From NCBI GenBank assembly GCA_021325275.1, contig JAJPHL010000032.1, positions 165,082 to 229,081 on the forward strand: a stretch of DNA of 64,000 nt, given 5' to 3'. A program made the position numbers and the translations under genes. The DNA comes from Terriglobia bacterium. Lineage in GTDB: Bacteria; Acidobacteriota; Terriglobia; JAJPHL01. Below the pieces are notes generated by a model that did not search any database, had not been told where the DNA came from, and saw nothing but the letters and a program-made list of their open reading frames with translations. How positions within the stretch are numbered: the stretch's first letter is position 1; each line of letters starts with the position of its first letter. Of the stretch, positions 1 to 64,000 are shown piece by piece.

Positions 1-184
1 CGCACCACGCGGCCCAAATGTCCATCAGGACCACTTTGCCGGCGTGTTGTTTCACAAGCGCGTTGTATCCCGCCTCGTCGAGCGGTTTCAGCGTCAACGG
101 GATGCCCGATCCGGGAAGCGCGGCGGCTCCGGCGAGAGCCAACGCCAAAGAAATACAAGATACAAAAGCAGCGATTCGTTTCAC
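1..184 (-). CDS. Thioredoxin-like (TlpA/ResA-type) protein, N-terminal part; gene continues beyond window start
   Basis: Minus-strand translation from GTG at 184 gives a signal-peptide-like N-terminus (VKRIAAFVSCISLALALAGAAA...) ending at the window edge in ...MDIWAAWC. WAxWC is the start of a thioredoxin-fold CxxC motif. The gene is divergent from rlmN across an AT-rich spacer. Confidence 0.4.
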   Translation of the reverse strand, partial: MKRIAAFVSCISLALALAGAAALPGSGIPLTLKPLDEAGYNALVKQHAGKVVLMDIWAAWC

Positions 185-214
185 AAGTGAAAGTTTAGCA
201 CTAACATAAAGGAG

Positions 215-1273
215 ATGGTTTCTCTGCTCGGAAAATCGGCCGCCGACCTGCGCGCGTTGCTGGCCGGATGGGGCCAGCCCGGATATCGCGGCGACCAACT
301 GTACACCGCGATCTACCGGCGGCGTTCCCGCGACTTGTCGCGCGTGCCCACGCTGCCGCGTCCGCTGCGCGAACGGCTCGCGGCGGAGTTTTCCGCGGAG
401 CGTCCGCGGATCGCGAGCAAGTTTCAAGCCGCCGACGGCACGATTCGCTATTTGCTGCGCCTGGAAGACGCGAAGACGGTCGAATGCGTGCTAATGCCCG
501 AGGACGGCTCGGTGACAGCGGCGGGGCCGCGCGATACGATTTGCATTTCGACGCAAGCCGGGTGCGCGGTGGATTGCCAGTTTTGTCTCACCGCGCAGTT
601 GGGACTTGAGCGTAATCTCACGGCCGGCGAAATCGTCGGCCAGGTGTTGTTGGTCGCCGAGGAAAACAGTCTCGATCCCGCGGCGCGACCGTTGAATCTG
701 GTCTTCATGGGCCAAGGCGAACCGCTTTTGAATTTCGACAACGTGATGGCCGCCGTGCGATTGCTCGCCGATCCCGCGGGACTGGCGTTGTCGACGCGCC
801 GCATGACGCTATCGACCGCCGGGATTGTCCCGGGCATCGAGCGCCTGGCGGGCGAAGCTGTGCGCCCGAAACTTGCGGTGTCGCTGAATGCGTCGAACGA
901 CGAGCAGCGCTCCCGCCTGATGCCGATCAATCGCAAGTGGCCGATCGCCGTGCTGCTTGACGCGTGCCAGCGATTTCCGCTGGGTGCGCGCGAGCGTCTG
1001 ACGTTCGAATACGTGCTGCTGGGCGGCGTGAACGACACGGCGGCCGATGCGCGCCGCGTCGGCAAGTTATTGCGTGCGATGCCGGCGAAGGTCAATTTGA
1101 TCGCGTGGAATCCGGGACCGACGCTCGGTTTTGCGACTCCCGAGGAAGCGACCGTCCTCGAGTTCCAGCGCATTCTGCGCGACGCAAATGTTCCCGCGTT
1201 TATCCGCAAGCCGCGAGGCCGCGAGATTTACGCTGCGTGCGGCCAGTTGAGTCGCGCCGAGGCGGGCCAATGA
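215..1273 (+). CDS. rlmN: 23S rRNA (adenine2503-C2)-methyltransferase RlmN (radical SAM)
   Basis: CxxxCxxC radical-SAM cysteine cluster (GCAVDCQFC). The N-terminal LLxxxGxPxYRGxQL motif and the overall length (352 aa) are typical of RlmN/Cfr. AAGGAG lies immediately upstream of the ATG. Confidence 0.85.
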
Positions 1274-1308
1274 AACGCGGGCCAATGAAACGCGGGCCAA
1301 TGAAACGC
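1264..1308 (+). repeat. 15-bp direct tandem repeat x3 (GGCCAATGAAACGCG) spanning the rlmN stop and the SCO1 start
   Basis: Three identical 15-mers read directly from the sequence. Each unit contains an in-frame ATG of the SCO1 gene ([15 protein letters not shown]). Confidence 0.9.
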
Positions 1309-1863
1309 CTACTCCTGCTCCCGGCGTTGATGCTGCTCACCGCGTGTCCGAAGCCGGAGCCTTTGCCGGTGCTCGGCCAAACGTCGCCGTTCACGCTGAC
1401 CGCCGAAACCGGACAATCCTTCGATAGCAAGGCGTTGGCCGGTCATCCTTACGTGGCGGATTTCATTTACACGACATGCCCCGGCCCGTGTCCGCGCATG
1501 TCGTCGCAGATGCACGGCATCGATTCACAAGTTCGCGAACTACCGGTGCAGTTTGTCTCGTTCACTGTCGATCCCGAGCACGACACGCCGGAAAAACTGG
1601 CGGCCTACGCCAAGCAATTCGGCGCGGACTCGCGGCGTTGGCATTTTCTCACCGGCTCGCGCGACGCATTGAATCAAGTTTTCCGATATTCCTTCAAGCT
1701 GGGCGAGGTCGACGGCAGCATGGTCCACAGCACGAGGTTTGTACTGGTCGATGGGCAGGGAAAGATTCGGGGATTTTATTCAAGCGATGATTCCGACGAG
1801 TTGCGAAAGTTGGTTCGCGACTTAAGGCAGCTAGAAAAACAAACCGCAGATGAACGCAGATAA
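1270..1863 (+). CDS. SCO1/SenC-family copper chaperone, lipoprotein
   Basis: Thioredoxin-like CxxxC (CPGPC) and a conserved His (MVHST), as in SCO1/SenC proteins. There are three in-frame ATGs at 1270, 1285 and 1300, created by a 15-bp triple tandem repeat. The last ATG gives [16 protein letters not shown] with a lipobox, so the true start is probably 1300. The ATGA at 1270 overlaps the rlmN stop. Confidence 0.75.
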
Positions 1864-1925
1864 ACGCAGATAAGGCGAGGGCTCATCGGCGTTCATCTGC
1901 GTTTATCGACGTTTATCTGCGGCTG
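1845..1925. terminator. Imperfect ~30-bp-stem palindrome built from 10-bp CGCAGATNAA units; putative bidirectional terminator between the SCO1 gene and hemH
   Basis: Left arm ccgcagatgaacgcagataaacgcagataa, loop ggcgagggctcatcggcg, right arm ttcatctgcgtttatcgacgtttatctgcgg. The two arms are near-complementary. The element lies exactly between two convergent stop codons. Confidence 0.5.
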
Positions 1926-2932
1926 ATTTTTTCCTGTACCAACTGCGCCATCGCACGGATGAACGCCGGAGAATCGTTGAGCCCTTCGGCCATCGCGAAT
2001 CGCTTGATACCCAGCGACAACGCCAGGTCGCGCGCGTCGTGCGCGATTTCTTCGAGCGTCTCGATGTGATCCGATACAAACGCAATCGGCACCACCAGCA
2101 GATTCTTGGCGCCCGCCGCGGCCCGCTCGCGGATCGTCGTGGTCAGCGACGGCTGCAACCAGCGGCCTGGTCCGACTTTGCTTTGATAGCAAATACGGTG
2201 CGGATGCGGCCAGCCGTGAAGCTCGCGGCCTCGTTCGAGCGTGAGGCGCGTCGTCTCGGCCACTTGTGCCGGATACGGATCGCCCTTTTCCGATAGATTC
2301 GCGGGTGTCCCGTGCGCGCTGAAGATCAATTCCACTGTTTCACCTGACGTCTCGCCGGCCGGAAATTGCGTCAGCGCCTCGGCGATCCGCTCCACTTGAG
2401 CTTGAATATACGGCGCGTAATTGTGAAATTCGGAAATCGTCTGGAGCGGCACACCGTTTTGGCGAAAGTGGCGACGCCATTCGTTCAAACTGGACCCGGT
2501 GGTGGTCTTCGAGTACTGAGGATACAGCGGCAGCAGCAAGATTCGGTCAAAATGTTGCGCGCCGACCGCCGCCACTACGTCCTCGGTGAGCGGATGCCAG
2601 TAGCGCATCGCCACAAAGACGCGCGCTTGGTCGTTGAGCGTCGCGCGCAGCTCGCGTTCCAGCGCTTCGGCCTGGCGGCGCGTGTTGTTGTTCAGCGGCG
2701 ATCCTTGGAATTTGCGGAACAGTTGGCCGTAGTGATCCGCGACCTTCTTGGCGCGATTCGCAGCCACCAGCCGCGCCAGCGGCTCGCGGGCCAGTCGGGC
2801 GAAGGGGAAATCGATGATATCGGGATCGCGAAAGAGGTTGTAGAGGAACGGCTCGATCGCTTCGGGAGTATCCGGGCCGCCGAGTTGTAGCAGGACAACG
2901 GCAAGCCGCTCCCGGTAAGTCGAAAAATCCAT
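1913..2932 (-). CDS. hemH: Ferrochelatase
   Basis: N-terminus MDFSTYRERLAVVLLQLGGPD... The overall architecture and the C-terminal HIETLEEI region are typical of HemH. The ORF-track start at 3031 is upstream of the conserved N-terminus, so the internal ATG at 2932 is the likely start. Confidence 0.8.
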   Translation of the reverse strand: MDFSTYRERLAVVLLQLGGPDTPEAIEPFLYNLFRDPDIIDFPFARLAREPLARLVAANRAKKVADHYGQLFRKFQGSPLNNNTRRQAEALERELRATLNDQARVFVAMRYWHPLTEDVVAAVGAQHFDRILLLPLYPQYSKTTTGSSLNEWRRHFRQNGVPLQTISEFHNYAPYIQAQVERIAEALTQFPAGETSGETVELIFSAHGTPANLSEKGDPYPAQVAETTRLTLERGRELHGWPHPHRICYQSKVGPGRWLQPSLTTTIRERAAAGAKNLLVVPIAFVSDHIETLEEIAHDARDLALSLGIKRFAMAEGLNDSPAFIRAMAQLVQEKISRR

Positions 2933-3078
2933 GAAGAACCAATGTAGCACGGCGGCCGCGCGCCACCTAGTCTGCACTACTTTAGGGCACGCCTGGGGTG
3001 TCCGGGCAACCGCCCCCAAATCCTGTTTCAAATCGGGCGGATTCGGTATAATAGCCCTGCCTGGGAGGACGTCGACCT

Positions 3079-4095
3079 ATGCCCAATCTCACCGTGCGCG
3101 TGATGGAGGATCTCCCGGTCCCACGCGATCAAGTTCAGCGCCGCCGCGGCGACCTGCTGCAGCAATTCATGCAGGTAAATAAGGAACTGTGGCTGATCCT
3201 GACGGTTTTTGCGATCGCCTTTGTCGTAAACCACGTGGTCAGCTCGCAGCGTTTGACGCTGAGTTTCTACACGCTACCCACGCTGTTTTCCGCCTACTTC
3301 TTCGGACGCCGCCACGCCGTGATGACCGCGATTTTCTCGGGCATGGTGGTGGCCGTCGTGGCCTACACCAATCCCACGCTCTTCGAGCCGCAGGTGACCG
3401 CGCCGTTCGATCGCTGGTTCGATATGGGCGTTTGGGCGGGATTTTTGACGCTCACCGCCTATGCGATGGGCACCCTCTACGAGAGCAAAGAAAAACATAT
3501 TGCCGAATTACGCGATACGTATCAGGGAATTCTGCTGATTCTCCAGCAGTTCATTTCCAAGGATAAGTACACGCAAAACCATTCCTATCGCGTTTCCGTT
3601 TACTCCGCGAAGATCGCGGCGTGCTGCGGACTGAATCGCGACCGCATCGAGGACGTGCGCACCGCCGCCTTGTTGCACGATATCGGCAAGCTCGATATCA
3701 GCCGCGACATCCTCTATAAGGCCGCCAAGCTCAGCGACCGGGAGTTCGAGGAAATGAAGACGCACGTGTCGCGCGGCGTGGATTTCCTGGCGCCGGTGGG
3801 CGGATCGCTCAAGCGCGTGCTGCCGATCATCCTGGCGCATCACGACAAGTTCGACGGTACCGGATATACGCCGGCGTCCGGCGAAAATATTCCCTTCGAG
3901 GCGCGCATCATATCTGTCGCGGATGCATACGATGCGATTACCAGCGACCGTCCGTACCGCAAGGCTTCCACGCCGTTCGAGGCGCGCGACATCATCGTGA
4001 AAGGCGCGGGATCGAGCTTCGACCCTCAGGTGGTCCGCGCGTTTGAGATCGCCTTCAGTCGCGGCGAGATGGAAGTTCCCGAGGTAATGATCTAG
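3079..4095 (+). CDS. HD-GYP domain protein (c-di-GMP phosphodiesterase family) with N-terminal transmembrane segments
   Basis: HD motif (LLHDIGKL) and a HHDKFDGTGYT motif, a GYP variant that reads GYT. There are about 4 N-terminal hydrophobic helices. GGGAGG RBS. A TATAAT box lies at ~3041. Confidence 0.7.
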   Translation: MPNLTVRVMEDLPVPRDQVQRRRGDLLQQFMQVNKELWLILTVFAIAFVVNHVVSSQRLTLSFYTLPTLFSAYFFGRRHAVMTAIFSGMVVAVVAYTNPTLFEPQVTAPFDRWFDMGVWAGFLTLTAYAMGTLYESKEKHIAELRDTYQGILLILQQFISKDKYTQNHSYRVSVYSAKIAACCGLNRDRIEDVRTAALLHDIGKLDISRDILYKAAKLSDREFEEMKTHVSRGVDFLAPVGGSLKRVLPIILAHHDKFDGTGYTPASGENIPFEARIISVADAYDAITSDRPYRKASTPFEARDIIVKGAGSSFDPQVVRAFEIAFSRGEMEVPEVMI

Positions 4096-4107
4096 CTCCG
4101 TAAGGTT

Positions 4108-4839
4108 TTGTCCCGCATTCTCATCGTCGAAGATGAACGCCACTTGGCCGAGGGCCTGCGCTTCAATCTGGAAGCGGAAGGCTATCAGGTGGATGTCTGC
4201 GAAGACGGCGAATCGGCGCTCGAACTATTGGAGGCGTCGGGATCGGCGATCGACTTACTGGTGCTCGACGTGATGCTTCCCGGCAAGGACGGCTTTGAAG
4301 TGATGGCCGAACTGCGCCGTGAAGGACAATACCTGCCCACATTGATGCTCACGGCGCGCGGCCGTCCCGAAGACGTGTTGAAGGGTTTTGAATCAGGCGC
4401 CGACGATTATCTGCCCAAACCGTTCGAGCTAGCGATTCTTCTGGCGCGCATCGGTGGATTACTGCGCCGTCGCGAGTGGCTTCTCGCCTCGGCTGCGGCG
4501 AAAACCACCGCCGGCGACGGCGACAAGCCGGCAGCGCCGCAGGTTTTCGAAGTCGCCGGGCGTGTGATCGACTTCGGCACGCTGGAAATCCGCGCGGAAT
4601 CGCAGACGTTTCCGCTGACCGTGATGGAAGCGAACCTTTTGCGCTACCTGATCCAACATCAGGATCAAGCGGTGTCGCGCAAGGCGATGCTCGAGGATGT
4701 TTGGGGCGTGCGCGAAGACACCGACACGCGCCCCATCGACAATTTCATCGTGCGATTGCGCCGCTATCTCGAGGACGATCCCGCCAATCCCAAGCATTTG
4801 CTCACGGTGCGCGGCGTGGGGTACCGCTTCACGCCTTGA
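4108..4839 (+). CDS. OmpR-family two-component response regulator (REC + winged-helix)
   Basis: N-terminal REC domain (ILIVEDE...LLVLDVMLPGKDG...) and a C-terminal winged-helix output (LTVRGVGYRF). TTG start at 4108, per the ORF track. Confidence 0.8.
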   Translation: MSRILIVEDERHLAEGLRFNLEAEGYQVDVCEDGESALELLEASGSAIDLLVLDVMLPGKDGFEVMAELRREGQYLPTLMLTARGRPEDVLKGFESGADDYLPKPFELAILLARIGGLLRRREWLLASAAAKTTAGDGDKPAAPQVFEVAGRVIDFGTLEIRAESQTFPLTVMEANLLRYLIQHQDQAVSRKAMLEDVWGVREDTDTRPIDNFIVRLRRYLEDDPANPKHLLTVRGVGYRFTP

Positions 4840-4875
4840 CAACTAACTCGGATTCCGATATAACGAAATCCGAGT

Positions 4876-5286
4876 ATGATTCCGCTGGCCGTCATCCTGC
4901 TCAAGCTGCATCTCACGGCGCTAGTCGCGATCGATGGGGGACGTCTCGCCGAGTCGCGCGCGGTTTCGCCCGAGATCCGCAATCTCGGCAAGCTGACGGC
5001 GTATGACGCGGGCGAACTGGATCGTCGATTGCGGGATCTCGCCGCGAGGTCCCGCGTGGCGCTCGCGGACACTCCCAAGCCGGCGCAAGAGCAATTCGAA
5101 GCGTTGCGCAAACTCCAGGGCGTTGAATTCGATCGCGAATTTCTGAAGTTCAACTACGGTGCCAACGAGACGCTGCGCAAACAACTGGCGGGCGTCCGCG
5201 AGCTGGCGATCTTCGAGCCGATCATCGGGCAAGACGCATGGCTCTCCGGATGGTGCCTGGGACATTGCGTCCCGCGCCGGCAATGA
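4876..5286 (+). CDS. Hypothetical protein, possible DUF4142-like
   Basis: The GVEFDREFLKF...ETLRKQL segment resembles the DUF4142 G-x-EFD-x-x-Y/F-L...H motif region. This is a weak assignment. The stop overlaps the next gene's start (CAATGA). Confidence 0.4.
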   Translation: MIPLAVILLKLHLTALVAIDGGRLAESRAVSPEIRNLGKLTAYDAGELDRRLRDLAARSRVALADTPKPAQEQFEALRKLQGVEFDREFLKFNYGANETLRKQLAGVRELAIFEPIIGQDAWLSGWCLGHCVPRRQ

Positions 5287-5750
5287 ACACGAACGCACGC
5301 GCGGTCGTAATGGGCGCGGCGTCAGGCGCGGCGATGCTGGCTTGTCTGATCGTCGGCGCGACGCGTGCCGGCATGCCATGGGAATGGCCGATCCGTTGGA
5401 TCTTTGCGCTGCTCGGCGCCGCTCCTGGGCTGATTTCTGTCGGCCAAGCCCACGGGGGATTGAGCACGCCCTCGTGCATCGCGATCGGGTTGGCGATTCA
5501 CGCCATTATTTCCACTTTGCTCGCCCGGCTCTTCCTGCTGCTTGTTGCGCACTTCAAAAAGCCTTATCGGGCTCCGGCCGGATTGCTCTATGGCGCAATC
5601 CTTTGGGCGATCATGACGTACGCGCTGCTGCCGATGGCGGATGGCGTGATGGCGGCGCGTGTGCAACTCATCCCACAGGCGTTTCTCATCGCGAATCTGG
5701 TTTTTGGAACCGTGCTGGGCGCGTGCGCTACACTAGTTCGAGGTGCCTGA
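5283..5750 (+). CDS. Hypothetical integral membrane protein (about 4 TM helices)
   Basis: Hydrophobic helices throughout. Start codon ATG at 5283 overlaps the upstream stop (ATGA), consistent with co-translation with the 4876 gene. Confidence 0.5.
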   Translation: MNTNARAVVMGAASGAAMLACLIVGATRAGMPWEWPIRWIFALLGAAPGLISVGQAHGGLSTPSCIAIGLAIHAIISTLLARLFLLLVAHFKKPYRAPAGLLYGAILWAIMTYALLPMADGVMAARVQLIPQAFLIANLVFGTVLGACATLVRGA

Positions 5751-7914
5751 ACCAAAGCTGGAGTTCAAGGGCGGCCGGCGATATCTCGCGCTGGGACTAT
5801 TTCTAGTCCTGGCCGTGCTGATCGTGTGGCAAGTCTCCTTTAAGGTTGGGATCAGTCCCGCGAGTTCCGAGCAGACCATCCTACTGTTCTTTCTATCGAC
5901 GCTGGTGGGCCTGGCGTTTCTGATTTTCGGGTTCATTCTCTCGCGCAATCTCATCAAGCTATTCGTCGAACGCCGCGCGAATCTGCTGGGATCGAAGTTC
6001 AAGACAAAACTTGTGATCGGCGCGCTGGCGCTTTCATTGCTTCCGGTGTCGCTCCTTTTCTATTTTTCCTACTTGTTGATGAATCGATTCGTGATCCGCG
6101 TGTTCAATCAACCGTTCGCCAGCATGGAAACGCAGGCGCGCTCGATTGTCGCGGAAGTGGGCTCGTTTGCCGAGCGCGAGGCGGAAGCGGACGCCTTGGC
6201 CGTGTCGCGCGGGCCGATGGGCGACGCGATTCGCGCCGGTGACGTCGATGGAGTACGTCGATTGATGGCCGTGGAAGCGCAAGGCGAAGGTGTCGATTAC
6301 CTCACCGTCGAAACACCGAGCGGCAACCTGGGATTCTTCAGTACCTCAGGCGTCGACATCGGCCCCGGCCTGGCGCGCGAATTGCCCGCCGACGAGCGCC
6401 GGACACGGCGCCCGCTGCACTTGCAGGCGTCTGCGGGCGGCAGCGATTACGCCGTGGCGATTATCCCGATTGTTTCACCAAATGGCGGTCCGGTGGGATG
6501 GATCATCGCCGCCGACCGCTTGCCCGATCGACTCACAAAAAGCTTGGCCGAGATGTCGCGCGATCAGGAGAATTACAGGCAGCTTTTCTACGAGCAAAAA
6601 AGCGTCCGCACATTTTTCTTGCTGGAAATGGCGCTCGTAACCGTGCTGCTTCTCGTCGCCGCGACGTGGGTGGCTCTGTTTTTGTCGAAGCAAGTCACAG
6701 TGCCGATCGAAGCACTCGCCGAAGCGACGCATGAGGTCAGCGTTGGGAACCTGGGATATCGCATCAAAGTGCGCGCAACCGACGAACTCGGCGTGTTGGT
6801 GCGTTCGTTCAACGACATGGTGGGCCAGCTCGAGGAATCGCGCATGGAATTGGAGCGTCGCCGTCGCGAGACCGAAGCGATTCTCGAAAGCATTCCCACG
6901 CCGGTGATTTCACTTTCGCGCGACCGCCGCGTGATCCGCGTGAATCCTGCGGTGGAACGAATGTTCGGTCCGCAGCGCGCCGCCGCGCCCACGTTGCGCG
7001 ACTTGCTGCCGGCCGAGGAACTGCGCGACGTCGATCACTTACTGCGCCGTTCGCTCCGGCAGGGTTTCGCCACTTCACAACTCGATTTGTCCACGCCGCG
7101 CGGCAAGATGAGCGTGGCGATGACGGTGTCAGCGCTGCAGAGCGGTCCTGCCGGAGTGCCGGTGTCGTCGGACATTGCGTACATCGTCGTCGTGGAAGAC
7201 CTTTCCGACTTGATCCACGCGCAACAAGCCGCGGCGTGGCAGGAAGTGACGCGGCGTGTGGCGCATGAAATCAAGAATCCGCTCACGCCGATCGCGCTGT
7301 CCGCCGAGCGCATCCGTCGCCGGTTGGAAACGATGAGCGCCACGATGCCCGATGCGGATCGCACCGAGGGCATGCAAGTGATCGCCGATTGTTCGAACCT
7401 GATCAACCAAGAAACCGAAGCGTTGAAGACGTTGGTGGACGAATTTTCGCAGATGGCGCGCTTCCCGAAGGCCGAGCTGAAACCGGAGTCGCTGAATTCG
7501 ATCGTGGAAAGCGCGGTGGCGGTTTTCGACGGCCGCCTCGACGACATCGAAGTGCGTCTTGATCTCGCGCCGGGCTTGCCGCTGGTGAATGTCGACGCCG
7601 GACAACTGAAACGCGTGGTGGTGAACCTAGTGGACAACGCCGCGGAGGCGATGGAACCGTGTTTGTTCAAGGAACTTCGCATCTCAACAGACATGCGCGG
7701 CGAGACGGTGGAGTTGGCCGTCGCCGACACGGGTCCCGGCGTCGACGCGGAGACGAAGGAAAAACTTTTCCTTCCGAATTTTTCGACCAAGAAACGCGGG
7801 ACAGGTTTGGGCTTGGCGATCTGCAGCCGCATCGTCGCGGATCATCGCGGCAGCATCCGCGTAGAAGAAAATGATCCGGTGGGGGCGCGCTTTATACTGG
7901 AACTTCCTGCATAG
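5743..7914 (+). CDS. ntrY: NtrY-like sensor histidine kinase (TM-HAMP-PAS-HisKA-HATPase)
   Basis: N-terminal TM helices, a HAMP region (LGYRIKVRATDELGVLVRSFNDMVGQLEES), a PAS region, an H-box (VAHEIKNPLTPI), and N/G1/G2 boxes (VVNLVDNAAEAM, DTGPGV, GTGLGLAI). GTG start at 5743. Confidence 0.75.
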   Translation: MPEPKLEFKGGRRYLALGLFLVLAVLIVWQVSFKVGISPASSEQTILLFFLSTLVGLAFLIFGFILSRNLIKLFVERRANLLGSKFKTKLVIGALALSLLPVSLLFYFSYLLMNRFVIRVFNQPFASMETQARSIVAEVGSFAEREAEADALAVSRGPMGDAIRAGDVDGVRRLMAVEAQGEGVDYLTVETPSGNLGFFSTSGVDIGPGLARELPADERRTRRPLHLQASAGGSDYAVAIIPIVSPNGGPVGWIIAADRLPDRLTKSLAEMSRDQENYRQLFYEQKSVRTFFLLEMALVTVLLLVAATWVALFLSKQVTVPIEALAEATHEVSVGNLGYRIKVRATDELGVLVRSFNDMVGQLEESRMELERRRRETEAILESIPTPVISLSRDRRVIRVNPAVERMFGPQRAAAPTLRDLLPAEELRDVDHLLRRSLRQGFATSQLDLSTPRGKMSVAMTVSALQSGPAGVPVSSDIAYIVVVEDLSDLIHAQQAAAWQEVTRRVAHEIKNPLTPIALSAERIRRRLETMSATMPDADRTEGMQVIADCSNLINQETEALKTLVDEFSQMARFPKAELKPESLNSIVESAVAVFDGRLDDIEVRLDLAPGLPLVNVDAGQLKRVVVNLVDNAAEAMEPCLFKELRISTDMRGETVELAVADTGPGVDAETKEKLFLPNFSTKKRGTGLGLAICSRIVADHRGSIRVEENDPVGARFILELPA

Positions 7915-7945
7915 GGTTGCTGGTTGCTGGTGCTGGTTGCCGGTT
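7915..7945. repeat. Tandem heptamer array (TTGCTGG)n; left inverted repeat of the four-helix-bundle cassette
   Basis: ggttgctggttgctggtgctggttgccgg follows the ntrY stop directly. Its reverse complement recurs at 8323..8349 and at 39527..39563. Confidence 0.85.
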
Positions 7946-7956
7946 TGGCCCGACTA

Positions 7957-8367
7957 ATGGCTAAAGGATTCCGAGACCTCGTCGCTTGGCAGCGCGCGAT
8001 GGCGTTGGTGCTCGAAGTGTATAAGGTGACGCATGGGTTTCCGCGAGAAGAAGTCTTCGGACTTTCAAGCCAACTTCGGCGTGCAGCTGTTTCGGTCCCG
8101 AGTAACATTGCAGAGGGACAAGGTAGATCGACTCGGGGTGAATTCGCGCACTTTCTCGGTCACGCGCGAGGGTCGCTCGCGGAAGTAGAGACGCAACTCG
8201 AGATCGCGAAAGGACTGGGTTTAATCAAGCATGAGGACTTCGAGAAACTGATGAAGCTGGTCTCCGAAACCGGCCGCCCTTTGCTCGGTCTCACGGACGC
8301 GATCCGCCGACGGTCGACCTCGAACCAGCAACCGGCAACCAGCAACCCCGCGCGACCAGCCCAATGA
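7957..8367 (+). CDS. Four-helix-bundle protein (TIGR02436 / '23S rRNA intervening-sequence protein' family)
   Basis: Highly characteristic N-terminus MAKGFRDLVAWQRAMALVLEVYKVTHGFPREEVFGLSSQLRRAAVSVPSNIAEGQGR...FLGHARGSLAEVETQLEIAKGLGLI. The C-terminal tail (TSNQQPATSNP) is encoded by the right-hand heptamer repeat. Confidence 0.8.
   Translation: MAKGFRDLVAWQRAMALVLEVYKVTHGFPREEVFGLSSQLRRAAVSVPSNIAEGQGRSTRGEFAHFLGHARGSLAEVETQLEIAKGLGLIKHEDFEKLMKLVSETGRPLLGLTDAIRRRSTSNQQPATSNPARPAQ
8323..8349. repeat. Heptamer array (CCAGCAA)n; right inverted repeat of the four-helix-bundle cassette
   Basis: aaccagcaaccggcaaccagcaacccc is the reverse complement of the 7915..7945 array. Confidence 0.85.
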
Positions 8368-9719
8368 AAAAGCGGATATTAATCGTCGACGACGAAAAAG
8401 GCATTCGGCAATCCTTGACGGGTGTCCTCGAAGACGAGGGCTACCAGGTGAAAGCCGTCGCCGGTGGGGACGCGTGTCTCGAACAGTTGGAGAGTGATCC
8501 TCCGCAACTCGTTCTGCTCGACGTTTGGCTCAAAGACCTCGATGGACTCGACGTGCTCGAGCGAATTCGCAAACGGCCGCTCGCTCCGCAGGTGGTGATG
8601 ATTTCCGGTCACGGCACGATTGAGACCGCTGTGAAAGCCACCAAACTCGGCGCGTTCGATTTTCTTGAGAAACCTCTTTCGATCGAGAAGACCCTGCTGG
8701 TGGTGAAAAACGCGCTGGCGCATCAGTCGCTCGCGGACGAAAACCTGCGACTGCGCGAACAGATCGCCTCGCGCTGCGTAATCATCGGAGAGAGCATTCC
8801 GATGAAGGCGCTGAGGCAGCAAATGGAGTTGATGGCGCCGACCAATGGGCGGGTTTTGATTTACGGAGAGAGCGGCACGGGCAAGGAACTGGTGGCGCGC
8901 GCCATCCACATGCAAAGTCCGCGCGCGGCGCAGCCGTTTGTGGAAGTGAACTGCGCGGCGATCCCCGAGGATTACATCGAAAGCGAATTGTTCGGGCACA
9001 TGAAGGGCTCGTTGCCCGGCGCGCAGGAAGACAAAGCCGGAAAATTCCAAAAGGCCGACTCCGGCACACTCTTCCTCGACGAAGTCGGCGACATGAGTTT
9101 GAAGACGCAAGCGAAAGTGCTCCGCGCGCTCGACGAGCAGCGCTTCGAACCCGTGGGGTCGCATACCAGCGTCACCATCGACGCGCGAATTATCGCCTCG
9201 ACGAACAAGAACCTCGACGAAGAAATCACGCGCGGCAATTTCCGCGAGGACTTGTTTTATCGCTTGAATGTCGTACCCTTCTACGTCCCGCCGCTGCGCG
9301 AGCGCCTGGAGGACATTCCGCTGTTGGCCGAGCATTTCACGCGCGAATTCAGCGAGTCGTACGGACGCCGGCCCAAGCAATTCGCACCCGAGGCGTTGGA
9401 AGCGCTGCGTCAATACTCCTGGCCGGGCAACGTGCGCGAGTTGCGAAATCTGGTGGAACGCATCGTGATCATGAATCCGCAGCAGCGGATCGAGCGAAAG
9501 AATATTCCCGCGCTGATTTCGCGGACGGCGTCGCGCGGAGCGGGCGGCTTCAGTTCGCTGCAAGAAGCGCGTGCCGCGTACGAGCGCGATTTCATCATCA
9601 AGAAACTGGAAGAGTGCGGAGGTAACGTAAGCCGCGCCGCCGAAGCACTGGGACTCGAACGCAGCCATCTCTACCGCAAGATGAGGTCGCTCGGTCTACC
9701 GTCGAGAGAACAGGGATGA
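8364..9719 (+). CDS. ntrX: NtrX-like NtrC-family response regulator (REC + AAA+ + HTH) with a degenerate GAFTGA motif
   Basis: REC domain, Walker A (GESGTGKELVARAIH), and a C-terminal HTH. The region that would carry ESELFGHEKGAFTGA instead reads ESELFGHMKGSLPGA. Confidence 0.75.
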   Translation: MKKRILIVDDEKGIRQSLTGVLEDEGYQVKAVAGGDACLEQLESDPPQLVLLDVWLKDLDGLDVLERIRKRPLAPQVVMISGHGTIETAVKATKLGAFDFLEKPLSIEKTLLVVKNALAHQSLADENLRLREQIASRCVIIGESIPMKALRQQMELMAPTNGRVLIYGESGTGKELVARAIHMQSPRAAQPFVEVNCAAIPEDYIESELFGHMKGSLPGAQEDKAGKFQKADSGTLFLDEVGDMSLKTQAKVLRALDEQRFEPVGSHTSVTIDARIIASTNKNLDEEITRGNFREDLFYRLNVVPFYVPPLRERLEDIPLLAEHFTREFSESYGRRPKQFAPEALEALRQYSWPGNVRELRNLVERIVIMNPQQRIERKNIPALISRTASRGAGGFSSLQEARAAYERDFIIKKLEECGGNVSRAAEALGLERSHLYRKMRSLGLPSREQG

Positions 9720-11425
9720 ACGCCGCCGCTCTTTTACCGCAGCTTTTTCCCAAACCCGCGCGCCCGCCCGTGGGCCTGCTCGAACAGCGCCAGGGACTCT
9801 ATTGGCTCATCCGCGTGCGTTTGGCCGTCATTAGTTTCATGCTGGTTGTCCAGCTCGTGGTGTGGCAATTCCCGCCGCCACAAACCGTTTCCGACGCATT
9901 CAATCCCAAAACATTCATCTTCACGATCGTGCTGTGGTACGTGCTCACGCTGCTCTTCGCGATTCTTCTGCGCGTGTGGCCGGACTACGTGACGCAATCG
10001 TACTTGCAGGTGTTGTGCGACGCCTGCATTCTCACGGGCGTGGTCTATCTGACGGGCGGCCCGGAAAGCTATTTCATTTTTCTCTTTCCGTTGATCGTCG
10101 TGGCGTCGGGCGTGTCGTTGCCGCGTCCTGGGCCTTATCTGGTGGCGAGTCTTAGCTTCATTATTCTCGGATCGGTGCTCGATCTCGGACTGTATGGAAA
10201 GATTCCGGCGACATGGGCGATGAAGTTCGACGATCCCATCGAATTGCAGCAGCGCATCCAGCGCGTGCAAACGTCGATTTTTACGAATTTGTTCGGCTTC
10301 ATGACCGTCGCGTACCTATCGAGCACACTCGCGGACAGCTTGCGCCGCACCGCGAGCCAGCTCACGCAAACCTCCGGCGCGCTCGACAACTTGCAGGCGT
10401 TCAACCAAAACGTACTCGACTCCATCGCCGCCGGCGTGTTGACCATCGATATGGCCGGGCGCGTGCAACTGCTGAATCATGCCGGCGAAACGATTCTCGG
10501 CCAGCCACTTTCGAGTTTGAGCTCGCGACGCATCGAAGAAGCGCTGCCGGAAGTGGCCGCGGTGAGCGCGTCGCCGCCCGGCGGCGAGGTGCGATTGCGC
10601 ACGCCGGCCGGCGTGGAACGCACGCTGGGAATTACGGTGTCGCCGCTGGCCTCGACCGAAGGCGGGCCGGCCGGCAGCGTCTATGTGATCCAGGATTTGA
10701 CCGAATTGAAGCGCATGGAGCGCGACATGCGCTTGCAAGACCGCATGGCCGCGCTGGGGCGCATGGCAGGCGCGATTGCGCACGAAATCCGCAATCCGCT
10801 GAGCGCCATCGCGGGATCGGCGAAGGTTTTCTCTATTACCAGCGATCTCTCTGAAGACCAACAACGCTTGGTCGACATTGTTCGCAAGGAGTCCGAGCGC
10901 CTCGACCGCACGCTCGCCGAGTTCCTGAGCTTTTCGCGCGAGCGCAAATACGAGTTTTCTTCCACCGACATTGTGGCGCTGCTGGAAGACACGATCACGC
11001 TGATCCGCCATCGTCCCTCGACGGAACACTGGCGCATCACCGCCGAGTTTCCCAAGACGCCGCTCGTGGTAGCGGCCGACATCGACGCGATCAAGCAAGT
11101 TTTCTGGAATCTTTGCGACAACGCGCTAAAAGCGATGCCCGAGGGCGGTACGTTGTCGCTGCGCGCGGCGCGTGCCGGGGCCAACGCGCTAATCGAATTT
11201 CGCGACACGGGCGTGGGAATCACGCCGGGGCAACTGGAAAAAATCTTCGAACCATATCAGTCGGGATTTTCCAAAGGATCGGGCTTGGGCCTCGCGATTG
11301 TGTACGAAATTGTCGCCGCGCATCAGGGGCGCATCACCGCGCAGAGCACGTCGGGCGCGCCGGGACAAGCGTCGGGCACGTTGTTTCGTTTGTTGTTGCC
11401 GTTGGCGCCGGATCGCGCGAGCTAG
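9716..11425 (+). CDS. Sensor histidine kinase with polytopic N-terminal membrane domain, PAS, HisKA and HATPase
   Basis: About 6 N-terminal TM helices, a PAS region, an H-box (AHEIRNPLSAIAGS), and an ATPase region (NLCDNALKAM, DTGVGI, GSGLGLAI). ATGA overlap with ntrX. Confidence 0.75.
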   Translation: MNAAALLPQLFPKPARPPVGLLEQRQGLYWLIRVRLAVISFMLVVQLVVWQFPPPQTVSDAFNPKTFIFTIVLWYVLTLLFAILLRVWPDYVTQSYLQVLCDACILTGVVYLTGGPESYFIFLFPLIVVASGVSLPRPGPYLVASLSFIILGSVLDLGLYGKIPATWAMKFDDPIELQQRIQRVQTSIFTNLFGFMTVAYLSSTLADSLRRTASQLTQTSGALDNLQAFNQNVLDSIAAGVLTIDMAGRVQLLNHAGETILGQPLSSLSSRRIEEALPEVAAVSASPPGGEVRLRTPAGVERTLGITVSPLASTEGGPAGSVYVIQDLTELKRMERDMRLQDRMAALGRMAGAIAHEIRNPLSAIAGSAKVFSITSDLSEDQQRLVDIVRKESERLDRTLAEFLSFSRERKYEFSSTDIVALLEDTITLIRHRPSTEHWRITAEFPKTPLVVAADIDAIKQVFWNLCDNALKAMPEGGTLSLRAARAGANALIEFRDTGVGITPGQLEKIFEPYQSGFSKGSGLGLAIVYEIVAAHQGRITAQSTSGAPGQASGTLFRLLLPLAPDRAS

Positions 11426-11430
11426 TCGGG

Positions 11431-13164
11431 TTATTTCTTGCAGCCCGGCACAGCGAACGAACCGATCCGCGTCGTGGATGTCGTTGCGCCGGTCTTCAGG
11501 TAATTTCCCGTAAACCAGAATGTGCAGTCGTCGGAAGGATCAACGGCGATGTTGGTGTAATCCTCCCAGCGCAAACTCCCCGTCTGTGACGCCTGACCTT
11601 CCGCCAGCACCGACTCGTGGAAAGTGAGTTGCCCCTTCGGATCGCCGGCGAGCCGCGCCGCCACGCGCTGACCCGGAGAGTCCGCATCGCTTCCGAAGGA
11701 ATATCCCAGGGCAATATTGCCGCGACGATCCATGGCCATGCTGCCCAGCCAGCGATACGCTGGTCGATTCGGGGCGTCGGGCGCGTAGGTTCCCTGCTGG
11801 AACAACGCGGGATCGCGGCCGTGATTGAGGTGAAATTCATACCAACGGATACCGCCCGCGTGCGCGGCCGTGGCGACGGAATGCTCAGCGAGAATCGCTT
11901 CGTGATCGCCGAAATTCCGGTAGACCAATCGCTCGATCAGCTTGTCGCCCTGCGAATCAAGACGTCGCGCCGTGCCGGGTTGCGGCACGCAGTTGCTCAA
12001 CTGTCCGTCGCATAAGTAGTGATACGGCGCCACGGCGATTTTCTCGGGTGGCGAGACGGTGGTCTTCGACGCGTCCTTCCAATCGACGTGCATTCGATAG
12101 AAATAGATCCCGTCGTCCTCGAAGTTCTTCAGCAGTTGCGTGCCGCCGGTGGACATCATGATGTTGGGCGCGCCCTTCGGCGGCGGGCGTCGGCCGTCCA
12201 CGTCCGCGTTCAGCAAGAAAACCGCGCCGTCGATCACGATGCATTGTTCGGTGGCCGGCTGACCTTTGAGCATTCGCGCGCGATCCGCGACGCAAGCGTG
12301 TTTCTGCGTGACGATCTCCGGCAGCATGTTGTCGCTGGTGCTGGTGGGATTGTAGTAGCCGTCCGGCCACACCGCGGGACGCGGATAGTCGGGAAAAAGC
12401 TGACGCTCGAATTCGTAGCGATAGTATTTTCCGAGCGGATCGGGCGTCGCACTCACCGCGTAGCACATCGCATACGGAGCCCCGGGACCTTCGCGGCGCG
12501 CGAATACCGGAAGCACAAACAGCCAGCGGTCCGCGAGTTGATCGTAGCGGACAACCGTATCGCTGTTGTTGGTCGCGTTGCAGCGCTCGCCCATTCCGGT
12601 GAAGACCGTGTTGTTGGGAACGGGTCCATAGAGCAATCGGCCGGTGGAATCGTACTTCTTGCCTTTCTTCGTGAACACGGCCATGTTGCCGTTGAGAATT
12701 TCAAAAATATGATCGGGGCCGACGGCGAGACTAATGTCAATGCCGCCGCGACCCGGCCGAGCTTCGGATTTTTCCGAGCCAGGAAAAGAGCGGCCGGAAA
12801 ATCCTTCGCCCAGGCCGTCGAAACTCGCCACCAGTTCGATGGCGGGCCGTGTTCCTTGCGATGTTTGCTCCACGGCCGCGCCGGCCGAGCCGATTTCGGG
12901 CGCCGGAGGGGCCGCCGGAATCGGTGCAGTTGTAGCTCCGGATCGTCCGCCCGTTCCTCCGCGTGCCCCCGTCCGCCCGGTGAATCCGCCGCGACCTGCC
13001 GGAGGCGGCGCCGGCGGAGTCGCGCCGAGTCCCGCGCCCGGACCTTCGATCGCGCCCGCTCGCACCGGCACGCTCTCCACGGCCGCGTGAATCGTCACCG
13101 GCTTGTTGGGAATGAATTGCGCGGCTGCAGTCGCCATGAACACCAGAGAAATCGCGTACTTCAT
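11431..13164 (-). CDS. Secreted hypothetical protein with Gly/Pro/Ala-rich low-complexity linker
   Basis: Signal peptide (MKYAISLVFMATAAAQ) and no recognised catalytic motif. Divergent from the 13189 gene with only 24 bp between start codons. Confidence 0.55.
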   Translation of the reverse strand: MKYAISLVFMATAAAQFIPNKPVTIHAAVESVPVRAGAIEGPGAGLGATPPAPPPAGRGGFTGRTGARGGTGGRSGATTAPIPAAPPAPEIGSAGAAVEQTSQGTRPAIELVASFDGLGEGFSGRSFPGSEKSEARPGRGGIDISLAVGPDHIFEILNGNMAVFTKKGKKYDSTGRLLYGPVPNNTVFTGMGERCNATNNSDTVVRYDQLADRWLFVLPVFARREGPGAPYAMCYAVSATPDPLGKYYRYEFERQLFPDYPRPAVWPDGYYNPTSTSDNMLPEIVTQKHACVADRARMLKGQPATEQCIVIDGAVFLLNADVDGRRPPPKGAPNIMMSTGGTQLLKNFEDDGIYFYRMHVDWKDASKTTVSPPEKIAVAPYHYLCDGQLSNCVPQPGTARRLDSQGDKLIERLVYRNFGDHEAILAEHSVATAAHAGGIRWYEFHLNHGRDPALFQQGTYAPDAPNRPAYRWLGSMAMDRRGNIALGYSFGSDADSPGQRVAARLAGDPKGQLTFHESVLAEGQASQTGSLRWEDYTNIAVDPSDDCTFWFTGNYLKTGATTSTTRIGSFAVPGCKK

Positions 13165-13165
13165 A

Positions 13166-13190
13166 ATCGTGTGCTACCTTAGCACACGAT
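13166..13190. promoter_or_regulatory. Perfect 11-bp inverted repeat (ATCGTGTGCTA-CCT-TAGCACACGAT) filling the 24-bp gap between two divergent start codons
   Basis: Read directly from the sequence. Both genes have TAGCACACGAT immediately before their ATG. Confidence 0.6.
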
Positions 13191-14964
13191 GAAGCCCATC
13201 ACTTGTTTCTTCGCTTTGCTCCTGGGACTCGCGGCCGGCGCGCAGGGCCGCCAGGGGCCGGGCCACTCGATCGGGAAGGTTACAACCAACGGCGACCTGA
13301 TTGTCGTGACGCTCGACAAAGACGTTCTCGGCAAGGCCAACATGTTCGACTTGACCGGCCGCACACTGCGCTTCACTCCCGATGGGGCGGGATACCGCGT
13401 CGAAAACTCGGCGCTCGCGTGGGATCCGGAGTTCGGCGCGGAAATGAGCTCACCTCAAGTCCATCTTTCCAAGTTTGCATTTCCGTTTTCCGGCAAACAA
13501 TGGGACACGTTCTCCGTGGGAGTGACAGGCTCCATCGCTTTCGGTGAGATGTCTGGTAGCGGACGGGGCCGCGGAGCTTTGTTTGGCCGGGGCGGCGGCG
13601 TAACGATCGAACGTTTCGCGCAGCTTCAAGAAGCTGGACGCGCTCTTCTGAATGGCACGCCGGCAATCTGCGTCTTTTTCAAACTACGCATGTCTGGAAC
13701 GCGCTACTTGAAAGAGCTGGACGATCGCATCGTGCTCACCTGGAATGTGACCGAGCCCGTCGGCAACATTCAGGATTTCACCTGGACGCCAACCGAGAAT
13801 CGTTTCCAAACGGTTTTGCGGAAGGACGGCAGTATCGAGATGTCGTATCAAACCGTCGCAGCGAAGGACGCCATCGTCGGCGTCTATCCGTCCATCGGCG
13901 ACGAAAAGGTTAAGTCGGCCACGGCGGAGTTGCATTTCTCTTCAGTGAAACCGCAAGATGGTCCTTTCGCCGCGCCTTTTGAAACATTCCACTACTTGAA
14001 GCTGCCGAGTTCTCGCGACCTCGCATGCACGGTGATTCAAGCGCTGGGAGACAAATTCGATCTGCTGGCGTATTACTCCGATTTTCGCGTGGACAATCAG
14101 GAAGCCGGCACGCCGAGCAACGGTCCGCTCGGCGGCGGTCCTGATGGCGGCGCGGTCACCGGGATCCACGCGAATCAACGAGGCCTAGAAAATTACTGCA
14201 CGAAGGGGCGATTCCAGTGGTCATTCATTCAACCGGTTTACGTGGGATCGAATCAGATGCAAGAGCGGCCGCCCGATGGGGTCACCGACACCAACACGCA
14301 TAACATCGCGACGTATGCGCATCAACTCGGCGAGCGGACGCCCGACGGAAAGATTCCTGCGTACGATTACGCGATGTCGCAAATCGGCCACGAGATGGGA
14401 CATCGCTGGTCGGCGTTTGTGTCCGCGAGAGTGAATGGCGAAATCATTCCGCTTGGTCCGACGCACTGGGCGCGCGGCTTGCAGGCGCCCGCGGCGTTCC
14501 CCTATCAGCGTCCCACCGAAGCGTCGGCGATGGGCGGCGGCGTGTGGCAAGACAACTTCGACGGCACATTCACGCAACTCGACGACGACTATTACGTACC
14601 CGCGACCGGATACTCGTTTCTGGATCTTTACTTGATGGGCTTGATCGCGCCATCGGAGGTGCCCGACTTTTTCATTCTGAGAAATCTGGTACCCGCGGGT
14701 CAAGACCGCAATGGTCATCCGATCTTCAAGGCGGATCGCACCAAAGTGACGATTGAAGACGTGATCGCCGTGGAGGGTCCGCGGCAACCCGACGTCGATC
14801 ACGCGCAGAAGAAATTCAACACCGGAATGGTGATGATCGTGGAGCACGGAACGAAGCCAAGCAAGGAATTGATCGAGCGCGCCAACGGTATCCGCGAGCG
14901 GTGGATCGACTACTGGGAAACGGTCACCGGCCATCGGTCGAGCATGACGTCGACGGTACGATAG
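13189..14964 (+). CDS. Secreted putative zinc metalloprotease (HExxH)
   Basis: Signal peptide MKPITCFFALLLGLAAGAQG. HEMGH zincin motif (IGHEMGHRWSAF) at ~aa 400. Confidence 0.55.
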   Translation: MKPITCFFALLLGLAAGAQGRQGPGHSIGKVTTNGDLIVVTLDKDVLGKANMFDLTGRTLRFTPDGAGYRVENSALAWDPEFGAEMSSPQVHLSKFAFPFSGKQWDTFSVGVTGSIAFGEMSGSGRGRGALFGRGGGVTIERFAQLQEAGRALLNGTPAICVFFKLRMSGTRYLKELDDRIVLTWNVTEPVGNIQDFTWTPTENRFQTVLRKDGSIEMSYQTVAAKDAIVGVYPSIGDEKVKSATAELHFSSVKPQDGPFAAPFETFHYLKLPSSRDLACTVIQALGDKFDLLAYYSDFRVDNQEAGTPSNGPLGGGPDGGAVTGIHANQRGLENYCTKGRFQWSFIQPVYVGSNQMQERPPDGVTDTNTHNIATYAHQLGERTPDGKIPAYDYAMSQIGHEMGHRWSAFVSARVNGEIIPLGPTHWARGLQAPAAFPYQRPTEASAMGGGVWQDNFDGTFTQLDDDYYVPATGYSFLDLYLMGLIAPSEVPDFFILRNLVPAGQDRNGHPIFKADRTKVTIEDVIAVEGPRQPDVDHAQKKFNTGMVMIVEHGTKPSKELIERANGIRERWIDYWETVTGHRSSMTSTVR

Positions 14965-15142
14965 TGATGCAGTTTCAAAGTGGCGCGATGGCATTATCTG
15001 GCGATGGCAAAGACGGGAGTATTCCCAAGAAACCTAAAGCAGTGTCCAGATACGAGGTGCGAGAGCACCGTCAACCCGTCTCCCGGGATTTAGCCAAACC
15101 AGCGTTCCACATAGTTGAGACCAATACGCCTAGCAGTTCGGT

Positions 15143-15574
15143 CTACTTTGGCTCTGGCGGCAGGACTGCTAGGGCATGTTCGATTTCAGCCTGAGTGAGC
15201 AGCCTGGACTGACGGACTACTTCTCTAGCCTTGTGAAGGTATTTCACTGGCAAGAGACCCTTATTCTGAATGGCTCCCATCTCAAACGATTCGCGCAATA
15301 CACTGACGAGGAGGCGTTCAAGGGTGAAGCATTGAATGATACTCTCGGCTGGCAAGCAGCCAACGGCGTGCTGCGGAATACGGACGACTTCGCCTTTGTG
15401 TGTATCCATCTTCAAATACTTCAATTGAGATGAAATAAGGAACGCTAGTACTTCCGAACCGCCCGATCGCCCTAGGATCAAGACGTATTTATTCTTCTTC
15501 GGGTGACTCCGCGTAGAGAATTCCTCGATGTGAAGGACCGAGCATTGGCGGAGATCAATCTCATCTTGCGGCAT
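15143..15574 (-). CDS. Hypothetical protein (143 aa), putative toxin partner of the Panacea-domain protein; no recognisable family
   Basis: It is the longest ORF in a ~50% GC islet and overlaps the 3' end of the upstream Panacea gene by 14 nt on the same strand. An alternative internal start (MDTHKG...) would give ~88 aa. A competing 85-aa plus-strand ORF (15176..15433) overlaps it antisense. Confidence 0.4.
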   Translation of the reverse strand: MPQDEIDLRQCSVLHIEEFSTRSHPKKNKYVLILGRSGGSEVLAFLISSQLKYLKMDTHKGEVVRIPQHAVGCLPAESIIQCFTLERLLVSVLRESFEMGAIQNKGLLPVKYLHKAREVVRQSRLLTQAEIEHALAVLPPEPK

Positions 15575-16109
15575 ATGGTCGGAGGAGATCGCGGGACTCT
15601 TGCTCGGATTCTGCCAACTCCTTCACCGCCTCGGCGCCTTTCACTCCCTCGAAGAACAATGCATAGTCGATTGGCCCCATCTCATCCGTGCAGGACGGCT
15701 CATCGTGAGCCATTTGCCTGAGGCGAGTGGCGGACACTCGACCGTACTTCTCAATAACCCAATTCAAGACCTCCAGGTCGGACTTTGAGAAAACCTTCCG
15801 ATTGGCTTGTTGCTTCAGTTGCACCGAATTACCGTTCACAGAGACGAACCTCTGAAGAAGTGCGTTCTCGTGAGGAGCGGCCTTCGACCGGAGCATGTTT
15901 AGCCCTCGGGTCGGAATCTGGCCGTGCTCCAGCCTCCAATAGTGGTCTCCGGTTATTGGGCGGCCATAGCGCACCAAGTGCTGCTTGTCTGCAAAATACA
16001 GTTGTTTGCAGATTGTCAGCTTGGTGCTATGTGGGCACTGTTCAGACAGATACGCTACTGCATTGGCGAATTTCTCAGCGCTGAACTTAAAACGTAGCTT
16101 CTTTGCCAT
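15561..16109 (-). CDS. Panacea-domain (DUF4065, SocA/PanA-like) antitoxin-type protein
   Basis: KLTICKQLYFADKQHLVRYGRPITGDHYWRLEHGQIPTRGL matches the Panacea/SocA core (KLxKLLYxAD..H...G.P..GD.Y.A...GPV). Start ATG at 16109 is preceded by GGGGG. The ORF-track start at 16232 is upstream of this and lacks an RBS. Confidence 0.7.
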   Translation of the reverse strand: MAKKLRFKFSAEKFANAVAYLSEQCPHSTKLTICKQLYFADKQHLVRYGRPITGDHYWRLEHGQIPTRGLNMLRSKAAPHENALLQRFVSVNGNSVQLKQQANRKVFSKSDLEVLNWVIEKYGRVSATRLRQMAHDEPSCTDEMGPIDYALFFEGVKGAEAVKELAESEQESRDLLRPYAAR

Positions 16110-16169
16110 ATTTTCGCCCCCTAGGGATACTGTATCATCAGAGGTCGATATAGACAAGATCTGTTTTTC

Positions 16170-16194
16170 GTTGCACACTTCCAGTGTGCAACGA
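16170..16194. promoter_or_regulatory. Perfect 10-bp inverted repeat CGTTGCACAC-TTCCA-GTGTGCAACG, ~60 bp upstream of the Panacea gene start; putative operator
   Basis: Read from the sequence. It lies between an AT-rich putative promoter (TATATA) and the RBS of the Panacea gene. Confidence 0.5.
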
Positions 16195-16462
16195 ATGCGG
16201 AATAAAATCAAGCGGAGCAGGTTGGCTTGCAACGCGCGCGACTCCTGTATATAATCGCGAGTAGTTCCTGTTTTTTCTGGAACAGACGTGAGGGATCACG
16301 AAGCCATGAGGATACTGGACTTCCGAAGTCTCCTGCAGGGCAGCCGAGCCTGCTCGGTTCCCTGCTGTGGTTACGCCCTTCCCGCGTCTGCCCGTCTGGT
16401 TCTCCATTCTTTCATTGCCAACTCACGCCGCGCCCGTGTGGAGGTGCGTCTTCCCTAGCGCC

Positions 16463-16984
16463 ATGGACCATCCACTTCAATGGCCGGTGCTGGTCTTAAA
16501 CGCCACCTATGAGCCGATCCATGTCACGGCGGCGCGGCGCGCGATTGTGCTCGTGCTGAAGGGTGTCGCGCAGACCGAAGAGCACTCTCGCGCGCAACTG
16601 CATTCCGCGCACCAGCAACTGCCGGTTCCCTCGGTGATCCGGCTGCTCGAGTACCGGCGCATTCCGTATCAGACGCGGGCGCTGTCGCGAAAGAACATTT
16701 TGATGCGCGATCGCAACACGTGCCAGTATTGCTCGAAGGTGATGCCGGCCGGCGAGCTGACGCTCGACCACATCATTCCGCGCTCGCGCGGGGGCGATTC
16801 CTCGTGGGAGAATCTGGTGACGTGCTGCCATCATTGCAACAATCGCAAGGGCAATTGCTTGCCGCACGAAGCGCACATGCATTTGACGCGTCCGCCGCGT
16901 CCGTTCAGCCTGCACACCTCGCGGCAGCTCATGCGCTTGATGGGACGCGGCGAAGAAGCGTGGCGGAAATATCTTTTCTTTTAG
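16463..16984 (+). CDS. HNH endonuclease family protein
   Basis: [10 protein letters not shown]...[16 protein letters not shown], an HNH motif with a zinc-binding CxxC pair. The conserved N-terminal [10 protein letters not shown] segment places the start at 16463 rather than the ORF-track start. Confidence 0.75.
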
Positions 16985-17000
16985 TTTCCCGGCGCCTCCT

Positions 17001-17522
17001 ATGAAATCCGTCGCGATTCTCTTGGTGGGCGCCTGGCTCACCGGATCCATTCTGATGGCCGTGGTGGCGACACAGAATTTCGCCACTGTCGATCGCATGC
17101 TCACGCAGCCGACGCCACAGGCCGCCGCGCCGCTGGTCTCGCTGCCGCACGATTCCATGCGGATGCTGCTGCGTCACCTATCCTCGGAACTGAATCGCCT
17201 GTACTTTGTGGTGTGGGGTTTCGCGCAGATTATCCTGGGCGTTGGGGTGATGCTCTTGTTGCTGCTGGCCTCGCGGCGCGTCGACGCCTGCATCGCGGCG
17301 GTGATGCTGGTAATCGCCAACCTGCAATTGGTGCTGTTGACTCCGCGCATCACCGACCTGGGACGCGCGCTCGATTTCGTGCCGCGAAATCCCGTGCCGC
17401 CCTCGGCCGCTGCGCAGTTGACGGAGTTTTGGCGCTTGCATACATTGTTTTCCGGATCCGATTTGCTCCTCATGGCCCTAGGATTGGTCCTCGCTTGGCG
17501 GCTCTGTTTGTCGAAGCCATAG
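17001..17522 (+). CDS. Hypothetical membrane protein (4 TM)
   Basis: Hydrophobic helices. No recognised motif. Confidence 0.5.
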   Translation: MKSVAILLVGAWLTGSILMAVVATQNFATVDRMLTQPTPQAAAPLVSLPHDSMRMLLRHLSSELNRLYFVVWGFAQIILGVGVMLLLLLASRRVDACIAAVMLVIANLQLVLLTPRITDLGRALDFVPRNPVPPSAAAQLTEFWRLHTLFSGSDLLLMALGLVLAWRLCLSKP

Positions 17523-17638
17523 CCGTTTGTAAATTGTTCCAGGCCGATACAACAATTGGGTTGACACGGCTTTCGGAAACGTTTACATTCGGCTCAAGCC
17601 GTGCCTACGGGTGAAGACGCGGCTGCCAAGGGGGGTCG

Positions 17639-20600
17639 ATGCGAAACGTCAACGTTACGTTTGGGGTGATTCTTCTTCTCGCTTCGCTGGCCGGAGCGCA
17701 GAGCACAGGGTCAGTTTCTGTAAGCGTTACCGACCAAGGCGGCGCGATGGTGCCGGGCGCGGCCCTGGTGTTGCGCAACGTGGCGACCAACGAGGTTCAC
17801 CGCGCCGAAACGCAAGAAGGCGGCGTCTTCACGTTCTCCGGCTTGCAGTTCGGCGATTACGAGCTGACGGTCAGCAAGCAGAGCTTTGCCACACGGGTGT
17901 TCCAATCCGTCGTCGTGCAGACCGGACGACTCACGACCATCAACGCGCAACTTGTCATCGCCGCCACGTCGGAAAAAGTGACGGTGAGCGAAGCCGCGAC
18001 CCCGCTGATAGAGACCGAGTCAAACTCGCTTTCCGACACTCTCGATACGAAGCAGGTGACGAATCTGCCGGTGGTCGGACGCAGCGTGATGAGTCTGACC
18101 TTCCTGGTGCCCGGATGGGCCGGCACGGGTGTCGGCAGTTCCAACGGGACATGGGATAACCTGCCGGGCGGCGCGGTGGTCAGCGCCGACTTTGACGGCA
18201 CGCCCGGAATCAGCAATCGGTTCCGCAGCGGCGGTTTTAACTATGGAACCACGGTCGTGTCGCCGCGCATCGAGGACGTCGGCGAGATGACGATCTCGAC
18301 GGCGCAAGTCGACCTGAGCGGCAACGGAACGGCGGCGATGCGCATCAGCGTCGTGCAACGCCACGGCACCAACCAGTTTCATGGACGCCTGTTCGAGGAC
18401 TTCCGGAATACCAGCTTGAACGCCAACTCCTGGAGCAACAACGCTCGCGGCTTGAAGCGCAACATCATCAAGTTGAACGATTTCGGCGGAAGCATCGGCG
18501 GACCGATTAAGAAGGACAAGCTTTTTATCTTCGGTACCTGGTCGCAGTCGTTTTCTCCGCTGGTGAACGTGGTGACTACGCCGTACATTTTGCCGACGGC
18601 GCAGGCGGGCAACTTCACATATACGACGGGTGGCGTGACCAAGACCGTAAACGTACTGCAGTTGGCAGGAGCGGCGGGATTCGCCTCGACGGTGAACCCC
18701 GATATTTCTTCCCAGTTTTCGAAGATGAACGGCGTCGTTGGACAGGCTGTGTTGGTGCCGACCTCGGATCCCAACATTCAAAACCTAACCTTTCAAGCGC
18801 CCAGGAAAGATACGATTTACTACCCAACGATCCGCGGCGACTACAACATGACCGAGCGGCAGCGGCTGTACCTTTCGTACGCGCAAACCAAGACGTTCAA
18901 CAATCTGCAAAATCCGCCGCAATGGCCGGGCGGGATCGATCCGCTGGGATTGGAGTACGTCTCCAATTTCCACAACAACCGCATCATCAGTTTCGGCTAC
19001 GACTTCACCCTCAAGCCGAACCTGATTAACCAGTTCCATGCCGGATTCATGTATCAGTACGATTTATTCGATCAGGAAACCCTGGGCATTGGCGCGGACC
19101 TGCCGAACATTCATCGCGAGAATTGGCCCACGGTGAACGGAGTCGCGTATGGACAGAGTCTCTATGGCGGTTCGTGGCCGCGCACACCGATTTCTTCGTT
19201 CTATCCGATGCTCAGCGCGAACGACAGTTTGAACTGGCAGCACGGTACGCACTCCGTTGTCTTCGGTGGAAACTGGTATCGCGAGCAAGACCATTACTGG
19301 AACGGGCCGGGCGGCGAGCCGAACTTGACTCTCGGCATCGCCAACGGCGATCCCGTGGCCAATGTGTTTACGTCCGGACCGAACGCTCTTCCCGGCGGCG
19401 CTCAGGCCGGCGCGGAAGCGTTGTATGCCATTCTCACCGGCAGGATTTCCAGCGGCAACATTCAAGTCGGTCGTCCGCTCGATCCCGCCACCAAGCAATA
19501 CGCACCCTTCGGCGCCTACAATCTCGACGAAGTGCAAGGATCGTTTGGATTGTTCGCGCAAGACCGCTGGCGCCTCCGTCCCAACCTGACCCTCAACTAT
19601 GGCCTGCGCATGGATTGGGTGGGCGACGATTACGACGTGAACGGCGGTTACAGCACCCTGCGCAACGTCGCGGATATTTTCGGTCCCACGCCCGCCGGCG
19701 CGATCTTCCAGCCGGGAACACTGGGCGGCGTCGGCGAACCGCACTTTGTGGCGCGCCAGCATGTCTACAGCCCGAAGACAAACTTCTCGCCCGCGGTCGC
19801 GCTGGCTTGGACACCGGACACGGGCGACAGCGTGCTCGGCAAGCTTTTCCCGAAGAACAAGACCGTGATCCGCACCGGCGTCTCCCTGCGGCACTATCAG
19901 GAAGGCGCGCAGAATTTTTGGGCGTTCGCGTCGAACTCCGGCGCGTTCTTCTTCCAATCGGGCAGCCTCACGGCCAACTCCACGCCCGCGACCGGAAATT
20001 TCGCACCGGGATCGCTGAGTGTCGGAAACCCGCTTCCACCCTACCTGCTCACGCCGGCGGTGTACGCCGCCGACGTTCCCGGGTCGGGCCGCTTCGGGTC
20101 TACTTACTACGGTTTCAATACCGACATCAAACAGCCGTATGTGGAACAGTGGAACTTCGGCGTTCAACGGCAGATTGGCTCCGGAAGCGTGTTTGAAGCG
20201 CGTTACATCGGGAATTTGTCGCTTCACCAGTGGCTGGCCGAAGATGTCAACGAAGTCAATATCTTTGAGAATGGTTTCCTAAACGAATTCCGCCATGCCC
20301 AAGCGAATCTGGCGATTAACATCGCCAACGGCAAGGGCAATAGCTTCGCCAACAACGGACTGACGGGACAATTCGCGCTGCCGATTCTCTCGGCCGCGTT
20401 CACCGGACAGACCGCGGCGGCGGGATTCGCCAGTTCCACCTTCGTGACCAATTTGCAGCAAGGCGCGGCCGGCGCCATGGCCAACTCAATCGCCGGCAAC
20501 GCAACGTTCTTCTGCAACATGGTGGGCACCGCGGCGTTCTCAACGCCGTGCACTTCGCGCGGAGTCTCCAACGCTCCGGGCGCCGGCTACCCGATCAATT

Positions 20601-21529
20601 TCTTCCAAGTGAATCCGTACGCCACCGGGCGCAACGCCTATTATCTCGACGCCAGCGGTCACACCAACTACCACGCTCTGCAACTGGAATTCCGCCAGCG
20701 GCCAACAGCGGGATTCCAATTCAATGTGAATTACACGCTGGCCCATTCGCTGGGAATCGCCTCACAAGATGGCATTCAGGGAATGGGCAACAATATCTAC
20801 TACAGCGACCGCAATTTCCGCCTCAACTACGGACCCAGCCTCTTCGACATCCGTCATGTGGTGCACGCCAGTGGAACCTACGATCTGCCGTTCGGCAAGG
20901 GACGCCATTTCCTCAATCAGGGCGGCGTGGCCGACCATGTGATCGGCGGATGGAGCATCGGAACGATTATCGGGATCCAGACCGGTACGCCTTCTTACTT
21001 GGGAGGCGGTGTTGCGACGGTCAACAACTACCCCAGCAATACCGCCGGCGGCGACTCCGGTGTTGCCTTCATGAACGGCGCGACGGCCTCGCAGTTGCAG
21101 AGCAGCGTAGGCGTGTATCGGAACGGAAATCCCTGGGTATACGCGTTCGATCCCAGCAAGTACGTTTACCTTCCGGGAACACCGTCGCCATGCCCGTCGT
21201 GCCAGTTCCAGTTGCAGCCGGGAGCCGCCAACCAAACCGTGCTTGCGCCCAACGGTTATCCAGGAACGCCCGGCAATGTGGGTGGAGTCTGGGGTTATCG
21301 CCCGATCCTTTGGGGCCCAAGCTGGTACAACATCGACTTGTCGATCAACAAGAGCATTCCGATTCACGAACGCTACAAGCTGGTGCTTCAGGGTGAAATG
21401 CTGAATGCGACGAACCACCCGACGTTTGCGCTGGGAAACACGACCATCACCAGCACGACGTTCGGACAGATGACCGGCGGACCATCCGGCCCTCGAGTGG
21501 TGGAGTTCCGATTCAACATCGAGTTCTAG
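17639..21529 (+). CDS. TonB-dependent receptor, Oar-like, with N-terminal carboxypeptidase-regulatory-like domain
   Basis: Signal peptide, then the SVSVSVTDQGGAMVPGAALVLRNVATNEVHRAETQEGGVFTFSGLQFGDYELTVSKQSFA Cna-B/CarbopepD_reg fold. A plug-like region follows. The long C-terminal region has beta-barrel character and ends in ...RFNIEF (terminal aromatic). A TTGACA-N17-TACATT promoter lies at ~17562. Confidence 0.8.
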   Translation: MRNVNVTFGVILLLASLAGAQSTGSVSVSVTDQGGAMVPGAALVLRNVATNEVHRAETQEGGVFTFSGLQFGDYELTVSKQSFATRVFQSVVVQTGRLTTINAQLVIAATSEKVTVSEAATPLIETESNSLSDTLDTKQVTNLPVVGRSVMSLTFLVPGWAGTGVGSSNGTWDNLPGGAVVSADFDGTPGISNRFRSGGFNYGTTVVSPRIEDVGEMTISTAQVDLSGNGTAAMRISVVQRHGTNQFHGRLFEDFRNTSLNANSWSNNARGLKRNIIKLNDFGGSIGGPIKKDKLFIFGTWSQSFSPLVNVVTTPYILPTAQAGNFTYTTGGVTKTVNVLQLAGAAGFASTVNPDISSQFSKMNGVVGQAVLVPTSDPNIQNLTFQAPRKDTIYYPTIRGDYNMTERQRLYLSYAQTKTFNNLQNPPQWPGGIDPLGLEYVSNFHNNRIISFGYDFTLKPNLINQFHAGFMYQYDLFDQETLGIGADLPNIHRENWPTVNGVAYGQSLYGGSWPRTPISSFYPMLSANDSLNWQHGTHSVVFGGNWYREQDHYWNGPGGEPNLTLGIANGDPVANVFTSGPNALPGGAQAGAEALYAILTGRISSGNIQVGRPLDPATKQYAPFGAYNLDEVQGSFGLFAQDRWRLRPNLTLNYGLRMDWVGDDYDVNGGYSTLRNVADIFGPTPAGAIFQPGTLGGVGEPHFVARQHVYSPKTNFSPAVALAWTPDTGDSVLGKLFPKNKTVIRTGVSLRHYQEGAQNFWAFASNSGAFFFQSGSLTANSTPATGNFAPGSLSVGNPLPPYLLTPAVYAADVPGSGRFGSTYYGFNTDIKQPYVEQWNFGVQRQIGSGSVFEARYIGNLSLHQWLAEDVNEVNIFENGFLNEFRHAQANLAINIANGKGNSFANNGLTGQFALPILSAAFTGQTAAAGFASSTFVTNLQQGAAGAMANSIAGNATFFCNMVGTAAFSTPCTSRGVSNAPGAGYPINFFQVNPYATGRNAYYLDASGHTNYHALQLEFRQRPTAGFQFNVNYTLAHSLGIASQDGIQGMGNNIYYSDRNFRLNYGPSLFDIRHVVHASGTYDLPFGKGRHFLNQGGVADHVIGGWSIGTIIGIQTGTPSYLGGGVATVNNYPSNTAGGDSGVAFMNGATASQLQSSVGVYRNGNPWVYAFDPSKYVYLPGTPSPCPSCQFQLQPGAANQTVLAPNGYPGTPGNVGGVWGYRPILWGPSWYNIDLSINKSIPIHERYKLVLQGEMLNATNHPTFALGNTTITSTTFGQMTGGPSGPRVVEFRFNIEF

Positions 21530-21537
21530 AAAAACAA

Positions 21538-21581
21538 GGCCCGAGTTTCCGAGTAAAATCGGTCTCGGGCCTCTTCCTTTT
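21538..21581 (+). terminator. Rho-independent terminator after the TonB-dependent receptor gene
   Basis: GGCCCGAG...CTCGGGCC stem followed by TCTTCCTTTT. Confidence 0.6.
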
Positions 21582-21843
21582 CCTAGCTTCTGACGGAGAC
21601 GGTCAGGTTCAACCATCTCAATCGCAGCGCGAAGCAGTGATTGCACACGCTGTAGCGAAATCCCAGCAAATGGGCGAACCGGCTCACACCCCCGCCGGGT
21701 GGGAGCTTTTTCCAGACGGGACATCTACACTTTGGACACCGCCGAGCAAAGGGATTCACGTGTTAGTTAAGGCTAACACGCCGCAGGGAGAAAGTTGCGC
21801 TCTATATCGTGACACGAGCTAATGCTAATTCAAACTATCGGGG

Positions 21844-22644
21844 TCACTCTTTTGTGGCTGGGATTCCAAAACCGTACTTCTGCAAGATTCTCTTTCCATC
21901 AGCGCTCGAAAGATAATTCAAGAATGCTCGGGCGTCGGGATTTGCCTGCGCGCGAGAGACAACGCCCGCTTCCTGTTGGATCTGGTCGTACAGATTTTCT
22001 GGAACGTCGAGAAGCGTCGCACCGCTTTCGTTCAAAAGGAGCGATCGCGACGTAAGTGTCGCGTCCACGTTGCCGGTCTCGACCATTTGTAGGGCTTGGC
22101 GGATGTTTTCGGCGATCACTACTTTGCTCCGCGCGCTGTTCCAAACGCCGGACCGCTCGAGCGCCTGCTTGGCGGCGCGTCCATAAGGCGCAAGTTCAGG
22201 ATTAGCGATGGAGAATCGCTGGACATCTTTCCCACGCAGGGCGCCGATAGAATCCAAATGCAATTTCGGCGCGTACAACACCAAATGTCCCACCGCGTAG
22301 ATCGCGCGCAAGTCCTTGGCGATGTGGCCGTTCTCGGAAAGTTGCAAAACGAACCTACGGTCGGCGGAAAGAAACACGTCGAACGGCGCGCCGTTGGCGA
22401 TTTGCTGCGCAAGCGCGCCGGAGGGTCCATAGCTCGGCACGACCTTGATGCCTGAGCGCGTCTCGAAGTCCTTGGCTAGCTCGGGCAGCGCATTGGTCAT
22501 GTCAGAGGCGCTGGCGACGATCAACTGGCGGGGCGTTTTCTCCGTTGTCGAGGCAGGCGTGGCGCATCCGGCCATTGCCCCAAAACAGGACAATAAAGCT
22601 AACGTCAACAATGACTTAAAAATACTTGACAATGATACACTCAT
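21844..22644 (-). CDS. modA: Molybdate ABC transporter substrate-binding lipoprotein
   Basis: Lipobox ([11 protein letters not shown]) and typical ModA segments ([27 protein letters not shown]). No adjacent modBC. Confidence 0.75.
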
Positions 22645-22674
22645 ATCTTATTATCATGTATGTCGCATGGCCCC
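22645..22674 (+). promoter_or_regulatory. dnaK promoter TTGACA-N17-TATTAT overlapping a HAIR-like HspR operator (CTTGACA-N7-ACTCATA)
   Basis: -35 at 22646..22651 and -10 at 22669..22674, read directly. The HAIR consensus is CTTGAGT-N7-ACTCAAG. hspR lies downstream in the same operon. Confidence 0.55.
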
Positions 22675-22720
22675 GTCCCGCCCGCGGGACGAGAGCGCCG
22701 GCGGCGCTGGAGGACATTCA

Positions 22721-24637
22721 ATGGGCAAGATTATCGGCATCGATTTAGGTACCACCAACTCAGTGGTCGCGGTCATGGAAGGCGGCGATCCCACCGTGAT
22801 TGCGAACCAGGAAGGCGCGCGAACCACGCCTTCGGTTGTGGCCTTCACCAAGTCCGGCGAGCGGCTCGTCGGCCAGGTTGCCAAGCGCCAATCCATCACC
22901 AATCCTGAGAACACAGTTTACTCGATCAAGCGCTTTATGGGGCGCCGATACGAGGAAGTGAACGAAGAACAGAAGATGGTTCCGTATAAGGTCACGAAAG
23001 CGTCGAGCGGCGTGGTGATCAAGGCCGGCGACAAAGATCTGACTCCGCCCGAAATCTCGGCGATGATCTTGAGCAAGCTGAAGGAAGCGGCTGAAGCGCA
23101 TCTCGGCACGAAGATCACCGAAGCGGTGATCACGGTGCCCGCGTATTTCAACGATTCGCAACGCCAAGCCACCAAAGACGCGGGCCGCATCGCCGGTCTC
23201 GACGTCAAGCGCATCATCAACGAGCCGACAGCGGCGGCGCTGGCCTACGGTCTCGACAAAAAGAAGGACGAAACCATCGCCGTCTACGATTTCGGCGGCG
23301 GCACTTTTGATATTTCCATCCTCGAAGTGGGTGAAGGCGTGGTGGAAGTGAAATCCACCAACGGCGACACGCACCTGGGCGGCGACAACATCGATCAGCG
23401 CATCACCGATTGGCTGATCGAGGAATTCCGCAAGGCTGAAGGTATCGATTTGTCGAAAGACAAGATGGCCCTGCAGCGTTTGAAGGACGCGGCGGAAAAA
23501 GCCAAGATCGAATTGTCGTCGACGGTGGAATCGGAGATCAACCTGCCGTTCATCACGGCGGATGCGTCTGGTCCCAAGCATTTGTTGATGAAACTGACGC
23601 GCGCCAAACTCGAGCAGATGGTGGAAGACATCCTGCAACGCAGCGTCGGTCCTTGCAAGCAGGCGCTATCGGACGCGAAGCTCGACGCCAAGCAGATCGA
23701 CGAAGTGGTTTTGGTCGGCGGACAGACGCGCATGCCGCGGATCCAGGAGTTGGTGAAACAGCTTTTCGGACGCGAGCCGCACAAGGGCGTGAATCCCGAC
23801 GAAGTGGTCGCGGTGGGCGCGGCGGTGCAAGGCGGTGTGCTGGCGGGCGAAGTGAAAGACGTGCTGCTGCTCGACGTAACACCTTTGACGCTGGGTATCG
23901 AAACGCTCGGCGGCGTGATGACCAAGATGATCGAGCGCAACACTACAATCCCAACGCGCAAGGCGGAGACCTACTCGACGGCGTCGGACAATCAGCCGTC
24001 GGTGGAGATCAAGGTGTATCAGGGCGAGCGCGCCATGGCCGGCGACAACCGGTTGCTCGGAGCGTTCCAATTGATCGGCCTTCCGCCCGCGCCGCGCGGC
24101 GTCCCGCAAATCGAAGTGACCTTCGACATCGACGCCAACGGCATCCTGAACGTGAAGGCCAAAGACAAGGCCACGGGCAAGGAGCAGGCCATCTCCATCA
24201 CTTCTTCGAGCGGATTGTCGAAGGAAGAAGTGCAGAAAATGGCCAAAGAAGCCGAAGCGCACTCGGCGGAAGACACCAAGAAACGCGAAGGCATCGAAGC
24301 CCGCAATCGCGCCGACACGTTGATCTATTCCACCGAGAAACTGCTGAAGGAAAATCGCGATAAGGTCGCCGACGCCGATGCGCAAGCGATCGAGACGGGC
24401 ATCGCCGATCTGAAGAAGACGATCGAAGGCACGCCCGAGACGTACGATTCTGAAGCGATCAACCGTGCCATGGAGCAGTTGAATCAGGCGACGCACAAAC
24501 TGGCGGAAGCGATGTACAAGGCGTCCGCGCAGCAGTCGGGAGGTACCGAGAATGCCGCGCCCGATAGTGAGAAGAAGGAAGACAAGAAGGATGACGGCGT
24601 AATCGATGCCGAGTTTGTCGATGACCAGAAGAAGTAA
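22721..24637 (+). CDS. dnaK: Molecular chaperone DnaK (Hsp70)
   Basis: [18 protein letters not shown]..., [13 protein letters not shown], and the C-terminal EEVQKM...D-rich tail. Start at the conserved N-terminus, not at the ORF-track start 22445. Confidence 0.95.
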
Positions 24638-24643
24638 AGCGTA

Positions 24644-24710
24644 GCCACCGAGACACCGAGGACGCCGGGAAAATGCATGGCGTTCCCGGTGTTCTCCGTG
24701 TCTCGGTGGC
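24644..24710 (+). terminator. Long (~28 bp stem) hairpin between dnaK and dnaJ; intra-operon attenuator or processing site
   Basis: gccaccgagacaccgaggacgccgggaa / ttcccggtgttctccgtgtctcggtggc are near-perfect complements around an aatgcatggcg loop. Confidence 0.5.
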
Positions 24711-24719
24711 AGATTTATT

Positions 24720-25955
24720 ATGGCTGCACCACCAAAACTTGACTACTACGAGGCGCTCGGCGTCGGCAAGAAAGCCTCGGCCGCTGAGATCAAGAAGGCC
24801 TATCGCCGTCTCGCGCGCAAATATCATCCTGACGTAAATCCCAACGATAAGACCTCCGAAGAGCGTTTCAAACGCGTGCAAGAAGCCTATGACATCCTGA
24901 GCGAGCCGAAGAAGCGCGCCATGTACGATCAGTACGGCTTTTACTCCGATCAAGTGCCGCCGCCCGGGGCGGGAGGATTTCCGGGAGGCGGCGGATATCC
25001 CGGTCCGGAATTCCGCGATTTCGATTTCAGCAATTTTACCGGCGCGGGTCCCGGGAGCGGCGCGCGCAATCCGTTTGCGGGACGCACGTCGTCAACCGGC
25101 GGATTCACCGATAGTCTCAAGGACATTTTTTCGCAGTTCATGGGCGGCGGCGAAGCGGGCGCCACACCGGCGGACACCCAGGGGCCGGCTCGCGGCGAAG
25201 ATCTCGAGTACCGCACGCACATTGGATTTTGGGAAGCGCTGCGCGGATCGGTCGTGCGCTTGAACGTGGAGCACTATTCGCAATGCGCGCGTTGCAAGGG
25301 CATGGGAACCAATCCCGGTGCGCCCGTCGGCGGACCGTGTCCCGAGTGCAAAGGCACCGGACAAGTCACGCAGATGGCCGGCACGATGCGCTTCCAACTC
25401 ACTTGCCGCATGTGCGGCGGCACGGGCAAGGCGCGCAACATTTGTCCGGCGTGCAACGGAGAGGGACGGCGCTTCACGCAGGACACGGTGGAAATGCGCA
25501 TTCCTCCGGGCACGCCGGACGGCGCGCGTTTGCGGGTCGCGGGCAAAGGCAACAGCGGAATCGGCGGCGGCGCGCCGGGCGATCTCTACATCGTGGTGAA
25601 GGTGGAACCGCACGAGTTTTTCGAGCGCGTCGGCGACGACGTGCACATCAAAGTTCCGGTGACGGTCACCGAAGCCGCGCTCGGCGCGAAGATCGAAGTG
25701 CCGACCATCGACTTGACGCGGCCGAACGGCGTGGGTCGCGCGACGATGAAAGTGCCGCCGGGCACGCAGAGCGGCCAAAAGTTCCGCTTGCGCGAGCGCG
25801 GCGTGGAATCGGCGCGGGCCGCGCAGCGCGGCGATCAATTTGTGGAAGTTTCGGTGCAGGTTCCTAAAGTCGAGGACGAGCGAAGCAAGGAGATTTTGCG
25901 CGAGTTGGCGCGGTTGAATCCGGAGGATCCGCGCGCCAAACTGACGGCCGAGTAA
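24720..25955 (+). CDS. dnaJ: Co-chaperone DnaJ
   Basis: J domain with HPD (KYHPDVNP), a G/F-rich linker, and four CxxCxGxG zinc-finger repeats. Confidence 0.95.
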
Positions 25956-25971
25956 TTTCGGAGATTCCCCC

Positions 25972-26355
25972 ATGCCGCGAGCGAAGAAGAGCCAAGGCGC
26001 GTACGTAATTTCGGTAGTGGCGGAGCGCTATCAAGTGCATCCGCAAACTCTGCGCTTGTACGAGCGCGAAGGATTGCTGAAACCGTCGCGCACCGACGGC
26101 AACACGCGCCTCTACACGGAAAGCGATTTGGAGCGCCTGGAATTAATCCTGAACTTGACGCGCGATCTCGGCGTGAATCTCGCGGGCGTGGAAATTATTC
26201 TGAACATGCGCGAACGCATGGGCGAAATGCAGCGCCAGATGCAGGCGTTCGTGAATTTCGTACGCGGCGAACTCGCGGTGCCGAACGTTCCTCACGACAG
26301 CAAGGCGCTGGTGCGCTTCCGCCAGCCGGTCGCCCGGGCGATCACGAGGAAGTAG
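25972..26355 (+). CDS. hspR: MerR-family heat-shock repressor HspR
   Basis: MerR-type HTH (YVISVVAERYQVHPQTLRLYEREGLL) in a dnaK-dnaJ-hspR arrangement. Confidence 0.8.
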   Translation: MPRAKKSQGAYVISVVAERYQVHPQTLRLYEREGLLKPSRTDGNTRLYTESDLERLELILNLTRDLGVNLAGVEIILNMRERMGEMQRQMQAFVNFVRGELAVPNVPHDSKALVRFRQPVARAITRK

Positions 26356-26542
26356 GGGTTTTCTTCTTCATGGCCGCGCGGATCTCGGCGATCTGCGCTT
26401 CGGCCTCGTGCAACTCCTCAAGAATGCGAAATTTTTCACCGATCGGCAGCCGCGCGATCTCGCGACGGCGGGCATCGCGCATCGCCGCGCGTTGGTCGAC
26501 GTAAGCTTTAGCCGAAGCCCAACGTTTTTCTTGATCCGTCAT
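26342..26542 (-). CDS. Small hypothetical protein (66 aa, charged/coiled)
   Basis: Protein-like composition. Convergent with hspR and overlapping it by 14 nt. No recognised family. Confidence 0.3.
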   Translation of the reverse strand: MTDQEKRWASAKAYVDQRAAMRDARRREIARLPIGEKFRILEELHEAEAQIAEIRAAMKKKTPTSS

Positions 26543-26728
26543 TGCGGCAAGTCCTGCTTATAGCTTCGCATGAACGATTCCCACTTTTCCACCAGGCTAT
26601 GTTCGACCAGAATTTGCTTGGCGGTGGTCAGGAAGTGCCTCCCCCGGGTTTCTTTGTGTTCTTGGTGCCTTTGTGGTTATAATCCCTTCGTCATCCCCCC
26701 AACAATCTGATTTACGTCCGGAGGCTCT

Positions 26729-27799
26729 ATGAGCACCACAGGAACTGCTTTGCAATTTGACGAATCGAAATTCATGGCCTTTATGGGCAAGGCCGTGGGC
26801 GACATGGGAGCGGCGATGCACGGCGCGCTTGTCGTCGTCGGCGACAAGCTGGGACTCTACAAAGCGATGGCCGGCGCGGGAGCGCTCTCTTCCGCCGAGC
26901 TCGCCGCCAAAACAAACACACACGAACGCTATGTGCGCGAATGGCTGAACGCCAACGCCGCCAGCGGATTCGTGACCTACGATCCGGCGACGCAGAAATA
27001 CGAACTGCCGCCCGAGCAAGCCTTCGCGCTCACCGTGCAGGATTTGCCCGGCGCGTTTCACATCATCTCGGCGTGTTTCAAGGACGCCGACATGATCACC
27101 GAGGCGTTTCGCACCGGCAAGGGTGTCGGCTGGCACGAGCACGACACTTGTTTGTTCGCCGGCACGGAGCGTTTTTTCCGGCCTAATTACCAAAACTATC
27201 TGCTCTCGTCGTGGATTCCCGCGCTGGAAGGCGTCGCGAAGAAACTCGAAGCGGGCGGATCGGTCGCCGACGTCGGTTGCGGACACGGCGCCTCGACGAT
27301 CCTGATGGCCAAGGCATTTCCGAAATCGAAATTCTTCGGCTTCGACTACCACGACGGCTCGATCGCCCACGCACGCGAGACCGCGAAGGCCGAGGGCCTT
27401 GCGGAACAGATCACGTTCGAAACGGCCGCCGCGAAAAACTTCCCCGGCCCCGCGCGCTACGACTTTGTGGCGTTCTTCGATTGCCTGCACGACATGGGCG
27501 ATCCCACCGGCGCGGCGCGCCACGTACTCTCGACGCTCAAGCCCGACGGAACGTGGATGATCGTGGAGCCGTTCGCCAACGACAAGACCGAGGAGAATCA
27601 CAACCCCGTGGGGCGCATTTATTATTCGGCGTCGACCATGTTGTGCACGCCGGCGTCGCTGTCGCAGGAAGTGGGCGCGGCGCTTGGTGCGCAAGCCGGC
27701 GAAGCGCGCATCCGCAAAGTTGTGACCGACGCAGGATTCAAGCGCTTCCGTCGTGCCGCGGAGACTCCGTTCAATCTGGTGTTCGAGGCGCGGCCCTAA
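26729..27799 (+). CDS. Class I SAM-dependent methyltransferase
   Basis: Motif I VADVGCGHGAST. A TATAAT box at ~26668 precedes it. Confidence 0.7.
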   Translation: MSTTGTALQFDESKFMAFMGKAVGDMGAAMHGALVVVGDKLGLYKAMAGAGALSSAELAAKTNTHERYVREWLNANAASGFVTYDPATQKYELPPEQAFALTVQDLPGAFHIISACFKDADMITEAFRTGKGVGWHEHDTCLFAGTERFFRPNYQNYLLSSWIPALEGVAKKLEAGGSVADVGCGHGASTILMAKAFPKSKFFGFDYHDGSIAHARETAKAEGLAEQITFETAAAKNFPGPARYDFVAFFDCLHDMGDPTGAARHVLSTLKPDGTWMIVEPFANDKTEENHNPVGRIYYSASTMLCTPASLSQEVGAALGAQAGEARIRKVVTDAGFKRFRRAAETPFNLVFEARP

Positions 27800-28068
27800 C
27801 CGGAGCCACCCTTCGGCGGAGCGTCCAAGAGCTCCTTGATTTTTTCGTCGAGAGCCTTCAGCGACGCGCGGAGCATCTGCTCCATGCGGAACGTGTGATT
27901 CGATTCCAGATCGTGCAGGACGCGCTTGCGCGCCAGTTCGAGACTCTCGCGCTGGCGCCGGCGCTCCTGTTCCACGGGATCCGGCGGCGGCGCGGCAGCC
28001 TTTCCGCGCTGCTCTCGCGCGTCTTCCATTTGCGATTCCACCGACTTCGATTCCCAGCCGCGCGCCAT
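27796..28068 (-). CDS. Hypothetical small charged protein
   Basis: A 90-aa ORF, divergent from the DUF1801 gene. No family recognised. Confidence 0.3.
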   Translation of the reverse strand: MARGWESKSVESQMEDAREQRGKAAAPPPDPVEQERRRQRESLELARKRVLHDLESNHTFRMEQMLRASLKALDEKIKELLDAPPKGGSG

Positions 28069-28095
28069 GCCTTAGTTTGCCATACAATCGGAAAC

Positions 28096-28554
28096 ATGAG
28101 CGCGCCGCATAAGGAACTCATCCGTTACCTCGCACGTTTTGATCCCGCAATCCGCGAACTGGCGCTCGACGCGCGCGAAGTGGTGTTGAAAACAATCGCG
28201 CCGTCGCACGAAAGCGTCCTCGACGTGTATGTGCTGGCGATGAGCTTCGGATTTTCCGAGCGCATGAAGGACAAAGTGGTGTACGTCGCCGTGTATGAAA
28301 AGCACGTGAACCTTGGCTTTGTTCGCGGCGCGGAACTCGACGATCCCGAGGGCGTGTTGTTGGGTGACGGCAAGCAAATGCGCCACGTACAAATCAAGTC
28401 GAGCGCCGATTTGGGGAATCCGGTGATCCGCGACCTGCTTTTGCGCGCGGTGCCCGAAGGCGCGGCGCGATCGAAAACGCTCGCGACAAAGATTCATCCG
28501 AGCAAGCGCCATCCCGCACCAGCAGCGCGGAAGACCAAGCCCAAACGGAAGTGA
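28096..28554 (+). CDS. DUF1801 (YdhG-like) domain protein
   Basis: ...VVYVAVYEKHVNLGF..., typical of DUF1801. Start at the internal ATG 28096; the long ORF-track frame upstream is spurious. Confidence 0.55.
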   Translation: MSAPHKELIRYLARFDPAIRELALDAREVVLKTIAPSHESVLDVYVLAMSFGFSERMKDKVVYVAVYEKHVNLGFVRGAELDDPEGVLLGDGKQMRHVQIKSSADLGNPVIRDLLLRAVPEGAARSKTLATKIHPSKRHPAPAARKTKPKRK

Positions 28555-29040
28555 TTACGCGTCTCCGATGCGCTTGAGCTCCGCGAGCAGTGCCGCGTCG
28601 TCGAGGGAATCGAACGGCAGCGCGAGAAACGCATCGATCCGGCGCTCGAGCAGATTATAAGCTTCGCGAAACGCCCGCGCGGTTTCCTCGCGCGTGCGAA
28701 ACACGGGATCGGCGATGCCCCAATGCGCCGTTCTCGGATGTCCCGGCCAGATGAGACAAACTTCCGCCGCGGCGTGATCGCACACGGTAAACACAAAGTC
28801 CATGGGCGGTGCGCCGGGCCCTGCGAATTCGTCCCAGCTCTTGCTGCGAAATCCGCCGGTTGATAGACCAACGCCGGCGATTTGCGCAAGCGCCGCCGGA
28901 TGAACGCGTCCCGCCGGATGGCTACCGGCGCTGAACGCCGTGAACCGCGGATCGCGCTTGCCGTTGAGGATCGCTTCCGCCATGATCGATCGCGCGGAGT
29001 TTCCGGTGCAGAGAAAAAGTACGTTGAAATGCTTGTTCAT
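28555..29040 (-). CDS. arsC: Arsenate reductase, LMW-PTP/thioredoxin-coupled type
   Basis: CTGNSARS P-loop at the N-terminus and downstream Cys residues. Start overlaps the arsM stop (TGATG). Confidence 0.85.
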   Translation of the reverse strand: MNKHFNVLFLCTGNSARSIMAEAILNGKRDPRFTAFSAGSHPAGRVHPAALAQIAGVGLSTGGFRSKSWDEFAGPGAPPMDFVFTVCDHAAAEVCLIWPGHPRTAHWGIADPVFRTREETARAFREAYNLLERRIDAFLALPFDSLDDAALLAELKRIGDA

Positions 29041-29852
29041 CAGGCCGCCTTGCGCGCGCGCACGAACGCGCTGATGAACTTTCCTTCCACTTGAGGCGCC
29101 ACCGTATCCACATCGATTCCGGAGTCGGCGAGAAACTGCCGCGCGTCCTCGACGTTGTACACGCGCGTCGGCTCGATTTCGATTTCCGCGAACCCCGCGT
29201 TAGAGAGCTTGGCGGTGTATTCGGCGTCGGTGAGCGCGCCCGCAATGCAACCGACCCACAATTCCATGCTGCGGCGCACTTCGGCGGGAACATCCGCGCC
29301 CCGCACCACCACGTCGGACACGGCGAAGCGTCCGCCCGGTCTCAGCACGCGATACGCTTCGCGCAGCACGCGGGCTTTGTCCGCCGACAGGTTGATCACG
29401 CAATTGGAAATCACCACGTCGACGGAATTGTCGGGCAACGGAATGTTTTCGATCTCGCCCTTCAGAAACTCGACGTTCTCCAGTCCCGAGCGGCGTTGAT
29501 TCTCGCGCGCCAACGCGAGCATTTCGTCGGTCATATCGAGTCCATACACTTTTCCCGTGGGACCGACGCGGCGCGCCGAGAGCAAGACGTCGATGCCGCC
29601 GCCCGAGCCGAGATCAAGCACGGTTTCGCCGGGATGCAGTTGCGCGAGCGCCGTAGGATTGCCGCAACCGAGCGACGCTTTCACAGCTTCATCAGGAAGT
29701 CCGCTGGTTTCTCCCGCTTGATAGAGGTTCGACGTGATCGGGTCGCAGCAGGCATCTTTGGCCGGCTGCGCTCCACAGCAAGAACTGCCGCCCGATGCGA
29801 CGCGCAATGCCGCTTGTCCGTATTTCTCCTTCACCGCTTCTTTTACGTCCAT
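29040..29852 (-). CDS. arsM: Arsenite S-adenosylmethionine methyltransferase
   Basis: SAM motif [12 protein letters not shown] and conserved Cys residues (N-terminal CC pairs, LGCGNP, SNCVIN, VGCIAG). GGAGGG RBS. Start at 29852, inside the longer ORF-track frame. Confidence 0.85.
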
Positions 29853-29863
29853 GACACCCTCCG

Positions 29864-30220
29864 TTATTTGCAAATTCGAATGATCGCTTCGGGCTGCACC
29901 GCGGGATTCCGCCGGCAGCACTCGGCGTAAAGAAATCCCAGCAATTCTTCGAGCGAATCCGCGTTCGCCCGATACCAAAGAAACGTGCCGTCGCGGCGCA
30001 CTTCCACCAAGTCTTCGGCCTTCAGTTTCTCGAGATGATGCGACAGCGTGGAATTGGGAATGTTCAACTCCTGTTGCACGTCGCCGACCACCATTCCCTT
30101 GGGATGCGCCGACAACAGCAATTGCATGATGCGCAAACGCGGCTCCGCGCCCATGGCCGACATCATGTCGGCGTACTTGGCGACGTCTTTGGCAGCTTTC
30201 GGAATCGTTCTCGGAGTCAT
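29864..30220 (-). CDS. arsR: ArsR/SmtB-family metalloregulator with C-terminal cysteine cluster
   Basis: wHTH (LRIMQLLLS...VVGDVQQELNIPNSTLSHHLEKL). There is no ELCVCDL site; instead cysteines sit in a C-terminal AECCRRN...RICK cluster. Confidence 0.8.
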   Translation of the reverse strand: MTPRTIPKAAKDVAKYADMMSAMGAEPRLRIMQLLLSAHPKGMVVGDVQQELNIPNSTLSHHLEKLKAEDLVEVRRDGTFLWYRANADSLEELLGFLYAECCRRNPAVQPEAIIRICK

Positions 30221-30243
30221 ATTTCGATAATGGCAGAAATATG
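30218..30243. promoter_or_regulatory. 8-bp inverted repeat CATATTTC-N10-GAAATATG overlapping the arsR start codon; putative ArsR operator
   Basis: Read from the sequence. Confidence 0.45.
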
Positions 30244-30305
30244 GAAGTTGTCAAGTGCTCTAAGACGTTTCGCCGAAGAGAGGTCGGATGGTAGCATGAC
30301 TGTCG

Positions 30306-30590
30306 ATGGGCAATCACTTCGAATGGGACGCCTCGAAGGCCGCCGAGAATCTTGCCAAGCACGGCGTTCGTTTCAACGAGGCGATCTCCGTTTTCTCCGA
30401 TGCCCTCGCTCGAATTTTCGACGACGAGGATCACTCCGAGACGGAGTTGCGGGAGATGATCGTAGGGCATTCCAAGAGAGGACGGCTGCTTGTGGTAAGC
30501 TTCACTGAGCGGGCCACTGCGATCCGGATCATCAGCGCCCGCGAAGCCACTCGAACGGAGCGGCGTGACTATGAAGAAAGCGCCCTCTAG
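30306..30590 (+). CDS. brnT: BrnT-family ribonuclease toxin (DUF497)
   Basis: N-terminus FEWDxxKAxxNLxKHGVxFxEA..., typical of BrnT. It overlaps the downstream antitoxin gene. Confidence 0.75.
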   Translation: MGNHFEWDASKAAENLAKHGVRFNEAISVFSDALARIFDDEDHSETELREMIVGHSKRGRLLVVSFTERATAIRIISAREATRTERRDYEESAL

Positions 30591-30825
30591 AAAATCCGCC
30601 AACGGCCGCGACGAATTGCGGCCCGAATATCGCTTCGATTACTCCAAAGCCAAGCCCAACCGCTTCGCGAATCGAATGTCGCGGGAAACGATCGCCGTGG
30701 TCTTGGACCCAGATGTGTCGGTTGTGTTCAAAACCTCTGAAGCAGTCAACAACCTGCTGCGTTCTGCGATCACCGCGGTCAAGCCTCCTCGCGGGCGGCC
30801 CGATGGCAAGGTGCCCTCCCCGTAA
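30565..30825 (+). CDS. brnA: BrnA-family antitoxin
   Basis: Small basic protein (EYRFDYSKAKPNRFA) in a 3' overlap with brnT, the canonical brnTA arrangement. Confidence 0.7.
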   Translation: MTMKKAPSRKSANGRDELRPEYRFDYSKAKPNRFANRMSRETIAVVLDPDVSVVFKTSEAVNNLLRSAITAVKPPRGRPDGKVPSP

Positions 30826-30986
30826 CCCATTGGTGCGATTGCCTCTATTTCTCGAATCTCCCGGCACCCTCGACCGATCTCATGCAATGGATTGAGAGCT
30901 CGTTCGTAGAACGATATGTAAAGCAATCGTTTGCGAGCGAGTGGGTTTAGGGCTCCCCTTCAAAGCTAGCCCTCCAAGGAGGCGTT

Positions 30987-33014
30987 ATGCTGCAGTTCAT
31001 CCTGCGTTTGGCCACCGATCCGTGGTTCTGGTTTTGGTTTGTCACGATCACGGCGTCGATTCTGACTTTTCCGTCGATTCGCAAGATTGGTCCCACCGAA
31101 GTGGGACTGGTGATTCGACGCTTCGGTAAAAAACTGCCCGGCGACGATCCTATCGCGCTGAAGGGCGAGGCCGGTTATCAGGCCGCGCTGCTGACGCCGG
31201 GATATCGCTTCAAGCTGTGGCTGGTTTATCGCGTCGAGAACTTTCCGTGGGTGCAGATTCCCGCGAATGAAATCGGCGTGCTGATGGCGCAGGTCGGCAA
31301 GGCGCTGCCGCCTGGCGCGAAATCGGCGCACTATAAACCGGCGTTCGGAAATTTCACCGACGTTGCCGGATTCATTCAGAACGGCGGAGAAAAAGGCGTG
31401 CAGCGCCCCGTGCTTTCACCCGGTAGTTTGCTGCCGATTCATCCCGTCGGATTCGTCGTGATTACGAAATCGATGATCTATGGTCTGCCGATGTCGGCAG
31501 AGTTCAAGAGTCGCAGTAAAGATGGCCGGCTCAGTTGTGGATCGTTCAACTTGTCGCCCGACCAGTTGAACGTGGTGCGCATCGAGCCGCGCGTGAGCGA
31601 ACAAGGCGAAGAAAAAATGGACGTCGTCGGCGTCGTCACGACGCTCGAAGGACGTCCGCTCGCATCGGGACACATCGCCAGCCGTCTCGGCGGATTCGAC
31701 GACATGCAGGCGCTGGAAGCCGGCGGCTCCGAGGACAACGCCATCATCGACGTGCTGCTCGGTGACAAGAACCAGTCGCACAACAACTATCAGAACTTCC
31801 AGGCGTTCATCGACGCCGGCGGTGAGATGGGTTTGCAGCACGATGTGCTGCGCTACGGCGCGTACAACTTGAATCCGTTCCTGGTGCGCGTGGAGATCGT
31901 GCCGATGCTGGTGGTACGCCAGGGCGAAACGGCCGCCATCAAGGCCTACGTTGGTCTTTCGACGCAAGACACCTCGGGCGTCGACTTCAAGTTCGGATCG
32001 CTGGTGCGCCCAGGACATCGCGGCTTGTGGCGCGAGCCGTTGCGCACCGGAAAATACGCGATCAATCCGCGCATCTATCAGGCGGAGATCGTGCCCACGG
32101 CAATCTTGAAGCTCGACTGGGCGGAAAACGTCACCGGCGCGCACGGTCTCGACGCCGCGCTGCAACCGATCATCGCGAAGAGCAAGGAAGGCTTTGTCTT
32201 CCAAATCGACTTGCAGGTGTTGATCCACGTGCCGGACACGAAAGCGCCGAAGGTGATCAGCATGGTCGGCACGATGAAGAACCTGGTGAACGAAGTACTG
32301 CAAGCCGCCGTGGGCAATTTGTTCCGCGACAAACTCAGTTCGATGGCGGCCGTCGATTTCATCGAGACGCGCCAGAAGGTGCAAGAGGAAGCGTTCGCGC
32401 ACATCAAGTCGCAGCTGGAGCAGTATGAAGTGGAGACGCGCGGCGTCTACATCCAGGACGTGGATCTACCCGCGGACCTGGTCCAAGTGCTGACGCAGCG
32501 CGAAATCGCGAATCAGCAGATTCGCACGTTTCAGATGCAGAAGTCGGCGCAGGAAGAGCGCATCGCGATGGAAAAAGCGAAAGGCACGGCGGAAGCGCAG
32601 GCTCAGCTCGCGCGCTCGGAAGTGGGCGTGGCGGTGAAGGGCAACGACGCATCCGCTCGCAAAGCCGAAGCCGAGGGAGAAGCGCGCTATATAGCGGCGA
32701 CCGGCAGCGCGAAAGCGGCCGAAGTGGAAGCGGTGGGCTTGGCCAACGCCAAAGCCGCCGAAGCCATCGGACTCGCCAACGCGCGCGCGTACGAGGAGCA
32801 AGTGAAGGCGCTCGGCGCATCGGCGACGTCGCTGCTGAACGTGGTAGGCGTGCTGTCGAAGAGTCAAGTGCCGTTCATGCCGAACATTCTCGTCACCGGC
32901 TCGAACGGTCACGGCGGCGCGATCGACGGCTTGGCCGCCACGCTGATGGGCCTAGTTTCGAAGGCGGCACCGCCGAAAACAATGCCCGATCTACCTCCGG
33001 CGGCGAAAAGCTAG
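30987..33014 (+). CDS. Flotillin-like SPFH/Band-7 family protein
   Basis: N-terminal membrane anchor, SPFH domain, and a C-terminal Ala/Glu-rich coiled-coil (AEAQAQLARSE...AEVEAVGLANAKAAEAIGLANARAYEEQ). AAGGAGG RBS. Confidence 0.75.
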   Translation: MLQFILRLATDPWFWFWFVTITASILTFPSIRKIGPTEVGLVIRRFGKKLPGDDPIALKGEAGYQAALLTPGYRFKLWLVYRVENFPWVQIPANEIGVLMAQVGKALPPGAKSAHYKPAFGNFTDVAGFIQNGGEKGVQRPVLSPGSLLPIHPVGFVVITKSMIYGLPMSAEFKSRSKDGRLSCGSFNLSPDQLNVVRIEPRVSEQGEEKMDVVGVVTTLEGRPLASGHIASRLGGFDDMQALEAGGSEDNAIIDVLLGDKNQSHNNYQNFQAFIDAGGEMGLQHDVLRYGAYNLNPFLVRVEIVPMLVVRQGETAAIKAYVGLSTQDTSGVDFKFGSLVRPGHRGLWREPLRTGKYAINPRIYQAEIVPTAILKLDWAENVTGAHGLDAALQPIIAKSKEGFVFQIDLQVLIHVPDTKAPKVISMVGTMKNLVNEVLQAAVGNLFRDKLSSMAAVDFIETRQKVQEEAFAHIKSQLEQYEVETRGVYIQDVDLPADLVQVLTQREIANQQIRTFQMQKSAQEERIAMEKAKGTAEAQAQLARSEVGVAVKGNDASARKAEAEGEARYIAATGSAKAAEVEAVGLANAKAAEAIGLANARAYEEQVKALGASATSLLNVVGVLSKSQVPFMPNILVTGSNGHGGAIDGLAATLMGLVSKAAPPKTMPDLPPAAKS

Positions 33015-33226
33015 TCGCTGGAGCCGGCTCTGGTTGCTGGCTGAGATCAATTCGATCTCAACCAGCAATCGGCACCGTCCTAGGTCCCCTAAACGCAATC
33101 GACGAGCGGCACGTCTATCTTAGTAACATACGAGGATCTGCCAGTCGGCCCGGGCAGGTGGCGCCTGCCCGGGACAACGGCTTCCGCTCCCGCCCTGCAA
33201 GTTTCGCGTTACAATCAACCTGAACG

Positions 33227-33562
33227 ATGTCTTTCACCGAAGAATTGCGGCGCCAGCCGCGCATCGCGTACACCGAAGAAGTGCTGGTCGGCCAAGACGG
33301 CATTTTTTCCCGCACCGGCGGGCGCATCCGCAACATCAGCGCGATCGGTGCGTTCATTGAGAATGCGGCCAGCTTCGCCGCGGGCAGCATTGTAAGCCTG
33401 CGGTTTCCGCTGGTCGCCGAATCGGAACCCATCAGTTGCTCGGCGATCGTGCGCAACGCGCGCGACGGCGGGCTGGGCGTCGAGTTTCTCGATTTGTCGA
33501 GCGAAGCCAGAGTGCGGATTGCGGCGTTTGTGTCGAAGCAATCGGTTTCCGCTAGAGCTTGA
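33227..33562 (+). CDS. PilZ-domain protein (c-di-GMP receptor)
   Basis: RxxxR (RRQPR) and N-x-S-x-x-G (NISAIGAF) motifs. Confidence 0.6.
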   Translation: MSFTEELRRQPRIAYTEEVLVGQDGIFSRTGGRIRNISAIGAFIENAASFAAGSIVSLRFPLVAESEPISCSAIVRNARDGGLGVEFLDLSSEARVRIAAFVSKQSVSARA

Positions 33563-33625
33563 TGAAAAAGACGCTTCCCCGAAGAACTGGACAGCCAAGG
33601 ATGCCGGTCCCACTATAATGGCCTC

Positions 33626-36256
33626 ATGAAAAAGTCGTTCGCCGCCATTCTTCTTTCCCTGCTGTTTGCCGCGTTCGCCGCCGCGCAGGTTCCCACGCCC
33701 GAGAGTTTTTACGGATTCCGCATGGGCACCGACAAGAAGCTCGCGCGATGGGACAAGATTATCGAATACTTCCAAACGGTCGCCGCGCATTCCGATCGCG
33801 TCCGCGTACGCACGCTCGGCCCGACGACGAACAATAATCCGTTCATCGTGGCGGAAATCGCGTCGCCCGACACGATCAAGAATCTCGACCATTTCAAGCA
33901 GCTCGAACGGAAACTCTATTTTCAAGGCGGCGCACCGACGACGGCGGAGCTTGACGAAATCTTCAAGTCGGGCAAAGCGGTGGTGGTCATCACCAACGCC
34001 ATTCACGCCACCGAAATCGGCGCGACGCAGATGGTTTCGGAAGCCTTGTATCGCTTGGCGACGGAAGACTCGCCGGAAATCCACAAGATTCTCGACAACG
34101 TGATCTTCGTGTTGGTGCCGTGCTTGAATCCCGACGGCGAAATCATCGTCACCGACTGGTACAACAAGAACGTTGGCACACCGTACGAAGCGAGTCCGAT
34201 TCCGTGGGTCTATCACCCGTACGTGGGTCACGACAACAATCGCGACATGTATTTGTTTTCGCAGCGCGAAAGCCGCATGACCGCGGAGTTGCTCTGGCAC
34301 GATTGGTTTCCGTCCATCTGGCTCGACGAGCATCAAATGGGATCGAACGGCGCGCGCATTTTCACGATGCCGGCGACCGATCCGATCAATCCCAACGTGC
34401 ATCCACTGATTTATCGCTTGAACGGCATTTACGGACAGCAGCAATCGGCGGCGCTCGAAGCGGAAGGGAAAACCGGGATCATCTACAACTCCACGTACAC
34501 GAATTTTTGGGAAGGCGCGATGGCGTGGGCCGGATGGTGGCACAACGAAGTGGGATTACTCACCGAAGTGGCGAGCGCGCGCATCGCCACGCCGCAAGAA
34601 CAGCGACGCGCCGATCCTACGCGCCCGGCCGCGCCCGCGGCTGCCGGAGGTGACTTCGAAGGCGAGCGCCGGCGCTCGATGGAAAATCCCGGAGAGCCAA
34701 TCCCCGCGCCGACTGATGTGCGGTCGCGCACCGAGTATCCGCGGCCGTGGCTCGGCGGCACGTGGAAATTGCGCGACATCGTGGACTATGAGTTGACCGC
34801 GACCTTCGCGCTGCTCTCCGCCGCCGCCGATCGCCGCGAGACGCTGCTGCGCGAGATTTACGAAGTGAATCGCGCGACCATCGCCGACGGCACGCAAGGA
34901 ACGCTGGCTGCCGGGCCGAAAGCGTTTGCCGCGATCATTCCTCTGTCCGGTCAGCACGATGTAAACGAAGTGAGTGAGGTTGTGGACAAATTGCTGATCG
35001 CGGGCATCGAAGTGCATCGCGCGACCAAGGAATTCAAGCAAGACGGCGAGACGTACGAAGCGGGAACGTTTGTGATCCCGTTCAATCAGGTTTTCGCGCG
35101 CTACGCGAAAGATATTTTGGAGAAACAAACGTATCCGGAAGTTCGACGTGCGCCGAACGCGCCGGCTGAAGCGCCGTACGACGTGTCGGCGTGGTCGTTG
35201 GGGATGCAGTTCGGCGTGAAGACCGTGTTTGCGAAGACCGCGCTGCCGAAGGATCTTGCACTGGAGCGGATTGCTGCGAAACCCCAACCCAGTGTCGAAG
35301 GCGAGCTCGTTGACCTTGTAACCAGCATCCGTTACCGTGGGCCGGAAGATGCACGTCTCATTAATCGCTTGTTGAAGGCGGGCGCGAAAGTCAATATCGG
35401 CAGAGAGACGGTCGAATTTGCATCTGACTCTACGATCTGGCCGAAGGTCGGGACCGGATTCAACCTCAGCAAATTCGACTACATCCACAACGACGGCAAA
35501 AACCTGCACGCGCGCCGCATCGAAAAAGGCATGAAAGCTCCGCGACTGGCGATGTATCAATCGTGGACCGCCAACATGGACGAAGGCTGGACGCGCTGGG
35601 TGCTGGAGCATTACGAATTTCCGTACACCACCGTGCACAACGACGACGTGAAGGCCGGACATTTACGCGATCACTTTGACGCGATCATTTTGCCGGATCA
35701 ACAGCCGCGCGACATTGAAACGGGTCTCGATTTTTCCTCGATCGTTCCGGAGTATCGCGGCGGTTTGGGCGCCTCGGGATGGAAAGCGCTCGACGAATTC
35801 GTGAAAGCGGGTGGCACGCTGATCGCGATGGGCAATGCGTGCAACTATTTGATCGAAAAAATGCCGCTGCCGGTAAGAGACGTCAAGCGGACGACAAATC
35901 GCGAACAGCATTTCGCGCCGGGAACGATTGTGAATCTGCAAATCGACACGACGCATCCCCTGGGACGCGGCATGCCGGCCGAAACGTGGGGCTACTACAT
36001 CAACACACCGTTTTTCCAACTGACCGAAGGCTTCGCCTCGCAACGCACAACGGTCGCGGCGCGCTTTCCGAACACCGCGGTGAACGCCTCGGGCTGGCTG
36101 CGCGGCGAGGACTACATGTACGGCCGCGCGGCGGTGGTGGCAGTGGAAATGAATCCGGGAAAAGTAGTGCTCTTCGGCATCCGCCCGCAACATCGCGCGC
36201 AGACGCACGCCACGTTGCCGATGTTGTTCAACGCGATCTATTGGTCGGCGGAGTGA
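33626..36256 (+). CDS. Secreted M14-family metallocarboxypeptidase-like protein (large, multi-domain)
   Basis: Signal peptide. HxxE zinc site (NAIHATEIGATQ) and downstream His, typical of M14. Confidence 0.65.
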   Translation: MKKSFAAILLSLLFAAFAAAQVPTPESFYGFRMGTDKKLARWDKIIEYFQTVAAHSDRVRVRTLGPTTNNNPFIVAEIASPDTIKNLDHFKQLERKLYFQGGAPTTAELDEIFKSGKAVVVITNAIHATEIGATQMVSEALYRLATEDSPEIHKILDNVIFVLVPCLNPDGEIIVTDWYNKNVGTPYEASPIPWVYHPYVGHDNNRDMYLFSQRESRMTAELLWHDWFPSIWLDEHQMGSNGARIFTMPATDPINPNVHPLIYRLNGIYGQQQSAALEAEGKTGIIYNSTYTNFWEGAMAWAGWWHNEVGLLTEVASARIATPQEQRRADPTRPAAPAAAGGDFEGERRRSMENPGEPIPAPTDVRSRTEYPRPWLGGTWKLRDIVDYELTATFALLSAAADRRETLLREIYEVNRATIADGTQGTLAAGPKAFAAIIPLSGQHDVNEVSEVVDKLLIAGIEVHRATKEFKQDGETYEAGTFVIPFNQVFARYAKDILEKQTYPEVRRAPNAPAEAPYDVSAWSLGMQFGVKTVFAKTALPKDLALERIAAKPQPSVEGELVDLVTSIRYRGPEDARLINRLLKAGAKVNIGRETVEFASDSTIWPKVGTGFNLSKFDYIHNDGKNLHARRIEKGMKAPRLAMYQSWTANMDEGWTRWVLEHYEFPYTTVHNDDVKAGHLRDHFDAIILPDQQPRDIETGLDFSSIVPEYRGGLGASGWKALDEFVKAGGTLIAMGNACNYLIEKMPLPVRDVKRTTNREQHFAPGTIVNLQIDTTHPLGRGMPAETWGYYINTPFFQLTEGFASQRTTVAARFPNTAVNASGWLRGEDYMYGRAAVVAVEMNPGKVVLFGIRPQHRAQTHATLPMLFNAIYWSAE

Positions 36257-36267
36257 CGATCAAACAA

Positions 36268-36350
36268 AAACGCAACCGCAGATAAACGCAGATGAACGCC
36301 GACAGATTCCCGTTCTATCTGCGTTGATCTGCGTCCATCTGCGGTTGCGT
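36268..36350. terminator. Second copy of the CGCAGATNAA-unit palindromic element, between convergent genes
   Basis: aacgcaaccgcagataaacgcagatgaacgcc / loop / ctatctgcgttgatctgcgtccatctgcggttgcgtt. Same unit structure as the element at 1845..1925. Confidence 0.5.
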
Positions 36351-36359
36351 TCTTCTTGC

Positions 36360-39300
36360 CTACTGTACGGCGATCGTTACCGTATTCGACTGCACACCGC
36401 CCGCCGTGATGAACAGGTTCACGGCTGGACCGGTCTGCGCCGTCGTCGGGATCTGCTTGTTGATCTGATACAGACCCACGAAGCCCGGCGCCAATCCCGC
36501 AAAGTCGAATTGCGCGTTGGGCAGCACCGATCCACCCAAGCTAACCGAGACGGTGGTGTTCACCGTGGAACTCACGGCGGCCGCGCCGTCGGCCGGTTGC
36601 GGTGTCACCGCGCCCAGACCCGTGCAGTAGATCGTGATGTACGATCCGCGAGTGACCGGTTGCGCCGCGGCGCCAGGAATGCTTCCCGCGGGAGCCGCGA
36701 AGGTCGGCGGACTCGCGTTGGCGATTTGGATCGCGCCTTGTCCGGTGCCCTGCGAGTTGATCGAGAAGATGCCGGGGCCCAGCGGAGCGAGCGTAACCGT
36801 TTCCGCCAGACTGGCGATGCCGCCGGACGTGACGACGATCTGCACTTGCGATTGTCCGAGCACTTCCCACGGCAGTTGGAAGTTGATCTGCGTCGCGGAG
36901 ACGAAGAACAGCGCCGCGGCCGTGGAACCGTTCACCAGCACTTGCGTGCTGTTGAGCGTCGTGGGCAGCGGCAAGGTCTGAGCCGCGGCCGTGGCGCTGG
37001 AAAGTCCCGTGCCGAACAGCGACACGATGCCTCCCGGACTCACGGTGGCGCTCGTGAAACTCGCGCCTCCCACGACGCCCGCGGAACTGAACTGCGGCGC
37101 CGATACGGCCAGCTCCACATTCAGTGTCAACGGACTGTTTTGCGCGCCCGACGACGTCACGACCACAGTGCCGCGGTACGATCCCGGCACCAAGCCGGAA
37201 GGATTCGCGGTTACGGTGATGTTCGCCGGCGTTGTGGACGTGGATCCGGCCGACGCTGTGAGCCAACTGCCTCCGCTGGCTGTGGACGTACTCAAGCTGA
37301 AATTCACCGAGCTCGAGCCGGTGGTTGTCAACGCGATTTGTTGACTCAGCGTGGAATTAATCGCCGTGGTCATCTGCACCGTCGAGGAGCCGAGCACCAG
37401 CGACGGCTGGCCCGTCAGGTTCAAGGTCACGCCCACGCTCACCGGTGTGTTCGTGGTTCCCGATGACGAAATCGTGATCAAGCCTTGGTAGGTGCCGACC
37501 GTCAGACCCGTCGTGTTCACCGAGGCGACAATGTTGGCAGCGCCCGAACCGCTCGCGGGATTCACCGAGAGCCAGTTGCCGCCGGTCGATGTGGCCACCG
37601 TGGTCGAGTAGCTGTAGCTGATGCTGCCCGCGCCGAACACGGAGAACGCCAGCGTTTGCGGAGCGGGATTCGTTCCCGGCGATGCGTTGAACGTGAGACT
37701 CGGTGGCGAAACCAAAATCACGCGGCCGGAAATCACGTTCAATGTCACGCTTACCGTGACGGGATTGCTAGTGCCCGAGGCGACCGACACCGTTCCGGTG
37801 TACGTGCCGACGCCCAGCGATCCGTTGTTCACGATCACGCTGACGTTACCGGGCGTAGTTCCGCTGGTGGGCGACACACTCAGCCAACTGCCACCGTTGT
37901 TGGTTGTGGCGGTGGCGGTGAACGTTTGTCCGTTGGTGGATGTGGCCACCGCGATGGTCTGGATATTCGGCGGCGAGCCCCCGGGTACCGCGTCAAACGT
38001 CAACTGCGATGGCGTGGCCGACAACCCAACGGCCGTTCCCGGATTCACCGTAAGATTCACGTTCACGCTTTGCGGCGAGTTGGTGGCGAAGTTCGAAGAC
38101 ACGGTGACTTTCCCCGTGTACGTTCCCGCCGCCAAGCCTGCCAGACTCACGCTGACTGGCAAGTTCTCCGAGGTGGACCCGCTCAGTTGCAGCGATCCGG
38201 CATTCATAACGCTGAGCCAGGGACCACCCGACGTCGTGGTCGGCGTGAGCGAATAGTTCAGCACGCTTCCGCCCGTATTCGTCAGCGTGAAACCTTGCGG
38301 CGATGGATTCGCCGCGCCGACGGTGCCGGTGAAACTCAGCGTCGCAGGACTGATCGCGATCATCGGCTCAGCGGCTAAGGCCAGCGTCACCGAAATCGTC
38401 GCGGGACTGTTGGCAGCAGTGATATTAGAGGCGACGACGACTTGTCCCGTGTAAGTGCCAGGGGCCAAGCCGGCGACGTTGACGTTCACCGAGATCTGTT
38501 GCGAAGGCGGCGCCTGACCGGTGGACGGTGACACGCTCAACCATGGTCCACCGCTCGAAGTGGAAGACGAGACGGTGAACCCGAGCGCCCCGATTCCCAA
38601 ATCTCCCACAGTGATGAGCTGACTTTGCGGATTGATGCCTCCCGCCACCGCATTAAAAAGAAAACTTGACGGGCTGACGCCGAGAACCGGGCCCGAGGGT
38701 ACGGTGAGTTGCACGGGAATCGTCAACGGGCTGTTCGCCGCGTTCGATGAAGTCAACGTAATCGTGCTGTTGTAGGTTCCTTGCGTCAATTGTCCCGGAT
38801 TCACGTTGACCGTCAACGTGGCGGGTGTGCCGTTCGTTGCTCCCCCCGACGTGGGGCTCACGCTCAGCCACGTGTCGGCGGTGGTCACGGTGAAGTTGGC
38901 CGTCGACGGGCCCGGATTACTCACCGTGACCGTCTGCGAGGGAGGAATCACGCCCGTTTGCGTCTGGTTGAATGTGAGCGACGAAGGATTCGCCACCAAC
39001 ACCGGCCCGTTGCTGACCACGAGCTGCAAGTTCACCGTGACCGGCGTGAACGAGTTTCCGCCGGTGGTCGGGGTAATCGTGAGGGTGCCGGTGTAGATTC
39101 CCTGCGCCAAGTTCGAAGAGTTCGCACCCACGGTGAAGTTCAGCGGCGTGGTGTTGCTGCTGACGTTTCCGTAGGTCAGCCAGTTGTTCTGGCTGCTGCC
39201 GGAAATAATGACGTTCACGGCGACGCCGGAGCTTTGTACGAAAACTAATTGCGGTGAAGGATTCTGTCCCGGCGGAACCGCGAAAGTGAGCTGGGATGGG

Positions 39301-39389
39301 TTGACAACCAATTGGGCCTGCGCCGGAACAGCACCCAAACCCACGAAAATGAACACACCAAGAACTACACCCAAGAAATTTCTTGTCAT
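36360..39389 (-). CDS. Secreted protein with ~9 tandem Ig-like/BACON-like repeats and a Solibacter-type C-terminal domain
   Basis: Signal peptide and repeated ...GGPWLSVSPxSGxxP... modules. The C-terminal ~200 aa (…QFSSAGVVGGASFTSATVSPGGIVSLFGTGL…QINFQLPWEV…) resembles the Acidobacteria-specific TIGR03437 domain. AAGGAG RBS. Confidence 0.65.
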   Translation of the reverse strand: MTRNFLGVVLGVFIFVGLGAVPAQAQLVVNPSQLTFAVPPGQNPSPQLVFVQSSGVAVNVIISGSSQNNWLTYGNVSSNTTPLNFTVGANSSNLAQGIYTGTLTITPTTGGNSFTPVTVNLQLVVSNGPVLVANPSSLTFNQTQTGVIPPSQTVTVSNPGPSTANFTVTTADTWLSVSPTSGGATNGTPATLTVNVNPGQLTQGTYNSTITLTSSNAANSPLTIPVQLTVPSGPVLGVSPSSFLFNAVAGGINPQSQLITVGDLGIGALGFTVSSSTSSGGPWLSVSPSTGQAPPSQQISVNVNVAGLAPGTYTGQVVVASNITAANSPATISVTLALAAEPMIAISPATLSFTGTVGAANPSPQGFTLTNTGGSVLNYSLTPTTTSGGPWLSVMNAGSLQLSGSTSENLPVSVSLAGLAAGTYTGKVTVSSNFATNSPQSVNVNLTVNPGTAVGLSATPSQLTFDAVPGGSPPNIQTIAVATSTNGQTFTATATTNNGGSWLSVSPTSGTTPGNVSVIVNNGSLGVGTYTGTVSVASGTSNPVTVSVTLNVISGRVILVSPPSLTFNASPGTNPAPQTLAFSVFGAGSISYSYSTTVATSTGGNWLSVNPASGSGAANIVASVNTTGLTVGTYQGLITISSSGTTNTPVSVGVTLNLTGQPSLVLGSSTVQMTTAINSTLSQQIALTTTGSSSVNFSLSTSTASGGSWLTASAGSTSTTPANITVTANPSGLVPGSYRGTVVVTSSGAQNSPLTLNVELAVSAPQFSSAGVVGGASFTSATVSPGGIVSLFGTGLSSATAAAQTLPLPTTLNSTQVLVNGSTAAALFFVSATQINFQLPWEVLGQSQVQIVVTSGGIASLAETVTLAPLGPGIFSINSQGTGQGAIQIANASPPTFAAPAGSIPGAAAQPVTRGSYITIYCTGLGAVTPQPADGAAAVSSTVNTTVSVSLGGSVLPNAQFDFAGLAPGFVGLYQINKQIPTTAQTGPAVNLFITAGGVQSNTVTIAVQ

Positions 39390-39526
39390 AGGTACGTCTC
39401 CTTAGCGCGGCTCATTCGATTGTATCGCACATATTTACCGGGGGACGTCAGACTCGTGTGAAGAGGCCCATCGGAACGTTCGGCCTAGGTCATGTTGTCG
39501 ACTTCGTTAACGCTTCAGGCGACGGG

Positions 39527-39563
39527 ATCGTCTACCAGCAACCAGCACCAGCAACCAGCAACC
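39527..39563. repeat. Solo copy of the (CCAGCAA)n heptamer array in a divergent intergenic region
   Basis: accagcaaccagcaccagcaaccagcaaccgg is the same repeat family that flanks the four-helix-bundle cassette. Confidence 0.8.
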
Positions 39564-39571
39564 GGAGTAGT

Positions 39572-40576
39572 ATGATTCGAGTCATGCTTCGGCGCGCACT
39601 GTCGTTGTCGGTACTGTTCCTGTTTCTCGCGGCGTTGGCGGCGACGGCGCAAGTTCGATTGGTTCGCAACGGCGAGCAAGTGGATGTCACGATCAACGGC
39701 ACGCCGTTCACGTCGCTCCATTTCGGATCGGACTACGCGAAACCGTTTCTTTATCCCATACGCAGCGTGAATGGCACCGCGTTGACACGCGGGTTTCCGC
39801 TGGAGATTGTGCCCGGTGAAGACAAAAGCGATCCGCACCAACGAGGTTTGTGGATCGGCCACGGCGACGTGAATGGCGTCGACTTTTGGACCGAAGGCGA
39901 CGGCAAAGGCCGGATTGTGCTGCGAACTCTCGGACGCTTGGTCGGAGGTGCGGAGGCCGGATCGCTCACCGCCGAATTCGAGTGGCGCGATGCGACGGGC
40001 AGGCCGCTGGTGGAAGAAGTGCGGACGATGACATTTACGCAAGTGGTCAGCGAAAACCTCATCGACATCGAGTCGACACTGCGTCCAGCGGGCGCCGAGA
40101 AAATCGTTTTCGGCGATACGAAGAACGGCACATTCGCGGTGCGACTTTCCAACGCGCTGAGTGAGCGGACGGAAAAATGCCCGAACTGCCCCGGTCACAT
40201 GACCAACTCCGAGGGCGGGCGCGGCGAAAAAGAGATTTGGGGCAAGCACGCCAACTGGGTCGACCTCTCGGGCGAAGTGGAAGGACAGCGTTGGGGCGTG
40301 GCGATGTTCGACCATCCCGCCAATCACGCACATCCTGCTGCGTGGCACGCCCGGGCGTACGGATTAATCGCTGCAAATCCATTTGGCGCGCGCGAATTTT
40401 CGCCCGGCGCGGCCGGCGGCATGGCCATCCAGCCTGGATCGAGCCTGACGTTCCGCTATCGCGTGGTGGTCCACTCGGGCGATGCGATCGCAGCGCGCAT
40501 CTCCCAACAGTATTTGAAGTGGGTGGTACGACCGCTAGCCGGACTGGCGCCACAGCAGTCGTTCGCGGGGCACTAA
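39572..40576 (+). CDS. Secreted hypothetical protein, possibly PmoA-family (DUF6807-like)
   Basis: Signal peptide. The DPHQRGLWIGHGDVNGVDFW segment resembles the conserved HRGLW...VNG.DFW region of PmoA-family proteins. This is from memory and is weak. Start at 39572. Confidence 0.45.
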   Translation: MIRVMLRRALSLSVLFLFLAALAATAQVRLVRNGEQVDVTINGTPFTSLHFGSDYAKPFLYPIRSVNGTALTRGFPLEIVPGEDKSDPHQRGLWIGHGDVNGVDFWTEGDGKGRIVLRTLGRLVGGAEAGSLTAEFEWRDATGRPLVEEVRTMTFTQVVSENLIDIESTLRPAGAEKIVFGDTKNGTFAVRLSNALSERTEKCPNCPGHMTNSEGGRGEKEIWGKHANWVDLSGEVEGQRWGVAMFDHPANHAHPAAWHARAYGLIAANPFGAREFSPGAAGGMAIQPGSSLTFRYRVVVHSGDAIAARISQQYLKWVVRPLAGLAPQQSFAGH

Positions 40577-40727
40577 TCTGAAGCGCCGCTGATGCGGGAC
40601 CAATTCGATAGGCGGGGGCACTAGGACCGGCCTACCATTACCAATTAGTGCCGCAAACCCAGGCAATCTGTTCACCCCTGCGGCTTTGCGATATAGTACA
40701 TTTGGGAAAAGAGGCGTAACTACCCTC

Positions 40728-42668
40728 ATGTCAACGACCATGGTTGCGACCGCCGCCGGCGAGCAGATCTTTGTGCTGGCAAGCGCCGCCACCGCCGCCG
40801 AAATCGACAAGGCGTTTCCCGGTATTACGCGCTTGGTCTCTGCGGCCGAGTTCTCGAGCGGACCGCCCGCGGTCCTGATCGGCGATCATCCGCAAATTTT
40901 TCATTCCTCGATCCGCGCCGCCGTGGAGCAAGACCGCGCGCGTGTGATTTACGTTTTGTCCGGAAGCGAATTACCTGCGGAAGCGAGCGGTTTCCCCATT
41001 TTCGGTTTTCTCTCGAAGCCATTGCATCCGCGCGTGGCCGATAGCCTGGCGCGCGCCGCGCAAGAAAACTTGGCGTTGTGTGCGGGACGCGCCCGGCTGG
41101 AACGACATCTCGCCAAGGCCTTCGTCGAGATCGACGAACTGAACAATATCGGCGCGGCGCTCTCCGCCGAACGCGACACCAACAAGCTGTTTGAACTAAT
41201 TCTTCAAAAGAGCCGCGAGATTACGCGCAGCGACGCGGGATCGCTGTACTTGGTCGACGAAGACGAAAAAGACGGGTCGAAGGTCCTGCGTTTTACGCTC
41301 ACGCAAAACGACAGCGTGCATCTGCCGTTTTCGTCGTTCACCATTCCCATCGACAAAAGCCGCATTTCGTCCTACGTCGCGCTGACCGGCGAGACGCTGC
41401 AAATCGACGACGCTTATCAGTTGCCGGCGGGCGTGCCCTACGGCTTCTCGAAGGATTTGGACACGCGCAACCGTTACCGCACCAAGTCGATGCTGACGGT
41501 CCCGATGAAGAATCACAAGGGCGAGATTGTCGGCGTCCTGCAACTGCTGAATCACAAAACGGATTGGACGGCGCGCGTGACGCCGGAAAACGCCGAAGAG
41601 ATTTTGCGTCCGTATCCGGAGCGCGCGCGACACCTTGTGCAATCGCTGGCCAGCCAAGCCGCGGTGGCGCTGGAAAACAACCGGCTCATCGAAAGCATCC
41701 AGAATCTGTTCGAAGGCTTCGTGCAAGCGTCGGTGATGGCGATTGAAGCGCGCGATCCCACCACGTCCGGTCATTCGTTCCGCGTGAAAAAACTGACCGT
41801 CGCGCTGGCCGAGGCGGTGGATCGCGTCGACGACGGGCCGTACGCCGGCACCAGATTTTCGTCCGAGCAATTGCGCGAGATCAACTATGCGAGCGTGCTG
41901 CACGATTTCGGCAAGGTGGGCGTGCGCGAGCATGTGCTGGTGAAGGCCAACAAGCTCTATCCGCAGCAGCTCGAAGTGGTGGAGCAGCGCTTCGACTACG
42001 TGAGGAAAGCCGTGGCGGAAGAGAGCAGTCGCCAGCGTTTGGCGTACGTCTTGGAGAAAGGCCGCGAGGAATACCTCGCTAAGCTGCCGGAATTCGACGC
42101 TGATTTAGCGGGGCGCATCAAAGAAGTCGACGATTTTCTAGTGTTCGCGCTGGAGTGCAACCGTCCCACGGTGCTGCCCGAAGGCAATTTCCAGCGCCTC
42201 ACCGACATGGCCGCCAGAAAATATCTCGACTGGAAGGGCAATGAAAAGCCGCTCATCACCGGCGATGAAATGCGTTTGCTCTCGATTCCCAAGGGCAGTC
42301 TCGACGACAACGAGCGCCGCGAGATCGAAAGCCACGTGGTCCACACCTTCAATTTCCTGGCGCAGATTCCCTGGACCAAAGAGTTGCGGCAGATCCCGAT
42401 GATCGCGCGCGCGCATCACGAAAAACTCGACGGCACCGGCTATCCGTTCAAGCTGTCGGCGCCGGAAATCCCGGTGCAGTCGCGGATGATGTCGATTTCC
42501 GATATCTACGACGCGCTTTCGGCGTCGGACCGCCCGTACAAAAAGGCGCTGCCGCCGGAAAAATCGTTGGACATCATCGCGTCGGAAGTAAAGCGGAATC
42601 TATTGGACGAAGATTTGTTCAAGATTTTCCTGTCGAAGGAAATCTGGAAGCTGAGCCTGCCGAAGTAG
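40728..42668 (+). CDS. HD-GYP phosphodiesterase with N-terminal receiver-like and GAF sensor domains
   Basis: GAF-like region (GSLYLVDEDEKDGSKVLRF...). HD (VLHDFGKV) and HHEKLDGTGYPF motifs. Confidence 0.7.
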   Translation: MSTTMVATAAGEQIFVLASAATAAEIDKAFPGITRLVSAAEFSSGPPAVLIGDHPQIFHSSIRAAVEQDRARVIYVLSGSELPAEASGFPIFGFLSKPLHPRVADSLARAAQENLALCAGRARLERHLAKAFVEIDELNNIGAALSAERDTNKLFELILQKSREITRSDAGSLYLVDEDEKDGSKVLRFTLTQNDSVHLPFSSFTIPIDKSRISSYVALTGETLQIDDAYQLPAGVPYGFSKDLDTRNRYRTKSMLTVPMKNHKGEIVGVLQLLNHKTDWTARVTPENAEEILRPYPERARHLVQSLASQAAVALENNRLIESIQNLFEGFVQASVMAIEARDPTTSGHSFRVKKLTVALAEAVDRVDDGPYAGTRFSSEQLREINYASVLHDFGKVGVREHVLVKANKLYPQQLEVVEQRFDYVRKAVAEESSRQRLAYVLEKGREEYLAKLPEFDADLAGRIKEVDDFLVFALECNRPTVLPEGNFQRLTDMAARKYLDWKGNEKPLITGDEMRLLSIPKGSLDDNERREIESHVVHTFNFLAQIPWTKELRQIPMIARAHHEKLDGTGYPFKLSAPEIPVQSRMMSISDIYDALSASDRPYKKALPPEKSLDIIASEVKRNLLDEDLFKIFLSKEIWKLSLPK

Positions 42669-42782
42669 TTCTTACTTTCCGCGGTAAATCAACCCGATCA
42701 CGAGCCGATGGTCCCTAACGTCAATCGCAAGTAGTTCATAGCTGTCCTTTCGAGATGCCGTATAGCGTAACACGTCGTCCTT

Positions 42783-42811
42783 GACATATCGGCGTCAAAT
42801 AGGATATGTCT
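42783..42811. promoter_or_regulatory. vapB promoter/operator: inverted repeat GACATATC-N13-GATATGTC overlapping the TTGACA (-35) and the start codon
   Basis: Read from the sequence. TTGACA at 42781..42786 and ATATGT at 42804..42809 are separated by 17 nt. Confidence 0.5.
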
Positions 42812-43075
42812 AGACATATGGCACGAGCTTTACGTACGACAGTCCGGTTAGACGAGCAGTTGCTTCGACGGGCCAAGCGAGAAGCTGCCGCGCGCGGCGA
42901 AACCTTGACCGCGTTGATTGACCGGGGGGTGCGGCTTGTCGTGGAAAACAAGCCCGCCCAAACGAAGCGCCAGCCGTTTCAGCTTCCAGTGTCGAAGGCC
43001 AAAGGAGGGGTACTTCCGGGAATCAATCTGGAGAAGACCTCCGAATTGCTCGACATCATGGAGGACTGGCGTTGA
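42806..43075 (+). CDS. vapB: VapB-type antitoxin (ribbon-helix-helix)
   Basis: Small protein whose 3' end overlaps the PIN toxin gene by 4 nt. An alternative leaderless start lies at 42818. Confidence 0.65.
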   Translation: MSRHMARALRTTVRLDEQLLRRAKREAAARGETLTALIDRGVRLVVENKPAQTKRQPFQLPVSKAKGGVLPGINLEKTSELLDIMEDWR

Positions 43076-43497
43076 TTCTACCGGATGTCAACATCCTGGT
43101 CGGTTCCTTCCGAGCCGATACGCAGGACCATCGAAAATATTTTGCGTGGCTGTCGACAACAATCGAGGGTGATTCTGCCTATGCCATTTCACTCCAAGTC
43201 CTTTGCGGTTTCACTCGAATTGTCACGAATCGACGAATTTTTCGCGAGCCAAGCGGCGTAGAAGAAACATTGGAGTTTGCCGCGCGACTCATGAACCAAC
43301 CCAACTGTCGCATCGTCGAGCCGGGACCCGAGCACTGGCGGATTTTCAACAATCTCTGCCGAACCAAGCGAGCAACCGGCAATTTGGTTCAAGACGCGTG
43401 GTGGGCCGCGCTGGCCATCGAATCGGGATGCGAGTGGGTCACATCCGATCGCGACTTCGCCAGATTTCCCGGCCTCAAGTGGTCAACGCCTTTTTGA
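43072..43497 (+). CDS. vapC: PIN-domain VapC toxin
   Basis: N-terminal LPDVNIL (the first acidic PIN residue). Conserved Asp residues near the C-terminus (VTSDRDFARF). Confidence 0.7.
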   Translation: MILPDVNILVGSFRADTQDHRKYFAWLSTTIEGDSAYAISLQVLCGFTRIVTNRRIFREPSGVEETLEFAARLMNQPNCRIVEPGPEHWRIFNNLCRTKRATGNLVQDAWWAALAIESGCEWVTSDRDFARFPGLKWSTPF

Positions 43498-43499
43498 GG

Positions 43500-43943
43500 C
43501 TACTGCGCGGGCGCCGCCGGGGCCGTCTTCGTCAAACTAAAGACGCCCGTGGAATACGCGCTCGTATAGAACCCAATAAATTCCTTGTCGGTGGCGCGAC
43601 CCACCCAGTCGAACACGCCGCCGTCGCGCGCACCTAAGTCGGCGCTGCCTTTGAAAAGCACGACCTTGCCGGATTGCCGTCCTTCCATCTTGATGGTGTA
43701 CTTGTACGGCCGGCCGCAGTTGCCCTCGAAGATCGCTTCCCACACGCCCGCATTGTTCGTGACCTTGGCGCGGAGATCTTTGCACTGTTCCTGCGGCGGC
43801 TTTTCGGCGTGCGCGGGATTATAGGCGCTCCAGGTGCCCGACCATTCTCCGGAAGCATCGCCGGCCACGGCAGGCGCCGGGGCGCCCTGACCCAAGCAAA
43901 GCATCGCGGCAAGAAACAGAACGAAGCAAGATAGCATGCGCAT
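43500..43943 (-). CDS. Small secreted hypothetical protein
   Basis: Signal peptide MRMLSCFVLFLAAMLCLG. Start at the internal ATG, not the ORF-track start. Confidence 0.45.
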   Translation of the reverse strand: MRMLSCFVLFLAAMLCLGQGAPAPAVAGDASGEWSGTWSAYNPAHAEKPPQEQCKDLRAKVTNNAGVWEAIFEGNCGRPYKYTIKMEGRQSGKVVLFKGSADLGARDGGVFDWVGRATDKEFIGFYTSAYSTGVFSLTKTAPAAPAQ

Positions 43944-44122
43944 GAACTGACCCCCTCTGGTGGAACACCCAGGATACAACAGCCTGTCGCCCCAAGACTC
44001 GTCAGCAGAACTACCTACCGATGCTTCGGAAAAAACTCCGATACCCGGGGACCGTTGGGCGAGGTATAATCCGGCCACCGGGGACGCACCGAGAGATCTC
44101 GTCTCCGGCCGGGGGGTGCAAC

Positions 44123-47100
44123 ATGCGGTTCGGGGCATCGTTGGTGTCTTTTCTTCTGGCCGCTTCACTGGGGAGTGTCGCGGCAGCGCAGGAATCGAGC
44201 GGCCTGCTCGATCAGGCGCGCGCGGCGCAATCCGCCGGCGATTACTCGAAGGCCAAGGCCGTGTTGTTCCAGGCCGTCAAACAATTTCCACAGGACATCG
44301 CAGCGGCCCGCGCCGAGGCGCGCCTGCTAGACGCCTCGGGAGATCCCGGGCGCCGCGACGCCTATCGTCACCTGATCGACTTGCAAAAGCAGAAGGGCCA
44401 GCCGGATGCCGCTGCGGAGCGGCGCCTCACACTGATCGAGCTCGAAGCGGGCGACGCCGCGCCGGCGAAATCCGCGGGTTTGCTGAAATCAGCAGGATAC
44501 GAAACGTTCGTTCCCGCCGTCGAGGGGTCGCCCACGCTGCACATTCCGGGCCCACTGAACGCCTTCCGCCGGCTCTCCGCGCTTTCCTCGCAAACGCCGC
44601 AGAGCGAGTTGGTCGCGGCGCTTTCGCGCAACTTGTTCTCGCTGGGATTTCACTATTCCCAGAAATTGAGCAAGAGTACGCCGACCGAATACCTCACGCT
44701 GGTGCAGCACTACACCGCGATGGCGCGCGCGCTCGAAAAAATGGCCGGTCCCTCGGGCGTTTTGAAAGTGGAGACGTGCGAATCGGCGGGACCGCTGCTG
44801 GAAATCCTCGGCTACCGCCTGCGCAAAGGCGCGTGCGGCGCGCAAGCTGTGCTTGAAACCGAAGATTCGCAATCGGCGTTTCTCACCATCGACTCGGGAT
44901 TTCCTCTCGCCGAGCTGGAAAATTCTTTCCGCACGTCGAAGCCGTTCACCTACGACGTCCACGGCACCGACGTACCGGTTTTGTTCGGCACCGGCGCGTG
45001 GTTTGAGGCGAATTCCGATGCCCTCGATCAACTGCTCGAGGGCCGCGAAGTCTCGCGCCTCTACTACGCGATGAGCAAGATGGATTCGCGCACCGCCGAC
45101 GCGTTGCGCCATTGGCCGGGCATTCCCAAACTGCTGGAAGTTGGTCCAGTGCTCGATTTCTACGGCGAGTCGTTAATAATTGAAAACGGCCGCGCGGTGA
45201 TGCCGGGCGGCGCGGAGCATGCCGATCAATGGGCCAAGCTCGTGGGAGCCGATCCGGCCAAGCCCGCCGAATTTTTGTTCGCGCTGATCGATAAAGATTC
45301 GGGCTGGCTCGCCGCCTACGCCGACTCCTTGCAACAACTCGACGCCGCACAGCAAAACTACTATTACTCGAATGGACGCCTGGAACGCTTCTACGCGTCG
45401 CTGCGCGGAAGTTCGAACGGATACAACAACGGTGCGGCGCGCCCCGTGTTTCGTCCCAACGCGGAGTTGTTGCTGCTGCCGCAGCGCATGCGTTTCGGAT
45501 CCGATGGACGGCCGCTGATTCCCGGAGGCACCAGCACATGGAAGACGCTCTTCACGCAGGCGCTGCCGAAGAAAGCGCCGAAGGGCAGCGCGCCGAAAGT
45601 GGACGACGCCGACGACGTGATCGCCGCGCAATACGCGAAAGTCCGCCAGTATGAAGAGAACGGACTCCTCAACGTTTTCGTGGCGCTCAACGAGATGGAT
45701 CGTCGCCGCGACCATCCGCTCGACGCCGCGACCGTGCAGTCGCTGGCGCATGAGTATCCGCGCTTCAGCCATCATTATTCGACCTTCTCGGACTGGCCGC
45801 AGATTTCCGACGCCGGCATCACCAAGTTTCTGAAAGCGTGCGACAACATCGTCGCGATGAAACAACCCGTGCAGAGGGCCGACGCGCTGGGCATTTTCCA
45901 AGGCGCCGTGGGATTGTGGGAAGTTTTGGCGCGTCAAGGCGAGATTCCCGAGAAGGATTTGGGATCGAGCTTCGATGCGATGATCGGGCCGTTCACCGGA
46001 CCGCTCGACAAGCCGCCCGCGGCGATCTTCGACGCGGGACGCGCCGCGGTCGACACGCTGCTGGCCGCCTCGGGTGCCTCAAACGTCCACGCCGTGACCA
46101 CCGCGCGATCGAGCGGCGCCGGCGGAATCCAAGACACGCTGCTGAAATTGCTCGCCGGTCCCACGCCTGCGGACAATGACGCCGACAGCAAGCGCGCCCA
46201 CGACTACATTTCCGCGCAACTGCGCGCCGCACTCGATTCGCAGAGACTCGTTCGTCTCGACACGCTGATCGGCCTATGCGACATGCTGAAGGATCCCGCG
46301 CATCCGGCGGCTCCCGACGCCGTGCTGCGGCTGGCCGGTCAATTGCGCGAGTTCAAAGTGCCGATGGTTTACGTTTCGGCGGCCGAACGCAACGCGGCGT
46401 TTCCGGGATTCTGGACCGAAAAGCATCTCGATCAGGAGCGCGACGTCGATATCGGCGCGCTCGTCGAAAAGAAGCATCGCGAACTGCTCACGCCGTTCCT
46501 GCGAGACACCCTGGTGGGATTGAACTACGCGTATTACGCGCCGCCCGGTGCGCAAATCCTGTTCCACAATCCGCTCTTCGTGCGCTCGCACGATTTCATG
46601 GGCCGCAATGGACAAGGCACCGGCAACGAAATTTGGGGACCGGGCAAAGTTTCCGGAACCGGCTGGCCGCTTTCCGGCGGCGGACGCTTGGTCGGCGCGC
46701 TCTCCGGTCTTCCCTATGGACTCGCCGAAGCCGAGCAGGATTTTCTGATTCCTTCCAACACGCAAGCGCTCATCTGGAGCGATCTTGCGCCGCAAATGGT
46801 GATCTCCGCGACGATTCCCCGCTGGTGGACGGCCACGCGCCGCCAAGAACGTTGGGTCGCGGATCATCAACGCCTCGGCGAAGATTTGATCGCGGAAGCC
46901 GCGACGTCGCCGGAAACGCGCGATCAAGTGATGACGATTCTGCGCGGCCACATCGAGCCGCATCGCCGCGAGCAAATGATGACGGCGATCGCCGCCGGAC
47001 GCGTGAGCGACGCGCTGGCCATGATGACGCCCGCCGATCTCTACGGATTGGCGCGCCGCTGGATGGGAACGCGCGCCGCCGTCGAGTCGCCGGCGTATGC

Positions 47101-47491
47101 GGAACTTTCGCAAATTAATTTAGCGGCGTCGCAGGAAGTTTCCGACGCCGCGATTTCGCGGTTGTTCGGCGTGCCGCGCCCGAAATTGTCGCGCTCCTGG
47201 CGGCCGGAGCTGTTGGGTTTGAGTTTGCTTCCCGCGATGCAAGGATATTCCAGCCGCCTGATGGCGGAATCGTGGGAGTCGAACAATTTGGAATGGGCGC
47301 GCCTGGCCGATGAGTTGAATCTGCCGCCGGCGTCGCTCAGTTGGCTGGCGCCGGAATTGACGCAGAGAATGTTGGAACACATTTTCGCCAATCATCACGA
47401 GGACTGGCGAGCGATTTTGCGCGCGTTGCGCGAGACCACCGCGGAGTATCGCCGCACCACATCGCCGAGCACGACAAAATCCGCCGAGTAG
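44123..47491 (+). CDS. Large secreted hypothetical protein (1122 aa)
   Basis: Signal peptide (MRFGASLVSFLLAASLGSVAAAQ) and a TPR-like N-terminal region. No catalytic motif recognised. Confidence 0.55.
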   Translation: MRFGASLVSFLLAASLGSVAAAQESSGLLDQARAAQSAGDYSKAKAVLFQAVKQFPQDIAAARAEARLLDASGDPGRRDAYRHLIDLQKQKGQPDAAAERRLTLIELEAGDAAPAKSAGLLKSAGYETFVPAVEGSPTLHIPGPLNAFRRLSALSSQTPQSELVAALSRNLFSLGFHYSQKLSKSTPTEYLTLVQHYTAMARALEKMAGPSGVLKVETCESAGPLLEILGYRLRKGACGAQAVLETEDSQSAFLTIDSGFPLAELENSFRTSKPFTYDVHGTDVPVLFGTGAWFEANSDALDQLLEGREVSRLYYAMSKMDSRTADALRHWPGIPKLLEVGPVLDFYGESLIIENGRAVMPGGAEHADQWAKLVGADPAKPAEFLFALIDKDSGWLAAYADSLQQLDAAQQNYYYSNGRLERFYASLRGSSNGYNNGAARPVFRPNAELLLLPQRMRFGSDGRPLIPGGTSTWKTLFTQALPKKAPKGSAPKVDDADDVIAAQYAKVRQYEENGLLNVFVALNEMDRRRDHPLDAATVQSLAHEYPRFSHHYSTFSDWPQISDAGITKFLKACDNIVAMKQPVQRADALGIFQGAVGLWEVLARQGEIPEKDLGSSFDAMIGPFTGPLDKPPAAIFDAGRAAVDTLLAASGASNVHAVTTARSSGAGGIQDTLLKLLAGPTPADNDADSKRAHDYISAQLRAALDSQRLVRLDTLIGLCDMLKDPAHPAAPDAVLRLAGQLREFKVPMVYVSAAERNAAFPGFWTEKHLDQERDVDIGALVEKKHRELLTPFLRDTLVGLNYAYYAPPGAQILFHNPLFVRSHDFMGRNGQGTGNEIWGPGKVSGTGWPLSGGGRLVGALSGLPYGLAEAEQDFLIPSNTQALIWSDLAPQMVISATIPRWWTATRRQERWVADHQRLGEDLIAEAATSPETRDQVMTILRGHIEPHRREQMMTAIAAGRVSDALAMMTPADLYGLARRWMGTRAAVESPAYAELSQINLAASQEVSDAAISRLFGVPRPKLSRSWRPELLGLSLLPAMQGYSSRLMAESWESNNLEWARLADELNLPPASLSWLAPELTQRMLEHIFANHHEDWRAILRALRETTAEYRRTTSPSTTKSAE

Positions 47492-47529
47492 AGCGGAAGC
47501 GTACAATGGGATTGGGAGAGGGGATCAAG

Positions 47530-48612
47530 ATGGGTGCAAGATCGAGGGGCGTAGCTAAATGGGGTTTGGTTTTTGGTATCGCCGGCGTGGTGTCGGCGGG
47601 GGCGGTGCTGCTGGCACAGCAGAGTCAGAATCCGCCGCTGCCGCCGCGGCCGGCAGTGGTGGAACAACCGGGCGGCGACGACGTGGTGTACAAAGTCCGC
47701 GTCGACCTGGTGCTGCTCTCGGTGGCGGTCACCGATCACGGTGGCCATTACATCAAGGATCTCAAGCCCACCGACTTCCGCATCTATGAAGACGGCGTAC
47801 CGCAGAAACTCGCGCTGTTTTCCGAAGGCGGCGGCCAATGGCAAAACCTGTTGGAAGCAGGCGAACTTCCCGCCGGCGCGCAAGCTCCCACCGAGGCCGC
47901 GGCACTCACGGCGCCGGGCGCGGGTTCCAGCGTGTTCATCCTGATGGACACGAGCAATTTCATGTACAAGAATTTCGCGCTGGCCCAGGATTCCATCGCC
48001 GACTTCATCCGCAGCCTCGATCCCAACGATCAAGTGGCCATCTATGGATTCAGCCGCAACCTGATGCGCGCGCGCACGCTGACGCACGATCACCTGGAAG
48101 CGCTCAGCGGATTGCGCAAGACCGTCGCGGGCGACGATACGGCGCTGTACAACAGCTTGCTGCTCACCCTGCAAGACGCGCAGCAAGTGAGCGGACGCAA
48201 GGTCGTCGTGGTGTTCTCGAATGGTCCCGACAACGGCAGTATGGTGTCGCCGGAAACGGTGCGCGAGATGGCGGAAAGCGCCGGCGTGCCCATCTACATG
48301 ATTTCCACCGCTGACGCCACGAAGGACGAAATCTCGGCGACGGTTTTCCGCCGCATCACCGATCGCACCGGCGGCAAATCGTATTTCGCGCGCAACTGGC
48401 GCGCGCAAAGCGACGCCTTCACATCGATCCGCGAGGACTTGGGCCATCTTTATTCGTTGAGTTACTATCCCACCGCAAACGCCAACATGGGATGGCGCCG
48501 CTTGACCGTGGAACTGACCGGCGAGAACGCCAAGAAATATCGCGTCCGCACGCGCACCGGATATTTGCCGCACACGACTCGTCCGGCGGTCGCGGGAACG
48601 GGCGGAAACTAG
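47530..48612 (+). CDS. VWFA-related Acidobacterial-domain protein (von Willebrand A-like)
   Basis: Membrane anchor, then VRVDLVLLSVAVTDHGGHYIKDLKPTDFRIYEDGVPQKL...VFILMDTSNFM...QVAIYGFS... This matches the pattern of the Acidobacteria VWFA-related family. A GGGAGAGGGG RBS precedes 47530; an alternative ATG lies at 47506. Confidence 0.65.
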   Translation: MGARSRGVAKWGLVFGIAGVVSAGAVLLAQQSQNPPLPPRPAVVEQPGGDDVVYKVRVDLVLLSVAVTDHGGHYIKDLKPTDFRIYEDGVPQKLALFSEGGGQWQNLLEAGELPAGAQAPTEAAALTAPGAGSSVFILMDTSNFMYKNFALAQDSIADFIRSLDPNDQVAIYGFSRNLMRARTLTHDHLEALSGLRKTVAGDDTALYNSLLLTLQDAQQVSGRKVVVVFSNGPDNGSMVSPETVREMAESAGVPIYMISTADATKDEISATVFRRITDRTGGKSYFARNWRAQSDAFTSIREDLGHLYSLSYYPTANANMGWRRLTVELTGENAKKYRVRTRTGYLPHTTRPAVAGTGGN

Positions 48613-48634
48613 GTCACGTATTTAGTGGAGCGCG

Positions 48635-49102
48635 TCACTCGTCCGAAAACGAAAGGACGCCGCGACCTCCCAATGCGAGCTTGTCTCCCAAGCTGACGTA
48701 GAAGCCATACAGCGCCAGCACCACGCAAAACACTACGCCGACCATCGCCTGCGGGAAATACCAATGCGATGGATGATACGTGAGCGGGAGCCACTCGATC
48801 CATCGCGCGGCTTCGAAGGCCACCAGCGCCAGCAGGCCCGCACGACACAACAGCGCCAGGCAAGCCGCCCAGATGAACGCAAAAACCAAGCCGTCATCGA
48901 AGAACTTGACCGGAGCGAAAAACAGAATCACCGCAATCTCGGCGATCCAACGCCGCTTGGTCAGCGTGCAGACCAGAAACAGAAAGAACACGACCGCCAG
49001 ATCGACGATCATATAAATCGCCGGGTGGCGCGGTTCGCCCCGATGGCGCGGGCGGATGCGCGATGGAAGCCGTGGGATTGGCGGAAGCATCGATGGCCGC
49101 AC
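48635..49102 (-). CDS. Hypothetical membrane protein; possibly the C-terminal part of a frameshifted zinc-ribbon/TM gene
   Basis: TM helices. A CPxCS...CPWCS zinc-ribbon ORF in another frame (start ~49166) runs into this frame. Confidence 0.35.
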   Translation of the reverse strand: MRPSMLPPIPRLPSRIRPRHRGEPRHPAIYMIVDLAVVFFLFLVCTLTKRRWIAEIAVILFFAPVKFFDDGLVFAFIWAACLALLCRAGLLALVAFEAARWIEWLPLTYHPSHWYFPQAMVGVVFCVVLALYGFYVSLGDKLALGGRGVLSFSDE

Positions 49103-49281
49103 TGCACCATGGGCACTGGAGCGCGTCGTCGGGCATCGTCTGCGAGCAGGCAGGACACACGATCATCGCTGTCCTCCACGAAGCTGGACCAACCACGATC
49201 TCAGAGTCCGGCGCACGGTTCCAAACACTACCACAGTGTCCAGTTGAAGCGGTCGGATGCTTTTCGCAGTAGACTGTTGAA

Positions 49282-50592
49282 ATGAAATTCGCGGCCTGCT
49301 CGCTCGCTGGACTCTTGGCGCTCGCCGTTTTTTCCGCACCCACTTCCGCGCAAGGCGGCGAAGTCGCCGCCGATCACGCCGAAAACTGGAAAGGCGACCT
49401 CGAGTTCATGCGTCACGAACTCTCCGGCAAAGCCGCCGGTTTGGGCCTCAATATCAAGCGCGACATGCACGGCGTCCTTCCGCACGGTCAGAAGAATTTC
49501 GAACAGCTTTATCCCAACTTCAACGCCGATCTCGAAGCGCTGGAGGGCGATTTGCCGAAGCTCGAGGACGGCGAGATTGTCCTGCGCATCATGAAGATCA
49601 TCGCGTCGGCGAACGTCGGCCACAACGCCGTGCAGCAGCCGGGAGCGCTTGGTTTCTACGCGAAGATCCCACTGCAATTCGGCTGGTATCCCGACGGCTT
49701 GGCGTTGGTGGGCGCGGCGGCGGAATACTCCAAGGCGCTCGGGGCGCATGTGCTGAAAATCGGCGACAAAACGCCCGATGAGGTATTGGCAGCCCTGGCG
49801 CCATATATCTCGCACGACAACGATGCTGGATTGAAGGAAAACGCGCCGCCGATGTTGCGTCCCGCGGCGGTGCTGAAACATTTGGGACTGATCGGCGCGG
49901 ACGGTCGAGTCGTGTTCACTCTGCGCAAGACCGGTGAAGAGCCGTTTCAATTGGCCGTGCGCCCAGGCGACCCGCGCGTGGCGCTGGTGAGCGTGTTAGA
50001 TGCCCTGCATGTGAAGATGCCGCTCTCGCGGACGCGGCAAAAAGACAATTATTGGTTTCAGTACCTCGCCGATTCCAACACCATGTTCATTCAGTACAAT
50101 CGCTCCACGAGCGATCCGGCGTTTCCGTTTCATCATTTCGCCTCCGACGTGCTGGCGGAGATTGATCGCTACGAAAAACCGCGCATCGTGGTGGATTTGC
50201 GATTCAATATCGGCGGCGACGCGCGTGTGATCGTGCCGTTGCGGGCGGGGCTCGAGCAGCGTGTGGCGCAGGAGAAACTCGGTTCCATCGTGATGCTCAT
50301 CGGTGGGGGAACGATGGGCACGGCGATGCTGAACGCCACCGAATTTCAAAGCTTCCTTCACGCGAAACTGGTGGGCGAAGCGACCGGCAGCAATGCATCG
50401 TCCTACGGAGATATGAAGACGCTCACGCTGCCGTTTTCACGATTGATCGTGCAATACACCACGAAGTATCTCGGCGAAAGAGCGCTTGGCGACGTGAACG
50501 TGCTGAAGCCCGATGTGGAAGTGCATCGCACTTTCGACGATATTCTCGCGGGCCGCGATCGCGCGCTGGAAGCGGCGATCGCAGTAAAGTAG
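49282..50592 (+). CDS. Secreted S41-family (tricorn-core/tail-specific-like) peptidase
   Basis: Signal peptide. VVDLRFNIGGD matches the S41 'DLRxNxGG' motif. Confidence 0.5.
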   Translation: MKFAACSLAGLLALAVFSAPTSAQGGEVAADHAENWKGDLEFMRHELSGKAAGLGLNIKRDMHGVLPHGQKNFEQLYPNFNADLEALEGDLPKLEDGEIVLRIMKIIASANVGHNAVQQPGALGFYAKIPLQFGWYPDGLALVGAAAEYSKALGAHVLKIGDKTPDEVLAALAPYISHDNDAGLKENAPPMLRPAAVLKHLGLIGADGRVVFTLRKTGEEPFQLAVRPGDPRVALVSVLDALHVKMPLSRTRQKDNYWFQYLADSNTMFIQYNRSTSDPAFPFHHFASDVLAEIDRYEKPRIVVDLRFNIGGDARVIVPLRAGLEQRVAQEKLGSIVMLIGGGTMGTAMLNATEFQSFLHAKLVGEATGSNASSYGDMKTLTLPFSRLIVQYTTKYLGERALGDVNVLKPDVEVHRTFDDILAGRDRALEAAIAVK

Positions 50593-50615
50593 GGTGAAGT
50601 AGTATACCGGCTGAA

Positions 50616-50807
50616 ATGATCGTGTCGATTGAACTCGACCGCGAGACCGACGGTCGCTGGATCGCCGAAGCCTTTGAACTGCCCGGCGTCATGGCCTACG
50701 GCGCAACACGCGAGGAAGCGATCAGCAACACAGAGAAGCTGGCGATCGAAGCAATCGCCGATCAGATCGCGCATGGCGAAAAACCGGCGTCATCGACTCA
50801 CTCTTAG
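50616..50807 (+). CDS. hicB: HicB-like (UPF0150) antitoxin, orphan
   Basis: MIVSIELDRETDGRWIAEAFELPGVMAYGATREEAISNTEKLAIEAI matches the HicB/UPF0150 RNase-H-like fold pattern. No adjacent hicA. Confidence 0.55.
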   Translation: MIVSIELDRETDGRWIAEAFELPGVMAYGATREEAISNTEKLAIEAIADQIAHGEKPASSTHS

Positions 50808-51012
50808 GCCGCCCTTTCAGGGCTTGCATTCTTATCCAACTCTACCTCGGGTGGCGCTTCGCTTGCCCTAGGCTAACGTAGGTCGGGCCGTCGGCCCTCC
50901 GGATTCAATATCAACCCAAGCCCCAAATTGGGGCGTGCCATGTCAGCCTAGGGCAGAGCGAAGCGACGCCCTAGGATAGGGCAAAGAAGACAAACGAGCC
51001 CTGAAAGGGCGA
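50807..51012. repeat. ~200-bp imperfect inverted repeat with nested palindromes; MITE-like element or structured RNA
   Basis: aggccgccctttcagggcttg... pairs with ...gagccctgaaagggcgacct. ggcgcttcgcttgccctaggcta pairs with cctagggcagagcgaagcgacgcc. Central palindrome ccccaaattgggg. Confidence 0.55.
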
Positions 51013-51034
51013 CCTAAAGTGGGCTGAGGCTTTG

Positions 51035-51802
51035 CTATTTGTGCCAGCCGTGTTCGCGTAGAAACTTCACCAACTCCGCCGGATGGTCCGTCTGGATTCC
51101 CGATGCGCCGCGGCGTACGGCATCTTCCCACGCTTGCGGATTGTCGAACATCCCCAGGCGATCCACGTAAATTTCCGCGTCCGCGTTGCGCGCCACCGCG
51201 ATCACGTCATCGCGAAAGTCGTTGGCGTCGAAGGCCATTACCTTGGGCGCGAGTTCCTCCACGATGTTCGCCGCCGTCGCCGCATTGACCGCTTCCGGCA
51301 TGATGCGGATTTTCCGATTTAGCTTTTTCACTTCGCGATGCAAGCCGAGCCCGCCGTAGACCACCACTTGATCCACCATACCGTGACGCTCGACGGCGTC
51401 GACCAGATCCTTGGCGGCGATGTTCTTGCAGTCGAGGTAAATCTTGATCTTGCCTTTGGCCACGTCGAACGCTTCGTCAAAGGTGGGCACTTGTGTGCCG
51501 GTGAAATCCGCCCACTTGGCGCCGGCGTCGAGCTTGCGGATTTCGTCAAACGTCATTTTAGCGACCGCGCCGTGACCATTGGTCATACGGTCGACCGTGG
51601 CATCGTGCATGAGGACGAATTTTCCGTCAGACGTGGTGCGAACGTCCAACTCGAAGTAGTCCGCACCCGCTTCGATGGCCGCGCGAAACGCCGGCAGTGT
51701 ATTCTCGGGATGACGAAGATGCTCACCGCGATGCGAAATCACGACGACTTGTTTGGGAGGGTCCTGCCACACCAAGGCCAAAAGAAAAAAAAGCAACGGC
51801 AT
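51035..51802 (-). CDS. Glycerophosphodiester phosphodiesterase
   Basis: GDPD motifs HRGEHLRHPENTLPAF and ADYFELDVRTTSDG. Signal peptide MPLLFFLLALVW. Confidence 0.75.
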   Translation of the reverse strand: MPLLFFLLALVWQDPPKQVVVISHRGEHLRHPENTLPAFRAAIEAGADYFELDVRTTSDGKFVLMHDATVDRMTNGHGAVAKMTFDEIRKLDAGAKWADFTGTQVPTFDEAFDVAKGKIKIYLDCKNIAAKDLVDAVERHGMVDQVVVYGGLGLHREVKKLNRKIRIMPEAVNAATAANIVEELAPKVMAFDANDFRDDVIAVARNADAEIYVDRLGMFDNPQAWEDAVRRGASGIQTDHPAELVKFLREHGWHK

Positions 51803-51834
51803 CGAAGAATCATAGCGCGGAATGAAACGTGCGA

Positions 51835-52257
51835 CTACGTGCGCAGACACAGCGCGCCGCGCGAAGCAAGCGCCTTGTCGAAAGTTACCAAGACGCCGTC
51901 CGCGGCTTCGGCAACAGCCAGCAACCAAGCATCCGCCCACACTTTGGGCGAGGCGGTTCGCGCGGTGGTCTTTTCGCGGAATCGTTTGTCGACGTCTGGA
52001 GGCTCCGCGACAAATAGCACTCGGCCGTCGTAATACAGGCGATCATACACGCGCCACGCTTCATTCATCGTCAGCGGCTTTTCGTCCATCGCGGCAGCCG
52101 TGGTCATCAAGCGAAGGAACCCAAGGTGTGTCAGGCGGCAAAATGCAATGGATCCGGTTTCCCGATCCCACCACGCTCGTGCGGCGGCAGCATGAATGTG
52201 CTCGGGCGCCGCAATCGCCAGCCAGAGATTGATATCAGGGAAGCTCAATGCGCTCAT
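51835..52257 (-). CDS. vapC: PIN-domain VapC toxin (second pair)
   Basis: N-terminal FPDINLWLA (Asp in a hydrophobic context) and C-terminal acidic residues. Overlaps the upstream antitoxin by 23 nt. Confidence 0.6.
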   Translation of the reverse strand: MSALSFPDINLWLAIAAPEHIHAAAARAWWDRETGSIAFCRLTHLGFLRLMTTAAAMDEKPLTMNEAWRVYDRLYYDGRVLFVAEPPDVDKRFREKTTARTASPKVWADAWLLAVAEAADGVLVTFDKALASRGALCLRT

Positions 52258-52486
52258 AGATCTCTTCGTTGGTAAGATGGATGCGCCGACCCGCAGGACG
52301 AATGAGCGGCGGATCGAGACGAAGCCGGCGTTTCGGGCGCGACGCTTTCGCCTCTTCCACGGCGCGTTTAATCCCTGCAAGGATGAGCTTGCGCGCGGAA
52401 CAGCCCTTGGACGCAGCGGCTTCGCGAACCCTGCGGTGAAGGTCGCGGGGCAAGTCGATCGAAGTGCGGATGGCATTCGACTTCAT
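52235..52486 (-). CDS. vapB: VapB-type antitoxin (RHH/CopG-like)
   Basis: IRTSIDLPRDLHRRVREAAASKG is a ribbon-helix-helix N-terminus. Start at the internal ATG 52486. Confidence 0.6.
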   Translation of the reverse strand: MKSNAIRTSIDLPRDLHRRVREAAASKGCSARKLILAGIKRAVEEAKASRPKRRLRLDPPLIRPAGRRIHLTNEEIYERIELP

Positions 52487-52547
52487 ACGTTGATTGTGCT
52501 GCAGTGACTTAAATAAGTCAACGGAAGGCCCTGACTGAGACTCCCGT

Positions 52548-52904
52548 ATGAATAACCCAAAAATCCGTTGGGGATGGATTGTGCTCGGCGGGCTCATCGC
52601 CGAAGTCGCGCTAATAATCGCGATTGTGCCTGCGGGCATGCGCCTGGGCGAAACGTTCCTGCATTACACCGCGCCGCCGGGATCGCTGATCACGTGTTTC
52701 CTCGCCGCGTGGTGGATTTGCCGGCGCATCGAATCACGCTTCGTGCTGCATGGAACGCTGGTGGGAGTAGTCGCCGCGCTGATCTACATCGCATTGACCC
52801 GCGCGCAGCCCGAGCCGCTTGCGTACATCATCGCGCACGTGTTGAAACTGGCAGGGGGCGCACTCGGTGGATTCGTCGCGCAACGGCGGCGGGCGTCCTA
52901 CTGA
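52548..52904 (+). CDS. Hypothetical membrane protein (3-4 TM)
   Basis: Hydrophobic helices. Confidence 0.45.
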   Translation: MNNPKIRWGWIVLGGLIAEVALIIAIVPAGMRLGETFLHYTAPPGSLITCFLAAWWICRRIESRFVLHGTLVGVVAALIYIALTRAQPEPLAYIIAHVLKLAGGALGGFVAQRRRASY

Positions 52905-53392
52905 TTGCGCGTGTAAACGACCTTGGTCATTCCAAAGAAGCTGTTCTTCTTCACTGGAAATTCCGACTCCAGCACGAAGACTCCCTTGGGTTGATCGCCC
53001 GGCGGATCGGGTTCCGCGGAGATCACGATGCCGAACGATTGCAGTTCCGTCTCGGCTTTCATTTCTTTGCCGGCGATCAGACCCAGGCGCGTGAATCCGC
53101 CTTTCGCGTCGACGGCCCACGCAACCCACACTTTGAATTCCGGCTTCACATCGGAGGGCGCCGGCAAGTTGTGCACGGAAATTTCCACACTGGTGGTCCG
53201 GTTGCGCGTCTTCTTGAACTTGTGCTTCACGTCGGCGGTGGCTTCGATGTGATCGAGCACGCCGGTGCGATAGAGCACCAGGCTCACATCTTGATCGGGA
53301 GGAAATTGCAGCACGTAGACAGAGCGGTCGGCATTCACGACCGCGCCAACGCACAAGACCGCGAGCAATCCTAAGGAAGCGCGAAGTTTCAT
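52898..53392 (-). CDS. Secreted hypothetical protein
   Basis: Signal peptide MKLRASLGLLAVLCVGAVVNA. Confidence 0.5.
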   Translation of the reverse strand: MKLRASLGLLAVLCVGAVVNADRSVYVLQFPPDQDVSLVLYRTGVLDHIEATADVKHKFKKTRNRTTSVEISVHNLPAPSDVKPEFKVWVAWAVDAKGGFTRLGLIAGKEMKAETELQSFGIVISAEPDPPGDQPKGVFVLESEFPVKKNSFFGMTKVVYTRNQ

Positions 53393-53401
53393 TCGATCGT
53401 C

Positions 53402-55324
53402 CTACGCCGGAGCCGGCCCGCTCTCGGAAAGTCCTGGCATGCGGCGCGGAACATCCGGCTTCACAACTTGCGGTTGCGGGCCGGGACCGCCGTCACCGCT
53501 CGGCGGCAGCAGTTTTTCAGGAAGCGGCTTGCCTTCGATGATCAAGCGCACTTCGTTGGCGTCGAGCACTTCGCGCTCCAGCAATTCTTCCGCGATGCGC
53601 ACCAGGTGCTGGCGTCCGTCTTGCAGGATTTTCTTGGCGCGATCGTAGCCGCTCTGCACGATGCGGCGCACTTCGCGATCGATGCGGATCGCCGTGTCCT
53701 CGGAGAAATCGCGATGCTGTGCGATTTCGCGGCCCAGGAAGATTTGCTCCTCCGTTTTGCCGAAAGCCAGCGGACCCAGCTCGCTCATGCCCCACTCGCA
53801 GACCATGCGGCGCGCCATGTCGGTGGCTTGCTCGATGTCGTTACCGGCGCCGGTGGTGATACTGCCCATCACCAACTCTTCGGCGACGCGGCCGCCCATG
53901 CAAATGGCCACGCGGCCTTCCAGAAATTCCTTGCTGTAGTTGTGCTTGTCGTCGGCGGGCAATTGCAGCGTGACGCCCAGCGCCATGCCGCGCGGAATAA
54001 TCGTGACCTTATGCAGTGGATCGGCGCCGGGAACCATCGCGGCGACCAGCGCGTGACCCGCTTCGTGATACGCCGTGATCTTCTTCTCGTCGTCCGAAAT
54101 GATTAACGACTTCCGCTCCACGCCCATGGTCACTTTATCCTTGGCGAGTTCGAGATCGTGCATCGCTACGCTCTTGCGATTGTAGCGGGCGGCGTTGAGG
54201 GCCGCTTCGTTCACAAGATTCGCCAGATCGGCCCCGGAGAATCCCGGCGTGCCGCGCGCCACGACGTTCAAATCCACATCGTCGGAGAGCGGAATCTTAC
54301 GCGTATGCACGCGCAGGATCATGTCGCGACCCTTCACGTCGGGGCGCGAAACCACCACGCGGCGATCGAAACGTCCGGGCCGCAACAGCGCGGGATCGAG
54401 CACGTCGGGGCGGTTCGTCGCGGCGATCAGGATCACGCCTTCGTTCGACTCGAAACCGTCCATTTCCACCAGCAATTGGTTCAGCGTTTGTTCGCGCTCA
54501 TCGTGTCCGCCGCCCAAGCCCGCGCCGCGATGACGTCCCACGGCGTCGATCTCATCGATGAAGATGATGCAGGGTGCGTTTTTCTTGCCTTGCTCGAACA
54601 GATCGCGCACGCGGCTCGCGCCGACGCCTACGAACATTTCCACGAAATCCGACCCCGAGATCGAGAAGAATGGCACGTTCGCTTCGCCGGCGATCGCCCG
54701 GGCGAGCAGCGTCTTGCCGGTTCCGGGAGGTCCCACGAGCAGCACGCCTTTCGGAATGCGTCCGCCGAGCTTTTGGAATTTTTGCGGCTCGCGCAGGAAT
54801 TCGATGATCTCTTGCAGTTCTTCCTTGGCTTCTTCCACGCCGGCCACGTCCTTGAACGTGACTTTCTTCTGTTGCGACGACAGCAAACGCGCGCGGCTCT
54901 TGCCGAAACTCAGCGCCTTGTTGCCGCCCGTCTGCATTTGGCGCAGCATGAAGATCCACAGGAACAAGAGCATCAAGATGGGCGCGGTGTTGATCAGCAG
55001 ACCCAAGCCCCAGCTCGAGGATTGCTCTTTGATCGTGACGGGAACGCCCTTGGCGAGCAGTTCCTTGATCATGTCGGGATAGTTGGCGGGAGCGGTGGTT
55101 TTGAACGCGGTGTGCTGCGCGTCGCCTTGCATCTTGCCGCGCACTTCGTTCGCTCCGGCGATCGTTACTTCGGTGATTTTCTTCTGATCCACCTTGTTCA
55201 TGAAGTCGGAGAAGGTGATTTCCTGCTCCTGCTGCGGCGCGCCTTGCTTCACTACCAAATAGAGAAGCACGACGGCGGCAACCATCACCACCCAGAAGAC
55301 GATTGTTTTGACTGTTGAGTTCAC
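53402..55324 (-). CDS. ftsH: ATP-dependent zinc metalloprotease FtsH
   Basis: Walker A ([18 protein letters not shown]), second region of homology, and HEAGHAL zinc site. Confidence 0.95.
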
Positions 55325-55378
55325 GCTATCGCTCCAATCTCGTCACTTCGCCGGCGCGATCCCGTCGCACTCCGGCTC

Positions 55379-55927
55379 TTACCGCGCGGGCATGTTGGCC
55401 ACGTACGGCAGATTGCGGTACAAATTGCCGTCACCTAGTCCATAGCCCACCAGGAATCGTCCGCTTACGCGGAACGCCCAGTAATCCGGCTTCACGTCCA
55501 CGCGCCGTTCTTCCGGCTTATCGATCAGCACCGCTGTGCGCACCGATCGCGCACCTTTGCGTTGCATTTGCTGCACGAGATAATCCATGGTCAAGCCGGT
55601 GTGCAGCACCGCGTCCACTACCAGGAAATCGCTGCCTTCAATCGACACGATCGGCGTATGCACGATGTGACGGCGTTCATGCCCATTCTCGACCAGGTCC
55701 TTCGATTCGAGCTTCAGAAACTGGCAGACCACCGGAATCGTCAAGTGGCGGACCAAATCGCTCATGAACATGAAACCGTTGTCGAGCAACGCGGCCACGT
55801 GCAACGGACGTCCGTTCAATTCGCCGGCCAGTTGTTGCGAGATTTGCGACGCCAATTCGCGCACCCGATTCTGGATCTGCTCGGTGCTAAGAACCACGTC
55901 TTGGAAGGCTACTTGCTGGCTCGACAC
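55379..55927 (-). CDS. hpt: Hypoxanthine-guanine phosphoribosyltransferase
   Basis: PRPP-binding motif (FLVVDAVLHTGLTM) in a tilS-hpt-ftsH arrangement. Confidence 0.85.
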   Translation of the reverse strand: MSSQQVAFQDVVLSTEQIQNRVRELASQISQQLAGELNGRPLHVAALLDNGFMFMSDLVRHLTIPVVCQFLKLESKDLVENGHERRHIVHTPIVSIEGSDFLVVDAVLHTGLTMDYLVQQMQRKGARSVRTAVLIDKPEERRVDVKPDYWAFRVSGRFLVGYGLGDGNLYRNLPYVANMPAR

Positions 55928-56016
55928 ACTTTTTCCCTCGCCGATAATTCGGCAACTTACAATTATAGCAGTCGCCTTTCGGCGATCTTCAACTTATTCT
56001 CACAGGAACCATATAC

Positions 56017-57027
56017 TCAGGCGTGACCCGAAGAAGCCTGACCCGAAAAGGCCTGACCCGAAAAAGGCATGACCCGAAAGAGGAGGTAGCCAGGCATACG
56101 TTCCACGCGGAGGCCTGGGACCTCAATGATTCCCTTCCCGGAATGGGCGGCTTTTGGGTGAGCAAGCCCGCGAATGCGCTCTACATGATCGAACTCCAGG
56201 CGGAACCGACCGCCTTTCACCAAGGCGACGGCGGCACGAACCACTCGCCGTTGTTCGGCCTCACTTAATTGGACGAAGTTTTCGAGCAGAAGTTTCCGGC
56301 CCTCCGGCGCCTCGACAATTACGCGCAAGGAGAGCGCCTCGATATGTTCTTGCCAAAACGCTTCGTCGGCGCGAGCTACTTCGGCCGTGTGACCCAGGAT
56401 ATTGACAATGTTCGGGTTATAGTCGCGCTCCAGTTCGGGGATCAGCGCATGGCGCAGGCGATTGCGTAGGAAGCGCGGGTCGCTGTTTGTGGGATCTTCG
56501 CGCCACGCGAGTCCGCGGGACGCGGCCCAGGACCGCAGGGCTTCGCGGCGTGTTGTCAGCAGGGGACGCACGATCGCACCTTCTTCGATTTCCGGCAAAA
56601 TGCCCGCGAGGCCCGCAGGGCCGCCGCCGCGAAGGAGTCGCGCCAGGACCGTTTCGGCTTGATCGTCCGCGGTATGCGCGGTGGCGATTTTTCCGATTGC
56701 GTTTTGTCGCACAAGCTGGGAGAAAAACGCGTAGCGGTCGTGGCGGGCACGCGCTTCGACGTTCGATTCATGCGCGGACTCTGCGGCGGCGCCGAAAAAC
56801 TGGATGTTTCGTGACGCCGCGAGCGTTGCGACGAACTCGGCGTCGGCATCGGACTCCGCGCCGCGCAGGCGATGGTTGAAATGCGCGACGGATACGACGA
56901 TGCCCAGGCGGTCGCGCGCTTCCAGCAGCAATTCAAGCAGCGCGACAGAGTCCGCGCCGCCGGAAACGGCGGCGGCGACGCGATCGCCGGGCCGAAAGAA
57001 ACGCTCGGGATGGAAAACAACACCCAC
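56017..57027 (-). CDS. tilS: tRNA(Ile)-lysidine synthetase
   Basis: PP-loop SGGADS (AVSGGADSVALL). The C-terminal 15 codons are encoded by a tandem repeat. Confidence 0.85.
   Translation of the reverse strand: MGVVFHPERFFRPGDRVAAAVSGGADSVALLELLLEARDRLGIVVSVAHFNHRLRGAESDADAEFVATLAASRNIQFFGAAAESAHESNVEARARHDRYAFFSQLVRQNAIGKIATAHTADDQAETVLARLLRGGGPAGLAGILPEIEEGAIVRPLLTTRREALRSWAASRGLAWREDPTNSDPRFLRNRLRHALIPELERDYNPNIVNILGHTAEVARADEAFWQEHIEALSLRVIVEAPEGRKLLLENFVQLSEAEQRRVVRAAVALVKGGRFRLEFDHVERIRGLAHPKAAHSGKGIIEVPGLRVERMPGYLLFRVMPFSGQAFSGQASSGHA
56021..56082. repeat. 15/16-bp tandem repeat x4 (GCCTGACCCGAAAAG-like) forming the 3' coding end of tilS
   Basis: gcgtgacccgaagaa gcctgacccgaaaag gcctgacccgaaaaag gcatgacccgaaagag encodes ...PFSGQAFSGQASSGHA. 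Confidence 0.85.
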
Positions 57028-57033
57028 GTTGCG

Positions 57034-57705
57034 CTAATGCCAGATCGGCGTGAGATAGAAGCTGCGCGGCGCTTGGACGTTCGCTCCAGCCACGCGCACT
57101 TCGAGAGTGTGGAAAACGCCGGCGGCGATTCTCGATCCTCCGTGCGGCGACGGATCGGCGACGATGTGATATTGCGCCGCGAGATCGTCTTGAACGTCAC
57201 GCTCGGACGCCACGACGCGCCCCCCTGTTTCTTCGGCCAATGCGACAAGCTCCGTGTGCGCCAGTCTGCCCGGATCGCCGACGACGTAGATCATTGAACC
57301 GCGCGACTCGGCGAAAAAGTCCAGTTCCCAGCGGCGAACCGTCGTTAGCGCGGCTGGCGGCGCGCCGGCTAGCGCGGAAACCACCAGGATTTTTCGCACC
57401 GGCCGGCGATCAAACGTCCGCCAGAGTATTTCGTACGCGTCGGAATAAAGATTTTCGCTGCTCGTGATATGGACAACGATCGGCGGCGCGTCGGCGCGCG
57501 CCATTTGGCGAATCGGGCGTGGCGTGCCAGCCTCGAAAACCTGAAAGCGATCCTTCGCGAGATTCGTCACCGCGCGTCCCTGCGCGTCGCGGACCACGCA
57601 ATAGATGTCGATGCGATCCCAGGCGTTATCCCGTGCCGGCGCAGCCGCGTCCGAAAACACGAGCACGGCGGCACAACAGATCGCGAATGCCAAAGCCTTT
57701 CGCAT
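57034..57705 (-). CDS. Secreted protein resembling the VWFA-related Acidobacterial domain family
   Basis: Signal peptide. The segment DRIDIYCVVRDAQGRAVTNLAKDRFQVFEAGTPRPI parallels VRVDLVLLSVAVTDHGGHYIKDLKPTDFRIYEDGVPQKL of the 47530 gene. Confidence 0.45.
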   Translation of the reverse strand: MRKALAFAICCAAVLVFSDAAAPARDNAWDRIDIYCVVRDAQGRAVTNLAKDRFQVFEAGTPRPIRQMARADAPPIVVHITSSENLYSDAYEILWRTFDRRPVRKILVVSALAGAPPAALTTVRRWELDFFAESRGSMIYVVGDPGRLAHTELVALAEETGGRVVASERDVQDDLAAQYHIVADPSPHGGSRIAAGVFHTLEVRVAGANVQAPRSFYLTPIWH

Positions 57706-57899
57706 CGGCTTCAGTATACGGCACGTTGCTCCTTGTGGAGCGCGGCGACTTACCGCCGCCCACTAATCTTGGATGCGCGAGCCTTGGCAGCGAGACCCAA
57801 CCCGCGGTCAGTGGGTTCCCGCATGACTTCGTGCTAACCGGTTCGATGGTAGAAAGTCTACTATGATGGGTAGAATATCAACCCTCGTGGAGGAACACC

Positions 57900-60593
57900 A
57901 TGAACCGCAAGGAACGCGAAGACGACCTCAACCGCGAAATCCAATCGCACTTCGACGCCGAGGCCGAAGAGTCCGGCGAAACGCACGCCCGGCGGTCGTT
58001 CGGCAACGTGATGGCCGTCAAAGAAGATGTTCGCGAAGAATGGGGCTGGACGCGCCTGGAGCACTTGCTCAACGATTGCCGATACGCGTGTCGGCGCTTG
58101 CGGATGGCTCCCGCGTTTACAATCACGGCGGTTTTGACGCTGGCGATCGGCATTGGTGCGACAAGTTCGATTTTCACGCTCGTTCATGCCGTGTTGCTCG
58201 AATCATTGCCGGTAGCGAGTCCCGGTGAACTGTACCGCGTCGGCCGAGGTTCGTACTGCTGTTACAAGGGCGGATACAGTCAAGACGATGGATTCTCGCT
58301 GGTCTCCTACGATCTCTACAAATACCTTCGCGATAACAGCAAGAGCTTTTCGGAATTGGCCGCAATGCCTGCCCCGCAGTTCCTGTTCGGCGTTCGGCGA
58401 ACCGGCGCAGCGGAATCCGCGCAAAGTTATCCCGGCGAATTCGTCTCCGGCAACTATTTCGCGACTTTCGGATTGAACGCGTTTGCCGGACGAACGTTCA
58501 CCGCGGACGACGATCAACCGGGCGCCGCGCCCATCGCCGTCATGAGCTATCGCTTGTGGCGAGAAAAGTACGGAGCGGATCCTTCGGTCGTCGGAAGCAC
58601 GTTCAACATCAACGATAAGGCGTTCACGATCGTAGGAATCAGTCCGCCGCGATTCTTTGGCGACTCGCTGCGCTCCACGCCGTCCGATTTCTACTTACCG
58701 CTGAACAGCGAGCCGTTGGTGGAGAGCGACAACGATTTGCAGAAGGCCGATCTGCATTGGCTGAATTTGATTGGACGCATCAGGCCGGGGACAAGCCCGT
58801 CCGCGATTGAGCCGGAACTGCGATTCGCGTTGCGGCAATGGCTGGAGTCTCACCGAGGCGAGATGAGCGCATCCGATTTGAGAAAACTGCCGAACCAGAC
58901 GCTGTACGTGACTCCCGGCGGCGCGGGAATCACGAGCATGCGCGATGAATACGGTTACTGGCTGCGAATATTGATGGCCGCCGCCGCGTTTGTACTGTTG
59001 ATCGTTTGCGCGAACGTCGCGAACCTGATGCTCGTTCGCGGCATGGAGCAGCGTCGACAAATCTCAGTGAGCTTGGCGCTGGGAGCGCGCACGACTCGCG
59101 TGATGCGCCAGCCGCTGATTGAAAGCGTGTTGCTTTCGATGGCGGGAGGAGCCGCGGGCTTGGGCGTGGCTTTCGCGTGTACGCGCGTGATCGTCCGCTT
59201 GGCGTTTCATTCGTCGCCGGGCATGGGAAGCGTTCCGATCAGTTCGTGGCCTTCGCCGCCAGTATTGTTGTTTGCGTTCTTGGTTTCGCTCGCCACCGGC
59301 GTCGCCTTCGGGATCGCGCCGGCGTGGATGGCCGCGCGAGTCAATCCGATTGAGGCGCTTCGCGGCGCTGGGCGCTCAGTGGCGGGCGCGGGATCGCTCT
59401 CGCGGCGCACGTTGGTGGTTCTGCAAACGGCGATTTCGCTGGTGCTGCTGTCCGCCGCGGGACTCCTGATGGCCACGCTGCGCAGCCTCGAGGATCAACG
59501 TCTCGGATTCGAGCCCGCGGGCCGTGTTGTGGCTGGCATCAATCCTCGACTCGCAGGCTATCGGCCGGCGCAGCTTTCGCAACTCTACAAACGCATTCAC
59601 GATGCCGTGTCGCGCGTGCCTGGCGTATCGTCGGCGGCGCTCTGCTTGTATTCGCCGCCCGGCGGAGGATGGGGCGCGGGCGTTTGGGTTGACGGCAGGC
59701 CGGCGCCGCCGCGCGCCGAGGACAATACCGCGCCGTGGGACCGTGTGACGCCCGCGTATTTTGAGACCGTCGGCACGCGCATCGTGGAAGGGCGCGGCAT
59801 CAGCGAGCACGATACGGCAACTTCGTCGAGTGTGGCCGTGGTGAACGAAGCTTTTGTGCGCAAGTTTTTTGGAAACGAAAATCCCGTCGGCCAGCATTTC
59901 GGACGAAGGCCTGAAGCCAGCCGCGAATTCGAGATTGTCGGCGTGGCCGAGGACGCGCGATATCGCACTCACGCGATCGGGCAAGCGAACGATCCGATTT
60001 TCTTCCTGCCCGAGGCGCAAAGCGACTACTCACAAGTCAATTTGGGATCGCTTTTCCTACGCGACGTGGTCATCGCGACGCGGCCGGGAGCCAGCGTGAC
60101 GGCGGCGGAAATCCGAGACGCGATTGCGTCCGTCGATCCCGATTTGCCGGTGATCTCTATCGGTTCCGTCCAAGAAAAAGTGGCCGATCAGTTCACTCAA
60201 CAACGGCTGATCGCTCGCCTGATATCGCTGTTCGGCGCGGTGTCGTTAGTTCTCGCGTCCATTGGACTCTATGGCGTGACCGCGTACAACGCCGGCCGGC
60301 GTGTGGGTGAAATCGGAGTGCGAATGGCGCTGGGCGCAAATCGAACCGATGTCCTTGGGCTCGTGATGCGAGGCGCGGTCGGCCTGACGTTGATGGGTCT
60401 TCTCGCTGGGCTGCCGCTGACGTTGGCCGCCGGCCGTTTGCTGGGAAGCCAGCTCTACGGTTTGAGTCCCTACAATCCGATGGTGATCGCCATCGCGGTT
60501 GCCGCGCTCGCGATCTCGGCGCTCGTGGCGTCGATCGTGCCCGCGTTTCGGGCGAGTTTGATTTCTCCTTCGGAGGCGCTGCGAGTGGATTAG
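57900..60593 (+). CDS. ADOP-family (Acidobacterial duplicated orphan permease) MacB/FtsX-like ABC permease
   Basis: Characteristic N-terminus MNRKEREDDLNREIQSHFDAEAEE...GWTRLEHLLNDCRYACRRLR and two FtsX permease modules. No adjacent ATPase. Confidence 0.8.
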   Translation: MNRKEREDDLNREIQSHFDAEAEESGETHARRSFGNVMAVKEDVREEWGWTRLEHLLNDCRYACRRLRMAPAFTITAVLTLAIGIGATSSIFTLVHAVLLESLPVASPGELYRVGRGSYCCYKGGYSQDDGFSLVSYDLYKYLRDNSKSFSELAAMPAPQFLFGVRRTGAAESAQSYPGEFVSGNYFATFGLNAFAGRTFTADDDQPGAAPIAVMSYRLWREKYGADPSVVGSTFNINDKAFTIVGISPPRFFGDSLRSTPSDFYLPLNSEPLVESDNDLQKADLHWLNLIGRIRPGTSPSAIEPELRFALRQWLESHRGEMSASDLRKLPNQTLYVTPGGAGITSMRDEYGYWLRILMAAAAFVLLIVCANVANLMLVRGMEQRRQISVSLALGARTTRVMRQPLIESVLLSMAGGAAGLGVAFACTRVIVRLAFHSSPGMGSVPISSWPSPPVLLFAFLVSLATGVAFGIAPAWMAARVNPIEALRGAGRSVAGAGSLSRRTLVVLQTAISLVLLSAAGLLMATLRSLEDQRLGFEPAGRVVAGINPRLAGYRPAQLSQLYKRIHDAVSRVPGVSSAALCLYSPPGGGWGAGVWVDGRPAPPRAEDNTAPWDRVTPAYFETVGTRIVEGRGISEHDTATSSSVAVVNEAFVRKFFGNENPVGQHFGRRPEASREFEIVGVAEDARYRTHAIGQANDPIFFLPEAQSDYSQVNLGSLFLRDVVIATRPGASVTAAEIRDAIASVDPDLPVISIGSVQEKVADQFTQQRLIARLISLFGAVSLVLASIGLYGVTAYNAGRRVGEIGVRMALGANRTDVLGLVMRGAVGLTLMGLLAGLPLTLAAGRLLGSQLYGLSPYNPMVIAIAVAALAISALVASIVPAFRASLISPSEALRVD

Positions 60594-60633
60594 TGCTCAG
60601 CGTTGGTCTGCCGCACAATGCTCGGCTACCGGC

Positions 60634-62469
60634 TTACTCCGGTGCGAAGGCTAGGAGTACATTTCCCGCGCGGCCGCCCCACTGGCCGTATCCCGAGCTC
60701 GCGAACACCATTCCGCCCACAATCGACGGACCGCCGGCGTCGAAACTTCCGCCCGACCCCGGCACTTTGTTCACGGTTTCGAAATCGTGAGTCGCGTCGT
60801 AATCCCAAATTACGCTGCCGTCCTTGGTGGAATACGCGCGCATGTGACCATCCACCGATCCCGAGAAGACCGCGCCGGGAATCACCGAAATCGCCGCCGA
60901 TTGCGCCATGTTGCAGCCGTTGCCGCTACCCATGCCGCCGGCCGGCGTGCAATTCAGCTTGGCAGGAGGCGTGTACCACGCGCGTTCACCGGTGACAATG
61001 TTCACGGCGTGCAATCCGCCGGCGTCGGCGGGCAGATGGCGGTCGGAAATCGGCGCGTAGGCTTGCGTTTCATCCGCCGCGATACCCCACTCGATTCCAC
61101 CAAGCGCGCCGCCCTTTCCGGCGCGATACTGCCACAGGATTTTTCCTTTGTTGTCGGGATCGAGTCCCCAAAGCACGCCGGACTTTTGTCCCACCACGAG
61201 AATGCGTTTCCCGCCGGGCAGCGTGCGCAACGCCGGCGACGTTCCGAAATCGAAATCCGGTCCCACTTCCGCGGGACAATTCTCGTTGCCCCCGCGGCAC
61301 CCGATCAGGAACGCGTCTTTCGGCAGCGCTTGCTGCGACCACAGCATCTTGCCCGTCTCCATGTCGAACGCGATCACCGAATCGCTGGTGGGCGCGGCGG
61401 GTTCCGTGTAGGCATTGCCCGTGCCGACATAAATCGCGTGAGCTTTCATGTCCACCGTGGGCGCGGACCACACCGACGCGCCGGCCGGAGCGGAAAGTTG
61501 TACGCCCCCGGCGTTTTTCTTGGTCGGCTTCGGTTCATCGGGGATCGTGAAGCTTTGCCACAGCACTTTTCCACTGGCCAGCTCCATCGCCACGACACTC
61601 CCGCGGAACGTGCAGCACGGATACTGCGCTCTGGCGCCGGGCACTTCTTCCACCGACGACACCGGCACGTACAAACGATCGCCGGCCGCAACCGGCGCGC
61701 CCGTGATTCGCGCGTACGGATGCTTTTCCACTTTCACTTTCCACAGCAATTCGCCGGTCTGGGCGTTCAACCCGTAGACATTCGCGGTGAGATCGCCGAA
61801 GAAGACGGCGTATTTCGCCGTGGGATGCTTCACCGGCACAACCACCGGTGTACTGCGCACGGCCGCCGACGCGGGGAACATCCAATATGTGCAGCCCGTC
61901 GCGGCGTCCAGCGAATACAGGCGGCCCTTGTCGGTGCCCACGAAAACCCGTCCCGCGACAATCGCGGGTTGCGAGAACGCCGACGTTCCGTTCGGATATC
62001 CGAATGCCCACTTGAGTTTGAGTTTCGGTACTTGCGCGGCCGTCAGGCCGGCGGTCTTAGCGTCGGCGAAATGGGTTTGCTCTTGGTTCGATCCCCAGCC
62101 ATTCCACGCGGGCAGGCCGGCAGGATCGGGCATCGCGGCTTTGGGATTCGCGCACATTCCCTCGAGCACAGGAGCCACCGGCGCAGTGGCGGGCGCCGCG
62201 CCCAACTTTTTGCCGGTGACGTATTCCGCCACGGCGCGCTTCTCGGCGTCGCTCAAACTCGCGCCTTGCATGGCCATCGTGCCGACGGTCAGCGAAGCCA
62301 CCGCCTGATCGGCGGTGCGTTGAGCGAGCGCCGCACGATCGGGCGCGCGTTGCGCGGCGTTGTCGTGACACGTGGCGCACTGTTTCTTGTAGATCGCCTC
62401 GCCGTCGGGAGCCTGCGCGTTTAGGCTCGCTATACAGAGAACTATTCCAAAAGCCCAAGAGATTTTCAT
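60634..62469 (-). CDS. PQQ-repeat beta-propeller dehydrogenase with N-terminal c-type cytochrome domain
   Basis: Signal peptide and CATCH haem-binding motif near the N-terminus, then PQQ/WD-like propeller repeats. Start at the internal ATG 62469. Confidence 0.6.
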   Translation of the reverse strand: MKISWAFGIVLCIASLNAQAPDGEAIYKKQCATCHDNAAQRAPDRAALAQRTADQAVASLTVGTMAMQGASLSDAEKRAVAEYVTGKKLGAAPATAPVAPVLEGMCANPKAAMPDPAGLPAWNGWGSNQEQTHFADAKTAGLTAAQVPKLKLKWAFGYPNGTSAFSQPAIVAGRVFVGTDKGRLYSLDAATGCTYWMFPASAAVRSTPVVVPVKHPTAKYAVFFGDLTANVYGLNAQTGELLWKVKVEKHPYARITGAPVAAGDRLYVPVSSVEEVPGARAQYPCCTFRGSVVAMELASGKVLWQSFTIPDEPKPTKKNAGGVQLSAPAGASVWSAPTVDMKAHAIYVGTGNAYTEPAAPTSDSVIAFDMETGKMLWSQQALPKDAFLIGCRGGNENCPAEVGPDFDFGTSPALRTLPGGKRILVVGQKSGVLWGLDPDNKGKILWQYRAGKGGALGGIEWGIAADETQAYAPISDRHLPADAGGLHAVNIVTGERAWYTPPAKLNCTPAGGMGSGNGCNMAQSAAISVIPGAVFSGSVDGHMRAYSTKDGSVIWDYDATHDFETVNKVPGSGGSFDAGGPSIVGGMVFASSGYGQWGGRAGNVLLAFAPE

Positions 62470-62515
62470 AAGCCTGGGCACGAATGTACCACAAAAAACT
62501 TGAACCTTTTTCCAG

Positions 62516-63535
62516 GTGATTCGTCTATTGTTGCGGGGGATTCTCATGACTCGAAACAGCGTAGCTTTCTTCGCGTTGGCGCTGGCCGTGGCGGCCGCGC
62601 CCGTATTCGCTCGCGGATTGGCAGAGGAAGGATCGTTCGACCGAACGCTCAAAGTGAATGGGCCCGTCGAATTGCGTGTTTCCACAGGGTCCGGGACTAT
62701 CAAGGTTAGCCGCGGATCGGGCAGTGAAGTCCACATCTCGGCGCGCATTAAAGCCAACGAATGGGGATCGTTTTGGAGCACCAGCTCCACCGATCAGATC
62801 AAGGAAATCGAGCGCAATCCTCCCGTGCGCCAAGAAGGCAATCGCATCATTATCGGCGACGAGCACGGCCGCCGGTTCGAGCACATTACGATTTCCTACG
62901 AGATCACCACGCCGCAAGAGACGCGCCTGAACGCGACCTCGGGATCGGGCGGCGTGGAAGCGTTCGACGTTCATGGACCCGCCGACCTCGGCACGGGGTC
63001 GGGCACGATCACCGCGGAGCGCATCGGCGCGGAGGTTCACGCGCAGACCGGCAGCGGCGGAATCACGATTTCGCGCGCCGGTGGCTCCGTGCATTCGTCG
63101 ACGGGCAGTGGCTCGATCACGGCGTCGGATGTCACGGGCGAAGTGGACGCCTCCACCGGCAGCGGAAATATCACCGTGACACATGCCACAGGTCGCGTGC
63201 GCGCGCACGCCGCATCGGGGCGCGTGAAAGTGGAGCAGGCGGTCGGCGATTTGGACGTGCATTCCTCGAGCGGCGGCCTGGACGTGGAAGGATCGCCCAA
63301 AGGTGCACGCTGGGATCTCGAAACGGCGTCGGGATCGGTGCGCGTGCTGCTTCCCTCGAGCGCCGGTTTCGAATTAGACGCGCACGCCGGCTCGGGATCG
63401 GTGAGCACAACGCATAAAGTGATGGTCTCAGGCTCGATGGCGCGCGGGGAACTGCACGGCACGGCTGCAGGGACGGGATCAAGCGACAATCATCTGCGGA
63501 TTCGCACCGCGAGCGGGAGTATCCGAATCGAGTAG
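62516..63535 (+). CDS. DUF4097-like putative adhesin (beta-helical TGSGxIxV repeats)
   Basis: Signal peptide and about 12 repeats of the (S/T)GSG(S/G/N)I(T/K)(V/A) type. Confidence 0.55.
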   Translation: MIRLLLRGILMTRNSVAFFALALAVAAAPVFARGLAEEGSFDRTLKVNGPVELRVSTGSGTIKVSRGSGSEVHISARIKANEWGSFWSTSSTDQIKEIERNPPVRQEGNRIIIGDEHGRRFEHITISYEITTPQETRLNATSGSGGVEAFDVHGPADLGTGSGTITAERIGAEVHAQTGSGGITISRAGGSVHSSTGSGSITASDVTGEVDASTGSGNITVTHATGRVRAHAASGRVKVEQAVGDLDVHSSSGGLDVEGSPKGARWDLETASGSVRVLLPSSAGFELDAHAGSGSVSTTHKVMVSGSMARGELHGTAAGTGSSDNHLRIRTASGSIRIE

Positions 63536-63608
63536 CGCGGCATTCGCCAGGGCCCGCAAACTCAAACGTTTCTCTCGCCGCACTCTGAACCGGAGTTGAA
63601 GTGCGCGG

Positions 63609-63959
63609 CTATTCAGGAAGTGCCGTGCTCCGCGTCGTCGACACGAAATCGAAGTGTTCCTGATAGACGTACGCGCCGAGATTCACCGGCACATCGTAGT
63701 GGACCTTCACTTCAAAACCGCCGCTTTCAAGGGGAGTCACCACAACATCGTCGTCGTTTTCCGTGAGCTTCAAGCCGAAATCCTCACCCAACTCGAAGAT
63801 CCGCTTGCGCAGCTGAGTGGGCGAGGGACGGACTTGCTTGCTCTCCACTTCCTGCCGGATGATGTCCGCAAATTGGTACGCGCGGACACGCGGTTCCGCC
63901 AACCGCCAGCCCACGAACAAAAGCGCCAACAAAAGAGCCGACTTGAAGATCGTAGACAC
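63609..63959 (-). CDS. Hypothetical protein with N-terminal signal-anchor
   Basis: MSTIFKSALLLALLFVGW... and a small beta-rich C-terminus. No family assigned. Confidence 0.45.
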   Translation of the reverse strand: MSTIFKSALLLALLFVGWRLAEPRVRAYQFADIIRQEVESKQVRPSPTQLRKRIFELGEDFGLKLTENDDDVVVTPLESGGFEVKVHYDVPVNLGAYVYQEHFDFVSTTRSTALPE

Positions 63960-64000
63960 GCGGGACCTCCGAAAGAAGGATACCGGATTCTAGCAGAGTC

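Follow-up and report, generated by a model that had tools for sequence, protein, structure and literature searches.

The closest known relative of the cassette described here is the intervening sequence (IVS) of the 23S rRNA gene, as found in Coxiella burnetii, where it encodes the protein S23p, and also in Leptospira. To our knowledge, no function has been assigned to the "23S rRNA IVS protein" family since 1993, nor has a reason been established for the over-representation of heptamer repeats in bacterial genomes, of which the STRR sequences were reported in 1990 and the Xanthomonas and Nostoc repeats in 2015. The STRR units CCCCAGT, TTGGTCA and CAACAGT, which are said to have been described by Mazel in 1990, fit the RGT-core pattern discussed below. 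The bAvd protein is a pentamer that binds nucleic acid and reverse transcriptase (RT), and we know of no account in which Avd genes lie between heptamer arrays. A 28-bp stem, interrupted by one mismatch and one bulge, encloses the S23p ORF of the Coxiella IVS; tandem heptamers stand ahead of the ATG, and RNase III cleaves within the stem (PMC4990558). The heptamer SSRs of Xanthomonas (GGGAATC) and Nostoc (GGGGAYT) consist of 2–26 units, mostly about 4, and are intergenic between co-oriented genes; their mean distance from the upstream ORF is 28 nt, and 70–75 "convergent" inverted pairs are present per genome (PMC4692102). One Xanthomonas array overlaps the start of XCC0516, which encodes a crystallised four-helix-bundle (4HB) protein (PMC4692102, supplement).

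The window, by which we mean the whole 64,000-nt stretch of DNA that was analysed, contains a cassette that resembles the Coxiella IVS in its ORF family (S23p, PF05635), its size of about 430–480 nt, its poor Shine-Dalgarno (SD) sequence, its terminal stem of about 26–28 bp with one mismatch and one bulge, and the location of a heptameric 5' arm just before the ATG (PMC4990558). Elements of this kind have been described before, under the name of the ORF-containing 23S rRNA IVS, and the cassette is not a one-off. Yet the site in the window is the junction of 2 protein-coding genes in an operon and not helix 25 or 45 in the 23S rRNA gene, by which an IVS is defined; the heptamer is GGTTGCT, in contrast to GACAGAT in Coxiella; and the ORF, which in Coxiella is decaying, is here complete and matched to the start of the gene downstream. 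Excision by RNase III was demonstrated in Coxiella, whereas for the window we infer it. The heptamer SSRs of the Xanthomonas, Nostoc and STRR class lie close to the end of the upstream ORF, often in convergent pairs; the left array in the window agrees with this, as it begins at the upstream stop codon and belongs to a convergent pair. However, the Xanthomonas and Nostoc repeats were read as G-quadruplex formers and were not connected with 4HB genes by that reading, and the majority of them either stand alone or have no ORF between them, whereas the window unit is without a G3 tract: GGTTGCT has GG at most and thus lacks G-tracts of the G-quadruplex type.

The cassette between ntrY and ntrX

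The features of the locus are collected in Table 1. The preliminary description of this DNA had placed a four-helix-bundle gene between ntrY and ntrX and inverted heptamer arrays on its 2 sides, and both statements are borne out, the former by the ORFs and by Pfam and TIGR02436 profiles and the latter by TRF and an inverted-repeat search. Orthologues of the ntrY-like gene adjoin genes named NtrX by JGI, and the genes around the cassette encode the kinase, the regulator, a PilS-like kinase, DUF4142 and DUF6789. The TAG stop codon of the ntrY-like ORF occupies positions 7912–7914, and pairing in the stem of the cassette starts at its G (7914). The 4HB ORF extends from the ATG at 7957 to the TGA at 8365–8367, and its stop codon and the ntrX ATG at 8364, for which no SD is visible, share the sequence ATGA, as had been proposed. 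It had also been proposed that the right array forms the C-terminal tail of the protein and runs into the ntrX start. The former is correct for residues ~121–129 (NQQPATSN) and for no more of the protein; the latter is not, as 15 non-repeat bases precede the ATG. An Rfam search of positions 7700–8600 gave no match, and a promoter and terminator scan detected no promoter-like or terminator-like site within the cassette.

Table 1. Positions of the ntrY–ntrX cassette, its host genes and a related array in the window
Feature	Position	Strand	Basis
ntrY-like sensor histidine kinase gene, upstream host	5743..7914	+	ORF; Pfam HAMP, PAS, HisKA, HATPase_c
Left (5') arm, (GGTTGCT) array of ~4.6 units, one unit of 6 nt; RGT-core type	7914..7945	+	TRF, inverted repeats, fold, duplex energy
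4HB gene, 136 aa, PF05635 / TIGR02436	7957..8367	+	ORF, profiles, PDB match
Right (3') arm, (AACCAGC) array of ~3.6 units, complement of left arm	8323..8348	+	TRF, inverted repeats, fold, duplex energy
ntrX-like sigma-54 response regulator gene, downstream host	8364..9719	+	Receiver, sigma-54 AAA+, Fis HTH
Solo array of the window heptamer	39534..39563	-	TRF, motif search, duplex energy

By curated profile cut-offs the 4HB protein is a member of the PF05635 / TIGR02436 family. It matched PF05635 (23S_rRNA_IVP) over residues 6–113 with E = 4e-39 and 133.4 bits (cut-off 33.8), TIGR02436 with 125.6 bits (cut-off 24) and NF008911 with 137.4 bits (cut-off 137), and by sequence similarity it matched PDB entry 2GSC over residues 8–120 (E = 4e-26). 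The motif (G)xxRxxxSxxxNxxE, quoted for the 4HB family in PMC3936711, is found in QLRRAAVSVPSNIAEG as R42-x3-S46-x3-N50-x2-E53, with Q rather than G at the first position, and the protein retains all invariant residues of an 18-sequence alignment. PADLOC and profile searches assigned it to no defence or regulator family beyond PF05635 and, weakly, Avd. We found no close paralogue in the protein database, the next-best match being 63% identical. The GC3 of the gene is 0.61, compared with 0.73–0.76 in its neighbours, and is foreign to its neighbourhood.

With regard to the arms, TRF detected period-7 arrays at 7915–7945 (4.6 copies) and 8323–8347 (3.6 copies), and the inverted-repeat search returned the pairs 7914–7931 / 8331–8348 (18 nt, 94%) and 7931–7945 / 8330–8344 (15 nt, 100%). 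The pair is convergent, with a G/T-rich RGT arm on the 5' side of both strands. Pairing of the arms extends over about 25 bp with one G·U and one bulge, and the long stem formed by these complementary termini closes the element; its duplex energy is -56.6 kcal/mol, as compared with -32.2 ± 4.7 (best -47.1) when the right arm was shuffled. The terminal stem is present in the MFE and centroid folds alike. It is this stem alone that stands out, as the fold of the whole cassette RNA did not differ significantly from shuffles (z = -0.95). Allowing up to 2 mismatches, GGTTGCTGGTTGC occurs at 14 sites in the 64-kb window against 1.7 expected, a number reached in none of 100 shuffles.

Occupied and empty junctions, and the layout across the 4HB family

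The preliminary description had called for orthologous loci to define an empty site, and had held that a repeat-less gene in all relatives would indicate an old conserved arrangement. Such an empty site was observed in 4 orthologous loci (L082, L083, L084 and L205; NtrX 84–85% identical), where ntrY and ntrX overlap by ATGA with nothing in between; the window cassette is therefore an insertion. The repeat-less arrangement in all relatives was not what we observed: some relatives are without the gene, and the carriers have repeats. The cassette was inserted exactly where ntrY and ntrX are translationally coupled, in the same direction as the operon. Two other lineages (L210 and L247) have different 4HB cassettes at this junction, with 53–55% protein identity and different heptamers, so that the 3 cassettes compared, including that of the window, are mutually ~54% identical and have 3 different heptamers. 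In L210, as in the window, an ATGA joins the end of the 4HB frame to the start of ntrX. Two further lineages have heptamer arrays alone at the junction, and occupancy is patchy on both sides of the NtrX tree.

Comparison with the empty sites revealed no convincing target-site duplication at ntrY|ntrX, and the 4HB gene is the sole ORF of the cassette, with no transposase; the 2 hallmarks of transposons and MITEs, target-site duplication and a cognate transposase, are thus absent here. The cassette is similar to MITEs and REP/BIME elements in having short terminal inverted repeats, an intergenic or operon-internal location, and ORF-less derivatives with shared termini. It differs from them in that its arms are tandem arrays and not unique terminal inverted repeats, in that arm sequence varies between lineages, and in having neither a target duplication nor a known transposase partner.

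The arrangement of array, 4HB ORF and complementary array, mostly of period 7, was observed in 64 of 80 family loci from GTDB genomes, in 24 of 27 viral-contig loci, and also on cyanobacterial plasmids. The inverted-repeat score of the flanks had a median of 38, compared with 15 (maximum 22) in shifted windows, and exceeded 22 in 64/80 loci. Repeat sequence varies by locus while the arms remain complementary within each, and the score was 38 for arms of the same locus versus 16 across loci, which indicates covariation of the two arms at each locus. Arms have a median length of 31 nt, or about 4.4 units. The upstream neighbour is co-directional with the cassette in 48/58 loci (p = 5e-7); the left arm begins between -24 and +13 nt relative to the upstream stop in 34/48, and the downstream start lies 0–31 nt beyond the right arm in 28/38. 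Other host junctions are clpP-clpX, queD-queE and HlyD-MacB, together with cmr3-cmr2 (PMC3936711) and bccP-XCC0516 of Xanthomonas (PMC4692102, supplement).

Arm units have an AGT/RGT core, with AGT present in 30 of 46 5'-arm units and in 1 of 46 reverse complements. We considered this to be a polarity relative to the ORF and dropped the idea; the pattern is symmetric under reverse complementation and so defines the handedness of the hairpin and no more. The notion of one heptamer dialect per genome was likewise rejected, as Nostoc sp. ATCC 53789 has both AGTCAGG-armed and GGGGAAA-armed cassettes; dialect follows protein lineage weakly (Spearman 0.24). One cassette lineage, with a single heptamer and 4HB proteins 78–92% identical, was found in unrelated flanks. 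This observation, the presence of different lineages at one junction and the foreign GC3 together support mobility of the cassette as a unit. The preliminary view of a discrete mobile cassette with its own terminal repeats thus gains support, on comparative grounds, from the family-wide layout, the unrelated flanks and the varied occupants.

Models for the cassette

We consider it probable that this is a mobile cassette of the IVS type, in which a PF05635 gene travels with 2 complementary heptamer arrays and the arms fold in the transcript. The cassette would be transcribed within the ntrY-ntrX message, and the arms would pair in the RNA as a helix of ~25 bp from which the ORF is looped out, so placing the ntrY stop, at the base of the stem, beside the ntrX start, 16 nt past it. 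Judging from its length, the helix could be a substrate for RNase III, by analogy with the Coxiella 23S rRNA IVS, and such processing would allow the host to tolerate the insertion. The 4HB reading frame crosses the right arm and terminates within the ATGA shared with the start of ntrX; translation of ntrX, which in the empty-site relatives would be coupled to ntrY, may now be coupled to the 4HB ORF. As judged from sequence, the protein, with its family residues intact, is predicted to be an Avd-like helical bundle of the homopentamer type, and its most likely role is to bind nucleic acid, perhaps the arrays of its own cassette, to the benefit of that cassette.

Arm mismatches in 59 loci were G·U in 48 cases and A·C in 46. 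This lack of bias gives no sign of wobble-tolerant selection on sense RNA pairing, and it is what one would expect if complementarity were kept by a process acting on DNA. The arrays might accordingly be terminal recognition sites on DNA to which the 4HB pentamer, or else an enzyme of the host or one acting in trans, binds in the course of insertion, excision or gene conversion; the RNA stem would then be a by-product. This we regard as rather unlikely. The fixed handedness of the AGT/RGT core, which a plain hairpin does not need, is consistent with it, as is a median arm length near 5 units for a pentamer, and the ORF-less hairpins and solo arrays near cassettes (that at 39534–39563 included) resemble non-autonomous copies; moreover, solo arrays in Xanthomonas favour neither strand with respect to the genes (PMC4692102). 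However, the 4HB protein is a helical bundle of ~120 aa without a catalytic domain, target-site duplication was not seen at ntrY|ntrX junctions, and both the co-orientation of 48/58 ORFs with their hosts and the abutment of arms on host stop and start codons fit a constraint on RNA or translation. Cleavage of such a stem by RNase III was, besides, demonstrated experimentally in Coxiella (PMC4990558).

The presence of a 4HB cassette or heptamer array at ntrY|ntrX in 5 of the distinct lineages examined, and the matching of the 4HB frame to the ntrX start in the window and in L210, could reflect a benefit to the host, in that a domesticated cassette would tune NtrY/NtrX either through the stem, as a site of processing, decay or attenuation, or through 4HB as a two-component partner. 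Yet the closest relatives are without a cassette, the occupants of the junction are unrelated lineages (53–55% identical), the same cassettes occur in unrelated operons and no defence or regulator family was matched by the protein beyond PF05635 and a weak hit to Avd, so that such a role seems improbable to us. The identities between cassettes also bear on whether a single ancient ntrY|ntrX insertion was followed by very fast 4HB divergence, repeat drift and repeated precise losses, with no recent mobility. Values of 53–55% are those of random family members (medians 49–56%), whereas truly orthologous cassettes are 74–77% identical at a flank identity of 82–83%; the losses must further have recreated the exact ATGA overlap in 4 loci, and identical cassette lineages are found in unrelated contexts. 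Although occupancy is patchy across both sides of the NtrX tree, orthologous 4HB genes do outpace their flanks (e.g., 83% vs 96%) and the protein database lacks a close paralogue, we think there is little chance that the arrangement is old and vertical. Least probable is a remnant of a diversity-generating retroelement with 4HB as its Avd accessory protein: the folds of PF05635 and Avd are homologous (PMC10053308), and the 4HB protein has weak similarity to bAvd, but its scores of 24 bits with PF22296 and 28 bits with NF033474 are far under the cut-offs of 40 and 80, template and variable repeats are lacking, and the neighbours are two-component-system and DUF genes, with no adjacent RT such as is expected of a diversity-generating retroelement. 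An integron cassette with attC and a CRISPR-like array were also considered and dropped, there being no integrase and no spacers, and arms that flank one gene.

A possible wider class, solo arrays and ORF-less hairpins

The data link the 4HB family with heptamer repeats, the gene being normally delivered within a pair of complementary arrays between operon genes. Insertions in rRNA look like rare visible cases of such operon-wedged cassettes, and the spread of the layout across phyla points to a widespread, poorly described type of mobile cassette; our literature search, which is not proof of absence, found no account that treats heptamer-flanked 4HB genes outside rRNA in general terms. For annotators, 4HB genes within cas, acc, clp and ntr operons are probably passengers and not operon members. 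We suggest more tentatively, as an idea that may well prove wrong, that PF05635 genes and inverted heptamer arrays constitute one large cross-phylum class of mobile cassettes, whose Avd-like 4HB pentamer would recognise or help to generate its cognate arrays. ORF-less hairpins and solo arrays would then be non-autonomous derivatives or footprints; the ORF-bearing 23S IVS, the cyanobacterial STRR and the Xanthomonas/Nostoc "G-quadruplex" heptamers would be facets of the class, and junctions such as ntrY|ntrX recurrent landing sites.

Near cassettes, we found hairpins without an ORF and isolated arrays that have the heptamer of the cassette. In a metagenome scan with GGTTGCYGGTTGCYGG, in which the source contig was not evident among the matches listed, 5 of 120 (GGTTGCY)n loci among those matches had a 4HB gene, in 4 cases within 150 nt of the array; about one third of the arrays among those matches were inside long ORFs, and ORF-less heptamer hairpins were also present among them. 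Lone arrays and ORF-less hairpins thus far outnumbered 4HB cassettes among the matches listed, and arrays therefore exist without the gene too.

Our search for copies within the 64-kb window returned one solo array of the window heptamer, a third array of this repeat that the preliminary description did not mention. It is located in a divergent intergenic region, 8 nt to the 5' side of the ATG (39572) of a DUF6807 gene. Its reverse complement is identical to the left arm over 26 nt, among them the irregular unit of 6 nt, and its duplex with the left arm has an energy of -65.2 kcal/mol.

The ntrY/ntrX junction of the window

We observed that 449 bases, holding two arrays and one open reading frame, separate the ntrY stop codon from the ntrX start in the window (see the table). 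In profile searches, the product of this reading frame scored 133 bits against PF05635 ("23S rRNA-intervening sequence protein", cut-off 34) and 126 bits against TIGR02436 ("four helix bundle protein", cut-off 24); it also matched PDB 2GSC, the crystallised Xanthomonas protein XCC0516, with E = 4e-26, and it keeps all of the family-invariant residues. These observations bear out the preliminary description, which had placed a four-helix-bundle (4HB) gene between ntrY and ntrX and had flanked it with inverted heptamer arrays. By GC3 (0.61 versus 0.73-0.76 in the adjoining genes), the codon composition of the gene is foreign to its neighbours.

The 4HB domain stops at about residue 113-118, and the C-terminal tail, STSNQQPATSNPARPAQ, is the translated right arm plus 15 further bases, with the 4HB stop and the ntrX ATG overlapping as ATGA. 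The right array had been said to supply this tail, which it does in part, and to run into the ntrX start, which it does not: the final base of the ntrY TAG opens the stem formed by the arms, and this stem finishes 15 nt to the 5' side of the ntrX ATG.

We counted 14 occurrences of the heptamer motif in the window versus 1.7 expected, and none of 100 shuffles gave 14 or more; the repeats are not due to chance. The computed arm duplex, of ~25 bp with one G.U pair and one bulge, has an energy of -56.6 kcal/mol, versus -32.2 +/- 4.7 kcal/mol when the right arm was shuffled. In the predicted RNA, this stem closes the cassette in the minimum-energy and centroid folds alike; the predicted fold of all 471 nt of the cassette was not better than those of shuffled sequences (z = -0.95).

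Features of the window and of comparison loci (L numbers, from other genomes and in their own coordinates); identities at ntrY/ntrX loci are of NtrX to that of the window
Feature or locus	Position	Strand	Protein identity	Description
ntrY-like kinase ORF	5743-7914, TAG 7912-7914	+		HAMP, PAS, HisKA, HATPase_c
Left arm	7914-7945			GGTTGCT heptamers, ~4.6 units, one cut to 6 nt
4HB ORF	ATG 7957 to TGA 8365-8367	+		136 aa
Right arm	8323-8348			AACCAGC heptamers, ~3.6 units, complementary to left arm; within 3' end of 4HB ORF
ntrX-like regulator	start 8364	+		receiver, sigma-54 AAA+, Fis HTH
Solo array	39534-39563			heptamer of window cassette; 8 nt 5' of DUF6807 gene ATG (39572), divergent intergenic region
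L207-L209, other assemblies of same population			NtrX 100%	identical cassette
L081, closest relative	2022-2164		NtrX 90%	unrelated multi-hairpin element, 143 nt
L082, L083, L084, L205			NtrX 84-85%	ntrY/ntrX overlap ATGA
L210			NtrX 83%	different 4HB cassette, arms (GGAGGGG)n / (CCCCTCC)n
L206	2957-3000		NtrX 78%	44-nt spacer: lone array, five CRGTAGG units, no 4HB gene
L247			NtrX 76%	third 4HB cassette, arms (GGGTTAGC / GGTTAGC)n
L248	1351-1500		NtrX 73%	150-nt spacer starting with five CAGGYGY units, no 4HB gene
L249			NtrX 72%	spacer 12 nt
L022, L024, L028, L042, L051, L058, L066, L069, L072, L077	about 2900-3450 in each			ychF/ZIP cassettes
L052 / L060			4HB 92%	AGGGAAT type; flanks without detectable similarity
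L045 / L052 / L060 / L068			4HB 78-81%	AGGGAAT type; flanks without detectable similarity
L035 / L037			4HB 84%	CAGTAGY / CAGTTGT; flanks without detectable similarity
L009 (Terriglobia) / L056 (Chloroflexota)			4HB 71%	YAGTGGG; flanks without detectable similarity
Nostoc punctiforme, Trichormus variabilis, Nostoc ATCC 53789 plasmids				(AGTCAGG)n arms
Calothrix, N. punctiforme plasmids				(GGGTGTA)n arms
Nostoc ATCC 53789 plasmid				(GGGGAAA)n arms

Occupied and empty junctions in relatives

We obtained the corresponding junctions of relatives by way of their NtrX proteins. The four loci at which ntrY and ntrX overlap directly supply empty sites, and together with the family-wide retention of the arms they support the earlier proposal of a discrete inserted cassette bounded by repeats. 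As judged by this comparison of sequences, the window cassette is shown to have been inserted where two coupled genes meet; it is not unique. Three 4HB cassettes occupy the junction in different relatives, and their proteins are only 53-55% identical in pairs, which is the level found for random family members (medians 49-56%). We consider repeated independent occupation or replacement to be more likely than one ancient insertion, because occupied and empty states are intermixed on the NtrX tree.

The element at this junction in the closest relative has the termini GGAGTGCGG...CCGCACTCC and five small hairpins with centres GCTTGC/GCAAGC; it contains neither a 4HB gene nor heptamers. At L210, the 4HB reading frame also runs on through the right arm to the ntrX ATGA, as in the window, and the ntrY frame there (100-156), having lost its stop, enters the left arm and acquires a Gly-rich tail. 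Arrays can thus turn into host-gene coding sequence too.

A second junction that is occupied recurrently, with ychF upstream and a ZIP transporter gene downstream, carries a 4HB cassette at the orthologous position in ten species. In contrast to the ntrY/ntrX occupants, truly orthologous cassettes there are 74-77% identical where the flanks are 82-83% identical; a second lineage is 52-54% identical at a flank identity of 84-86%, and in all at least three lineages, mutually ~52% identical, are present.

Architecture, movement and placement of the cassettes

Family-wide arrays were first hinted at by homologue C-terminal tails with 7-residue periodicity (TENREPRTEN, GNRQPATGN, SLVPNSQSLVPN), the pattern that 7-nt DNA repeats leave when translated in three frames. 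For 80 loci from GTDB genomes, mostly Terriglobia but including Planctomycetota, Chloroflexota, Verrucomicrobiota, Bacteroidales, Desulfobacca, Bacillota and Nitrosomonas, we compared the 120 nt to the 5' side of the ATG with 200 nt around the 3' end. The best inverted-repeat score had a median of 38, versus 15 (maximum 22) for windows moved 600 nt downstream, and 64 of the 80 loci surpassed that maximum. The arms, nearly always period-7 arrays, have a median length of 31 nt, and their outer ends lie a median of 477 nt apart. Although the unit varies among loci (AGTTGTC, CAGTAGC, CAGTGGG, AGGGAAT, GAGTACC and others), each left arm is complementary to its own right arm: the median score was 38 within loci versus 16 across loci, with 52/80 loci over the cross-locus 95th percentile. 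The same array-4HB-array layout was present in 24 of 27 loci on viral contigs, a few with period 8, and on cyanobacterial plasmids.

When 46 units were aligned in phase, A occupied position 1 in 41, G position 2 in 45 and T position 3 in 34; shuffled units gave means of 42, 31 and 25 for their three best-conserved columns, so that only columns 2 and 3 stand clearly above the control. Handedness is the clearer measure, AGT being found in 30/46 of the 5'-arm units versus 1/46 of their reverse complements. The layout is symmetric under reverse complementation, so what the AGT polarity fixes is hairpin handedness (the 5' arm is the G/T-rich one whichever strand is read) and not the way in which the reading frame points. 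The window unit is a GGT variant of this core, and the cyanobacterial STRR heptamers, described earlier than the Xanthomonas and Nostoc repeats, match RGT. The window cassette is a typical representative of its family, which is very large and seems to lack a published account of the architecture that its members share; our literature searches found no paper that treats 4HB cassettes with heptamer flanks inside operons as a class.

As can be seen in the table, cassettes of a single lineage that share a heptamer recur between flanks lacking detectable similarity; in the converse case, different cassette lineages occupy single junctions (ntrY/ntrX, ychF/ZIP). By these sequence criteria, the complementary terminal arms are shown to travel with the 4HB gene. 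On plasmids of Nostoc sp. ATCC 53789 and N. punctiforme (L245 371-1049; L246 780-1420), inserted sequence interrupts 4HB genes or cuts them short, and L246 has two copies of the 3' array, which suggests nested insertions.

Arrays also occur apart from the gene. Loci L001, L045 and L065 have ORF-less hairpins and solo arrays of their own cassette's unit within a few kb of the cassettes. The reverse complement of the window's solo array equals 26 nt of the left arm, irregular 6-nt unit included, and its predicted pairing with that arm (-65 kcal/mol) is stronger than that of the real right arm (-57); it may have been left behind as a footprint, or it may act as a landing pad or pair in trans. In a metagenome scan for the window unit, only 5/120 among the matches listed had a 4HB gene; the arrays were mostly without one, and the matches listed included clean hairpins with loops of 16-150 nt. 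Similar proportions have been reported for Xanthomonas, where 186 heptamer arrays and 70 convergent pairs were counted (PMC4692102).

At 48/58 loci the gene upstream points in the same direction as the cassette (binomial p = 5e-7); at 34 of these 48 the left arm starts between -24 and +13 nt relative to the upstream stop codon, and a downstream co-directional gene begins 0-31 nt past the right arm at 28/38. Host junctions include clpP/clpX, queD/queE, HlyD/MacB and ychF/ZIP. The window geometry follows the same pattern, as do two published cases not so interpreted by their authors: a 23S_rRNA_IVP gene between cmr3 and cmr2 (PMC3936711), and a GGGAATC array 6 nt past bccP that overlaps the XCC0516 start (PMC4692102, supplement).

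Proposed RNA pairing, possible DNA-level upkeep and known systems

The window cassette is co-oriented with host transcription, and a scan found no promoter-like or terminator-like site inside it. Read-through from the ntr promoter would transcribe the cassette, and its arms would then pair within the RNA. Bacterial RNase III accepts a helix of ~25 bp as a substrate. If the reading frame is looped out or cut out, the host genes would still function as neighbours, and this would account for the persistence of cassettes in operons and indeed in rRNA. The main rival is a model of recognition at the DNA level, where complementarity might be kept up by a protein that recognises the arms, for example, or by conversion when the DNA forms a hairpin or cruciform. 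G.U pairs showed no excess over A.C among arm mismatches at family loci (48 versus 46), so arm complementarity may be maintained in DNA; the conserved AGT core and fixed hairpin handedness likewise point to the DNA level.

Of the systems described so far, the ORF-containing 23S rRNA intervening sequence (IVS) comes closest. The 428-nt IVS of Coxiella burnetii encodes the PF05635 protein S23p, has a closing stem of 28 bp with one mismatch and one bulge, carries 3 or 4 tandem GACAGAT heptamers (depending on strain) directly 5' of the ATG, and is cut by RNase III in the stem (PMC4990558). The layout of the window element agrees on each point, RNase III cleavage being presumed here, whereas host site and repeat sequence differ. 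We class it as an element of IVS type located in an mRNA operon; the underlying class has a substantial chance of being a distinct mobile system that has gone unrecognised. The heptamer repeats of Xanthomonas and Nostoc were reported as putative G-quadruplex formers, with no mention of 4HB genes (PMC4692102). Avd of diversity-generating retroelements has a fold homologous to PF05635 (PMC10053308); the score of the window protein lies far under the cut-offs for Avd, and the genes beside it do not include one for a reverse transcriptase.

The window contains other repeats. An ORF-less hairpin, present in two copies (1845-1921 and 36277-36343), consists of inverted 10-nt-unit arrays, (ACGCAGATAA)~3, loop, (TTATCTGCGT)~3, and shares the construction principle of the heptamer arms with a different period; a T-run comes after the first copy, which lies directly 3' of a gene end. 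At 56019-56083, four direct repeats of ~15 nt (TGACCCGAAAAAGCC) lie directly 5' of a GAGGAGG Shine-Dalgarno-like site and may be of operator type. At 1262-1308 lie 3.1 copies of a 15-nt unit (GCGGGCCAATGAAAC), and a lipoprotein-like reading frame could begin within this triplicated start-codon region.
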